A stretch of DNA of 64,000 nt from Dipteris shenzhenensis (lineage: Eukaryota): assembly GCA_047967505.1 (NCBI GenBank), contig CM106538.1; one strand, written 5' to 3'. This document shows positions 1-64,000 of the stretch, piece after piece. The notes beneath the pieces are model-generated. The model saw only the letters and a program-made list of their open reading frames with translations, did no database searches and had not been told where the DNA came from. Position numbers and translations under genes: made by a program. Within the stretch, counting starts at the first letter, position 1. Every line of letters starts with the position of its first letter.

Positions 1-2
1 AC

Positions 3-320
3 AGGATCATTCGCAAAGTTGGTGAGGTGGCGTATGAGTTGGAGCTACCCAGGACCTCCAGGATTCATAATGTTTTCCATGTGTCCTTGCTGAAGCCACA
101 TATCGGACAGCATGTCCAAGTCCTTCCTGAGCTACCACCTATGGATGAGGAGGGCCACATACTCTATGTTCCGGAGCGCATCATGGGTTTCAAGGATCAC
201 GTACTCCAAAACAAAGTCTACACCGAGTATCTTATTAGGTGGCAGGGACTCCCTGAGGATGGGAACTCATGGCAGCCAGAGAGCATTGTCCAAGACAACC
301 CCTATCTCCTACCGGGCTGA
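3..320 (+). mobile_element. 3' end of Ty3/gypsy (chromovirus-type) pol: integrase C-terminus plus chromodomain
   Basis: Translation RIIRKVGEVAYELELPRTSRIHNVFHVSLLK (GPY/F-region motif) followed by EYLIRWQGLPEDGNSWQPE (chromodomain-like). Confidence 0.9.
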
Positions 321-400
321 TTATTATTTGCTGTTTGCTGCACCTATTTAACAGCCCGCATATGAAATTTTGAGAGCAAATTTCTATGGGAAGGGATGGC

Positions 401-717
401 TGTAATGAAGGGGGGAAAAGAGGCCAAGTTAGAGGCCCTTTAGGGGGAAAATGTGGAGGGACTATATAGGTCTCCATCCACCCCCTACTATGTACTTTTT
501 GATGTGACATCTAATCCTATCTACTCTCCCTTCCTCCTTCCTGCCTACGCTCACTCACTCTCCCTCCCTCTTCCCTACTCCCTCTCAATCTCTCCCTCTC
601 TTTATCTACCTCATTCTCTCTCTCCTACCCTTTCCTCTCCCTCTTCCCCTCTCTCTCTCTCCCTTCTACTCCTCTATCCCCCTTTCTCCAAATCCGTCCT
701 ACCCCCCCTTCACTACA
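401..717 (+). mobile_element. 3' LTR of the chromovirus, inserted into an RTE-like LINE
   Basis: Polypurine tract gggaagggatggc at 388-400. The LTR starts TGTAATGAAGGGGGG and ends CCCCCCTTCACTACA (~15-bp imperfect inverted termini, TG..CA). LINE homology resumes at about 725. Confidence 0.75.
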
Positions 718-1318
718 ACCGTGTGAGCTCCCAGTGAAGCTTAGCTTCTACAGAGATCACTTCTTACATATCACAGCGGAGGGTTTCATTGACCTCCCAG
801 GATACGCGCAGATCTACTTACCCCACTCACTGAGGATCTCTATTGGGCGGCTCTTCACATAGACTTCGTATCGAGAGCGACAGAGCAGAGCGACTACCTA
901 GGGAGAGGCACATATGCACATTATGTGACATGCAGGAGGTTGAGACAGACACAGTGAGAGGATACTTTGAGCACGGAGACAGGAGCATATTTTTTCCTTG
1001 GCTGATCCCTCTCAGAGCTCTATCACGGAGTTTTTTCAGCCAGATCACATGGACCCCCACGAGACGAGGCCTTGACATGACCGTGAGCTAGAGCCAATGA
1101 CCCGACAGCTCAAACAGAGGGTTGACACACAGATCACACTTGGGGACATCCCCTCCTTGTTTAGAGTCAGAGCCTGACCGACAGGGGTCACAGTAGCCCT
1201 GGTTAGACGCAGAGCTATGACCAGGAGACGTGCTAGGGCTGCACTTGTGAGTGGCCGACAACACTTTATCGCCGATTTCATGCCCCCATTGCCTCATCCA
1301 CCCTGATGTCCAAATGAC

Positions 1319-1350
<32 letters not shown>

Positions 1351-1555
1351 GATTGATATATAGTCGACCACCGACATGACTATGTTGTACTTAGGACTTA
1401 GTACTACCATTCTGCATTTTTTGCATTTTGCATTGGTGTGGTGTGGATGCTCATTTAGTAGCTCCACCAGCACAGCTGGTTTGTACCAGGTTTTTCACAG
1501 TCTCATAGACCCATCAGTCTTCTGAAGACTTTAATAAACTTTCTTTCTTTCTTTC
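718..1555 (+). mobile_element. 3' part of an RTE/RTEX-like non-LTR retrotransposon with (CTTT)n tail
   Basis: C-terminal motif SSHRLRIESDR..LPRERHICTLC..EVE. Colinear similarity to 48210-49385. Ends AATAAA-(CTTT)n, with a (GAT)n tract at ~1315-1350. Confidence 0.8.
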
Positions 1556-1590
1556 TCATAGGCTTGCGAGGCCTCCAGAAGACGGTAATA

Positions 1591-1592
<2 letters not shown>

Positions 1593-1630
<38 letters not shown>
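1593..1630. repeat. (CT)n microsatellite, the tail of a second short LINE 3' end (1558-1630)
   Basis: ataggcttgcgaggcctccagaagacggtaatacatc(tc)n resembles the LINE terminus at 27739-27800. Confidence 0.7.
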
Positions 1631-1632
<2 letters not shown>

Positions 1633-1889
1633 CCCCCCTCTTGTGCACGCACGCGCTTTCTCTCGCAGAGGTTCCTCGAACAGAGAGCCCCATCCCCTCT
1701 CACAAACACCAAACCTAGCACTCCTATGCACGCATGTTGTATGATGTCCCTGACCAACCAGCACCCGACTTCTCACGTGTACCACGTCCCAATTCATCCA
1801 CACTTTTCAAAGTCCGTGGTGTCAAACACACAGCTTGGAAGCTTCACAATGACCGAGCAAAAGATCATGAGGGACTATCGTTGCATTTG

Positions 1890-2450
1890 GGATAGATCCC
1901 TTGGCCCCGATCCTAGCCAAGCTCTTCAATGCAGCAATTTGCACAAGCTTCCCACAAACTTCGACCCTTAACACCATCACACCCATACACAAGGCAGGAA
2001 GGCCCATGAATCTTTAAAACTACAGGACTATTATGATTGGACATGTTATGTCCAAGATATATGCATTAGTTTTCGACGCAGAGGTTAGCTTGGTTGCAGA
2101 GCTTCAGAGATTCAAAGCCATGGGGCAAGCAAGCTTCTGGGTAGATCACGGGACCATGGACCATATACTCACACTTAGAGGGATCATCGAGGAGGCTAGG
2201 GCACGGAGACAGAGGGTGCATTGTTGCTTTGTGGATTTCCACAAGGCCTTGACATGGTGCCGAGAGCTTGACTCATCAGACACTTACAGGAGTTGGGATA
2301 CAATCAAGAGATCATCTTGGCAGTCATGGCACTTTATGAGAGAGTCTCAGGTAGGGTTCGGATTGGTGCAGGGTGGACACAGGAGATCTTGAGCACCATT
2401 GGGGTCAAACAAGGTTGTCTGTTATCACCAACCTTGTTCGGCCTCTACAT
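1890..2450 (+). mobile_element. RTE/RTEX-like reverse transcriptase fragment (frameshifted)
   Basis: NYRTIMIGHVMSKIYA, TMDHILTLRGIIEE, HCCFVDFHKA, GVKQGCLLSPTLFGLYI. Confidence 0.88.
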
Positions 2451-4049
2451 AAACATCATCACACACACTGCACACGCCGATGACAAAATCTAAAAAGTTG
2501 CATTGGTTTCTTTCTGGAAGAGAAGCAAAGCTTGGACAGACTGGTGGAAGGAACACAAAAGAATACAGCCAGTCCAGTTCCCCTTTTTTCATAAGGAGCC
2601 ACGAGCCAAAAAAATATGAACACAAAGCTGTAGTAGACAGAATCATAAAACATTCTTCCACGAACAGGCAAACTTCTAATTGCGCCAATCGTAGATGGAA
2701 AGCAAAAATTATGCGATGCAGATATAGAAGTTACGGCGTTGCTATTGGTTTATGTACGTATGATGATTTCAAATTGTCACCAAGTTCTTACGATGACTTG
2801 CCGCTTCTATAAGTGTCTAGTTTGGAATGCGAACAAGTTATAGAGGCTTTGCACAAGAACGGAAATGTGCGTTAACTCGCTGACATTCCATCTTCTTAAA
2901 AGCTTACATTTGCTTGGTCTCTTGAATAAATTTGCCTGTGCTGTGCAAAACTTGATCCGTATTTTGAAAGTAGTTGTGAACGTTTTGTAAAATTTACTAG
3001 ACTCAAGTGGGACTTGCGTACCGTCTGCTTCATGACCCGATGGAGATGATCCCAGCAATTTGCCATTCTGTGGAAAAGTTTCCAAAGTCTGATTCTGCAT
3101 CCAGGGCCCACATTGCACGTTTTGTTAAGCACTCTTTAAACACGAAAGACTACCTATGAATTGAACTTGTAGTCTACTTCACGCACTGAGTAGAATGATA
3201 TCTCAGAATCCTATTTGTAATCATTTTTATCAGACTGGAAGCACATAGAAGCCAAAGGTCTGTGGATGGTGAATTCTGTTAACACTCAAAAGGTAAGACT
3301 TAAAATATCCTCATTCTTTTAACAAACAATGCAGGTAAAAAATGTGCTGTAGATTACAATCAGATTACAAAGCATTCTAAATACGATAGCGGGTATTCGG
3401 AAAGATAGCTACAGGCCTCTTTTAATCGTGCAAACGACGAGATTCTCCCTCAACATACTCACAAAGGGCGACAGTAAATACAAACAGAAGGGACAAGCAA
3501 CACGTCACGTCCCGAAATTATACTTGCAAACATTACGACAGATTGGATGCTACTGTGAGGGAATTGAAAACACATTTAAGACTGATTGCATACTGGGACT
3601 GATTCAGGAAGGTTACTGGCTGATGATAAGCTGCTGTATCGACCAGGCAATCTGTAATTCGAATCCGCTTCGATAGCTTGTTTAGGAGTAGTGGACTTCA
3701 TCGAAATGGCAATCACAGAATCCTGAGGGACGTCCTTTGCTTTGCAACTCTAACTACTGGGGATGTACATGTGACGGTTCAATGAATACTTGTTGCCACT
3801 TGGCACAATCTCAAAGCCTCTTATGATGGCTTTCCCAGCTTGCTCAGCAGCGGCAACTCAGGCGGTTTGCGCATCCGCCCACCTCAGCGGCTGAGTTGGT
3901 AGTTGGCCGTGTGTGTGTGCGTGTGCGTGCGCACGAGCGCGTGTGTAATTTCCCCCAAAAAAGTGTGCGTATGTGAGAATGAGACTTTAGGGACATTAAC
4001 ACTCATGTGCTGAAGCCGATCGGAGAGCGAGGCGGGAGATAGCTAGCAA

Positions 4050-4620
4050 GCCGTGGTTTTAAACCAGGAACGGACATGTAGTGGCATGCAAGCTTGATTT
4101 GGAAGACCTTAAGCCAGAGCTCACCGGGCCTGGCGAAAGGAGGGTTGTATTTTGTTTTTTACCGGTTGTGTTCCATCCCTGGTGGAGCTGGAGGAATTCA
4201 TTTTGTATGAGTGCGATGTTCCGGCACTGGAATGTATTCAACAAGATATTCGGGTAAGAGGTGCTTCCTCCTTAGATTCGTGTTAGAAAGTCTTAGACGA
4301 GTTGGCTGGTAGGACGCTTATGTTCTCCAGTGCTACGGTGCTGGTTATTCCCTAGAGCCCGTCTTTTTGCATTGATGAGTTCTTGTATCACGAATGCCCA
4401 CTTTGGGTGGGTTTCCCCAACCAAGCTCTGTGGAAAGGATTGCTATGGCTCTTGGCAGGGTTCTGTTGGTACCTCCACCAATGAAATTGCTTTCAAATGG
4501 AATGGATAGATAGGGTGGTGGGGCCACAATGTGGAACTTCAAGCACTCGCATTAGAATGAAGTGGAGAAGCTCTTTAGGGTGTTTCTGTGCGCCGAAGAG
4601 GATAGGAAGAGGCGTATGCA
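4050..4620 (+). mobile_element. Degraded L1 ORF1 (DUF4283-like) remnant
   Basis: Reading through stops gives VLVIP*SPSFCIDEFLYHECPLWVGFP..SSVERIAMALGRVL, matching the plant L1 ORF1 W-P-F...P-WV-FP...IA..LG pattern. Confidence 0.5.
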
Positions 4621-5729
4621 TTATATTGCCTAGGATACCCTGAAAATCGAGAAACAGTTAGGGGGTTTTGGATTACTAGATATCTCGTGCAAAAACATTT
4701 CACTGCTACCGTAGCAGTGCTCCTTGGGTGGTAAGGGGACGAGCATTTTTCGAGCGAAATCTTCTGAGCGTCCGAGCGAAGGAAAAAAAAAAGCTTCCAA
4801 CTATGCAAAAACATGACAAAAATGGATCAAAAGAAAACATAGTTTCACTTAGAAATATGAAAAGTATTATAGGAATGCCTATTTTATACACGAATATTTA
4901 TGTGAATCTTTGGGAATGGTGAGAACATAATGGGATGGCTTTTGAAGAAACCCACATGTAGAGTAGACTTCTCTATGAAAATTCCCTTATGGTCCTTCTT
5001 ACAACTTTTTAGTTAATAGGGGGTGACATTGAAAAACCTCTCTCAACCTATCTTCATGAAAGGGTTTCTCAAAAAAAAACTCATTGAAGCAAGCCATCAA
5101 GGTAGTTTCGCCAGCGAAACCACTTTGAACAAGGTCTTTCAAAGTAGTTTCGCTGGACAACACTTTTAAAAGTGACATAACTTTCACATCCAATGTCCAA
5201 ATATAGTCATTCAGCCACTCAAATTGATTGGAAAACCCCATTTGAGCACATCTATGGGGTTATATTTTAGAAAACCTTGCATATATAGTATTAAATATTA
5301 CATGTATTTTATGAGAGTGATATATAAGCCCAAGTTAGTACTTATTTACAGTAATTTAAACTTCTGTACAACCATGTCCATATATATCTTGTTATTAATA
5401 CTATAAAAACACTTGAAAGATATAACCATATGATATAAATGTGTTTAATAAGTAATTATTTATGTATAATATTATTATATTGAGAGTGATTATGAGGGAC
5501 GTTTCTTAAATGAATTATTTTTCAATACTTTTTAAAGGTAATAACAAGGGTACAAAGGGATGTCTATGAATAAGAAGATTTATGTTATGTAAAAATGAAT
5601 GAGTGACTAGTCTGTATATTTTTATGATAAAGGGATTTAGTTCTAATGAAAATAAAAGTGTAAAAACCATGTTTCCTAAAGAAATGCTATTTTTAAAATC
5701 TCTTGAAAAACACGCTCATATATACCTGC

Positions 5730-6780
5730 TCATAGGTTTTTGCTCGTAAAATTGACGCATCCGATAAGGGGAATGGCCAAATGGTTCATTGAGCAAGGGA
5801 AAGGTGTGAAGGTAGGAGTTTGGAAAAGGCCTCCAATGGTACAAAAATTTGCTTTTAGAGTTCTCGCTGAGAGCGGTGGGGTCGGATTTGTTGCACGAGC
5901 TAATTTCAGCCTAAAAAAGCTATGCCAGCAAGCTTTCATGGAAGAGGCTCAGTAGGTTAAAGGGTGATGCTAGTCTCGGTCAGTCTATTTGGTGGAGCAA
6001 CGTAAGAAAATTAGATGGCTAGGCTATTGCCAGGCAAAGGCTCGCTCTATTTGTAAAAAAGAATTGAAGTATTGGTCGCAGTTATGGGTGCCTTCGAAGG
6101 GGGAGTGGATGTCAATTGGAGATATCTGATGTACTTTTTCCCTCTCTGTGCAAGAAATGGCATTTATGCATAGGAACATGCTTGAAAAAGGTAACTCCAA
6201 GAGTGATTTATAAGAATTTCCATGTCACATAGCCCTTATATGCAGATCTAAACAGAAAGTGAGGTATTCGCCGCCGCTATTGGCTTGGTGGAGAAAATGA
6301 CTAAAGAAGATTTGGCAGGGTTGTAGACTTGGTAAAGTGAGTTTTGTGGTGTAGAAGGTGTTGCATTAGTGGTTGCCAGTGCGTGCAAGACTGGCAAAAA
6401 GGTTTGCTACAAGTCCTTTGTGTTCTTTGTGTAACAAGTCGATAGAGTCTATCATGCATCTGATGTGACGGGATGTCACGTTCCACAGTAATTGGAATAG
6501 AATTGCAGCAGCTATCAGGAAATGTGGACTGATGGCAAGGTTTCGTTTGGGTTAGAATTGGAGAATGGGATTAATGGGGGACTTTAGTAAGTCTTCATTA
6601 ACTTTGCTTGTCTGCTGGCCATATATACGGGCGGCTGCTATGTTTGCAACTTGCTACCATAGAAACCAAGTGTTGTTTGGGAATAAAGTAAAGGTTGGGT
6701 ATAGAGACGAGTCAGTTCTAGGTCTCTTAAAAATGCTTCTTAGGGATGTTGCTAATGTATTGGAAGTGTGTGACTCTATA
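5730..6780 (+). mobile_element. Degraded L1 ORF2 C-terminal fragment
   Basis: Trp-rich degenerate frames and zf-RVT-like CSLCNKSIESIMHL at ~6420-6462. Confidence 0.5.
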
Positions 6781-7052
6781 ATGAGCGGGGCATTGGCTAA
6801 CATAGTAATTTGCTATTATATGTAGGATCCTCCCTACTATACAACATAGGCCTAGGGTTTGCTCCTATCATAGGCCAATTTTTGTAATTTAGATCGTTTC
6901 TTGTTGGGCATAATGAGCAGGGCATTGGCTAACATAGCCAAGTTTATTTAATTTGCTATTATATGTAGGATCCTCCCTGCTATACAACATAGGCCTAGGG
7001 TTTGCTCCCATCATAGGCCAATTTTTGTAATTTAGGTCGTTTCTTGTTGGGC
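6779..7052. repeat. Tandem duplication of ~130-140 bp
   Basis: Two near-identical copies of taatgagc(g/a)gggcattggctaacatag...tcgtttcttgttgggc. Confidence 0.9.
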
Positions 7053-7399
7053 CTGACCACCCCTTATAATACAAGCCGGCATTTTCTTAATTTAAAAAAG
7101 TTTATTTAAAAAACTCATGTGAACATTAAAATCAATGACATATGTCTTAAAGCATAAAAAGCAAGTATGTTCCTGATAACAAATAGTAAGACCATATTTT
7201 TTTGAAGATATTTTTCACAATTTTGGGATGTCGCTTTTTTTGAGCTACCTTATTGAGATTCAAAGTACCTTAGCGCATTATCCCTAGGAATGCTCATAGT
7301 TGTTTTGCCACCTTTTCTTATTTGAGAAATTCAATTGCTTTTGTAAATGCAAAGAAATGGAGTAGTCTAATTAAGCTTAGCTTTCCATAATACTTACAT

Positions 7400-8440
7400 A
7401 CTCTGAGACATAAAAGCAAAGATTCGTTTCAGTATCCATACTAAATGCAAGAAAACATGTACATAAGCTAGAAGATGGATTGTACTATTCTCGATCTCAC
7501 ATGCAAAGGCCAGGTAGCAATTTCCAGTACCAATTTTGCAAAAATATTTTGAAGGACCCAATGTTTAGCATAACTACAAGGTACATTCCACCATAACAGA
7601 TGTCCTAGATTCCTAGCAATGTCTATTGGTGGGAAGATTTGTCCAAGCCATAATATGCTATGCCAATCCAAAACTCTAAATGGGAGCAATTTGGATTTGC
7701 TAAAGTTGATAAATAATACTTTAGATTGCAGCTTTCCCAAACAATTGAAGAGCCCACATAAAGTTTGCAAACCTTGCAGGGTATTTTTAGGGAAGAAAAA
7801 TGAATCATCAGAATATGACTATGCCACTAGTTTGTGACTGTCCACTAGCAATTCGAAACCATGCAGAAGTCATCCATCGATGATTTAATCCATATATAGG
7901 AGCAAAGGGTGAGTGCAAACTTCATATAATAGTGCACTCAAAGGAAGCCATTTTCCAAGGTCCAAGGAAAGAATAGTCATTTTCCCTTGAAATAGCCAAT
8001 AACCAACATGTTACATTTTAGCCCAAGACCAAGGTTTGTCATCACCGCAACAACAACAATGAAGTCCCATTAGACTGTATCAAAAGTCTTGGCAGCATCA
8101 ATTTGTACTAATAGGATATCCAAACGAGAATATTTAGCATACTTAATACCCACATAGGCATTGCAAATGTTGTTTATGATCTATATTCTACGAATGAATC
8201 CATGTTGAGTCTTTAGAAAATCCTCCATGTGTAGTATCTTTTTAACCTTCGAGTGATCATCTTAGTAATGAACTTATTGATAACTGGCATCACAGTAATT
8301 GGATGCCATTCTAAAAGCGTTGTGGCTTTGGTACTAACCTAATCAACCATTATGTCCAAGAAGATGGCATAACATCTTGCTACCATGATTGATTGATCAT
8401 GAGTAGTAATGGATCCTGAGAGGATCTTAGAACCCCAATA
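7400..8440 (-). mobile_element. Degraded L1 reverse transcriptase
   Basis: Minus strand EWHPITV (WRPISL-like), LVQIDAAKTFDTV*W and INFSKSKLL, with many stops. Confidence 0.7.
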
Positions 8441-8874
8441 AAAAAATCTACAACCGAACATCCCATCCAAGAGATTTCCATTTTTTGAAAGCCTTGCACA
8501 CACACACACATGCACGCACACACACAATAATTTAGATTAATCAATTTATCACACACACGCGTATACTTTTCCTACTATGAATTATTCTTTTTTTGGCCCC
8601 CATGAAAGTTCCCCTTTACACTCTACTAATCGCTTGTTAACCCATGCACTCAATTCTCACCCGCTCCTTACTCCACTTTAGATTATTAGTAACCTTTTCC
8701 TCCACATACTCTCTTTGTCATAGGGTCGATGTTTGCTTAGGTGTAACCAATTATGAAACTATTTTCGATGCCATTTTGGGGCCGTGATGCAACGCGCTCT
8801 TAGGTGAGATTTTGAATTTGGGATAGACCTGTGCTCTCGTCGGGAAATTCTCCAATGTCATGATGCTGCACTGG

Positions 8875-9400
8875 CGTAATAATGAGACGCAATCTATCAT
8901 TCTGAACACCATAGAGCTCAATACACTATAGCTCTACCCTGCTTCGCGTAGAGCAGTCTCTATCCTAACTACATCATGCATCTCTGCACTACTTTGTGCA
9001 ACGTAATCTCTGGCTTGACCACCTGTCATCACACAGCCTTTTGCCACAACTTTACCACTTGTCATCGGGCAGCACGCCCATGCAGATCATGAAAATTCAA
9101 GGTTGGCTTGGAGTGACCACCACACTAGTTCTTGGCATAATAATGAGATGCAATCTATCATTCTGAACACCACAAAGCTCGACACATGGTAGCTCTGCCC
9201 TGCTTTGCACAGTGCAGTCTCTAACCTAACTACATCATGTAGCTCTGCCCTGCTTCACGCAACGCAGTCTCTGGCTTGACCACTTGTCATCGCCCAACCT
9301 TTTACCGCAGCTTTGCCATCTGTCACCGAGCTACGCACATTATAAAAATTCAAATTTTTCTTGGAGCGACCATCGCACTGATTCTTGGAGTTATGGAGTT
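8875..9400. repeat. Imperfect ~260-bp tandem duplication
   Basis: aatgaga(c/t)gcaatctatcattctgaacacca at ~8881 and ~9142, with colinear downstream sequence. Confidence 0.8.
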
Positions 9401-9869
9401 AACCTATTTTTACTTATTACAAAAGGAGATCTATGACGACCACTGCACCAGCACACAAAAGGAGATCTATGACAACCACCGCGCTAGTTCTTGGAGTTAT
9501 ACATTAGTGCACCAAGGAAAATATATTTCCTTGTGCAACCAAGGAAAATGCAATTGGGGTCCCCTTTAGGAGCAAGGGCCATATCGATATGCCATATCTG
9601 TCTAATGGCATCTAGGATATTGTATAATGCATGTCGATATGGCCTCTGCCCCTAGAGGGGGGCCATATCGTTAATTGCATTTTCTAAAGTTTAATTGTAT
9701 TTTTCTAGTTGTATCTCCATGCAACCACCGCGTGGGTTGATGGAGCTATTTCAATGCTATTCTGGTTCTAAACCAAGGAAAATGTAGTCATGCTTTGCTG
9801 GTATTTTACTTCTTATTGCAATAAATCCTAAATGAGGGCAAAAGTATTCCGAGCCACTGCGGTGGCTGG

Positions 9870-12380
9870 AGGCCCGGTGGTGCCATCCAAATAATCAACT
9901 ACAATTCATCGAGTAAAAATTGAGTAAAAGAGATTACATCTAGATCTAATAATAAGTTATACAAAAATTAACAACAATTTATACTGAGAGCCTCATGGAG
10001 CAAAAATTGAACAAAAGATCTTACATTTAGAAAAACTCAATAATTGCTGAGAGCCTTAAGGCCAAAAGATTACATCTAGCGAGCATAACCACTCAAACGT
10101 TGCTGAGTGGTTTATATAAAAATTGACAAACAGTTTATACATAGATCCTCATGGAGCAAAAATTAAACAAAAGAGATTACATTTGTAAAAACTTAACAAT
10201 TGCTGAGAGTTGTAGAGGCCAAAAGATTACATCCAATGAGCCCAAAAAATCATTGAGAGCCTTAGAGGCCAAGAGATTACATCCAGCCATTACTAATTGG
10301 TTATGAGCCTCGTTAAGCAATAGGATATTTGTACAACTTAGTATTGCCGATTGTTGATGGCAAGAGGATATTGGTACAACTCAGTATTGCCGCCAACGCA
10401 AATTTTTTGGAGAGCCGATGGAGAGGCCAAAGATCGTGCACATTGCATAAATGCAGGACTCAGAATACAACCCCCCAACAAGAGGAGAGTACTCTGGTGT
10501 GAAAATCCTAAGCCCTTCGTCAACATCTCTAGGGAATCCATAGAGCATAGTCATATAGAGGCTAGAGGTGTGCATGCCATTCAAGGTGGTTACATGCAGA
10601 TGTGGGGGGAATCGATCGAGGGAATGAAGAGATTTCACAAGAGCGAGCATTTCAAGTCCTTACGAGTGCAACACAATGACCTTATATGAGAAGGCAAACA
10701 AGATTGGAATCATGTTGCATCGAGGAGTGATAGTAGTAATAGGCATGGTGAAAAGAGTGGGTGAGTAGTGGAGCAAATGAGTAGGGGAGAAAATGAGTGG
10801 ATGAGAGATGGAGTAGGGAGCGTGGAGAAAAGTAGAGTAGCTCCACGAAAGAGAGCTAGAGAAGGGTGCATGGAGCAAAGTAGCGCCGCAGAGGCGAATG
10901 AGAGAAAAGTAGCCAAATGCCACGAACCTTATATATTACAAAGTTTGAGCCACCCTAGGGACTGGAGGCCCGATGTCTCATTCAAATAATCATGAGCCAT
11001 TTTAAACCACCTCCTTAATTAATCAAAATCCAAGAAGGGTGCCATCCAAATAATCATGAGCCATTTTTAAGCAAAGTAGCCAAATCCCACATGACATGAA
11101 CCTTGTATTAATCAAAGTTTGAGCCATCAGGGATCATCTTCTTCTTCTCCCTTTTACCTGGATGCCCGGTGTGCCATCCAAATAATCATGAGCCATTTTA
11201 AACCACTGCCTTAATTAATCAAAATCTAAGGAGTGTGCCATCCAAATGTAATCATGAGCCATTTTAATTGCAAGCCACCGTGATGGCTAGTAATTAACTA
11301 CAAGCCCGGTGGAATCTTAGGTGCCACCCTAGATGCCACCTCGCTACCAATGGCAATGGCAATTAATTACGACATGGCTGGTAATCATGAAGCAGATGCC
11401 ACCGACCTAGTAATTAATTGGTAATTAATTGGTAATCAATTGGTAAAGAATTGTGGTAATTAACTACACTCTACTGAGCATGCAAGCCTGGTGACTGGTA
11501 ATTAACTGCACTCTACTGATCATGCAAGCTGGGTGGTGGTAACTGGCAGGTGAGTAATTGCAGGCTACTGCAGTGATTGGTAATTAACTGCTACTAGCTC
11601 GGTGGAATCTTAGCCACCACCATAGACGTGGCTGGTAATCTTAGACACCAGCTTAAAGCCAATACAATTGGCCACCACAAGTAGTCAAAGGTGGCAGTAA
11701 TTACCACAAACATAAATCATGAAGCCTAATCACCTCTAATCACTCAATTACCATGCACTCTACTGAGCATGCAGGCCCGGTGACTGGTAATTAGCTGCAC
11801 TCTATTGATCATGCAAGCCCGGTGGTGGTAGCTGGTAGGTAAGTAATTGCGAGCCACTAAGGTGGCTAGTAATTAACTGCCAGCCTGGTGGAATCTAAGC
11901 AGCCCACTACAAATGTGGTTGGTAATCTTAGATGCCACCTCAGTGGAATCTTAGCTGCCACCACCAGCGAAAGATGGTAGTAATTACCACAAACATAAAT
12001 CATGAAGCCTAATCACCTCTAATCACTCATTACCATGCAAGATAGTACTTCCGCCTTGAATTAATCAAAATTCAGGCCAACCACAGCAGTGGCTCTGACC
12101 TCGACAATTCCATTCCCTTCACTGTTTCGTTTGATATCCACCTCAACCATTTCTTTCTCCCTTGCAGTCAGGCTTGCAGTCAGGCTACAAACTTAAGTCT
12201 CCACTATACCATTCCCTTCATTGTATTGTCTTCTATCCCTCTCAACCATTTTTTCCTCCCTTGCACTCAAACTACAAACTTAAGCCTCCACTATTCCATT
12301 TCCTTCATTGTTTCGTCTTCTATCCCTCTCAACCGTTTCTTTCATCCTTGCACTCTTCCTGCAACTTCTATCCCCTCTCA
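9870..12380. repeat. Complex array of short and medium direct repeats, probably transposon-internal
   Basis: Recurrent gtgccatccaaataatca, (a)agattacat, ggtaattaact and cttagatgccacc motifs; ~290-bp duplication 11460-11750/11755-12040; three ~80-bp units at 12110-12380. Confidence 0.75.
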
Positions 12381-12382
12381 TA

Positions 12383-13176
12383 ATGGATCCCCTTGGACAC
12401 ATTGAGTTCCAAAACCTATCAGCACAGTTTGAAATCTCCTCATATAATATTTCCTCCCCCTCTGCATAGTCCGAGAGCTCCTCACACAATATTTTCTCCC
12501 CCTCTGTAGCATAATGCGAGAAATCCTCCTCTATTGATCTTGAAATCGCAACATATGGGAGCTCCTTGCTTGCTCTTCAAAAGCCCAATTTGGATGCTCT
12601 CACCAACTTCACCAGGTTGGTACAGGAGGTGAACGTTAAGGAGGGACAAATAGTCTATCAAGGTCAAAAGATTACCATCACTGAAAGCATGATTGAAAAT
12701 GCGTTAAGCATTCCTAGAGGCAATTTGCAAGCACACTTCTAGGAGAAGCAGTGGAAGAGACTAGATATTCTAGATATATACCCCAACGCTTAGATTAGTA
12801 AAGATGGTGGAGTCAAGATTTCTAGCTTGCCAGTAGACCTGCAAGATGTGCTGAAGAAGACAATGCACTTCTTTCCAGATACAAGAGGAACCATGAAGTT
12901 TTGGCTAGTTCAAGCAGTAGTAGACTAACTAAAAGAACATTATGTCTCTTTCTCAAGGGCGATCTCCAACAGCGTGATAACCAACTGAAGAATTGCATGG
13001 ATGGCAAATCCAAATTGTCAGCTCAATCCACTAGAGTTGCAATGCACCTGATGGCATCTACCCTCAAAGGGATTTTTGAGCAATACGATAAGATGTCTGA
13101 GAAGGTGACTTTTATACAAGAGAAAGCCACCGATGCTCCATGGCTCAAGGAGACTAAAGCTTACGAGCCGCAATGA
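12383..13176 (+). pseudogene. Decayed transposon accessory ORF (plant-mobile-domain-like)
   Basis: Stop-interrupted frame containing QGQKITITESMIENALSIPRG, resembling plant retrotransposon accessory proteins. Confidence 0.3.
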
Positions 13177-16100
13177 CCTTCAACAATGCCTACAGCTCCA
13201 TCTACAACTGCAGCAATCTTGCAAGCAGCTCCATAGCGACATGCGTTGGCTTACTATCCACAAAGGCTCAGCCTCAACGCTCTCCAACGAGCCATGCAAC
13301 AGCGCCTTCTTCAACAGCAACTACGACCTCTCCATCAACTATGGCTGGGTGACCTCTCCAACACTTACAGCAAAGCTACGGTTCAATGCCAACACAGGTC
13401 CTCAAATCAACCTGCAGCTCCCTAACTCCTCTCATGGGCCTCTGATCAACAGGTCTTCCATAGCCTTGGCGAGCAACGAGCTCTACAGAGCATTCGCAAG
13501 CCTCCATCAACGATCCTATTGACCATCGACACAACACTTCAGCACACGGGCTGCAACAACTCTTGTGCTATCAACAACCGCCTCCATTGCCATTTGCTTC
13601 CAAAGCAAACGACCAGCTGCAGCTCAGCCTCAGTGCCAACGACTATCTCTCTACGACCAGCGCCCTTCTTTAGCAATCAACTATGACCTACAAGTAGCAT
13701 TCCAACTGGGACTCCTACAACACACAGACGTGACAAGCAGCAAGGGGTCTATAGCGGCAACGAAGCAGTGGGCGACTATAGCCAACGAGCTACTCACACA
13801 AGCACTCCTCCAATGAGCCAGTGCTCCTCCTCCAACGACGGTCAACCATAGCGAGCCAACGTTCCAACAGGACGCTCCTCCAACTTCTCTTCAACGTAAC
13901 ACACAGCCAATGGGCTCGACGGAAGCCTCCATCGATAGCACACGCTCAGCCAGTGAGCCCATCACCTCGTAGTAGAGGCACTCCTTCAGCTAGCACGGGC
14001 TTCTCCTTAGCTCTACGCTCAACCGCCTCCAAGCCTCACAACGAGCAACCACCAACAAAGCCACAACACCCTTCAGTCGCTTCTACTCCTCTAAGAGCTC
14101 ACGGGACTGCAAGGGAGAAGACGAGGAAATCACTAGATTCTGTCAAAATCTTCGAAAGATTCCAATTCTCCAAGCAACATGTGGCACCTTCCGAGGCTCT
14201 TATCCTCCACGTGGCATCTTATCTTGCCATGTCAGCAACAGTTGACCATGGTTGGGTGTATTTGACCTAGAGTCAACCAAAGGATAGGGTTGGTCAATTA
14301 ACCCCGGGTCAAGTTAAACACTGGTTGGGTCACCACAACAAGGTTTGGTTAAAATTTTGACATGTGGCACCTCTGACACCTCATCAGTCAAAGTTGAGTC
14401 AACAGTGCCACCTTAGCTGTCCAATCAGCATTGACCCCTGCCAGGCACACACAGTGCTCCATAGGCACTTCATGTGACCACTTCTGCCACCTTAACACAT
14501 GGCTCCACTGGCACACCTCTTGCTAGGCACAGTGCCACATCATCATTGAGCACCATTTGCACTCCTTTTGCCCCTCCACCTAGATCAAGTCATATCTCTT
14601 GATCCAAGAAGAATTTAAGGACGCTCCAAAAAGGAAAGTCGCTCGGTTTTTTGTGCTCTACGCGCTCGTCATATCATGTGCACATTTCAATGCAAGCTAC
14701 ACTCACATTTGAGCCTTGTCAACAAAACCACTTCCTTCATGCACATTTGCCTCTACATCGACGCATCTGACCCAGCACTTAAAAAGAACAAAAGAAAAGG
14801 AATTATTTGTTGTTCTTTCATCGATCAACAGTTGGTTTAGATCTAGATAAGAGTAGACTAGATCGCCATAGAGGGATGCTTTGAATTTCCCCAAGTTGCC
14901 AATCTAAGCCATGCCCGAAATTCTCGACTAGTACCTACTCGAAGTCAGTCCATATGCTCACATACGGTTTCACATCATTACATTTCTTGAAACCTTACAT
15001 TTATTAGTTCAGTGAGTAGACTTCAGAGAGTACAGAGGCATTGCAGATTGATTTAGTGGGCAGATACCATTTGATTTCACACACACATGCCACCATTGTA
15101 AAGCCTATTCAGCAATCTCACGGCATCATGCACATCATTTCAGCCTTGTAAAGCCTCTTGGCTATTCCCGACATCATTGCCACAAGCCTTGTAATACAGA
15201 TCTGATTTTATATACTGTAGTTCTATCTTCACCGACGGTATAGAGATTTCACTTGGCATAGTCAACGTATTTGTAGTTGATTCATACAGAGATTTTCACG
15301 ACACTTTTGAGTACATTTCTTGCACCATGTCGACTAGCAACCTCAATCTGGAGGCATCTGCTAAGTTAGACAACTCCAATTACGGTACATGGAAATACCG
15401 AATGGAGACCGTTCTTGTACTTCAGGACAAATCGGAGTATGTCAATGGGTCTACACCTAGATCATTGGATGATCCAACTACCAGTAGCTCTACTCCATTT
15501 GTTGTCACAGCACTAGCAACGGGATCTACATCGGGATATACATCTACACAAACAGTTTTTGCACCAGTAGCAGATCCTGCCATTGCACGAGCTCAGGCAA
15601 AATGGGATAAGAAAGACAAGTATGCCTATCACTTGATCAAGCAGAATGTGCAAGATGTCATGCTAGGACAACTCAACACAATCAAGACATCAAAAGAAGC
15701 ATGGGATATGTTCGTAGCTCTCTACGAGTCCAAGAACACATCCAAGATTCTCACCCTGAGAAAGCAGATCAACCAGAATTTCTGCAATAGCAGTGAAACC
15801 GGTCATGCTTATGTACTCCGCATAAAAGACTACAAAATCAACTTGCAGCAGCAGGAGAGACTATGAACCTCGCAAAAATGGTTCAAGTCATTCTGAATGG
15901 ACTAGGAGAGGGATACGAGAATCTAGTCTAGAGTATTGCCATCCAATGGCAAATTCCAACACTAAAAGAACTTCAGTCAGTCCTACTTAGTAAAGAACTC
16001 AGGACTCAGGCCATTCAAGCACGTAAAGGTCATTCTAATGATCAGGCATTCACAGCTTCAGATAGAAGCAGATGCAAAGGCAGAGGCAGAGGTAGATCAT

Positions 16101-17940
16101 ACCAGAAAAGTGGTCATCATCAACAAAATCAAAGTCAAAATCAGCATCAGCATCAGCATCAACATCATCCTCAGCAACATCAGAATCAGCAAAGAGGAAA
16201 TCATTCCAACCGAGGAAGATTCCAAGGACAAGGGAATGCATCCACCTATGAAAGAGATTGCCGCAAGAAGTAGTATGACCAAGGCGGTCAATTCAGCAGT
16301 AATCAAGGGAATTCTCGAGGCAGAGGAAATCATCGTGGTGGACATTCTAGTCACAATCATTTTGCAAATGAACATGGAAATATGTTTCTTGCAAGCGAGA
16401 AATTGCATCAGACTGATACAGTGTACCTAGACAGTGTACCTAGACACTGATTTCAATCCCAAAGAGGATTTCAGCTATCAAGTCGACCAAGTGGAACAAG
16501 ATCCTTGGTACATCGACAGCGGTGCATCATCTCATATGACAAATCATCAGGAATGGTTCATAGAGATGAAACCATTAGAAGGACAGAAGAATGTCATCTA
16601 CACAGCAGACAATACACCAAATCCAGTTCAAGGGACAGGTGTTATCCCTATGAACAATTTCAGTAGTACAAAAGGATTTGTGAAAGATGTGCTCTATGTT
16701 TCGAAGCTCAGCAAGAACCTTTTGTCAGCAGGTCAAATGACGGAACATAATTACAAAGTCATCTTCAACGGTGATGAATGCACTATCAGAGACAAATCCA
16801 AAAGATATCAGCTAGTAGCAAAAGGTGTCAAGGAAGGACGCTTATACAGAATGCTAGCTACACTACCAGATAAGCATGCCATGTCAGCTCAAATGCAACA
16901 GATGCCACTATCTGCAAAATGGCACAACAGATATGGTCATGTCAATTTCAAGTACTTGTTAGATCTCAGGAATCAGAATATGGCAATTGGAATTCCGAAG
17001 CTACAGTTTCTTGGAAAGGTTTGCGAAGCATGCTGCTTCAGCAAACAAAAGCGAACCAACTTTGTCAGAAGTACCTCTCGTGCATGAGGTATTCTTGATT
17101 TGATTCATACAGATATATGGGGTTATGCCCAGACCTGCAGCATCAATGGTTCACCTTACTACTTGACCTTCATCGATGACTATAGCAAATATTGTTGGGT
17201 CTACTTTCTGAAAGAGAAATCTGAAGTGTTGTCCAGATTTCAGGAATTCAAAGCCATGGTAGAAAACCAGATAGGCAGAAAGATCAAGGACATGAGATCA
17301 GACAAAGGAGGTGAATACATGTCTTCAGCATTCATGAACTTTTGCAGAAATCACGGCATTCGAAGACAATTCACATGTGCAGATACTCCTCAACAGAATG
17401 CAAGGGCTGAAAGGAAGAATGGGAATTTAGCAGACAGTACTAGAGCAATGCTTAGTGAAAAGCATCATCCGAATCAGTATTGGGTAGAAGCAATAGCTAT
17501 AGCTAACTACTTGCTTAATCGGCTTCCTACCGAACCGATATAGGGTATGACTCCTTATGAAGCATTCGTTGGACACAAGCCACGCATTGGGCATCTTTGC
17601 ATATTTGGTTGCGTAGCATATGCCCACATACATGATGATCATCGCTGAAAATCGGATGCAAAGTCATGCAAATGCATCATGGTTGGCTACAATGAAGACA
17701 GCAAAGCATACAAATTGTATGGTCCCATCAACCGCAAGGTCATTATCTCTAGAGATATAATCTTTGATGAGAATTCAAAATGGAAAACCTCACCTACACA
17801 AGAGATAGAAGCATCGACTTCACAGTCATCTACAGAATAAGTTGATGAAGAAGAGCAAGAATTGCCAGCAACACCCCAAGCAAAGCCACAGCAGCTCAGA
17901 TGGTCTACTAGGGAAAGCAGACCTCCAGCTATCCCAAAGC
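13150..17940 (+). mobile_element. Ty1/copia element: long 5' leader and gag-PR-integrase, 3'-truncated and disrupted
   Basis: 15327 KLDNSNYGTWKYRM (gag); WYIDSGASSHM (protease); KWHNRYGHVN..CEAC (pre-integrase); IHTDIWG, FIDDYSKY, RSDKGGEY, PQQNARAERKN (integrase). Frameshift ~15835 and stops at 17085 and 17541. The leader is homologous to 21570-22357. Confidence 0.92.
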
Positions 17941-17959
17941 TCAATCACAAACCACTAAC

Positions 17960-18273
17960 CTACGCATGTGTATGATGTGCTCGTCAAACACCTTACATCT
18001 CGTCTGCTTTTAATAGATGTTCTTTCTATTTGGAGAAACTCTTGTATTTTTGTGCCAAAACGTTGTCAGCCTAGCAATGACTTCCGCACTTAAGATGTCT
18101 TCTCTCCTTTTCTTGCATTCTGTTGAAGTGTGCAAACTTCTCGAATTAGGATGATCATGCATTGCTTCCACTCTATGTTCAACCTCTGGAGCCACATTGG
18201 TCCTTCTAATTGATAGCATCTTCAACATTGTTCGCCTAAGCCGTTTCTCCTTTGTTTCACGGGACATCAACAT
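17960..18273 (-). mobile_element. DNA-transposon-like ORF fragment (possibly Sola-type)
   Basis: KRREDILSAEVIARLTTFWHKNTRVSPNRK resembles the N-terminal SR-x-P-x-KKD region of Sola-like transposases; recalled similarity only. Confidence 0.3.
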
Positions 18274-18672
18274 AGCTAATACTAACCCAAATTCTAGCCT
18301 TGACCAAGTCTTAAACCAATCTATCCTAGGCCTGTTGACTGAGCCTCTAATCTAGCATTGCGCCTTGACTAAACCTCTGAAAATATAGTGAGAAAGGACC
18401 AAATACGACTCCTCTCTCTAGATGCGCACACTCGAATAGAATCCCTCTCTCCCTAATTGATAGATAGGAGATGACTAGCTCTAACCAAAGCAAGTTGAGA
18501 CACTCATACATTATACTGTTTAGAATCAAAGATAGTAGAAACTCAACATATAGAAGACTTCTTAATTTCATTATATTTTCTTTCAAATAATAGGCTAATG
18601 TAGTCAAACCCAATGGTTCATCTGGCTCATATAGAGTATTCTAAAATAGCAACCAACACATTTGCACCATTC

Positions 18673-18676
<4 letters not shown>

Positions 18677-18724
<48 letters not shown>
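18677..18724. repeat. (CT)n microsatellite
   Basis: Perfect dinucleotide run. Confidence 0.95.
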
Positions 18725-18730
<6 letters not shown>

Positions 18731-20901
18731 CCTTGCATTATATTACGTCCATGAATCAAGCACAATGATCCCCCTCTTTTTGTGATGGAACATTCAACAA
18801 TAGCAATCCTTGCCAATTGACAAGTTGCACTTGTTTAGATCAAGCTACAACTGTCTAGAGGGTTCTACCCCATGAGTTTTACGTTGACCCAAAATTAGAG
18901 CTTAGAGACTATGGTAGTATAAACCTCAGTGGACATTATAGATCATCTGATCAACACTTTCATAATCAATGGAATGAACATTAATTGTGAGCTCAAACCC
19001 ACACCTTGGTAGCCAAGTTTAGCTCAATTCATCTACATTGGTAAATAACCGATATGGGAATAATATGTAAGAATGATAAAATTAAAAGAATGTATTTGGA
19101 AATGGGGACAAAATATTAGGAGCTAGCACCAAAATAATAGTCAAGATGGATAGTCATCTATGAGTAGCCTCCTTCCTAAAACAGTGTGGTTTGCATACTA
19201 CTAGAGCGGTATAGGCAAATTAGTAGAGTGGTATATGCAAGTACAGGTTCAGCTGAAGAACCTATTGAAATACTTATTGTATCGAAACTCACAAGCAAAA
19301 CAAAATTTGAAGGTGACAATGTTCTACATGGATCTTCAAGTTACCAAAGAATTGGGTGGAAATTGTCACTACACTTAGACCATACTATTACATACCGCAT
19401 ACTCCTAAAGGAAAATTTTATGCATCAAATTGCTGCCGAATGACTACAAGATGTTTCTTAGCTCTAACCACAAGGTTCCATTACAGTTACAAATAATGTA
19501 GGTTAGGGTATCAATCCTTTGAGTCCCATAGATCTAGCCTCCCTAGGCACGTGTGTCAACAGGCACCCATTTAGGATGAGTCAAGAGTCATCCCTCTAGT
19601 AGCACTGCCCACTTCCTTTACAAAGGTGACATCCCATTACTGTAAGAGGATCCATCTCTCCTCCACCTACAAGGGAGTATGATCCTTATCCATATGCACC
19701 TGTGGGTGACTTTGAATAGTCGCATGCTTGTATAGTGTCGCGAGCTGAGCTTGGTTATATCTAAATCATATCCACTAAGGACTGTTCTCTAGTGGGTCAT
19801 GTCCTTCATGCTAGATCGCCCCTCAATGCCATGCTCTGGTTCCCCTAGGGTGGAGGCAACAATAGTAGTAGCATTTGTGAGAGTGGAGAGGCTACAAGAA
19901 ATTCCATGAACTCTAAAGTTGAGGGCCTTAGAAGGGAAAAAAGTGGGAGATCGTGTGCCAATTTATTTGGAATTATTCGTGTGATTATTGACAATATCAA
20001 TTCCATACTCCATTTTTTGTTTGGTGTTGGAGTAGGTACAATTTGAATTGCATAGCATCATGTTCCTACATACAAATAGAAGAACACAATACGAGAAGTT
20101 TCAATAAATCAATTCTTATAAGGAACTGCAATAGCATCCAAAGGTGATGCCTTACAATATTGAGGGCATTTGGAAAGGAGCGAAGTCAATGAGATTGATC
20201 TTCATCCATGTGATGCTAGATGAATGGAATGGGGTTTGCTTGTAGCATATTTGGAAGCTTCAATTCTATGTGCCATGTAGAAGGTGTGAGCTTTGTATTG
20301 AGAAATCCAAGAAACTTGTGTAGTCTAAATTGGTTCATGCTAGCTTGCTTCACCCGTGCTCCTTGCAAATATATTGCTATACATGCATGGAAAAAGCTAT
20401 CAACGTAACCTAATAGGAAGCATGATTTGTAAAGCATGCATAGCATATTTTTTAAAGGCCATTATTGTGCCATACAAGGCTGAATACATAAAGACCATCT
20501 TGCACATTCATTTGTTCCACATGCAAATGTCGGTGCTAGACATTAATGAATGTGATGACATCAACGCACATGACAATTAACCTCACGATCATTGTTGCAC
20601 ACTTCAACTAATGTCTAAAAATATGTCACATACTAAAATTTAGTGATGCACATAACAAAGCTAATACAATGCATCCAATTGTGTGAGCTTAAAGTCAAAA
20701 AACTAATGAAACAAGGTGAATGATATTCATATGGCATGCCCAGGGGCTTTTAGAGAGTTTGACTCCATGAATTGCAGAAGTTGGCAGACCTACTAGAACA
20801 ACGTATTTTAACTCTCATAGCAGCATGGCATAACTAGTTGAGAACAAAGAACAATCAAAGGATCGAGTAGTGAAGGGAATGGGAGAGTGAATGATGAGGG
20901 A

Positions 20902-22490
20902 TGACAATGTGTGATTTCTTTATGTAGTTAAGTGACTATACAAGGACTACTTGTACTTGTTGAGAGTTCACGCTCAGCATCATGTGATCATGTGTGCATA
21001 GCACCATCACGTGATCATATGTGCATAGCACTAACCATAGAGTGCTATAAAGGAAAGGGTTAGATCCCCTAACCCTAACCCTAAATGGGTTTGTATATAT
21101 TCTATTTTTTCAACTAAATCTAGTGTACAGTTCGTCATTTGTGGTGTGCTCTCTAGTTGTGCCCTCTCTCCTCATCTCCACTCTTCTCCTCTCCCCTCTT
21201 CATATTTTGTCATGGTATCAGAGCATGGTTCTACCTTTTGTTGAGGCGCCATCCACCTTGTGAGAGTGAGATAGAGATTGTGAGATTGAGAGTTCTCGAG
21301 TGTTCTTGTGAGAGTTCACTTCCATAGAGAAATTTCCGTCCATCTAAAAGAATATTTCCATCAACTCCTTCGAGAGTTCTTTGAGAGTTATTCATTCCGT
21401 TCATAGTTCTACTCCGAGTGAGAGAGAGAGAGAGATAGGGAGAATTCTTCTTGAGAGATTCATTGTTTCTATGAGAGAGTTCTTTGGGATAGAGAGGTTC
21501 TTATCCTTGATGACTGAGAGAGAGAGAGGTTCTGGCCGGTTTTTAACTCCAACGACCCATCTAGCAGCATGCTTCGAAGAGTGGTAGTAGCCTCAACTTC
21601 TACAGTGACCTACAGACTCTACTAGTCTAGCCTCTACTCCACAACAGCAACACCTCCTAAGGTCTAAGCATAATGCTTAAGGCAGTCACGACAAAGCTCT
21701 CCAGCAAGCTCGGATCTGCACAACGAGCTGCTTAACAGCCACGGCTATGACTCACAATGAACTCCAGCAAGCCAACTAGTCTCTGTCCCTAGATCTACAC
21801 CGCCTAGCTCACGGACTCATGGGCAACGCTCCAAAACGTCAACGACCACCGATTACTGCTGCAAAGACTTTGCCTTATGTCACCTCCGCACCATGCCAAC
21901 GACAACCTGCATGCAAGCCTCACTTGCAATAGGCTCCAAGCTCCTGCAACGCTAAGGCTTAGCCAACGGACCGCCTCCATCAACGGCTTTCCTCAACTAC
22001 CTAGGTTCTACGACAAGGCTCCAACAATGTTCACAAGATTTCGGTTTTCCAAAAAGCGACACTTGGCAGGATAAGATAGCACCTAGGCTAGGTCTACAGT
22101 GTGCCACATGGCAACCTTATCTCCAAGTGCCACATCATCTGCCACGGTGGTAGCCATGTCATCATTACCACATCACCCTTGCCAGCTCAATAGGCCATGT
22201 CATCAAGACACATCATTCTACCATGTCATCAATGCCACATCATCAGCCTCGTTAGCATTGCCACATCATCTGCTGACATCATCAGTAGTGCCACCTCAGT
22301 TGTCCAATCAACACTGACATCTGTAGGCACACACAATGCTCTATAGTCATTGCATGTGTGCACTATTGTCTTGGAATTGAGTTCTGGAGAGATTCAGATA
22401 GCACATTCATGAGTCAGCTCAAGTATGTTGACAGTCTCCTGAAGAAGTTTCATATGGCAGATTGCAAGATTGCAGAGATGACCATGCACG
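20902..22490 (+). mobile_element. Internally deleted Ty1/copia: LTR, PBS, leader and RT fragment
   Basis: LTR end TTGTCA (21212), then PBS TGGTATCAGAGC (21213-21224, tRNA-iMet). Leader similar to 13150-14480, then abruptly the copia RT segment HYCLGIEFWRDSDSTFMSQLKYVDSLLKKFHMADCK. LTR start (TGACAA at 20902) is uncertain. Confidence 0.8.
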
Positions 22491-25024
22491 ACAAAATCTC
22501 ACGTAACAAAATTCAACTAATCATGGAATTAGAATGTCTCCAATTCAGAACTGCCAATACACCAACACTCGTGGCTGTAGGAAACTATATTTGGCCACAA
22601 GCCAATCACTGGGTGGATGCCAGAAGTTTCCTAATAATTTTCAAATATTTTAATGCCTAATTTCGTTTCTATTGGTTGGTTTTCATTACTGTGACCTCCC
22701 CCTTTACATTTCCACATTTTCATTACTATGACCTCCCCTTTTACATTTCACCACATTGAAAATCCATTTGTATGATTGTAATTATTCTTTTAGAGGAAAA
22801 CTAGGGTGCGGTAGGACGCCTAAGGGAAAAGATGGAATGAATTACGAAATTTATAATAAGACAATTTAAATTAACAATGTTTTAAATTGGAATGAAAAAA
22901 GTAAGCTGAGAATATCAAAATTGTATGCTTTTTGCTTTTTTGCGTTTAAAAAGCAAAGATATGCTTTTACCCACGAGATTTTATGCTATTTGAATAAAAC
23001 CTTCATGGTTGAAATTAATTAAAATCAATCTAAGGGCTCATCATTGTAAGGGCTAAAATCAATCTAGGGGTTCATATTCACTACATGTGACTCAAGGAGA
23101 TGGAAGAAAACCAAAGAATATGATTTCTGTAAGTTTTTGAAAGTCAAGAAAGGAAAATACCTTACTATAAACTAAGCAAGCACTAGTAGGTCCGAGCAAA
23201 TGTCGTGTGTGTCTAAGTGTTCCCTTCTTGTGAGTACCTCAACACAGAAATAGACAAGAATTTAGAATATACAAAAGCAAAAGTCAACAAACAAGGTGAA
23301 TTCAAAACACATATATAGATATATATAATATACTTTATATAACCACACATAGTGTGGGTGGGGAGGCGGCGCGCTTCCTTCCCCAAAGAGTTATAATCTG
23401 AGGGATCGGGCCCTTTCTTGTGCGTTGAGATTAGAATCGCCGAGAATATTAGCACGGAGATTGAGTATCACGAATATGTAAGAGACTGACACATTACCTA
23501 AATCTCAATGGGTGTGTTTGTCTTCTAAGTTGAATATCCAAATTCGTGTATGCACCAAGTATGTACATCTGCTTCACTTTTTGAAAAGATGCAAAAAACA
23601 CGTCTAAAAATGGAAATAGTATTAAAATACGGTATATTGAAAAACAAATCATTAAGTCTAGATTTTATCAAATTTATATATATATATATATATATTGCTA
23701 CATGTAGTGTTGGAATGTAAACGACATTTCCGAGGCAAGGTCATAAACATATGTGTCTCTCAATCAAAATCCCCAATTCTGATATGAACTTATCTCTCTT
23801 GAGTCTCCACTATGTTCCTCGATAGAGTGACTTCCTCGATCACTACGTCTCTATTGGACTTCTCTACCTTACCTCCGCAATCTACAACCACTTGTCCCTA
23901 ATCTTTTTTCCTTCCGTCTCTCTTTCTTCCATAAAATCGATGGCATTGGCCAGTTCTCTTTTTCTTCAAAGCAAGCAATATCAAGTGGATCATGCCACCT
24001 TCTTCCACCATGTCTTGGTGAGAGTTGACATCTATAGTACTCTATTGCTGCCTGTTTTTTGCTCTTGGGGCCATTTGCAACAATTGTAGGGGCCATTTGC
24101 GTGACCTTGCTACTGGTAAATGCCACCTTCTTCTTCTACAGTGCGCCACTCCGCCACTGTTGGGCAGTTGCTTCTTGGGTAGCTGTTGCTATGAATGGAT
24201 CACCCATCTGCTCCCTTTCTTTATATGTCTCCCATTGACTTTCTCCATCTCCATCCTTTCATCAATTCACGCCTCCCCTCCGTTGTCCACTGCCCTTACT
24301 TCGCAGCTCGACATAGCTGCTTCCTCCTCCTCCAATCCTCGATCTGTGAGTCTCTTGCACTGAGCCAAATCCAAATGGGTGAGATAGTTGTAAGATCGAA
24401 CCAACGCAGTGATGCCAACGTCGCCCACACCTTGTGCTCTATATCAACATGCACACATGTATTGCATTCTCCCGTGCTTTGGCAGATAAGCTTGACTATG
24501 TTCGTCTAGGGCAAAGATGCGATGGAAACAGAGGCATGCCTCAGGGAAACTTGGTACCTTCGGTGTAGAGGACGTTCATTACCCTGTGGGAAGAGATGAA
24601 GGAAGGACACGGGATGGGAGAAAAGCGGCCTAGGAAGAGAGGGAGGGGGAGAGCACAAAGCATAATTGAAAGATTGACACATTCTTCTTCAATCTGCAGA
24701 TCGGCGACCACCTCTTCTGTCTTGGTCTCCAGCATGAAGTTGCTCAACCGCAGAAAGGCAACATCTTTCTAGGAGGTGCCGGTAGTTGATGTGTTGATTC
24801 TTCGTCTCGATCAGGGGAGACATTCGGTTTCTCCCAATCATCTATTCTTACTTAGATTAGCGTTTTTGGATGTCTCTCTCGTTTATACTATATAATGCCA
24901 CACTCTTCATCTTCTTCATCTGCATCTCTGCTCAATCTTCATCCCCAACTGCATCACGTCCTCCACCTGCGAGCTACCTCATTATCGTCTGCTTTCTCCC
25001 CCCCCCCCCTTATGCCTCTCCAAT

Positions 25025-25477
25025 ATGGGCCTCAGTAACCACCTCATCTCCATCCTCAACTTCCTTACCGCCCTTCTCTCTATCCCTGTCCTTGCTACCG
25101 GCATCTGGCTTGCTACCGAGCACAACACCGACTGTGTCTGCTTCCTGCAAGGTCTTGTCATCGTGATCAGCCTCTTCATCCTCCTCGTCTCTCTCGCAAG
25201 CCTCTTTGGCTCTTGCTACCGGGTCACTTGCCTGCTCTGGACGTACGTGACCGTCATGTTCCTTCTCATCATGCTTCTCTTTTGCTTCACCATATTCGCG
25301 TTCATTGTGACAAACAAAGGAACGGGACAGGCCGTCGCGGATGCACACTTCAAGGAATACCATCTAGGCAATTACTCCTCCTGGTTGCAAAAGAGCAACA
25401 AAGCTAGCAACTGGGAGAAAATGAAAAGCTGCCTTACTGATTCCAAAATCTGCAACCAGTTGAACATGACAATCAAG
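25025..25477 (+). pseudogene. TET: Plant tetraspanin, exon-1 fragment (TM1-TM3 and start of EC2)
   Basis: SNHLISILNFLTALLSIPVLATGIWL..DC..FLQ..FTIFAFIVTNKG..FKEY.LG.YSSWLQK...NW.K.KSCL.DSKIC. Homology stops before the GCCKPP/TM4 exon, which I could not find downstream. Confidence 0.85.
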
Positions 25478-25855
25478 GTCGGACGTTTGATGTTTTTCAA
25501 AGTCGCTTGCAGACTTCCAATCTTCAACATACATTGATGCTACTGCCTGGCTCACAATCGATGGGATAAGGAATTTGCGAAGCTGGAGATGGGTTGAGAT
25601 CGCCGTCGCAGATCCCTAGCTCGCTTTTCGACGCTCCCTTTGCCGATTTGCGGCTACTAATTCATTTGTTTCCTTACCTAAGCGTTTTATTCTTTGAGCA
25701 CTCTACGACAGTGTAGAGAAAATGGATTCCAGACACGGGCGCACGATCATAGTCCCAGAATTCAATTCCACAACGGTGATATCTCATGAAGAAAGAAGAA
25801 GTTGTGGTGTAGTGTTTGTTCATGATATGATGCCAACGTATGTGAAGGAGCCATC

Positions 25856-25862
25856 TATAAAT
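25856..25862 (+). promoter_or_regulatory. Putative TATA box of the nsLTP-like gene
   Basis: TATAAAT ~70 nt upstream of ATG 25929, followed by a pyrimidine-rich leader. Confidence 0.55.
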
Positions 25863-25928
25863 TTTGCACTGCCATCTTCTACATTGCTGCCTTCTCGCTT
25901 ATCTTCTTCTCGCCTATCTTCTTTAGCT

Positions 25929-26288
25929 ATGGCCTTCCTCAAACCCTGTGCTGCCTTCCTCATCGTTGTCCTCGCCTCTTCCATCATTCTTCAATTGTCT
26001 CCTATTGTTGTTGCCCTTGACTGCAAATACCGTTCGACAGAACTTTGCCTTCTCCAAGGTGCAAGTCTCAAGCCATATAAGAGCTGCTATGGAGGTGTGA
26101 AATATTTGGATGGAATGATGCATAACAATCCAAGGAACAGGTGCATAGCGTGCAACTGCATCAATCAAAACTTTGGAACTTTACCCCTCAAGCCTTCTCG
26201 TGTGGCCAGCCTCGCCCCTGCTTGCCAAGTGAACCTCAACTATGTCGTTTTTGCGAACACTCCTTGCTCGTGGTGCATGTTCTTCTGA
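25929..26288 (+). CDS. Secreted type-1 non-specific lipid-transfer-protein-like gene (possibly decaying)
   Basis: Signal peptide MAFLKPCAAFLIVVLASSII..VVA, then C-X7-C-X12-C(Y)-X20-CNC-X21-C-X13-C. A GT at 26273, 5 nt after the last motif Cys codon, matches the type-1 nsLTP intron position, so the true end may be spliced. Confidence 0.75.
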   Translation: MAFLKPCAAFLIVVLASSIILQLSPIVVALDCKYRSTELCLLQGASLKPYKSCYGGVKYLDGMMHNNPRNRCIACNCINQNFGTLPLKPSRVASLAPACQVNLNYVVFANTPCSWCMFF

Positions 26289-26764
26289 AGCTTTGTGAGA
26301 GCAAACGATGCCGCAGAAAAGAGAGGGAGACGGGATCCTAAACGGATTAAATCTAAAGCTTTTCCTTTCTCATGAGTTTGGAAGAATGCTTGTGGCCGTT
26401 GAGATATCCAAGATCAAGGGCTTAGAATTGAACAAGTGGTTAAGGAGAGAGAAAAAATCCAAAACTTCCCTCTAGGCTGCCTACCGTAATCATAAAGAAA
26501 TTTTGTACACAATACTTTTAGAATTTTTGTGTGAAATTTTTGTGAACTCGTTCAACACAACCAAACCGACTGTGAAATTTTGTCAATACACCAAACCGAC
26601 TGTGTATGACGCACAAAATGGCATCTGCAGCAGCAGATCGGGAGTAAGTTACTCATCGAGCTTTCACGCGTTGTGAGGCTTCGATCTCGCAGCGCAGCTT
26701 AATCATTGCATTTCCTCGCAGTACGCCTTGTTTTGGGCTTCAATCCGATTGTGGGACGGTCACA

Positions 26765-28098
26765 ATGCCTAAAAAAATGAGCATCAACACCAAGGCAGAA
26801 GACGCACGCGCTCGCAAAGCCACTACTTCTCTAGAGAAGAAGGAGAAGGAAGCCAGAGATAAGGAAGAAGCTTACTGGAGGGATGCAGAGGGAGCCAAGT
26901 CAAAGGCAGCCAAGAAGAGGGAGGAAGAGGCTGAAAAGCGGGCGGAAGCATTAGCGAAGAAGGCTGAGGCTAAAAGGTTAGCTGAACAAGAGGAGAAGGA
27001 ATTGGAAAGGCTCGGTAAGAAAGTAGATAAGAAGTTGGGCAGGGTTGCACTGCCCGTGCCCAAAGTCACTGCGGCAGAGCTTGCCCGGCAGAAAGAAGAA
27101 GAAGAACGTCAGCTTCAGGCCCAGTCCGAAGCTTCAAAGAAAAGGGATCTTCGGACGGCTGGCACAGAGGAGTATGAGAGATTGGTTGCAGTGGAGAATA
27201 CAAACAGAGTCGAGAATTTGGTTGATGCCCGTTCTCTTGAAACAGCTCTTGCTCAGATGAACCTGGCAGGTGAACTTGCCCCAGATCGGCATCCAGAAAG
27301 AAGACTCAAAGCGTCATTTAAGGTGCTTTCCTTGGTCCAGTTTTTCCTAATGTTAGAAATGTGGTTGCGAAGATGTTCAAACAATCAAACAGGAGCTTTA
27401 ACGCTATGTCTCTCACTCTCTTGGATGCTGCGAGTTGTACCCACTATCGTCACCTGAGTCTCAAATCTCAGCATGCTACAGCTCTCTGATAGTTGCCAGT
27501 CGCTTGAGTCTCAAATCCCAGCATGCTACAGCTCTCTGATAGTTGCCAGTCTCCGGGTTATATATCTGATTTTGCTTGAGCTATTGAGCTCTGTAGAGTT
27601 ATCAGGTTATTAGTCTATCAGGTTATCAGTTTTTCAGTTTGTCAGTTTAGTAGTCTTAACACCCAGCAAGGGCCTTAGTACGCCCTTTGCTCCAGCCCAT
27701 TGAGGCTTGTCCTTTTAGTGTACTTTGTACCTTGTCCCATAGGCCCGTGAGGTCTTCCACGGACGTTAATACATCTTTCTTTCTTTCTTTCTCTCTCTCT
27801 CTCTTTTTTTCCTTCTCCCCCAGGCCTCTGTCTCTCTCGCGCCCCTCATCTTTCATATTTCTCTCTCTTTCATCTTATGTCCTTTTTTTAGTACTTCTAA
27901 TTCTGCAAGATTGGTTGTATTCCATCTTACAAAGGATATTTGTGTTGTTGCTTTACGCAGGCTTTTGAAGAATCTGAATTACCAAGGCTTAAGGAAGAGA
28001 AGCCAGGGCTGACACACACACAATATAAAGATATGATCTGGAAGCTATGGAAGAAATCACTAGATAATCCACTTAATCAGGCTGGTCAGGCAGAATAA
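26765..28098 (+). CDS. CCDC124: Coiled-coil domain-containing protein 124 / Lso2 / Oxs1 homologue (ribosome-associated); exons 26765-27322 and 27961-28098, 231 aa
   Basis: MPKKM..NTKAEDARARK start and DRHPERRLKASFK|AFEESELPRLKEEKPGLTHTQYKDMIWKLWKKS.DNPLNQ; phase-0 GT..CAG intron. Confidence 0.92.
27660..27805 (+). mobile_element. 5'-truncated LINE 3' end inside the CCDC124 intron
   Basis: ataggcccgtgaggtcttccacggacgttaatacatc(tttc)n matches the LINE termini at 1505-1630. Confidence 0.55.
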
Positions 28099-29019
28099 AT
28101 ATTGAGACTTTCGAGGTCCTTGGGGCATGCTATGCTGTGGCACTTGGAGAACCCAGCTACAGCTGGAGAAAGATGACGAGACAGATTTTATTGACAGATA
28201 AAAGGAATGATTCATAATGTAAAGGTTAGGGCCTTCTCCATAGCTGCTCCTGCTCACAAAATAATGCTATTTGGAAATTGTGACTTATTTCTGAGCTTCA
28301 TCCACGTTTGGTTTGTAGATTGCCATGTGTTACAAAATGAAGGGCATGCTAGAGTATATGCCTGAAGTGCAAATCAAGACATTGGTGCTATCTGCCATTC
28401 AAGAAACTGGAAAATGTCTTTATGTAAAGGCATGTTTAGCTACATTGGTTATTGATGGATCTTTATTTTTAGGTCTCTTCACCTATAGATGTATATGTGT
28501 GTATTGGATACAGGGTTTTGGTGACAGGTCTTAGCAGGCATTTCCGTACTATTTGGAATATTTAGAAAAGTCGCAACAATTGTTGCTGTTGCTGTTGGTT
28601 TACTTTGCACGTTTTAATATTTCTTGTTGATGCTAGGCAGCTAGCCTTAGAAGCTTTTCTGAATCCAGTTAGATTTACAAGTGTGTTACCTCTCTTTTTT
28701 TGGTTGCAAAATGGCGTTGTAATGGCTAAATTACTGTGGATGCCATGTCAAAAGTAATTTTAATTATTTTTTGAGGGTCATGATCAATAAAAGGAGATTG
28801 GCATTATCAAGTTGCATGCAAGGAGCTCGGATTCTTGCATCAATCATTTGCCAAAGTGTACCTAGTGGTTGTGCCTGCATTTTAGAATGGAGTGCCTAAC
28901 ATTTTTGTGCCTTCCAATGGTTTTTATTTGTATAGTTCCCATGCCTATATGCATGCAAGCTTGTGCGTGCGTGTGTGTGTGTGTGTGTGTACACCTAACC
29001 TTATGTGTCTAGTGCGCAT

Positions 29020-29770
29020 ACTTATCAAGTTGCAAGAATTGAAAGATCCATGTTAAAGGCACCTACCTGACTGTGTGAGTAGGTTGACTGAATGTAAACC
29101 CTAGTCCACCGCACCCTATTATAGGGGATTGTATATAAGGAACTGGATAAGCTCAGCTTTATCTGATAGTTGACCTGCAACCCTTTTTTGAAAAGAGACC
29201 AAGCTTGAGGAACTCTCTCATTGCTAAGCTGATTAATTTTGAAAATAGCTGACAATCATAGAGTCTACTGCCATAAAATGACCCTTCCTTGATGACCAGC
29301 CCAATTGAGCCTCGATTGCCTCAAATGAGTTCCTCATGGACCTCCATAAGGGGCCTTCTTTGGCAGTGCATGGTTCAGGGTTTTTCTTAGCTGTAGCATA
29401 GGGAAATTCTTCCACCTGTTTTTCCAAACTCCTCTCACCCATTGAAAGTTTCTCAATAGGAGCTGAGGCAATTGGGAATGGCTTTGTCAACCCATGTTGC
29501 AGAAAGTTTGAGAAGCAGCCTGAATGTTAATAACTCCCAAGCCCCCTCTTTTTAAAATCTACCAATCCTAATAAACTGGTTTGACACCTTTCCGAGAGAG
29601 AGACCAGCAAGAAAGAAAATATATGGCCATAGAATAGATACAGTGATTGAGGACCATCGTCCTCCCACATCTTTCTCCTAGGTTAGCTTGATAGACCTTC
29701 AACTTTTTGACCTTTTTCCTGAATTTTTGTAAAAACCAGTCCCATCTTTGTTTCATTGTAATTCCCAAAC
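29020..29770 (-). mobile_element. Degraded L1 ORF2 post-RT fragment
   Basis: GRTMVLNHCIYSMAIYFLSCW and KRGGLGVIN motifs. Confidence 0.7.
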
Positions 29771-30099
29771 CCTACATGTGACTTGAATGAAGACATTGTA
29801 GTAGAGGCACGTCCATTACACACAGAATATGTTGTTCAAAAGAGACTCCAAACCCATGGGTTGCTAGTAGCTACAAAGCTAGGTGCCACGATAGGTTCAA
29901 AAAAATTGGGGCACTCCAAGCTCCACTAGTTGCTACAAAGCTGCTTGCCTGCACATATGAAAGGGAGGCATAGAAACTAAGATAGATCATACACGTTCTT
30001 GTATGACTGGAGCATGCCGTCCAGTGTTTTGGCACATGTGATGGGTCAACAGTGATAGAGAGGTGGAATTTAGTGCCTGAGAATAATCATCTCTAGCTA

Positions 30100-33000
30100 T
30101 ATACACCTTTAGGTGATATCAAAGTCTTGTCATCAAATTCATTTTGGTGAGGCCATCTAATTGTTTTTGTTGTCATGTTCTCCATCTAACTAATCAAGAA
30201 GGGAGATGCTTTCACTGAGAAGAACGCTAGCTTCCATCCTGTGGAACAGATAGCCCAATTGTCTTGGTCCTCCTTCAGAGAGGTAGTGTGTTGCCCAGCT
30301 GGAAGTATACAGATATAACTGGGCTAAATGTTCAGCTGTTGCCCAATATATAATGATATAACACAGGCAATTCAGCTCCGGAGTTACCCTTTTGCAACCT
30401 AAAATCGAATAGGTGATTAGATTAAAACATTCGCTTTAGGAAGCACAAGACGTCCAACAAACTCCTAGAGTCCACAATCCATAGGATTTGAAAAAACTGC
30501 TAAAGCATAATCCAAGGCCCACACAAGAATCTACATGCCAATTAAAAAAACAAAAACAAAGCGGTGAGAATCGTTTTCAACTACATATATTTTACCCATG
30601 GAATTCAGAACTCTCAATAACAAATATACAAAATAGAGTCCCACATCAGCATCTATAAGAAACACACAACTCATTCGAATTGCAATGAACAAGATAGAAG
30701 AAACTTTGAAGCCATTAACAAAAAATAACCACCATATAGAGTTTTCCACAATTGAATTCAACATGACATGTAGATCCTTGAACAAGCTTTGACCAAACTA
30801 AAATGCAGCCTAAAACAAATTTTCCTTGAAACCGGCAACCTCCACCAACTTCAATAATCAAGGCCTCATCTTCACTTGATTATCTTTAATGATCAAGGCT
30901 TCATGTTCTCTTGAGGTTATGCAAGAACCACATCAATTCTTTGGCCTACATCTCTCAAAGGATTAGATTGGAGGCCCCATGCCACATATGTGAACACAAA
31001 AGCTATAATGATCAATATAACACTTGTAGGTGGATAAAACCTCAAAATACATATGAATGAGCAATAGTGACAACCCTCCTCCATCGTCAAGCCCGAGTGT
31101 CTTTATCTGCTTGCCAATTTGCTTTCAATACATAAAGAATAGATCCAATTCTTTTTAGGAAAAGTGATCAATAAAGATGATGGAATAGAAAGCTCTATTT
31201 CAGCACAGAGTTGGGGTGTAACACCAAATATCTAATTGAGCAGTTTGGAGAATGTTTAACTACTAGACCATGAGAATTGCCATTGTTGTTTGAGCAACAT
31301 TTCTCAAGCATGAACAATCTATAAGCAATATTTACAACCTATTGAGAATACTTTTTTAGTAGTTATTTATAGATTCCTAGCATATTGCACCTGGGTTGCT
31401 AACCATAGATTCCATTGCCATAGCCTTGGCTTGATCGGCCGAAAAATTGTAGTGTATATGTGTACAAAATGAAAAATCAAACATTGAGCAATCTAAGATG
31501 CAAAAAATGAGGGTTCATATGCTTGATATAAATATGAGAAAAATACAAAGTTCCCTCCCCCTTTTAAAAAATTTCAAACTTTTCTTTTAACTTTTAAGAA
31601 AAGGTCCAAAAATGGAGGTGGGGGCGCATAAGAGCATATTGCTTGCACCTGGGTTGCTAACCATAGATTCCATTACCATAGCCTTGGCTTGATCGGCCAA
31701 AAAATTGTAGTATTTATGTGTACAAAATGAAAAATCAAACATTGAGCAATCTAAGATGCAAAGAATGAGGGTTCATATGCTTGATATAAATATGAGAAGA
31801 ATACAAAGTTTCCTCCCCCTTTTAAAAAAATTCAAACTTTTCTTTTAACTTTTAAGAAAAAGTCCAAAAATGGAGGTGGGGGCGCAAGCCCCCAACGTTG
31901 GTATTGTTGGGCTTGCAACCATTTTGGGTTCCCACCATTTTTTGCCCAAAAAAAAAGAGCTTGAAAAAATTCAGCCCAAAAATGGTTGCAGACCCTCCAA
32001 CGCTGACAATAGGGGGTCTACTTTTTAGGCCGATATATTCTTTAAAAGAATAGGCGTCTAAGCTCAAAAAGTGGTCGCAAACCCCTGATGTCAATGTTAG
32101 TGTATTTGTGACCACTTTTGGACCCCCAACACCATTTTTGGGCACCCAACACTAGCATTTGGGAGCTCTAGGAACATTTTTGGTCCTTAGCGTTGGTGGG
32201 GGCCCAAAATGGTCACAAAACCCCTAACATTGAATGGTCGGGATTCAAGTGTGAAGCACAATTCTAACATTTGGAGTAAAGTACTAAACTAACATAGTAT
32301 TTAAATAAAAAGTCATTTTTAATCATTAGATGAAAATTGAAATGTTTAGAGTTTGCATTTAGCATTGTCATACAATTGTAAAGCATAACTATAAGCAATG
32401 TGTTGACTACTACCATCAATAACAAATCGTTTGCACTCCCATTTAACATTGCTATTCAATTCTTAAGTAGAATTTCAAGCATGGTTCTAACATTTGGAGT
32501 ATTGCAATTAACATTGGTTTCTCAGATGCTGTGGAGCTCAATGTGTTAACCTCTATCGTCCACGGAAATGGCCTTCATTGCTCAAGGATGAATTTTTCTT
32601 AGGAAATTTTGCTTGAGAAATTGTAGTTGTTTACAATGCTCATACAACATGATTCACATATAGATTTTTGAAAATAGGATGCAAAAGGCCTTAAATCATT
32701 TTTTCTCTTTTTAGTAAAACCAAATGTCCAAACCCTAGTGTCCAAGCCTCTTATGTTACAATGTGCTTAAGTAAGCATCTTGGTTTTGGTGATCAGAAAT
32801 GAATACTCTTTGCATAGGACTTCTTGTTTTGGCCTAAATGAGATGATCAAATTTCATGATGGTGCATCCATATGAAAAGTTCCATATAATTGTCTATCAT
32901 TTGTCCAAATAAGAAAATAATTCTTGCCATCTTACATACGTAAAAAGCATCAAGACCTATATTACAACGAACTATAATGTTATTCACTACTTGAATCTTA

Positions 33001-34220
33001 TGTGGTGTTTTACCACCATATTTTCTTTTGCTTTTTTGTTCAAATGTAGTTTTGAGAACTAATCCTTTTGATATGTCATATAATTACTGGCATTGTGTCA
33101 TATGATTACTAGCACCTAAATCAAACCATGGAATGTTTTAATATGAATTATCCTATGCAATGGGAGTTTTTATGATAGCATACTAAGAAATGAGAACTTT
33201 ATGATGCACTTTATTGTCTAAGGACTAACTTAATCTCGCTCATTAGCGTAACAGGTAGTCAACCTATGTTATTTGATTACTTTGATTTTGATTTTGTGTT
33301 GAAGGTGGCACTAGCTACCAACTCGATGATATTGTTCATTGGCAATATCACATTGTTTTTTCTTGCATTCAAGTTTTTGATGTTCTAGAATTCCATAATA
33401 ATTGCAACTTCTTATGATTCTTTTTGGATTATTTTGATGGCAACCTCCTATATTTGAGTTACCTTGATCTCTAGCATTCCATGTCCCCTTCTAATTGGTG
33501 ATTATCATGACCTTGCTTGAATGTCTAGTAGGGCTATGAGGATAGTTTCATCTAGCTTGATTTTTTGGCCTGAGTTTATCTCTGTTCCATTGGAAGCTTG
33601 GTACCTCTTCTTACTTGTTCTTGCATAAGCATGTCTAACATGATTTCAAAAGTTGGCAAAGTATCTCTTGCGATCATAGTGGTCACAAATCAATCATAAT
33701 CTTGTACCAAGACCGTTGAGTGGAGCAAACTTTTCATCTTGACTTCTTGACCAATAGAGTTAATTGATTGTATGATTGTATGCCTTTAAGTCTAACTAAG
33801 TAATCTAGACATATCTTTGTTTGAAACTTGATGGAATATTTAGTTGATCCTCAAGCATAATGGATATATTCTCTAATGCTTTCCTTGGATCCATATGAGT
33901 TTTAACCTTTGATAATTAGGATTAATCCTATTTGGTTTCTATGATGATGTCATACAAATTCTTCATTTGGAAGATATTGATTAGGTCAAATTTCTTATTC
34001 CACAATTAGTCATCCAATTCATGATTTCAGTTGTTGCAAGATGATTCCATCATATTTAGTATATGGATAGACACTTGTGAATTAAGCTGGTCCTCAAAGA
34101 ATAATGAATTTGGACCCAAAGGGATACTTAAGGATTCTGGCTAGGGTTAAAATTGTGACCAGAGATGAAATCGTCAACTAAGACACACGGTAGCTCAATG
34201 CCTAGGAAAGCTCTGATACA
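30100..34220 (-). mobile_element. Old Ty1/copia element, interrupted by an unrelated AT-rich insertion (~31340-33200)
   Basis: PBS-like gctctgatac at ~34210; gag LNGL..FVTTMIARDTLPTFEIMLDMLMQEQ (~33600-33720); integrase DIW..IIFIDHFS and GKQIKTLGLDDGG (~31070-31250); RT RSLVGRLV (~30450). Confidence 0.7.
31380..31886. repeat. Tandem duplication of ~258 bp
   Basis: gcacctgggttgctaaccatagattcc...aaaatggaggtgggggcgca present twice with few differences. Confidence 0.93.
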
Positions 34221-35749
34221 AGGGATACCAACTAGGGTGGATGACTATACATAGAGCAAATAACTCTCTCTTGAAGACATAAAAGACACTTACAGGCCAA
34301 ACCCTCCAAAACTGTGTCGGTCTCTCAGTAGTCAAGGATGTCACACGCTCCCAAACACTATGCAAGGTAGATACAATTAAACTAAAGACTTACATAAGAG
34401 GACATTGCCAGAGCAATGGCATTGTAAATATCAAGGTCATATGGAAGAGTGGACCATCACAAGGAAGAAGGGCTAGTAAAGAGTAGTAAGAAATGGATGA
34501 GCTTGCAAGTATCACGAGGAGTAGAGGATGATCGTGCTAGTAGGGGTGTGAGAATATGTTTGTGAGCGACAAGGAGATCACAAGGACCAAAAAGAGAGCT
34601 CAGAAAGCTAGAGCACGTAGTCCCATGAGGAGCTATAGTTGACATAGTATTTTTTAAGAAAAGAAAAAGGCCGACAGGGGGCTATATGAGTAGCTTGTTC
34701 ATCACAAGGGTAAATACATACAAATACATAGAGGTTTTTCAATGCTTGAACTTGGTTGAGAAGTAAGCTTTTGCTTTTTGAACACGTACTTCAATGATAC
34801 TCAAATGGAGTTTAAATACTCCACTAATGGGTGTTGATTCGATCACATATTCAAGCAATTGCATGTAAAGCAATGCACAAAATTAGTGAAGCATAGGCAC
34901 TCTTAATGCATTAGAATATGCAACATACAAGTCATAGGACTTGGAAAATCTTTATAGGTATTATGTCATGGAGGGAAAAAAGAGCGGAAATAGAGATGGT
35001 TTTGTTGGATGTTTTTTGCTTGGAAGAGCATATTTTAGACATTTTCCCCTCCCTACATGACATAACACTCCAAGGGAAAAGGAGAGTGGGCAATAAAGAA
35101 TTTTCACATCAATAGTAGAGACATGCCGCATCAATGGTGCTCAAGGGTGTGGAAAATAGCACCTTGAAGTCTAGAGCATGCAGTGATATTCCCATGGTCC
35201 CCCTCTCCCATGCATTCCCACTCTATTTTCCATGGTGCATTTTGCATAGCATAACAAAAATACCTATTTTCCGTCTTTTGATGGCATAAGACTCATAGGT
35301 GATTAAAATTTAAGACCGAAACACGTTGGAGACACATAGCTCCTCAAACAATTCACAACAAGGAAAATAAATAGCCATCAATATCAATGAGTTTAATCAA
35401 TGACTTTGAATGTCACTGTTAAACCTAGAGCATAGACAATATGCTAAGGTTGCTCAAAATGCAACACTAGACAATGAAACAACTAAGATCGGCAAGACAC
35501 CTAACAAAGGCATATGGGATCATCTACACAGATTGTTCTATTATACCATGTTGAAAGGATTGGGGGGAGAGTGTGAGAGAAAGCGGGTGCACAAGAGAGG
35601 TGAGAGCATCACAATTGATGTAGATGGTGAGGAGTTTATAGAAGGGAGTGGAGCCCTTTAGTCCACGTGTTCTAGTCCACTTGGGACATGCCATTTGTCA
35701 AATTAATACTTAGAGAATTTAAATAGCCATGAATTGAAAATATTTAAGA

Positions 35750-38700
35750 ACATTGACTTTCACAAAATCCTTGAAAAGAGAGGTTGGAATGTAGAAACAA
35801 CATCATATGGGGTGCAAATGAGGATCACCACATGTAGCAGCTAAACCTAACATTGACATATTTTTGTATTCCATTGGCTCTAAATACAATGATATTCCTA
35901 GAAATCTAGATGAAACCCACAAGAGAGTCTAATCAAACATTATCATCCCTCTAATAAATAGGAGGGATACAACTTAAATATAACAATCGCAATGTGTCAA
36001 AATATCTCAGAGAAGCTAGGAAAAATTTAGAACCATGGATAGGTATATCTAAATTACAAAACTCAACCAAAGAGGATGTCTGAATCACTAATCCTAATAC
36101 GAATCTCCCACATAGACACTATCACAATCACTTTATTCGTCAAAACTATTGAACACAAACTCCATCCTAAACTAGAAATCGAGTAAGATCTTTCTTTAAC
36201 AATGTAAAAATGCAAGTTGTAGCTTGTACAAAACGGATATAAAGGATAAAGTATTATATGAGTAACATATTGGCTCATATGGACTGAAAAATAAAATCTA
36301 AATGAGAGAGATATGCAATAAAACAAAATAGTATCTAAGATGGCTCACGATAGCAACTACATGGCCTCAAATTTCCATGTAGAGGGTGAAAACGAGTAGT
36401 GCCATTTATAAATCATGTAATGCGTTTCCAGGTGAACGCATTGAAGCGAAGATGATGGCCTTTGCACAGAGGACCTATGCCCAATTTTGAAATTTAGCTT
36501 GAAGGAAGCTTTGCACAATAGAAACAACTTGAGAGAGCAAGGTGGAAGTAGGAGGAAGCAAGAAGGAGGAGGTAAGGTGTGAGCACTAGATACAATGGAA
36601 GGTGGAGATGGTTGCGTGCTTGGACAAAGAAGATGGAAGAGCTTAAGGATGCACAAGAATGAAGAATGAACAATAAAGCACAGAAACACCTATTCCTAAC
36701 ACTTGATAGCACAAAATGCTAAAATGCTAAATAACGAAAAGCAAAAGCTATTTATGTACATACTTTAAATCCAAACAAATATTCTAACCTAGTGAAAATG
36801 GGATTAAAAGATGTAAGATTACAGAGTTTTTAATATTTCTTTGTGCATAGAATTAACTACACATTTAGGCCTAGAATATTTCAGTGTCCTAGGCTTGCTA
36901 AGGTCGATACTTAGGCTAGGCTCCTTAGAATTAACTCAAACTAAAATTATTAGCCAAAGCTCACTGTGTATTATCTAATCTGCATGTGAGTGATTAGGGT
37001 AAATATAAATTCACTCAAAGACTCTTTGTTTTGGTCACTTTGCCCACCTTATGCGTTAGAACTATATAGTCTTATTTCACCCTGGTATATCGACCACATG
37101 TTGATACTTTTGATATAGCCTTCCTTTTGATACTTTTGTGAAGTGTCTTAACCTAGCAACTTTCATGGTGGAGGTGAAATGTTATGTTGTCACGTTTCAC
37201 CTTTTGGACTGAAAAAGATGGAAAGTTGTCAAACTAAAACTTATCTCTATCTTTCGTACGCTTGGGTCTATCATGTTCAAATTTCCCTCATTACTTGTCT
37301 TATCCTCAATCTAGTTTGCAAAGCAATCATCTTCTTCAAATCTAACACATTAAAACATGAGACCTCTTTCTAGATACTTTTAGGCAAACCACTCAAAAAC
37401 TTTCGAGACTACTCACTCTCAGTGAAAGGATGGAAAATCTAAACCTTCAACAAAATATCCCAAGATCTCTTTGGATATCCCTCATAGACTCACCCATCCT
37501 TTGCTTGAAGCTATCTCACTCTACAAACATGTCTTCAAGCTAAGCCACTTTATGAACATGTGTTGTTAAAAATCAAGAGAAAGAAAATGCTCTCTAATAT
37601 GTAACCCAAGTTTTAGACATTACACCTTGAGACGCAAGATTCTGATGCCACAATGTTGTTGATCTATCACATAAGAGTAAAAAATGTTAGCATTCCTCAT
37701 CCCATGGGCTCCTTGCGTGAAAAGTGTGTGTCCAAACACTATATCCATCCTAATACTTACTCATCTTCTTCCTCATGTATATTCCTCATCATGATATGTG
37801 AGCTCATCCTTATTGTGTAGTTCTCCACATCCTCGTCATCATCTTCTCAACCCTGAAACTTTCATGGCTATGCTACCTTTTCTTCTCTGTGCGTCTCTCA
37901 TCAATCAATCTAGTCTCTCCCCTTTGTTGAAATCCATCCCTTGGCTAAACGATTTGCATCTCTAGTCTTATCTGGCTTCCCTAGGGCCTTTTGGAGAGCT
38001 TAATCTATTTCTTAAAGTCTAACTCAATTCCAATCTTGAGTTAACGAGTTAAAATAAGTCATCCATTTTTGCTTCTAGGAGGTCTCTGTGCAACAAATCC
38101 TATTTCTTACACACCTCCTCTTCATCTATACTTCAATCAAGTGGGAACATCTCCTAGGGGCTTCCGAGGGACAAGTGACATCATGCCTCCGATATTAGAA
38201 ATAAGAAAACACAAACTCACAAACTTCCTTTTTACATACGTTCAACAGGAGCAAAAATAGGCTGATGCAAGGCTATAATTCCAATGCCAACAATTTAAAT
38301 CACTATAAGGAAAGAAAGCAAAGGGCATGTTTTCAATTATTTCTTTAGCCATGACTTGGAAATTATCAACAACCTGAGCTTCATAGCATGAAGATAGATA
38401 GGGACACTAAAAGAGTGACATTATATTTGATGCAACCAAAGCTAAGCCCTAACATGTTTGTGTAGTATGCTAATGCTTGGCTCTAAATGCAATGATATAC
38501 CTAGAATTTTGGACGAAACCAATAATTCCTAGGAGAGTCTAATGAATCTCCTTTAACAAGGATGAGGAATAGAACATGAATATGACAATGGCAATGTGCC
38601 CAATTATTGGCAAAGCTAAGAAAGGTGTAGAACCATTGATAATCATATTTGGATGTCAAAACTCAACCAAAAAGGACAAGTGAACTGATAATCCCCACGA

Positions 38701-39330
38701 AATTAGTACAAATCTCACACATAAGCACTATCACAATCATTTGTACCTGTTGATGGTATCAATATTCTGATCAAACGATATAAACATACTCCATCATAAA
38801 GTAGACATCACTATAAAACCAAGATCTATCCTCCACTTCTATCAAAATGCAAGCTCTAACGTAGAACCAACAAGTTAAATTGAAATTGTTGATTCTATCC
38901 GTGAAAGGGGTACAAAACTTATGTAGAGGGTTATAGAATTGTAGAAGTAGCACAATGACTAAAACAAACTAAGGAACAAAATCCAAAAGATAATTTTTCT
39001 GAAATGCAAAATCCTTTTTCAAGTGGTGCAAGACAATAACTTGATGACCTCTCATGTCATCATAGCCAAAGAAAACGAGTACATTGAAGCAAACGATGAA
39101 GAAAATGATTATCAAACAAAGGACTTATCAAAATTTTCAAAATTCAACTTGAAGGGAACTTTGTACAATGGGAAATATTTATTAGGGAAGAGAGCGAGGT
39201 GGGGTAGAAGAAAGAAAGAAGATGGCTTAGTAGTAGGAGGTAAGGTATAAGCATTGTTTATGGTGAAACGAATAGATATCTACCTAGTTGGAGAACCAAG
39301 ATGCGAGAGCTTAAGCATTACGACCCTATG
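35750..39330 (-). mobile_element. Two diverged copies of a heavily decayed copia-like RT region (~35750-36700 and ~38330-39330)
   Basis: Shared ttggctctaaat(a/g)caatgata..cctagaa and aaaactcaaccaaa blocks; minus-strand IVSVYVGD (YVDD-like); PBS-like tctgatgcca at ~37641. Confidence 0.5.
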
Positions 39331-40889
39331 AACATCACGTCACCTGGATGTTGAATGGTTATACACTGTATAAAGCCTCAGCTATGAAGACCATGCAAAA
39401 GACATCCTTGAAGATAAAGAGGACCAATGCACTAGATTTGATGAGAATAACAAACAAATATGTGAAGAGAACTCACCAAAACACCCATGGAGTAAAGATG
39501 TGCGCACTAGATTTAAAATGCATTTCAATATCCATGGAGTAAAGTAGGCCTATTACAGTGACACTACATAGTGCAATTTCTTACCATTGTAAAATGGATA
39601 GGAATGAACTATATGTTCTAATTTCACCGCACATATAATTATTCTACATATCAATACTTGAACAAACTTCTCATGGGTTGAAAATTTGAAATCATCATGG
39701 AGCCTGTGTCAAGATTTATTACCGCCATGAATATGCAACATAACTTTTCATTGTAGAATATACTATAAATGAGGGTGATGTACATCATTACAATGGCATT
39801 CACTTGCAATTCCAAGATGTGTTCTAGCAAAAACTCATGGATTTCAACAGCATTTTGAACTTTGAATATGTACAAACTTACTCGTGTACTGTTGAAGGTT
39901 TTGAAACAAACAAACCAATGCCACAAGGATTGGGCTCAACATTACTCTACAAGGCTGATCTCTCCAAGAGGAAGAGCTTTCAATATTCAAAGTTAGCTTC
40001 TTGCTATGATCCATCGTCCTTTGCCTTGCCCCTCTTGAAAAAAGAAAGAGTCCAATGTTTTGAGAAGAAAGAGAGAAACAAGAAGGCATCAATGAAGGCT
40101 TTTGTGCGTGTGCATGTGTGGTTGAAATGGGTCACAAAACAATTAGAAAGAGCTATCAAAATAAATAAAGCAAAAAATGTCATATGAACATACTACACTT
40201 CAAAATAATATTCAATTTATATACAATAGTGTTGTGTAAACAATGTTTAATACATAACGATTCAATGGAGATCTTGCTATCAAGCTAGGCCTATCATTGA
40301 TGTGTCCAACATCATCTTTTAACATGAAACATGTTACATGATTGCTATTAATGTAAAGATGTAAGCAAAAATAATTGAACGTCATTTTCGGGCCCTAGCT
40401 TTGCTGGTGCTAATGCACACTGGACTGTCACGGCAACATTGATCTCATAAGCCCTCCTTGTGCCCCTCCAAAGTCTCAAACTAGTCGTCACTCATTCCTT
40501 TTCTACATTCTCCTACATTCTACAAGTTCAAGCTTCTTGCATAGTCACCAAAAATTCGTGAAAAGTCTCAAACTAGTGGTTATTCCTTATCCTAGATTTT
40601 GCTTCTTGAAGCATTAGCACATTTGAACTTGGCAAAACAATCCATTGCTCTAACTCTCATTTCTAAGATTCAAGGCCTTGGCTCATATACCTCGAGTCCT
40701 ACGGACAAGTTTTGGTCATGGGGCTTAGTGAATCCCTAAAGCATTAGGGGATATCATATGTTTGCATTAGAGATCCCTCTTCCTTGCTGAAAAGATATAT
40801 AAACAATCACTTCTTGGGGTGAAGTTCAACAAAGAAGCTGCATAGCCAGATTAACAATTCAAGAGTGAATATGCATCCACAAAATATAA

Positions 40890-40892
<3 letters not shown>

Positions 40893-40925
<33 letters not shown>
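40893..40925. repeat. (GT)n microsatellite
   Basis: Perfect dinucleotide run. Confidence 0.95.
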
Positions 40926-40928
<3 letters not shown>

Positions 40929-41586
40929 TTCATCAACTGAGAAATGAATCTATCCAATCTACTTTAAAAACACAAGCTCAATGTCTTTTTGTGACGAATT
41001 TGCAATGCTAAAGAACTCCAATGCCTATCCTTTAGTTTTGTTGCTCTCAAAACGAAATCAATATGAACAATGCAAAGAGGAACTGGGACGGACAATTCTA
41101 CTTAACTTTCAAATATGCTCAGTAAATCAGCAAGACAATTTAAAAGGCAAAGCAGCCAAGACGTGTCCCTGTTCAATTAACCTTAGCAGCCAGCAGGGTC
41201 CTTGACAAAATTACAATTATGAGAGAAAAGCTCATGCTTAGCTGGCAGCAATCCCCTCTGATAACATTGCTGAACAAAATACTCTTCCAATAAACGTCCC
41301 TTCAAGTCAAACCAAACAGCTGATTAGTTTCAAGAGCTCCAAGGACAGTTTGAAACAATAGAACAAAACAGTCGAGAAAATTTTGAAACATCTACTACTT
41401 GAACATAATCTGCAAAGCAAGGTAAATCTTCCTAGCTACACTTTCCATAAGATATGTCATGATGTTATGGTAGCTTCTAGACCTGGCCTAAATTCTTACA
41501 GTTCAACTCACCAAAAAAAATATAGACTATTCTAGTCTTATGAAGAGAATATTACTCATTGGTCCATTCGGTACACAAGGAGGACC

Positions 41587-42692
41587 TCATTGCAAAATAT
41601 GCTCTTTCACATAAGCTCTTAACTCTGCACCACATCGTGCAGGACGAGTTTGAAGCATCCCCTCTACATTTAAAAAGCCCTGCCAAAGCATTGTATACCT
41701 ACAAAAGGTCCAAGGGATGGGCAACAATAGGCTCCCTATGCTAGCATTGTCTCTTGGCTCTGAGCTTGCCAGAGCTGGGGACAAGCGTTGATATCACCAG
41801 TTACGAGATAGGGTTGCACACAAAGACAAATTCATTTCATTCTAGTACAGACTAGATGCCACCCATCCAAGCGAGGAGAGAAGCAGGTCATCAGATTAGA
41901 TCTCTTCCAGCTACACATCTCCAAGATTTGGAGCAAGTTAGCTATGCTTCTCAGAGAGCCCAAGTTCTACAAATATATAGTTCTCCAGATCAGACACCAG
42001 TCTTCACTGCTGCCATTTGGTGCATCCCAATGTCATGTTGATGCTTTTGGTAGAGCAAGTCCCTCTAGCACTTATATCTCAGCTCTATTTCAGCACAATA
42101 CCCACCCATGAGAGAATTTGCCCTCAATTTCAATCAGACAGGAGGCACTACAGGGTGCCAACAAACTAAGGTTGGGTTACCAGTGCCTTACTTCAGTCGG
42201 AAAGAAGCTCCCTCCTTTGTAATAAGCTCACATCGCTTCTTCACTCTAACCCTTTGAAGTGCATGGCCTGAAGCTTCAGCATCGGTTTTGAAAATGCAGC
42301 TGAGTCTAGCACTTGGATGAAAAACCTCAAATACCTATGAGCGACGCCTCGTTCTTCAAACCTTTGAAAAGAAAAAGGGTTAGAGACGTAATCAAACGGT
42401 CATTCCCATGGTTTGCAGTCCAATACATTGCCAGTAGAACACTCCTCGTTTCCAGAAAATGAATGTAACTTCTTATTAGCTGAATTCTCAGGTACTCCAC
42501 CGATTCCAAATCAGGGTTGGAAAAGAATGAACCGGGCGAATTAACCCACAGAGAGCCTACACCATCTCAAATGCAGTTTGGCAGATTTATGTGGAAGGAC
42601 GCCATATGCCCAATATGCACATGGATTTGCGGGGCGAGTGGACATTGACGCTCCCTTGTCAAATCTGCACCATGCTTACATGGGCCTGCCAT
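41587..42692 (-). CDS. Candidate four-exon gene of unknown function (122 aa)
   Basis: Manual model with exons 42692-42680, 42556-42427, 42305-42192 and 41698-41587. All introns GT-AG (two GTAAG donors), phases consistent, 369 nt ending in TGA. No recognised homology. Confidence 0.35.
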
Positions 42693-45600
42693 ATGAGGTC
42701 AAGGATAACTTGTCTTTCTTGCATTATGGCAGGGGCCGGGCAAGCTTGGAAGAGTGTGGTAGACACTGGATATATGGAAAAGCAATGACTGCTCCCAACC
42801 ATAGTCACAACAAAATCCGTTTCTTTGTGAACAAAATTCAAAACATTTTTTTTCACCAAGAAACGTCTGCAAATTATTACAGATAAGATTTTAGGGGTTA
42901 TTCAAAGCCTCGTCGATTTAGGTGCCCTGGCATGTATGGTATATACATTATTGTTGACAATTGCCTACTGGAGGATAAACCTGATGGCCGGCTGGCTGCT
43001 GATCATTTCTGTTCAAAGTTTATGCAATTGGCTCACAATTACTCATGAGTCTGTGATATTTGAATTTCTTGTTGGTGAATAGATTTCATGGGCCATGTCC
43101 ATTGACATTTAAGAGGTTTAGAGTAAAGTAGGAATTAGAATTTCACAATATATATTTCATACTTTAATGCTTTGTATGCCATTGTCAAGGGCATTATTAT
43201 GGAAAATTCTACATGTTAAGCATCATTTGAACATACTATATATATGTGAGACATATTATACACATTTTTGGCACCAAAGAGTACAACCACGCATTTCAAA
43301 ACTTTTGAAACATTTTACGTTTCTACGTTTTGAAACGTTTTTTGTGACTATGCTCCCATGTAGACAAAACAGGACAGTAAGGTATGAAGAAATGTGCAAA
43401 GTAGACTTCATGGAGACATGCAAGGGCTATGTGATTGTGAAGCTTCTTGATGATGGGCATGCTACGTGGGATCAACACCTACATGACCGAGAATGTGCCA
43501 CAACATCTAGGGCAAGGAACTATCCTACTTTTTCTCTTGAGAGGTATTATATAAGTACAATGCTCTCATGTGCAATGTATCATTTGATGTGACTCCTTCC
43601 TAACCTGTGCTCAGCTCTCTTGCTTCCTTCACCTTGCTTCTTCCGGCAGCTTGCTTCTTCTGGCAGACAAGACGGCAATACTTGCCGATCGTCTCTGGCT
43701 CACTCAAAAGGTTATGCTTGGTCTCAAATCTCAGTTGGTGGTGGAGAGCTTAACACTCATCATCATGCTAGCTATTGCAGGGTATAGAGCCAAGATGCGG
43801 TGGGTGAGTGGAACGAGTGGTGTGTGTGAAGGCGTGAAGGGTGGTTTCATGGAGCAAGCGAGTGATCCAAGCCACCTAATCCTTATATGGTCAATATATG
43901 TGAGCAGTGCGGAAAGGCATGTGCAATATATGGGTGAGAGGCTATGGTCGAAGTGTATATCGTAATAAGTGGTGTGAGTGGGCGGTGCCGTGGATTGAGT
44001 TGTGACGCGAGGGATGGATATACTAAAAAAGTGAAAAGTATCATCTCCTACAGGGGGTGCTAAGACTGAAAAATTGGTGACGTGTGAAGTGAACACAAGG
44101 AATCCCATGAGGTAGTCAACTACGCTAAAGCCCCCCATGTGCAAAACAAGTGAAGCCACTTGAGGAGGGCCATGGATCTAGACCATTGTAGATAATAAGA
44201 TCATGTATCCTAACCATATCTAGGAATGCTTATAATCTATCTCATCTAGATCGACATCTGGTAACAAGGAGAGCTTCCCTTTGGAGATCCATGATCTCCG
44301 GGAATAGGTTTGTGTATGGTGAAGCCTCGGCCTCCTCTTGTAGGTCTTTAGTAGAAATGAGATGTCTCAAGGAGGAAGTACCATACTGCTATGAATAATC
44401 GTGAGGTGCACCGGATCCAAATCCATAGAAATCTAGAGTGTGTGTCCCACCTCTCAATTGAGATCGGCCCAATTAGGGATGATCTGTATCATAGTGCCAC
44501 TCCTCCTGATCCTCGTACTCCACGCCTCTCCCTAGTCTCATCCATATATGATGTCTCCCATGTGTATCCACTAACCACTCATAAAGACGCTTTGGGGTCC
44601 GGTGTGTCTCTTTATAAAAGGCTATGTCTCGTCTTGTGTAAGGCTCCCAGAAATTCCCTAGCTCTAACCATAAGGTGCCATTGCAGTTCCAAACCAATCA
44701 TGAGTCATTGCCCACTTCCCCTCCTTGCGGGCCACGTCCACTTGTTGTATCAAGGTACATCTCTCCTCCACCTGCAAGGGTGTGAGGTCCTCATCCGTAG
44801 ATATCTCAAGTGGTCAAGTAGGGCCGATCGGTGATGCACAGTTGCAAGACAAGAATGTGCGTCCGTGAAGTGAATGAAGAGAGGTTTCTCTCAATTGGGA
44901 TCCCTCCCTATGTGTTAGGCCCCTCAATCACATGCTTTGGCATTACGAGAGATTTGGGGTAAAAAAGGGCCTCATAAGGAAATGATTAAGGAATGGGTAA
45001 CCCCCTTCATTCAAGCGGAAATTTGGAGTAGTAAGGTGTATTAAATGCAAAATTTACTATTATGGCAACGTGGCTAAGCCGTTGGATCATGCTCTTCATC
45101 TAAGGGCTCCCAAGCTGTGGATTTTTTGAAACCATCGATCACGCTCTTCATCTAATGGCTCACATGAGTCACCCATTGTAAGCCATTAGATCTACATAAG
45201 ATCTAATGGTCGAAGAGCAAACTGTGGGCGGCTTGAGGCATTTATTGCACACTGAGCGCCGATTATTGGCCATAGGATTGGATTTCAAATCAATCGTCAT
45301 CGCGCAGCACCACTTCATGGCCATTAGATCTACTTTAGATCTAATGGCCCCAAATAAAAGCCTTGGGAGCCACTTCATGGCCCTAATGGCCCCAATTGAA
45401 ACCTTCAGGCATGAATCTCCCGATCATTATTGCCCCCCCTACGCATTCGCAACTGTAGATCAAATCTAGATCCAAGAGTCCATGGTTGACGCCTCTTCTG
45501 GATCGTTGGATTCCCCATCTCCAATCCAAGGACGCACAATACGTGCCACTTGTGCAGCCTTGGATCAAGATCCCATCAAAGGGCTCTACTTAAACATGCA

Positions 45601-46624
45601 AGCCATCATAATATCCATTTGCCACATCCCACGAAATTCCATTTGAGTCGTTGGATCCAGAAAGGATCCAACGTCACATAGCCTTTTAACCTCCCACCAT
45701 TGGATCGACTTTGGTCCAACCATCAAAAAAAGTCCACGAAATAAGCCAAGGGTAGAAACCCCTTTACTTAGATAGCTTGAGGGATAAGTGGTAGGGTGGT
45801 AGGTCTCTCCACCAATGAGAAGCCTTTGTGTTTCCTACAAATATTAAATGTTGGAGCCTCCTCATTGGTGAATCACTAATTTTTTTATTAGAGCATGATT
45901 TAGCTCCTTAAGTAAAGGGCCCTTTTTGACTCCAAATCTCCCTTAATGAACCACTAAGGTGGCGACCACAAAACTGGCTATATCATCAATGGGTGTGGTA
46001 GCTGTGCGAGGGATCCCTCCAACTCTGATGTTGGAGCCTGATTGGCTCTTTGCTGCTGTCCCAAGATGGTGGCCGAATCGGTGGCCTTTGCAAGCTCCCG
46101 TTTTGTGACGCCCACTTGTCTAGATGTCTCTGCAATAGCCGATTGCATGGTGGCTATCAAGACCTGTACTATTGAAGCACTGCTTTAGCGGTCGCTAAGG
46201 CCGCCATCTCCTTATGGAGCTGGGATATATCCTGTCCTAGACTCTGACACAGGCATGCTCCTATATGTTGCGAGATTGCGTCTATGTGAAACGAGCCATA
46301 TCCATCTCAAGTGTACGTAGGCAATGAACTCAATACCACAGAGAGAGAGAGAGAGAAGAGATACACTGAAACCTTAAGCAAACCTCATACTCAACTTTTG
46401 TAGTCGAATTGCAGCTCCTAGGTTAATTGGCACTTGGAAAAATGCATCCCAGAACTGGCTTTAATTCAAATCATAACAAGGTGAGATAATCCACAACACC
46501 ATGGATCAAATCGCACTTGGAGAAGAGTCCGTTTGGAAGCTGGAAACTTGGAACAGCTAGCAAGAAATTCAACGATGGGCCTGGGAAAGAATTCGCTATG
46601 GAGAGAGAATGTGGGAGAAGAGGA

Positions 46625-46658
<34 letters not shown>

Positions 46659-46929
46659 ACAGCACTAGGGGCTAGAAATAAGGGCTGGCCCCCCTAGGTC
46701 TTTATTACAATAGAAATCTCTTTTACAAGACGGAGCAGAGTCTGGGTACAATTCTCAATACATATGAGAGCCTAGAGGCCCTAAATTTATAGACTAGGGT
46801 GGGTAGCTAGAAAGGACTTGCTGCTGTCCTCCCCCCTTTCCAAAAGCTAGAGATTTCTTGGCTTTCTTTAGAGCTTTTCTTCAAAAAGGGCGCTTTCTTC
46901 TAGAAGTGGGACATCTTTAATGCCTTTAG

Positions 46930-49385
46930 TCCATAGGACCATTACAATTGGGCATCTTATGTCCAAGATTTACGCATCGGTACTCAACACATAGGTAAGC
47001 CAGCCTAAACAGATGCACGGACTCAAGGTTGAGGGAACCACTTGATGTCAACGCGATCATGGGACTCTAGATTACATACTCACACTCAAGGGTGTCATTG
47101 AGGAGGCCAAGTCACGAAGACAGGGGATCTATTGCTGCTTTGTGGATTTCCGCGAAGCCTTTGATATAGTGCCGAAACCTCACCTCAGGAGGTTATCTGG
47201 GCCATTATGGAACTCTGCAAGAGGGTTTCAGCCAAGGTTCGGACCAGTGGAGGGTGAACACAAGAATCTTGAGCACTATTGGAGTCAAACGAAGTTCTCC
47301 GTTGTCATCTACCTTGCTTAGCCTCTTCATAGAAAAGCTTGAGATTTTCATGGGGACACTAGGGGGGTCCAATTGCTCTCATTGGTTCTTTGATTCAGAC
47401 CCTCTTATATGCAGATGATGTGGTCTTGCTCTCATCCTCAGTGGAGGGCCTCCAGAGACACTTGGATGCACTGCACACCCTGTGAGTCACAAAAATTGAA
47501 GGTCAACCTTGGTTAAACTAAGGTTATGATCTTCAACACATCCCAAGCAACCATGCATAGAGAGTTGTTCAAGCTAGATAGGTTACCAGTGGAGGTCATT
47601 TCATCATACGCACACCTGAGTGTTCTTTTCTCTAGCCCGATTTTCACAATGCAATAGGTGATGAAGGCTTGACCGAGCAGGGGATGTGCCGTACTTGCCC
47701 GATTAGAGCGAAAATGCTTCCATTCCCACTTCCAGGATCCCCGAACCAAATCTCTTCTCTTTGATTCCTTGGTCCGCCCAACAAGCATGTATTGCAGCCC
47801 TTCTTGGGGGCCTAATTTGTTAGAGGCAGATTGGGCCCGAGTAGAGTAGCTCCAAGTTCTCTTGCTGTCATGGATGATCAGCAATAGTCATCGGTCCCAC
47901 TCTTCTGGCTGAGTTTAATGCATCTCCACTGCAACTTGATGCAGCATTTCAAGTCATCACATACCTTTACCAAGTCAAGGAGTATGGCTCCTGTACCTCA
48001 CGATAGCGTAGACTACCGTCAATGACACAACCTTCTTCCATGACCTTAGTAGCCGAGGGCGATCAGAGATGTTGAGAGTTTGGTGCTCCACATGGACAGA
48101 TTATCCCCTTTCTAGAATAGCATTGAGGCTTTTTCGATCCCACTCACATATCATGAGGTCAACCAGATTATCTGCAAGGACCTTCTACAACTACACGTTC
48201 ACGACCCAAGGAGCTTCCAATGAAGCTCAGTTTCTATAGGGACCACTGCTTACAGATTACAAATGAGGGCTTCATTGAGACCGGATCCACCTCCCATATC
48301 TGTTGAGGATATTGATCCATGACCTTAGTAGCCAAGGGCGAGCTGGGGCTCCACATGGATAGATTATCCCCTTTCTAGAATGGCATCGAGGCTTCTTCAA
48401 TCCCACTCACATATCACAAGGTCAACCAGATTATCTCCGAGTACCTTCTACAACTACACGTTCACGACCCAAGGAGCTTCCAATGAAGCTCAGTTTCTAT
48501 AGGGACCACTGCTTACAGATTACAAATGAGGGCTTCATTGAGACCGGATCCACCTCCCATATTTGTTGAGGATATTGATCAGGCAGTTTTGTGTCTCATC
48601 ACAGCAGTGACTCCGTATTAAGAGTGGATGGGCTAAGGGCATACCAAGCGAGAGCCGCATCTACACCTTATGTGATCAATAAGAGATCGACATTTCAGTT
48701 TGAGGTGCCTTGTATATTATGAGATCCAAGGTCATTGTCGTTGTCGTCTCTTCAGGGATGGCACCGTACCCCTCTCAGGCTTCCTTTCTTACCCAGTTCG
48801 GAGATGCCTAGCTGTCTTCATCCATGAGGCCATCAGGCACAAAGAGCACTTGCTCAAGATACATAGGCGGGACCAAGGCACACAAACAAACTATATAGAG
48901 CATGACCACACTCCAGCCAAATCATACGGACCAGTAGATCACGGTTGGTTGACAAGGCCAAGATCCAAAGCCAATGACACAACAAACTCAACAAAGGGTT
49001 GACGCACAGATCATGCTTAGAGATCTCCTCTCCATGTTCACTAGACTGGGGGCACAACCGATAGGGGTTCTAGTGGCATTTGTGAGACACAGAACCACTG
49101 CTAGGAGACCACAGTGGGACACACACAAATTGTCGTCAACGCCCTATCACAAGTTTCATGTCATCGCAGCCTCAATCATCATCGGGCTCTCCTTGAGCTT
49201 TCACCCTGGCCACAGGCTCAAATTTCTCTAACGTATTAGATTTGATATTATATGATTATGTTGTATTCATTGTGGGTGATGATACCCAAGTAGAGGCTCC
49301 ACCCTTTCAGCTCAATGTATCAGGCTTCACAGACCCTTCAGACTTTCAATGACTTTTAATAAATTTTCTTTCTTTCTTTCTTTCT
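46930..49385 (+). mobile_element. RTE/RTEX-like LINE (5'-truncated, decayed)
   Basis: RTITIGHLMSKIYA, YCCFVDFREAFD, LLYADDVVLLS, LKVNLG*TKVMIFN; ends AATAAA-(CTTT)n. Internal duplication ~48036-48315/48316-48580. Confidence 0.88.
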
Positions 49386-49528
49386 CCCCCCACTTCTTGT
49401 CCTCTCTCTCTACCCCTTTTCTTATCAGGCTTCACAGACCCTTCAGACTTTCAATGACTTTTAATAAATTTTCTTTCTTTCTTTCTTTCTCCCCCCACTT
49501 CTTGTCCTCTCTCTCTACCCCTTTTCTT
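49318..49528. repeat. Perfect 105-bp tandem duplication spanning the LINE 3' end and flank
   Basis: tatcaggcttcacagacccttcag...ctctacccctttt present twice (49318 and 49423). Confidence 0.92.
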
Positions 49529-50915
49529 CACTTCTCACTCCTCCCAGTCCCTCTCTCTAATTCTGCCCTCTTCTTCAAATCTGCCATGCCTCCTTTAGGC
49601 TTTCTTACAGATGGCCAGCCAGGCCAGCACATGGTGGGTACGTCCATGGTTTATGTTGGAGATGACCAAGGAGATGGAGACTATGCAGATGATGGAGATG
49701 ATGGAGAGGAGCAATGACCACAATGCTGCAGATTTAGATTGACGTGGACAATGCTGAGTGGGTCACATCGATCATGCCACCGTGCATTACGCATGTAGCT
49801 TTCTAGGAGGTCTCCTTTTCTTCTCTCCAAGACTCAAGTTGATCTCAAATGCTTGTCTCTTATAGACTTTCCTTTAGTATGCTAGTTGGTACACTATAAT
49901 CTGTTATCAATGATCATTTATGATTCATCTATAATCAAGACTTTGTTTATGTCCTGACTCCACATTTGGTCCAAAAGCAATTGTAGCTTGTTTTAAGTTG
50001 TGAATTCAGTGACAAATTTTCTTAAATTAGTGTGTGTTGATCAAGATGATGATGTGGGCTTCCCTTCTCGTTCCCTAGGATTTCCCATTCCCGTTTCCCA
50101 CGGGTCTGTTATTCTGTTGTACCCCAAAATATTGCTACATGCACACACGCTTTTCAAGCACATTGCATGCAATCATTAAATTTGCATGTGAACTGAAGAT
50201 AACTTGCATGTCCCTATTTTTAGGCACCAGTCTCTAAAACCTCCCGCATGATCTCGTCGATTGCCTCTTTTATGGAGATAATAAAATTAGCCAATGATAC
50301 AAGCTAAGTGTACAAAGAAAGCCTCTGCTGCATGACAATCATCAATTTTATACACTTGCAAAAACTTTACGAAAAGCATAGTGTGTAGCAACATACTTGT
50401 TTGATAATAAATGGTTCCCCTATTACCGTCAAAGGTTCTGTACCAATAGTGAGAAGACCATTCTTGTTACCATAGACAACGTCGGTGAAATGTCGATCAC
50501 CCACCTACAAAACTTAATCAAAACTTATCAAATAATGAACAAACTTAGATATGCGACTTTGACTTTATAATCCAGAAGGACGAGAAGACAAAAACTCATT
50601 CTCTTCAAGACAATAATCTGTTTTTCCTAACCTTACAAGTATCCAAAACAGTTTCATTGCATATGAAACATTTTGTATGCAACAAAAGCACCACCTTGGA
50701 TCTCCTAATTTCTTTTTTTCCTTATTTACATTTTAAATAGGGGGCACGAGGGGGGAGGGCATGAGAGATTTTGTGTATCAGTCTTCTAAGCACACTATAT
50801 ATACAATGTTGGACTGTGGAGCTTCAAGATTACTTTGACTCATTGTCTGAATTTGCAAGCCAACTTTGTGAGATTTAAACACATTTTTAAATTCCCTAGG
50901 CCTACCATATATGAG

Positions 50916-52384
50916 TGTCACGGGGATGTGGTGGTGATGGTGAAGTGTCCAAACTAACTCTCACTGAATTTAGCCTAGGGTACCAGGCTAGGGGCCTTAA
51001 TTAATGCCCAAAAAATAACTATGATTTCATGTGCAATAAGTGCAACTCCTAGTGCTATTAGAGTGGTTTCAATTTCTAAGGTCATTGGTTTGGTTCAGTG
51101 GGGTCATCCTTTAAAAATTGATCCCCTAGAGATCCTCCAAACTAGGAAAATTGGTTCCCAAGCATTAGGGTCATGGTGTGCCATCTGACTCCCCTAGGGG
51201 CATTAAATTCCCACACCTCATTTTGCTAGGTGTCTGTGTGTGGAGCTAGTGTGGCCTCTCTGCTTGCCTTGTGGCACCTAGGTGTCACCCCTGGAAGCCC
51301 CTGGAAGGTCTTGGAGCCCTTCCTTTCCTTTCCTTTCCATGCTGTTTTAAGTCTTCAGTCCCTCATTCTGAAGATGGCCGATTTTTGCAGCCTCCCTCTT
51401 GCTGGCTGAAGTCGATTTTCAAGCTTTCTTCGCGATAGTTCTCCTCCCCTTGGTGCTCTCTGTTGCTGGCATGCTTCTTGGACCTGGACGCCTCCATTCA
51501 AGGCCATTTCTAGAGCTTTTCTCGACTTTCTTCGCGACAAAAGTCTTCCTTTCTTGCATTTGGACACCTCACTTCCTGCTCCTGCCTGGTGCAAGACGCA
51601 CTGAGAACGGAGGTGCTAGTGGGCTAGAATCTCCATTCTGGTGGTCGCAATCATGGTGGATCTGTTTCAGCTTGCTGAACCCTCTCTTTCTTGATCTCTT
51701 CTGGTGCTAAAAGTCAGTCATAGGCAGCTCCCTCCTACCAGAGTCTGTTGTCTGCTGTTCAACCAACTTCTGGGGCTGTTCCGGGCTGAAACAGGCTCTT
51801 CCTGTTGGCTGATTCCTATTCTTCTTCTTCTGCTCTATGCTACTATCATTCTTACTGGGATTCTCCAAGGTTGAATGCCTTGCCATTGGCCCGGAAGAGG
51901 ATTGGGGCACTGATTGTGATACTCTCTTCCTGCAGGTGCAGTGGCAACAAGCCTTGGGCTCATTAATGGCTTTGATATATGTGAATGCATTGCTTGGCAT
52001 GCTGTCAGGTTGTTCTGCTTGTGTTATGCTTGGCTGTTGAAAGGAACCAAGAGAATAGCACTGGGAGTTGATCACTGGCACAGCCACGAGTTGGGATTGT
52101 ACTGGGTTGCACCTGCGGGTGAGCCCTTGAAGGGAGTCCCTTGTATTTCAGCTAACCATTAATTAAATAAATACCGCAAGGGGTGCCAAGTGTCACTTTT
52201 CATGCTTTTGAGTAGGGGCATTCTAGCCTCCCTTGTCTTAAATGGTTCAGTGATGCTATGCTGTGAAGTTATATGCTCGAAGTTTTGTTTGTGGGCAATG
52301 GCAATGGTTCAAGTTGGCTGTATTCAGATTGGTGAGATAATAGAGTCAATTTCACGGCCCTTTGTCGGTCAAAGGCCGGTTACA
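50916..52384 (+). mobile_element. 5' LTR of a Ty3/gypsy element
   Basis: Starts TGTCACGGGG and ends AGGCCGGTTACA, followed by a PBS. Termini and internal blocks are shared with the solo LTR at 61672-63272. Confidence 0.85.
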
Positions 52385-52385
52385 G

Positions 52386-52402
52386 TGGTTCCGTTGCCGG
52401 GA
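52386..52402 (+). promoter_or_regulatory. Primer-binding site, tRNA-Glu-like
   Basis: TGGTTCCGTTGCCGGGA is complementary to ...UCCCGGCAACGGAACCA-3', which I recall as a plant tRNA-Glu 3' end. Confidence 0.7.
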
Positions 52403-52465
52403 CACTCATTAAATCATCTAGAGGAGTCCCTGGGCAGCTTGGGTAGAGAAAGCATTTGCTGATTT

Positions 52466-55400
52466 TTGGTACAGCCATCCATTGTTTTGGATATGGAGCA
52501 TGTAAGGCTTGATTATGATGTAGACTCAAGGTCTGAGCCAGAGCTGCAGATAAGGGGAGCACACCCCACAATAAGAGTGCAAGATGCAGCCCATGAAGGG
52601 AAGAATATTCAGGGGGATGCATTGGGGCAGCCAGCTCCACAAGTGCATAATCCTGTGGGTACAGTTGCATTGGGTGTTGGCCCTAGTGTACAGCAAAATG
52701 CTATAGCAGTAATGCAAACACAGATGGCTTCTATGTTGCAAGTTTTGACTCAGCTCACTCAGAGTTTTGCTGAGATTGTGCATAATCCAGCTTTGATGCC
52801 GAGGGCAGAGGCATAGCCCATTCAGGGTCCACAAATGCATGTGGGACAGCCACTACCAGAGCCACAGACACCAGTGGTACAGCCACTTGCAGTGCCACAG
52901 AGGCAGGGACCAAATGGGAATGAGCATGGTAGCAATGCTCAGAATGTGCAGCAAGGGCAGCAAGCCCAACCATGGTATGTGGTTCAGCCAACACACTTTG
53001 GAGGAGGATCTATATTTCAGGCCATGACTTCACAGCCAGCCCCAAATTCTTGGTATGCTAATGTGGGGATACAGCCTGGAATCCAGGGAGGCAGTCCCAT
53101 GGTGTCACACACTCAGGAAGTACCACCTGTGCCACCAAACCCAGCTGTGGGGGGTGCTCTTCAAGCTCTAGAAGGACCCCAAGAACAGCAGCCTCTTTCT
53201 TTGCAGCCCTCTGGCTATGATCATCTGGAGCCCAAGCTTAAGATGAAGGATTACAAGGAAGGGGGGGCAGCAGTGAAGTTTGAGACCTTCAATGGACATG
53301 CAGATAGGATGAAGGCTCTTACTTTCTTGCAGCAACTTGAACTGGCTTTTGCTGGAGGTTACTTCAGAGAGTCCTCGAAAATTAGGAAGGCAGCCACATT
53401 TCTCAAGGGTAATGCTCAGCCACATGGCTCACCACTACTTTTGAAGTGGATGTCATGACTCGGTGGCATAACTTGAATGCTAGGGAATGCAAGAATCTAG
53501 AAGACTACAACAAGAGGTTTTGGGATGCACTTCCCTGTGAGCTCTTACAGAACGGTCCCCTTTACTGAGCAGGTTGAAAAGTATTGTTGTGGTCTTCCCA
53601 AAAAGCTCAGGGACTATTGTACTAAGACACACATTTCCAGTAAGAGCTGAGGGAATGCAAGAATCTAGAAGACTACAACAAGAAGTTTTGGGATGCACTT
53701 TATCTGTGAGCTCTTACAGAACAGTCCCCTTTACTGAGCAGGTTGAAAAGTATTGTTGTGGTCTTCCCAAAGAGCTAAGGGACTATTGTACTAAGACACA
53801 CATTTCCAGCATGTCACAGTTAATAGAGAATTCCAACACATCTTACTCACTCATGCAGGGCAAAGTGTCCGGTTTCAAAAGCAACTTCAAGGAAGAGCCA
53901 AAGAAACCACAGCAAGCTGGAAAAGTCCCTCTTAAATCAAAGTTTTGGGCAGGTCAAAGAAGACAACAGCAGCCCTCTTCTCTCACTCTTGAAGAGAGGA
54001 ATAAATTGTTTGCTGAAGGGAGGTGTTTTCTCTGCAAAGAGACCAGTCATAGGGCAGCAGATTGTCCTAACAAGAAGAGGAAAGAACCTGCAGCAACTCG
54101 GGCTGACTCTAATCAAGGCACAAGAGAGGACCCTAGAGGCAAGAAACCCAAGCCAAGTACTCGCCACATTCCTGACATCATTGGGGGTGAGCATGATGAG
54201 AAGATAACAGAGATATACAGAGCATGGGGCAAGCTACGGGATCAGCATTGTCTGTACTTCTTTGACTCAGGAGACAAAGCAAATTTCATTACTCCTGAAC
54301 TTGCAGCTCAGTTGGGTCTTCGACCAGAGGAGATTGGCTCTCTTTATCAGGCCAACATAGCTAATCCGGAGCATAGTGCCCCTCTCACTCCTATCATAGG
54401 AAAGCTACGGATTCACATTCAGGGATATGTGGACTATGATGATTTCTATGTGATGCCTTTACCTGAGTGTGATGTTTTGCTGGGGATGCCTTGGATGTAC
54501 TGTGTTCATGCTATCATTGATACACATGATAAGAAGCTTACCTTGACTTATAGGGGTAAAACCCAAGTCAAAGAAAAAGAACCAATAGAGGATGAATCTA
54601 ATTTCTTCAAGCTGGAAAAACAGCAAACTGAGTTTTTATTTCAGTTTCAAGATTTTTTTTCAAATGAACTCCCAGAGGAGTTACCTCCTGAGAGGCCAGA
54701 AGATCATACCATTGATATCATTCCTGGCAGTTCTCCACCGAACCGACCACCATACAGGGTGAGTGTGGCATAGCAAGAGGAGATCATGTGTCTGTCAGGT
54801 GAATAAATTGTTACACAAGAGGCTGATTCATCCAAGCTCTTCTCCATACTGTTCTCCCGTCCTACTTGTGTAGAAGAAGGATGGATCTTGGAGAATGTGT
54901 ATTGATTACAGGGCTTTGAATAAGATCTCTATCAAGAATCAATTTCCTATTCCACGCATTGATGACATCTTGGATCGATTAGAGGGATCAACCATCTTCA
55001 GTCGCATTGGCTTGAAGAGTGGTTACCATCATATATGAATCAAGCCTGAAGATGTACATAAGACTACCTTCAGGACCACTTTTGGGCTTTATGAGTTTCT
55101 TGTCATGCCACTTGGTTTGACTAATGCTCCTGCTACCTTCAATCGCATGATGGATTGCATTTTCAAAAAGCACAAGAAGTTTGTGGGTACATTCTTTGAT
55201 GACATTATTGTGCACTCGAAAGATGAAGAGGAGCATAGGCAACACTTGGCAATTGTATTTACAGAACTCAAGAAACACAACTTGCTGGTCAACACAAAGA
55301 AGAGAGTCATGCCAAAGATACATTTCCTTGGGACACATCATCTCACGAGATGGAGTGAGGATGGACCTTGCCAAGATTGAGGCAATCAAGAATTGGCCTC

Positions 55401-56575
55401 CATTGAAGAACCTACATGAAGTCCGTAGTTCTCTTGGCTTGTGTTCATACTATAGGTGCTTCATTCACTATTTTGCTAAGATAGCTTCACCCTTACATGC
55501 TTTGCAGAAGAAGGCAGTGGCTTTCCATTGGGGAAAGAAAGAAATTGCAGCATTCAATGAGCTGAAAGAAAAGCTAAGCTCTAATCCTGTTATCATTTTT
55601 CCGGACTTGCGAAAGCCTTTTGTTCTTCAATGCGATGCAAGCAGCAATAGTGTTGGTGGAGTGCTTATGCAGGAAGGCAGAGTGGTTGCATATGAGAGCA
55701 GGCTGCTCCGAGATGCTGAATACAACATGAATGTGTATGAGCAAGAATTGGTAGCTGTAATGCATGTTCTTACTGTGTGGAAGCACTATCTTTTAGGTGC
55801 TGATTTTTATGTGCAAACTAATCATCAATTGCTGCAATACTTTCTCACTCAGAGAAAGTTGTCAAAGAAGCACATGAGATGGGCAAACTTCCTTTCCATT
55901 TTTCATTTTCAGATTGTTCATGTGATTGGAAAGAAAAATGTAGTGGCTGATGCACTTTCCAGAAGGCCATGTACAGAAGCTATGTCCAAGAAACCACAGG
56001 TATCTGCAGTTACTATGAACTTGATGCCATGCTACAGATGATGCTTTTGCACGTATTTATGATCAGCTTATGGAGGATAATCGGCATGATCATTATACAC
56101 TCAAGGAGGGATTTATGATGATGCATGGAAAGCTGTGTGTAACGCAGCCATTGAGGCATAAAGTGCTCACTGAAAGTCATGCCCCACTGTATGCAGTGCA
56201 TAGGGGTATTGACTTTTATTGGCCTTCTGTACGGAAGGATGTTGAGGCTTATGTCAAGACATGCATCACTTGTCAAAAGGTGAAGTATGGCAGGCAAAAA
56301 CAGCCCGGTTTACTTCAGCCTTTGCCTATACCAGATAGACCATGACAGAGCATCGCTATGGATTTTGTTTTTTATCTCCCTCACACTCCTTCTGGTCATG
56401 ATGACCATAATTTGCAGATTTAGCAATATGGCTCACTTCATTCCAGTAAGGAAGAAGATTACAGCCGAGCAGATGGCAAAGGAATTCTTGAAGTCTATTT
56501 TCAAGTATCATTGGATGCCTGAGTCTATCGTGAGCGATAGAGATCCACGGATGACCAGCATGTTCTGGAGAGGTA
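52466..56575 (+). mobile_element. Ty3/gypsy gag-pol (disrupted, 3'-truncated in the integrase)
   Basis: Zinc knuckle CFLCKETSHRAADC; protease FFDSGDKANF..DVLLGMPW; RT MPLGLTNAPATF..FFDDI; RNase H LQCDAS..NVVADALSR; integrase YWP..CITCQ..SIVSDRD. Multiple stops and frameshifts; ~170-bp duplication at 53482/53651. Confidence 0.95.
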
Positions 56576-57063
56576 TTTGCTGGTCTATAACCATAGTTCA
56601 GCTCAAACAAACTAAACCCGGTAGAGGAATGTTTTCTATCATTGTAGGCAAACTTCAACAATGGCAACCACTTGTCCCACCTATGTTGCCTCAATGACAC
56701 ATATGCCCTCAGCATATCCTCTAAAGGCTGGTTGACTCTCTCCGTCTGACCATCTGTCTCAGGATGATCCCCACTACTCATTCCCAACTCAGTCCTTAGT
56801 GTCTCAAATACCGCTGTCCAAAAATGACCGGTAAATCTAACATCTCTGTCTGACACTATGGATCTAAACAATCCATGCAGACGAAATATACCTTTGTAAG
56901 ACTAGAATAAGTCCAATCATACAAATTTAGAAATTTTGTTGTTCTAAAGATCAAAAATCTACAAAGAAAAAAAAAAAAAAAAAGAGAAAATGAAAGAGAA
57001 GAAAAAAGAGGTAAACCAAAACTTTTAAGAAAAGCAAAAGGAAGACATACTAAGCAAGCAAAG

Positions 57064-57155
57064 CAACACTTATGTTGTCATCAGTGCCCAAGCATAAGCA
57101 GCTATACTGGGTTTCTAAAGACCCGCGGAGTCTCTTGGGCAAACCCAGTGCTTAC
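57064..57155 (-). ncRNA. Structured pseudoknotted RNA in the PLE 3' UTR; candidate self-cleaving ribozyme
   Basis: Interleaved perfect helices ACUGGGU/ACCCAGU and UGCCCAAG/CUUGGGCA, hairpins AGACUC/GGGUCU and CAACA/UGUUG, and CUGAUGA and GAAA motifs. Confidence 0.55.
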
Positions 57156-57271
57156 TAAAATACGTCAAATAAACAATAGAGAATGAAAACAAGAACTAAA
57201 GAAGAAACGAAGCAGGTGACTTAAGCAAAAATAAACAAGCAAGTCAAGAAACAAAAACTTCCGAAAAACTA

Positions 57272-57276
<5 letters not shown>

Positions 57277-57309
<33 letters not shown>
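57277..57309. repeat. (CT)n microsatellite inside the PLE 3' UTR
   Basis: Perfect run; reads (GA)n on the element's sense strand. Confidence 0.9.
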
Positions 57310-57314
<5 letters not shown>

Positions 57315-60300
57315 AAAACATAAAAAGTTAAATGGCACTTTACACTTATGTCTCGTTTCTGCAAAGAGGCAAAAATAAATTTCTAACTTAGAAAGCACAA
57401 GTATACTCAAACAAACTCTCTTTAGAAACTAAAAGAAAAACGGGCTATTCAGCTCCCCGCTTTTTGTTTTCAGCTTATGTTCAATCATTCTAAACAAGCC
57501 TAAGGCCGAAACAACATACAAAAAGGACTTCATATCTAAGAATGTGCAAACTTTTTTCATTATTTTCCTTGGATTATACCTCTTGTGTAATAGTAAAGTG
57601 ATCAAATTACTACATTGAGTGATAAAAGCCTCCTTAGTTGTACAAAGGCGGGAAAATCTATGGAATTGGGAAGAAATGACACCATATTTTGCCAAATCAG
57701 AAATGTTTGAGTCAATGTGAGGCATTTCCACTATATTCAGGTTGTTCACGTTTATCGTATATATCAACCTCTAATCCTATGGTAGATTGAGAAAGTCTAA
57801 GATCTAAGAAAATACAAGAATCCCCTCTTGAAGTGCAGTTCAGTTCACAAGAGACACGAGGATAGATTCCTTCTCCAAAAGCTCTAGCGTCTTTGTACAT
57901 AAAGTCTTGAAAGTTAGGAACATCTGGTACAAATAAATCATCTATAAAACGCCTAACTTGACTAAGCTTATGTAAAATGATAGGGCAGGTATTGATAGAA
58001 ATAAGACGTTGCATAAACTCAAATTCATAATTGAAAAGATAAAAGTTTGCTAAAAAGACGGCACAATTAGTGCCCATGGGGATTCCTATAACTTGTTGAA
58101 ACAAAGAATCACCTATTGTGATGTAAAGATTATCTAAAAGAAAATCTATCCAAGAGCAAACATCTTCTACACTTACTACCTTTGTGTATCTTTTCTTTTT
58201 AGAACCTATGTCATGATCTTTATTTTTTAGCCACAAAAAATCAAAGCATAAGGCTGTTTTCTCAACTTTTAGCACTTTGCATCTATCTTTGTCAAATCTC
58301 AGCTTGAAAACTTCAGCCACTAGCTTTTTAATTCTAAACTTCAGGTCTTCCAGCTCAATCTTTGTGTAAAGCGTCGTAAAATCATAGGTTTGAAGGAGAA
58401 TAGGAGACTCTTTTTCCTGAATGCTTCGAGAGGAATTAAAAAATTTTACAATAGGAATCACTCCTACAGAGTTATTTAAAATCCAGCTTGAGTTCGAGGG
58501 GACATCTGCCTCTTTTAATAAGTTTCTCCAAAGTTCATGGACACTAGGCAACATGGCTTTGAAGCAGTAGCTTAGCCATTTAGAGACATTCGTCAAAGTA
58601 GTCTCACAAGCAGCTGCAATAAATCTTGGCTTTTTTGGAGTTTTGTGAAACTTCCAAGCAGCACAAAGAAAAGGTATGCTTGGATTGCAAACAAACCCAG
58701 AAGACTTGCAAAAACTCTGATGTTTTGAGATCAAATCCTTCTGAGAAACTAAGGCAGGGGCATAAGTTTTGGCAGACGAGTTCACTTCTCTCAAAAGACA
58801 TTCTAAGTAAAACTTTTTGCAAATAAAAACAAAGTTATTGGAACATTTGTCCACATAAGAAATGACAAAATTCCTATGGAATTTTTGAAGAAGAGTTTCA
58901 TCTTCTTTAGAAAGATGGTTGTTTTTCTTTGAGCAAATAACCGAAGGGACTTCTTCTAGTTTCAAAGCAACTTTCTTCAAAATCTTCCCTTTCCATTCTG
59001 ATAAGATATTTTTAACTCCTAAACATTCTTCTAATTGCAAAACAAACTTTGAGATTCCCTTATCGATAGCTTTTAAAAGGCAAGACTCTTTAAAAGAGTA
59101 CAATCGAAATTTTGTGCCTTTCATGAAAAGATCTCTTAGGTTACTAGAAGGCAAAATTGAGGTATCAGTTGTGACTACATGTCCTAAATCAGCATCAATA
59201 AAGCTTTGGAATCTCTTACTTTTACAACAACAAGGTTCTTTAAGGATAGAAGATTTTGAATGCTCTGAAAGCCTTTTACCTATCTCTCCATAGTTGAAAG
59301 CCTTTTGTCCTAAAGTTTTTACATACTTCCAAGCTACTACTGGATGCTTCCAAATTCTTCTCACAAAATGAGGGAGAGAATCCATTACTTCAGGAGACTT
59401 CAAAATGGAGTTTAAGCCTATCTTGTCAAGTGAGGGAGAAGTAAAAATACAAATCAAGAGTTCCTTATTTAGATAGACTTCTTTGCTTTGAAATGAAGCT
59501 TTTACTTTTAAGAAGCGATCCAACGAAGTTTTAAGTTGTATATAATGGAGCTTATTTAGATTCAAATCCTCAAAAGAGAAGTTTTCCAAGGTGTATTGAA
59601 GTTTAAAAAGAACTTTGACATTATATTTTTCAAAAACTTTTATTGAAAAAAGACCCAGTGACATTAATCTATCTAGGTAGAGTAGTCTTCTTTTATAGTC
59701 TCGAGAAGCAAAAACTCTTGGAACTGAGGAAGTTAAAGGAACTAAAGGAGGAGGAAATGGAGGAAGAGGAAGTGAGGGAGGCAACTCACGAACTACATGT
59801 GAGATTGCAGGAGAGCTAGGACGAAATATATGTCTAATGAACAAATCCGCCACTTGCGGGGCACTAACAGACTCTCTAGTCGAAATAAAGTGAGCCATCT
59901 TGGTTAGACGATCAACCACCACAAGGATAGAATCATACCCTTCTTGTGTCGTAGGCAGCCCTACAATAAAGTCCGTGGAAATACTCTCCCACTTACTTAG
60001 TAGTATCTCCAAGGGCTGTAAAAGTCCGGGTGGCTTCACCCGCTCGGCCTTGCTTACCTAACATGAGAAACACCGTGTCACATATTCATGAATATGCTTT
60101 TTCATCTTTGGCCAAAAGAAATCTCGCTTCACGAGATCATATGTCTTCTCGACCCCTGGATGTCCCGCACACAGGCTACCATGGCACTGTCGAATGACTC
60201 TCTGCCTGAGATCATTCTGACTAGGTACTACAACCTTGCCATTTCTAACTAGCATACCATCCCTTATGGTATATCTTGCATAAGTTTCGCCTTTTTTGGA

Positions 60301-61671
60301 TGCCAGGTCATCCTTTTCATTTTCCCCGGGTTTTAACACATGAGCCTTAGGCCATAAGCTCTGGACAAACTCGTCCACCTTTTGAGTTTCTCTAATCTCA
60401 GTCATTAGAGCACTCTCTAATACCGTAAAACTCAGGTTGTGCATAATGCGAGACAACGCATCATCAACCTTATTGTCTTTTCCTCTTCGGTACCGAATCG
60501 TTAAATTAAACTCCTGCATGAGCTCTACCCACCTAGCTTGGCGGCCCCTCAAGTCAGGCTGTTTACAAAAATGTTTCAGAGTATCATGATCCACATCCAC
60601 ATAAAACTCTATACCATACAAGTAATGCCTCCATGTTTTCAAAGCATGGATAACAGCATACAACTCCAATTCATGAGTTGGCCAATTCCTTTGAGAGGGA
60701 GAAAGCTTCTTGCTTTCAAAGGCTATTGGCCTTCCCTCTTGAAGGAGAACTGCTCCTACCGCAATGCCACTTGCATCGGTTTCCAGGAACAACGGTTTCT
60801 GGGGATCAACTATTTTTAACACCGGACCTAAGACCACAGCTTGTTTTATGGTGTTAAAACTTTCTTGTTGATTCTATCCCCAAATAAAAGGTACTTTATC
60901 TGAGGTCAGATCAGTCAATGGCGATACTATTCCGGAATATCCTTTGATATGCCTTCTATAAAACTGGACAAATCCCAAGAACGATCGCAACACGCGATCA
61001 GACTCTGAGGGATTGGCCAAGTTAGTATCGCAGCCACTTTCTTCGGATCCATTTCTACCCCCTCTGGAGTAATTATGAACCCTAAATATTCAAGCCTAAC
61101 CATACACAGTATAGTTTTCTTTTTATTTACATAAAGACTGTCTTTCCTGAAAGTACTAAACACTACTCTTAAGTGTTCACGATGCTCAGTAATACTTTTA
61201 CTGAATATCAGGATATCGTCAATAAAATGTACTATGAACTTTTCGATATACGGACGTAGTAAATCGTTCATAAGCATGACGAAGGTCGCTGGAGCATTGG
61301 TAAGTCCGAAGGGCATTACCAAAAATTCATAATGACCAAACCTGCTTCTGAAAGCGGTTTTATGCACATCCTCGGCTCTAGTCTGGATTTGATGGTAGCC
61401 ACACTTAAGATCAATCTTACTGAAAATCACGGCTCCATGTAATGCATCTAACAAATCATCAATTCGAGCCATCGGATACCTGTGCTTAACAGTGATATTA
61501 TTCAATGCTCTGTAATCTATACAAAGGCGAAACGTATCATCCTTTTTCTTCTTTAATATCACTGGCGAAGCAAAAGGTGAGAAACTTGGTTGAATCTGCC
61601 CCAACTTGAGGTATTCTTCCAGTTGTCTACGCACCTCCGCCTCTTCAGTAAAACTCATTCTATAGGGAGGT

Positions 61672-63272
61672 TGTCACGGGGGCGTGAAATTCTAAGTACT
61701 TTAATGTACTACAAGACCGTGACAACTTTGGTTTTAAAAGTCCAAGCGTGGGCTTAATAATGTGTAATTAAACGCGGCATGGTACCTAGCACATAAGCGT
61801 AATTAATCCCTAGGCCCAAAGGCATTCCAAGGAATTAAAAGAGTGGTTGTTGGGAAATGATGATGTGGCATTTTTAATGGGCCCCCTAGAGGGCCATGTA
61901 CCTTCAGTGGCCCCCCTAGAGTTCCAGGTGGCTCTAGTGCCTTCAACATGCTCCTTTGCCATTCCTGGACCTTCCTGGGCCTTCTAAACTTCACATGTGT
62001 GGTTTTCTCTCTCATCTTCTCCCTTTGTTGAGTTTTTGGACTGGTTTTTCAGCCTCCTTCAGCTGAATTCCGTTTTTCTTCATAACTCCTCACCCGTTTG
62101 GATTCCTCGACTACCGTTTGGCCCGATGGCTTCCCCTCTGCCTCCCCTTCGTAGTGATATGCTTTTCCCTCCGTGCGTTTGGTAGAACGGGCAGAGCTGA
62201 ACACTTCTTTTGCTGGTCGAATTTGCAAAAGTGGCTTTTTCTGAACTTTTTTTCTTCTACCGCCTCCTGGGCCTCTCCTCTTGCAAAGCTACAGCTTTCT
62301 GTTGAATTTCGAGTGGTCCGACGCGCTGGTTGACTGGTTTTTCTCAGTTTTGGAGGACTTTCCGGCGATGAAACTTCTCCAAAACCTTCGCAATGCATTC
62401 CTCTCTGAAGCACGCTTCTTTTGAGCCCAAGAACTCCCACTTCTTCGCGACAGAAGTGCTTCTTTTCGCATTTTTCAGCGGAATTCTTGCTGGTCGGCTC
62501 TTGTAAATGCTCTTTCTTCATGCCTTTGCACTCCTCTTTGGCTGAGAATGCAATTGGGCATTGGCTACTATGTCCTCTTGGCGATTGAGGACTTGGTTCG
62601 AGTCTTCAGGGCTTGGTGAGTTGTGATTTTGCTACTGCAATTTCTTTTTGCCATAAGCTATTGGTTGGCCTCGTGTGCCGCCTCTTTCTTGGCTCACAGG
62701 TGCCCAGGCAGTGCTACATGAGTCATTCTTTGGTTGGGTACTTTGCTGATTTTATTTTGGAGCTTTGAAAAGCTTTGTGAATGCCATCTGGAAACCACTC
62801 AAAGAGAGTGCAGCTGGGGTGCAGTGTGATTGCATCTAGACAACCAATGGAATTGCACTCGGAAAAGAGAATGCCTTTGAGTTGAGCCTATGGGTTAAGT
62901 GCACTTATGTGATGGTGTTCTATGCTTAAAAGCCTTGCGAAGGCTTAGTGAATTAGGGCTGCGTGCTCAGTTGCAGGGAAGGTCTCCCATATGCAACTTG
63001 TAATCATTTCACTGTGAAATATAAAGAAATACCGAAAGGGGCGCCACGGTGTTTGGGGCCAATCGGGTGCACTTGTCTATGTCTGTTGAGCAAGGGCATT
63101 CTAGCCTCCATCCCTTTTTCAGTGGTTTTGTTTGTGAACAAATGGGTAAATGCCAAATGGTGATCATGCAATGGTTAATGGTTGTGATATATGCTTTGTG
63201 AGCTGTAAATAAGTGCTGAAGTGATTAAAGGTTTAGTTCCACTGCCCTCTGAGTGATTAGAGGCCGGTTTCA
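61672..63272 (+). mobile_element. Solo LTR (1601 bp) related to the 50916-52384 LTR
   Basis: TGTCACGGGG...AGGCCGGTTTCA flanked by the 5-bp TSD GAGGT (61667-61671 and 63273-63277). Removing it restores host pol NRPPYRMS. Confidence 0.92.
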
Positions 63273-64000
63273 GAGGTCTATTTGCAGATTCTGCCCCCGG
63301 GATCAGTTCAATCTTATGTTGAACTTTCCGCTCTGGAGGTAACCCATAAGGTAGTTCATCCCTAAAACATTCAGAGAACTCCTCTGTTATAAGATTAGCC
63401 AGCTTGGCCATCTCATCACTTTGCGTAACATCAGTGCTAGCCGAAGAATCATCAACCGGCTCTACCGATGCTGTGCAAAGGAATAAAAACTCTACTTGAG
63501 CTTTTCGGATTTCCATCACGAAAACCAACGGTCCCTGAGATATATCTTTTTCACCTCGCAAGACATAAAGCACATCATTCATCTTGAATTGATATACGTG
63601 CTTTTTCCAATCAATGGCTGGATTCTTCCTAGAATGCCACGCCAGACCCAGGGCTATATCCGCATGAGCAAGCTTGGTCATTTCAAAATCAAGCTTCTCA
63701 GCATAGTCCTGAATCCGAAGCTCTAACTGGGTAACCCTTTGGTCCCATACTTCAGTTGAACTTCCATCTGCCATCTTGACTGTATACGCATAGTGAGATG
63801 GACTTGTCTTTAATTTGAGCCTCTTCACGAGCTTGGAGTTAATCACATTGTGAGTTGACGCCGAGTCAAACAAACACAATGACATCATGATTGGCCACTT
63901 GCCCTTTCATTTTAATTAACTCCGTATCATTAAAGGCTGTATACCCCGTTGCTGCGGGCTTAGATAGGATGTTATCAGATGCACTCATCACTAGCTTAGC

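Follow-up and report, generated by a model that had tools for sequence, protein, structure and literature searches.

The window, by which we mean the whole 64,000-nucleotide stretch of DNA analysed here, contains a retroelement insertion that lies in the integrase reading frame of a Ty3/gypsy element; the frame is interrupted after 60057..59821 and resumes at 56901..56356 (Table 1). Among its named relatives, the reverse-transcriptase reading frame of the insertion comes closest to a hypothetical protein from the fern Ceratopteris richardii (66% identity). Longer relatives align with most of the query at 25 to 30% identity (E values from 1e-28 to 1e-46), the weakest of them being 22% identical. 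Pfam places a GIY-YIG domain near the N terminus in four of the five longer relatives scanned, with scores above the Pfam cutoff for P0019 and P0020 and below it for P0014 and P0012, and the stretch CCC...GHVVT of the window frame aligns by eye with the CxC...HGHVVTGD consensus of the clade with an N-terminal endonuclease. On the strength of the reverse-transcriptase relatives, the GIY-YIG domain of the longer ones and the CxC...GHVVT match, we assign the host, as judged from its protein sequence, to the Penelope-like elements without endonuclease, in a clade related to Naiad and Chlamys. Pfam gives no match to the window frame, GIY-YIG included, and the domain is absent from the close relatives P0002 and P0003 too; in the window copy, the missing GIY-YIG may reflect 5' truncation. 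A part of the reverse-transcriptase thumb lies in another frame (57429-57770), which shows that the window copy is frameshifted, and because of this frameshift it is probably dead as an element.

Table 1. Features of the retroelement insertion and of the candidate ribozyme motif near its 3' end (window coordinates)
Feature	Position	Strand	Basis or remark
Retroelement insertion, 2930 bp	56891..59820	minus (sense)	Splits Ty3/gypsy integrase reading frame
Target-site duplication TATATTTCGT, 10 bp, upstream copy	59821..59830	minus	Junction read
Target-site duplication TATATTTCGT, downstream copy	56881..56890	minus	Junction read
Reverse-transcriptase ORF of Penelope-like element, CxC motif, without endonuclease domain	57712..59820	minus	ORFs, relatives
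Whole candidate type-SGC-like hammerhead motif	57068..57149	minus	Sequence, descriptor, ViennaRNA folds, comparison with L001
Block S, stem III 5' strand ACUGGGU (positions 16.7-16.1)	57143..57149	minus	Pairs with 57106-57112
H17 = U	57142	minus	Position by analogy with hammerheads; predicted cut 57142/57141
Block S, stem I 5' strand UGCCCAAG	57134..57141	minus	8 bp with 57085-57092
Hairpin hp1, AGAC[UCCGCGG]GUCU = AGACUCCGCGGGUCU	57119..57133	minus	Minimum-energy folds
UUA, candidate stem II strand 11.3-11.1	57116..57118	minus	Possible pairs U57117-A57076 and U57118-A57075
Block G, GAAA (G12 A13 A14 A15.1)	57112..57115	minus	Read in sequence
Block G, stem III 3' strand ACCCAGU	57106..57112	minus	Pairs with ACUGGGU
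13-nt spacer AUAGCUGCUUAUG	57093..57105	minus	Read in sequence
Helix X 5' strand GCUUAUG	57093..57099	minus	Pairs with 57068-57074
Block C, stem I 3' strand CUUGGGCA	57085..57092	minus	Pairs with 57134-57141
Block C, CUGAUGA (C3-A9)	57078..57084	minus	Directly 3' of stem I 3' strand
CAA, candidate stem II strand 10.1-10.3	57075..57077	minus	Base comparison with L001
Helix X 3' strand CAUAAGU	57068..57074	minus	Overlaps the originally predicted hairpin at 57064-57077
Segment CAACAUAAGUGUUG (originally predicted CAACA/UGUUG hairpin)	57064..57077	minus	Read in sequence

Past the reading frame, the element carries a motif, present once in the window, in which the pieces of a hammerhead ribozyme follow one another in the order S (57149-57134), G (57118-57106) and C (57092-57075) on the minus strand. 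The string on which the original prediction rested is found there letter for letter. A descriptor script gives 7 bp for stem III and 8 bp for stem I, and several features of a hammerhead core are in place, namely, the pair A57112-U57143, an unpaired U57142 (that is, not G) and a stem I that starts directly from 57141, with A57112 serving both as the last A of GAAA and as the first base of ACCCAGU. The U at H17 makes the triplet at this site GUU. Hammerheads can cleave after GUU, which is less favourable than GUC. Stem II in the window amounts to only two pairs (A57076-U57117 and A57075-U57118), and positions 10.1 and 11.1 are unpaired (C-A); hammerheads usually have a G10.1-C11.1 pair, which is missing both in the window and in L001, a copy from a second family described below. 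The loop of hp1 contains the palindrome CCGCGG. For both families, the nested minimum-energy folds calculated with ViennaRNA contain helix X as well as stem III enclosing hp1.

The second family, which belongs to the same retroelement clade, came from metagenome contigs, which were scanned with an alignment of the closest proteins and yielded 80 loci with 37 to 65% protein identity. The protein of L001 is 48% identical to that of the window element, and BLASTN of the window 3' untranslated region against the 80 loci found no similarity over the motif, which was located in the second family by descriptor and by eye about 480 nt past the end of the reverse-transcriptase match. Its 5' half in L001 reads GGCUGAGU - C - UUCCC - hairpin GUUGC[UUCCGGAAUU]GCAGC - A - GAAA - CUCAGUU, and its 3' half, after a 30-nt spacer, reads CCCACUG - UA - GGGAG - CUGAUGA - AGU - CAGUGGG, with the pieces in the same order as in the window. 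U16.1 and G12 lie 28 nt apart in either family, while the distance from GAAA to the downstream CUGAUGA is 27 nt in the window and 50 nt in L001, and the stretch between stem III and helix X measures 6 nt and 30 nt, respectively. A hairpin of about 20 nt stands at the place of hp1 (15 to 21 nt over both families), and its loop again holds a palindrome, UUCCGGAA, although many second-family copies have lost it through CG-to-TG or CG-to-CA changes. Among 33 distinct aligned copies of this family, CUGANGA is intact in 24, GAAA in 27 and both in 22; H17 is C in all 33 and never G. The copies without an intact core show mostly transition changes, as in decayed copies. None of the partial BLAST matches to this family was a copy truncated at the cleavage site.

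Pairing between the two families was counted by comparing the coordinates of the helices and not from a MAFFT joint alignment (window plus 13 copies), which had the S-G half in register and misplaced helix X and the 3' strand of stem I. All seven pairs of stem III are kept between the window and L001 (five the same, one with a one-sided and one with a two-sided change), as are the first five pairs of stem I, the ones compared (three, one and one), and the seven of helix X (three, none and four). This adds up to 19 of 19 pairs kept across the two families compared: 11 are identical, a single side has changed in 2, and both sides have changed in 6. Stems I and III thus hold up as they had originally been drawn, with 12 of 12 compared pairs kept, and the pseudoknotted assembly that had been proposed is supported. 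Covariation shows between the two families compared, at 6 of 19 pairs changed on both sides, and is weak within the second family, where 91.9% of cells are paired and 14 are changed on both sides, a number reached by none of 500 shuffles but confounded by decayed and related copies. For stem II, the candidate strands read CAA/UUA (window) and AGU/GCA (L001). In L001, each of the two stem II pairs has both of its bases changed, 10.1/11.1 is A-A, and the stem II pairs compete with the base of hp1.

How often such an arrangement would arise by chance was estimated with a descriptor that required U16.1, an H17 other than G, 6 bp or more in stem III, 5 bp or more in stem I and a GAAA no further than 140 nt upstream of CUGANGA. 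When the window and the 80 loci were shuffled with their dinucleotides preserved (49.8 Mb from 30 rounds on both strands), it gave 13 matches, or 0.26 per Mb, and no match in the same 49.8 Mb when a third helix of at least 6 bp was also required. The real sequence (window plus 80 loci, both strands, 1.66 Mb) gave 20 sites, consisting of the window motif and 19 copies of one related family, and in 15 of these descriptor sites a third helix of 6 bp or more is present as well. By itself, CUGAUGA shows no enrichment in the window (9 observed against 15.2 expected), and the signal therefore lies in the combination of features. A chance origin of the motif is excluded by these numbers.

The motif is not recognized by the available models. 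Rfam at the gathering score matched no family in the window and none in 17 of the 80 loci, and a search of 56800-57400 at E values up to 10 returned no hammerhead family, the sole match being a spurious one to RgsA. The silence of the hammerhead models is expected if they encode the canonical orders. A covariance model built on the second family (R1) found no match in the whole window with default filters; with filters off, on a 2.5-kb stretch, the window motif was its best match, at a nonsignificant 8.3 bits (E 0.36).

The window's own family could be followed in contigs of four public runs under three organism labels, in which 23 to 36% of the sampled words of the element were present; only contigs were used, aligned to 56891-57430 at 80% likeness. 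They show the same S-G-C order in all four runs. Summed word depth peaks at 57071-57142 in each of the four, and 3 of the 32 pieces listed span the region from CUGAUGA through the S block. Among the variants listed, none falls in CUGAUGA, GAAA or stem I. Several of the others spare or improve the pairing: A57076>G, found in nearly all contigs, keeps the stem II pair as G-U; C57077>U, found in some, creates a new U-A pair at 10.1/11.1; U57068>C turns a G-U of helix X into G-C; G57067>A extends helix X by an extra U-A pair; and A57073>G retains a wobble in that helix. Helix X is thus broken by none of the variants listed, and two strengthen or extend it. Two variants go against the model, with G57107>A breaking one pair of stem III and G57124>A breaking an inner pair of hp1. 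Among the upstream-side loose ends listed, 5 of 16 lie at 57140-57143, adjoining the predicted cut, and word depth declines gradually there; we regard these ends as no more than a hint, since contigs cannot show the ends of RNAs. One contig, from run X3, joins 57077 back to 57128, giving a 52-nt tandem with CUGAUGA just before the GAAA block.

Since the second family and the contigs of all four runs share one order, and this order is not the canonical one, we take S-G-C to be a trait of the family and not a rearrangement private to the window copy, which had been one of the outcomes that would have refuted the original prediction. The claim that the core pieces stand out of canonical order is supported. 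The proposed stem II fared less well. In its place had been drawn a 5-bp hairpin of CAACA with UGUUG, which has no counterpart in the other family and which, being mutually exclusive with helix X, gives way to it in the ViennaRNA folds of both families. In each family, one 7-base strand of helix X precedes the stem I 3' strand and the other begins 3 nt past CUGAUGA. The run alleles G57067>A, G57067>C and U57068>C break the CAACA/UGUUG hairpin, and none of them breaks helix X. Both families, the run variants and the ViennaRNA folds therefore make helix X the better fit, and the hairpin was rejected.

The fold that we propose for the motif, and the cleavage that would follow from it, are modelled on published work on type-SGC ribozymes. 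Two hairpin domains would form first. In one of them, stem III (57149-57143/57112-57106) would close a loop that holds H17, the 5' strand of stem I, hp1 and GAA, and in the other, helix X (57099-57093/57074-57068) would close a loop that holds the 3' strand of stem I and CUGAUGA. The two loops would then pair with each other through stem I (5 to 8 bp) and a stem II of 2 to 3 bp, and this pairing would assemble the usual hammerhead core from CUGAUGA, GAAA and the cleavage site. Stems I, II, hp1 and X, joined with 0 to 2 nt between their strands, would probably form a four-way junction distal to stems I and II. In classic hammerheads, stems I and II are held together by loop-loop contacts; here, the four-way junction would keep them side by side. 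The cut is predicted, by analogy with hammerheads, between 57142 and 57141, at the site named in the original prediction; the counterpart in L001 would lie after C3797. Self-cleavage after U57142 would leave a 5' product consisting of the ORF RNA with a 2',3'-cyclic phosphate end and a 3' product of about 250 nt that begins at U57141. Such a reaction might trim read-through or tandem transcripts to unit length or release the 3' end. This biological role, which draws on general ideas about Penelope-like elements, is the weakest part of the proposal.

The sequence features of the motif, its conservation and its covariation are what we observed directly, and across two families the latter two support the hammerhead reading and the predicted site of cleavage. 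We put the probability at about 0.62 that the motif is a hammerhead ribozyme of type-SGC order and that the element with this ribozyme in its 3' untranslated region is a Penelope-like retroelement without endonuclease, from a clade related to Naiad and Chlamys.

A structured 3' untranslated element that descends from a hammerhead and no longer cleaves, such as a pseudoknotted recognition site for the reverse transcriptase, would keep the core motifs for folding or by descent, and we consider this unlikely. It would fit a stem II that is nearly absent and the unpaired 10.1/11.1 positions, and there is precedent in other retroelements for 3' untranslated structures bound by proteins, as in R2, which is reported to bind a pseudoknotted RNA (PMC12222951). 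Against it, the 13 core nucleotides are without a variant among those listed in the four runs, H17 is never G, and the core is identical in two families despite six two-sided pair changes, an identity that catalysis would demand and folding alone would not. It is a good deal less probable still that the hammerhead acts only between two RNAs or tandem copies, with the palindromic hp1 loops joining the molecules and the core spanning the dimer. In its favour, the hp1 loop holds a palindrome in both families (CCGCGG and UUCCGGAA), whose register is not accounted for by the hairpin, and the tandem contig of run X3 has its CUGAUGA just before the GAAA block. Small hammerheads linked to Penelope-like elements are also reported to cleave as dimers, an observation attributed to Lunse et al. 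in 2017. However, the palindrome is lost in many second-family copies, the tandem joint occurs in one contig only, and every strand is already present within one molecule in type-SGC order, in which ribozymes are described as cleaving in cis (PMC10085705).

The remaining readings are very improbable. The original prediction had also noted an HDV-like arrangement P1-P2-P3-P1'-P2'; such a ribozyme would cut 5' of P1, and the succession of stem III, stem I and hp1 does mimic P1, P2 and P3. Ruminski et al. reportedly described HDV-like ribozymes in non-LTR retrotransposons in 2011. The HDV-like reading was rejected, since no HDV-like family of Rfam matches 56800-57400 at E values up to 10, and inspection shows no bases after P1' that could pair with the loop (P1.1), no J4/2 cytosine, no G-U wobble at the base of P1 and an A in place of G at +1. 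Moreover, the P2' strand lies inside helix X, an arrangement that the HDV fold disallows, and the conserved CUGAUGA and GAAA play no part in that fold. Equally remote is a chance likeness or a rearrangement private to the window copy, for which the single copy in the window and the lack of an Rfam match could be cited; it is already refuted by the shuffle statistics and by the same order in the second family and in the contigs of the four runs.

Viral contigs searched for further families gave none. Contigs filed under prokaryotic genomes held 23 Penelope-like loci, and one of these (L096, 3218-3282) has a candidate in S-G-C order, with a stem III of 5 bp and a stem I of 6 bp about 580 nt past the stop of the reading frame; this candidate is within chance, since about 0.5 are expected in 178 kb at comparable, slightly stricter thresholds. 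Among the papers listed by full-text literature searches, judged by title and abstract, none described a retrotransposon or a eukaryotic genome as carrying a non-circularly permuted hammerhead.

Should the motif prove active, a class of ribozyme escapes those surveys of Penelope-like elements that rely on canonical descriptors or on the models of Rfam, and this class would bear on the reported absence of canonical hammerheads from Naiad and most Chlamys elements (PMC8557442). We offer as a tentative and rather doubtful extension that type-SGC-like hammerheads with a four-way distal junction may be the regular ribozyme of the endonuclease-less plant lineage, and maybe more widely of Naiad and Chlamys elements, with the palindromic hp1 loop coupling cleavage to dimerization of the RNA. 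If that were true, standard descriptors would have systematically missed the ribozymes of a very abundant group of eukaryotic retrotransposons. A natural variant of type-SGC in which a four-way junction replaces the short linker from stem I to stem II would also be useful for understanding how the permuted fold holds together, and the presence of canonical hammerheads in related lineages raises the question of how a non-circular permutation originated within one lineage of elements.

Canonical (type I) hammerheads of Penelope-like elements are said to have been described by Cervera and de la Pena in 2014 and by Lunse et al. in 2017. According to Craig et al. 2021, Penelope-like elements usually have hammerheads close to their 3' end (PMC8557442). 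The window motif resembles these type I hammerheads in the kind of host, in its location near the 3' end and in its core, and it differs from them in being permuted, whereas theirs have a contiguous CUGANGA, stem II and GAAA and no pseudoknot (PMC8557442). The same source describes PLE-X families from Chara and spike mosses, with BLAST matches in mosses, which lack the endonuclease like the window element and for which canonical hammerheads are reported (PMC8557442). It also reports eight unexplained cases called HHR_half_core in Naiad and Chlamys elements, with CUGANGA in the 3' untranslated region and GAAA 35 to 50 nt off "on either side"; they come from the same broad clade and the same untranslated region as our motif, and the Methods of the paper give them as strings only, with neither helices nor interpretation (PMC8557442). 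The HDV-like ribozymes of non-LTR retrotransposons resemble the window motif in that their first three helices follow a nested pseudoknot order and in that a retroelement hosts them; their defining P1.1 and catalytic C are not found in the window, and the bases conserved here are those of the hammerhead.

The nearest counterpart in structure is the type-SGC ribozyme of Eckert, Friedrich, Weinberg and Weinberg (Nucleic Acids Res 2023, PMC10085705), and the original claim of a new ribozyme topology has to be given up, since the S-G-C order has been in print since that year. In that work, the hammerhead is split into three blocks, namely the block with the cleavage site (S), block G, made up of GAAA plus the sides of stem II and stem III next to it, and block C, made up of CUGAnGA plus the sides of stem I and stem II next to it. 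The natural type-SGC ribozymes (the HRIMA-1 motif and its variants) comprise 583 sequences with two pseudoknots in the core, and they were found in metatranscriptomes, metagenomes and RefSeq by searches seeded on contigs with hairpin ribozymes; the main text names no retrotransposon or eukaryotic genome as host. Five representatives cut at the predicted site in vitro, a core mutant was inactive, and disruptive and compensatory mutants confirmed all four helices (PMC10085705). The window motif agrees with these ribozymes in the order of blocks, in all core nucleotides, in the pseudoknot of stems I and III and in an analogous cleavage site, which in our case is predicted. Their fourth helix, which ties together the other sides of stems I and II and reaches from just 5' of the stem I 3' strand to just 3' of block C, is the counterpart of helix X, and the variable stretch of 0 to 44 nt between stem III and this helix has its equivalent in the window and in L001. 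The linker from stem I to stem II is about 3 nt in type-SGC, in contrast to the hairpin of 15 to 21 nt that stands there in both of our families, although its authors accepted long linker insertions that fold into a hairpin (PMC10085705). Our motif further departs from theirs in a stem II of only 2 to 3 bp and in its host, which is a Penelope-like retroelement from the nuclear genome of a plant-like organism. The topology is thus already known, and what appears to be new is a plant retrotransposon as its host, together with the variation brought by hp1 and the short stem II.

The retroelement of the window, which is Penelope-like, interrupts the integrase reading frame of a Ty3/gypsy element and is accompanied by a target-site duplication of 10 bp. 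The split frame together with the duplication therefore shows that this is a clean dispersed insertion, made by an element that has no recognisable endonuclease. Within its 3' UTR, a (GA)n microsatellite lies upstream of the candidate hammerhead ribozyme and a long U tract lies downstream of it, and both were passed over as repeats in the comparison with contigs from public sequencing runs. Elsewhere, 2 of the 9 CTGATGA matches of the window fall within a series of imperfect, GAUGA/GAUGAC-rich repeats, and neither has a hammerhead context around it.

In the second family, which comprises metagenome loci of the same retroelement clade, a region of about 90 nt is conserved 3' of the ribozyme in most loci and is kept even in more distant partial copies. 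It holds a 7- to 8-bp hairpin, UGAUAGU/ACUAUCA, as well as a CUGUU/AACAG hairpin, and the window lacks a counterpart of the region. In two copies, 19 nt of the spacer that separates stem III from helix X (the helix bridging stems I and II) are duplicated, with the remaining parts of the motif intact, and the spacer therefore tolerates a change in length. In several loci the ribozyme region occurs twice, once after the ORF and once 2 to 4 kb farther upstream. Partial-tandem ("pseudo-LTR") arrangements are typical of Penelope-like elements, and the doubled region could reflect such an arrangement or separate insertions.

Penelope-like reverse transcriptases are also encoded on 23 contigs filed in genome bins of bacteria or archaea (L081-L103), and these contigs look like eukaryotic contamination of the bins. 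One of them, L096, filed under a gammaproteobacterial bin, is a distant element of the N-terminal GIY-YIG clade; the locus starts inside the ORF and so does not include its own N terminus. About 580 nt past the ORF stop, it has a candidate in the same order of cleavage site, GAAA and CUGAUGA (S-G-C), reading CGUAU-U-GAGGAU-AAGGCGUC-GAAA-UACG...AUCCUC-CUGAUGA, with no clear helix X and no clear stem II. This candidate is a single sequence and is compatible with a chance occurrence.

Coordinates of the features in the window and in related loci
Feature	Locus	Position	Strand
Integrase frame halves	window	56356-56901, 59821-60057	minus
(GA)n microsatellite	window	57275-57300	minus
U tract	window	56965-56990	minus
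GAUGA/GAUGAC-rich repeats	window	22150-22300	minus
Conserved downstream region	L001	3895-3990	
Same, distant partial copy	L010	1793-1871	
Same, distant partial copy	L032	522-575	
Same, distant partial copy	L050	7377-7448	
Copy with spacer duplication	L074	6626-6771	
Copy with spacer duplication	L028	2066-2211	
Doubled ribozyme region	L070	120-318, 3940-4137	
Doubled ribozyme region	L061	711-908, 4869-5064	
Doubled ribozyme region	L041		
Doubled ribozyme region	L074		
S-G-C-order candidate	L096	3218-3282	plus

In one of the sequencing runs (X3), a single contig with a depth of 130 has a joint at which the RNA strand leads from 57077 back to 57128, giving a 52-nt tandem. It may be a genuine variant or may have arisen in assembly. 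The joint places CUGAUGA-C immediately 5' of CCGCGGGUCUUUA-GAAA, and this order, with CUGAUGA before GAAA, is that of canonical hammerheads.
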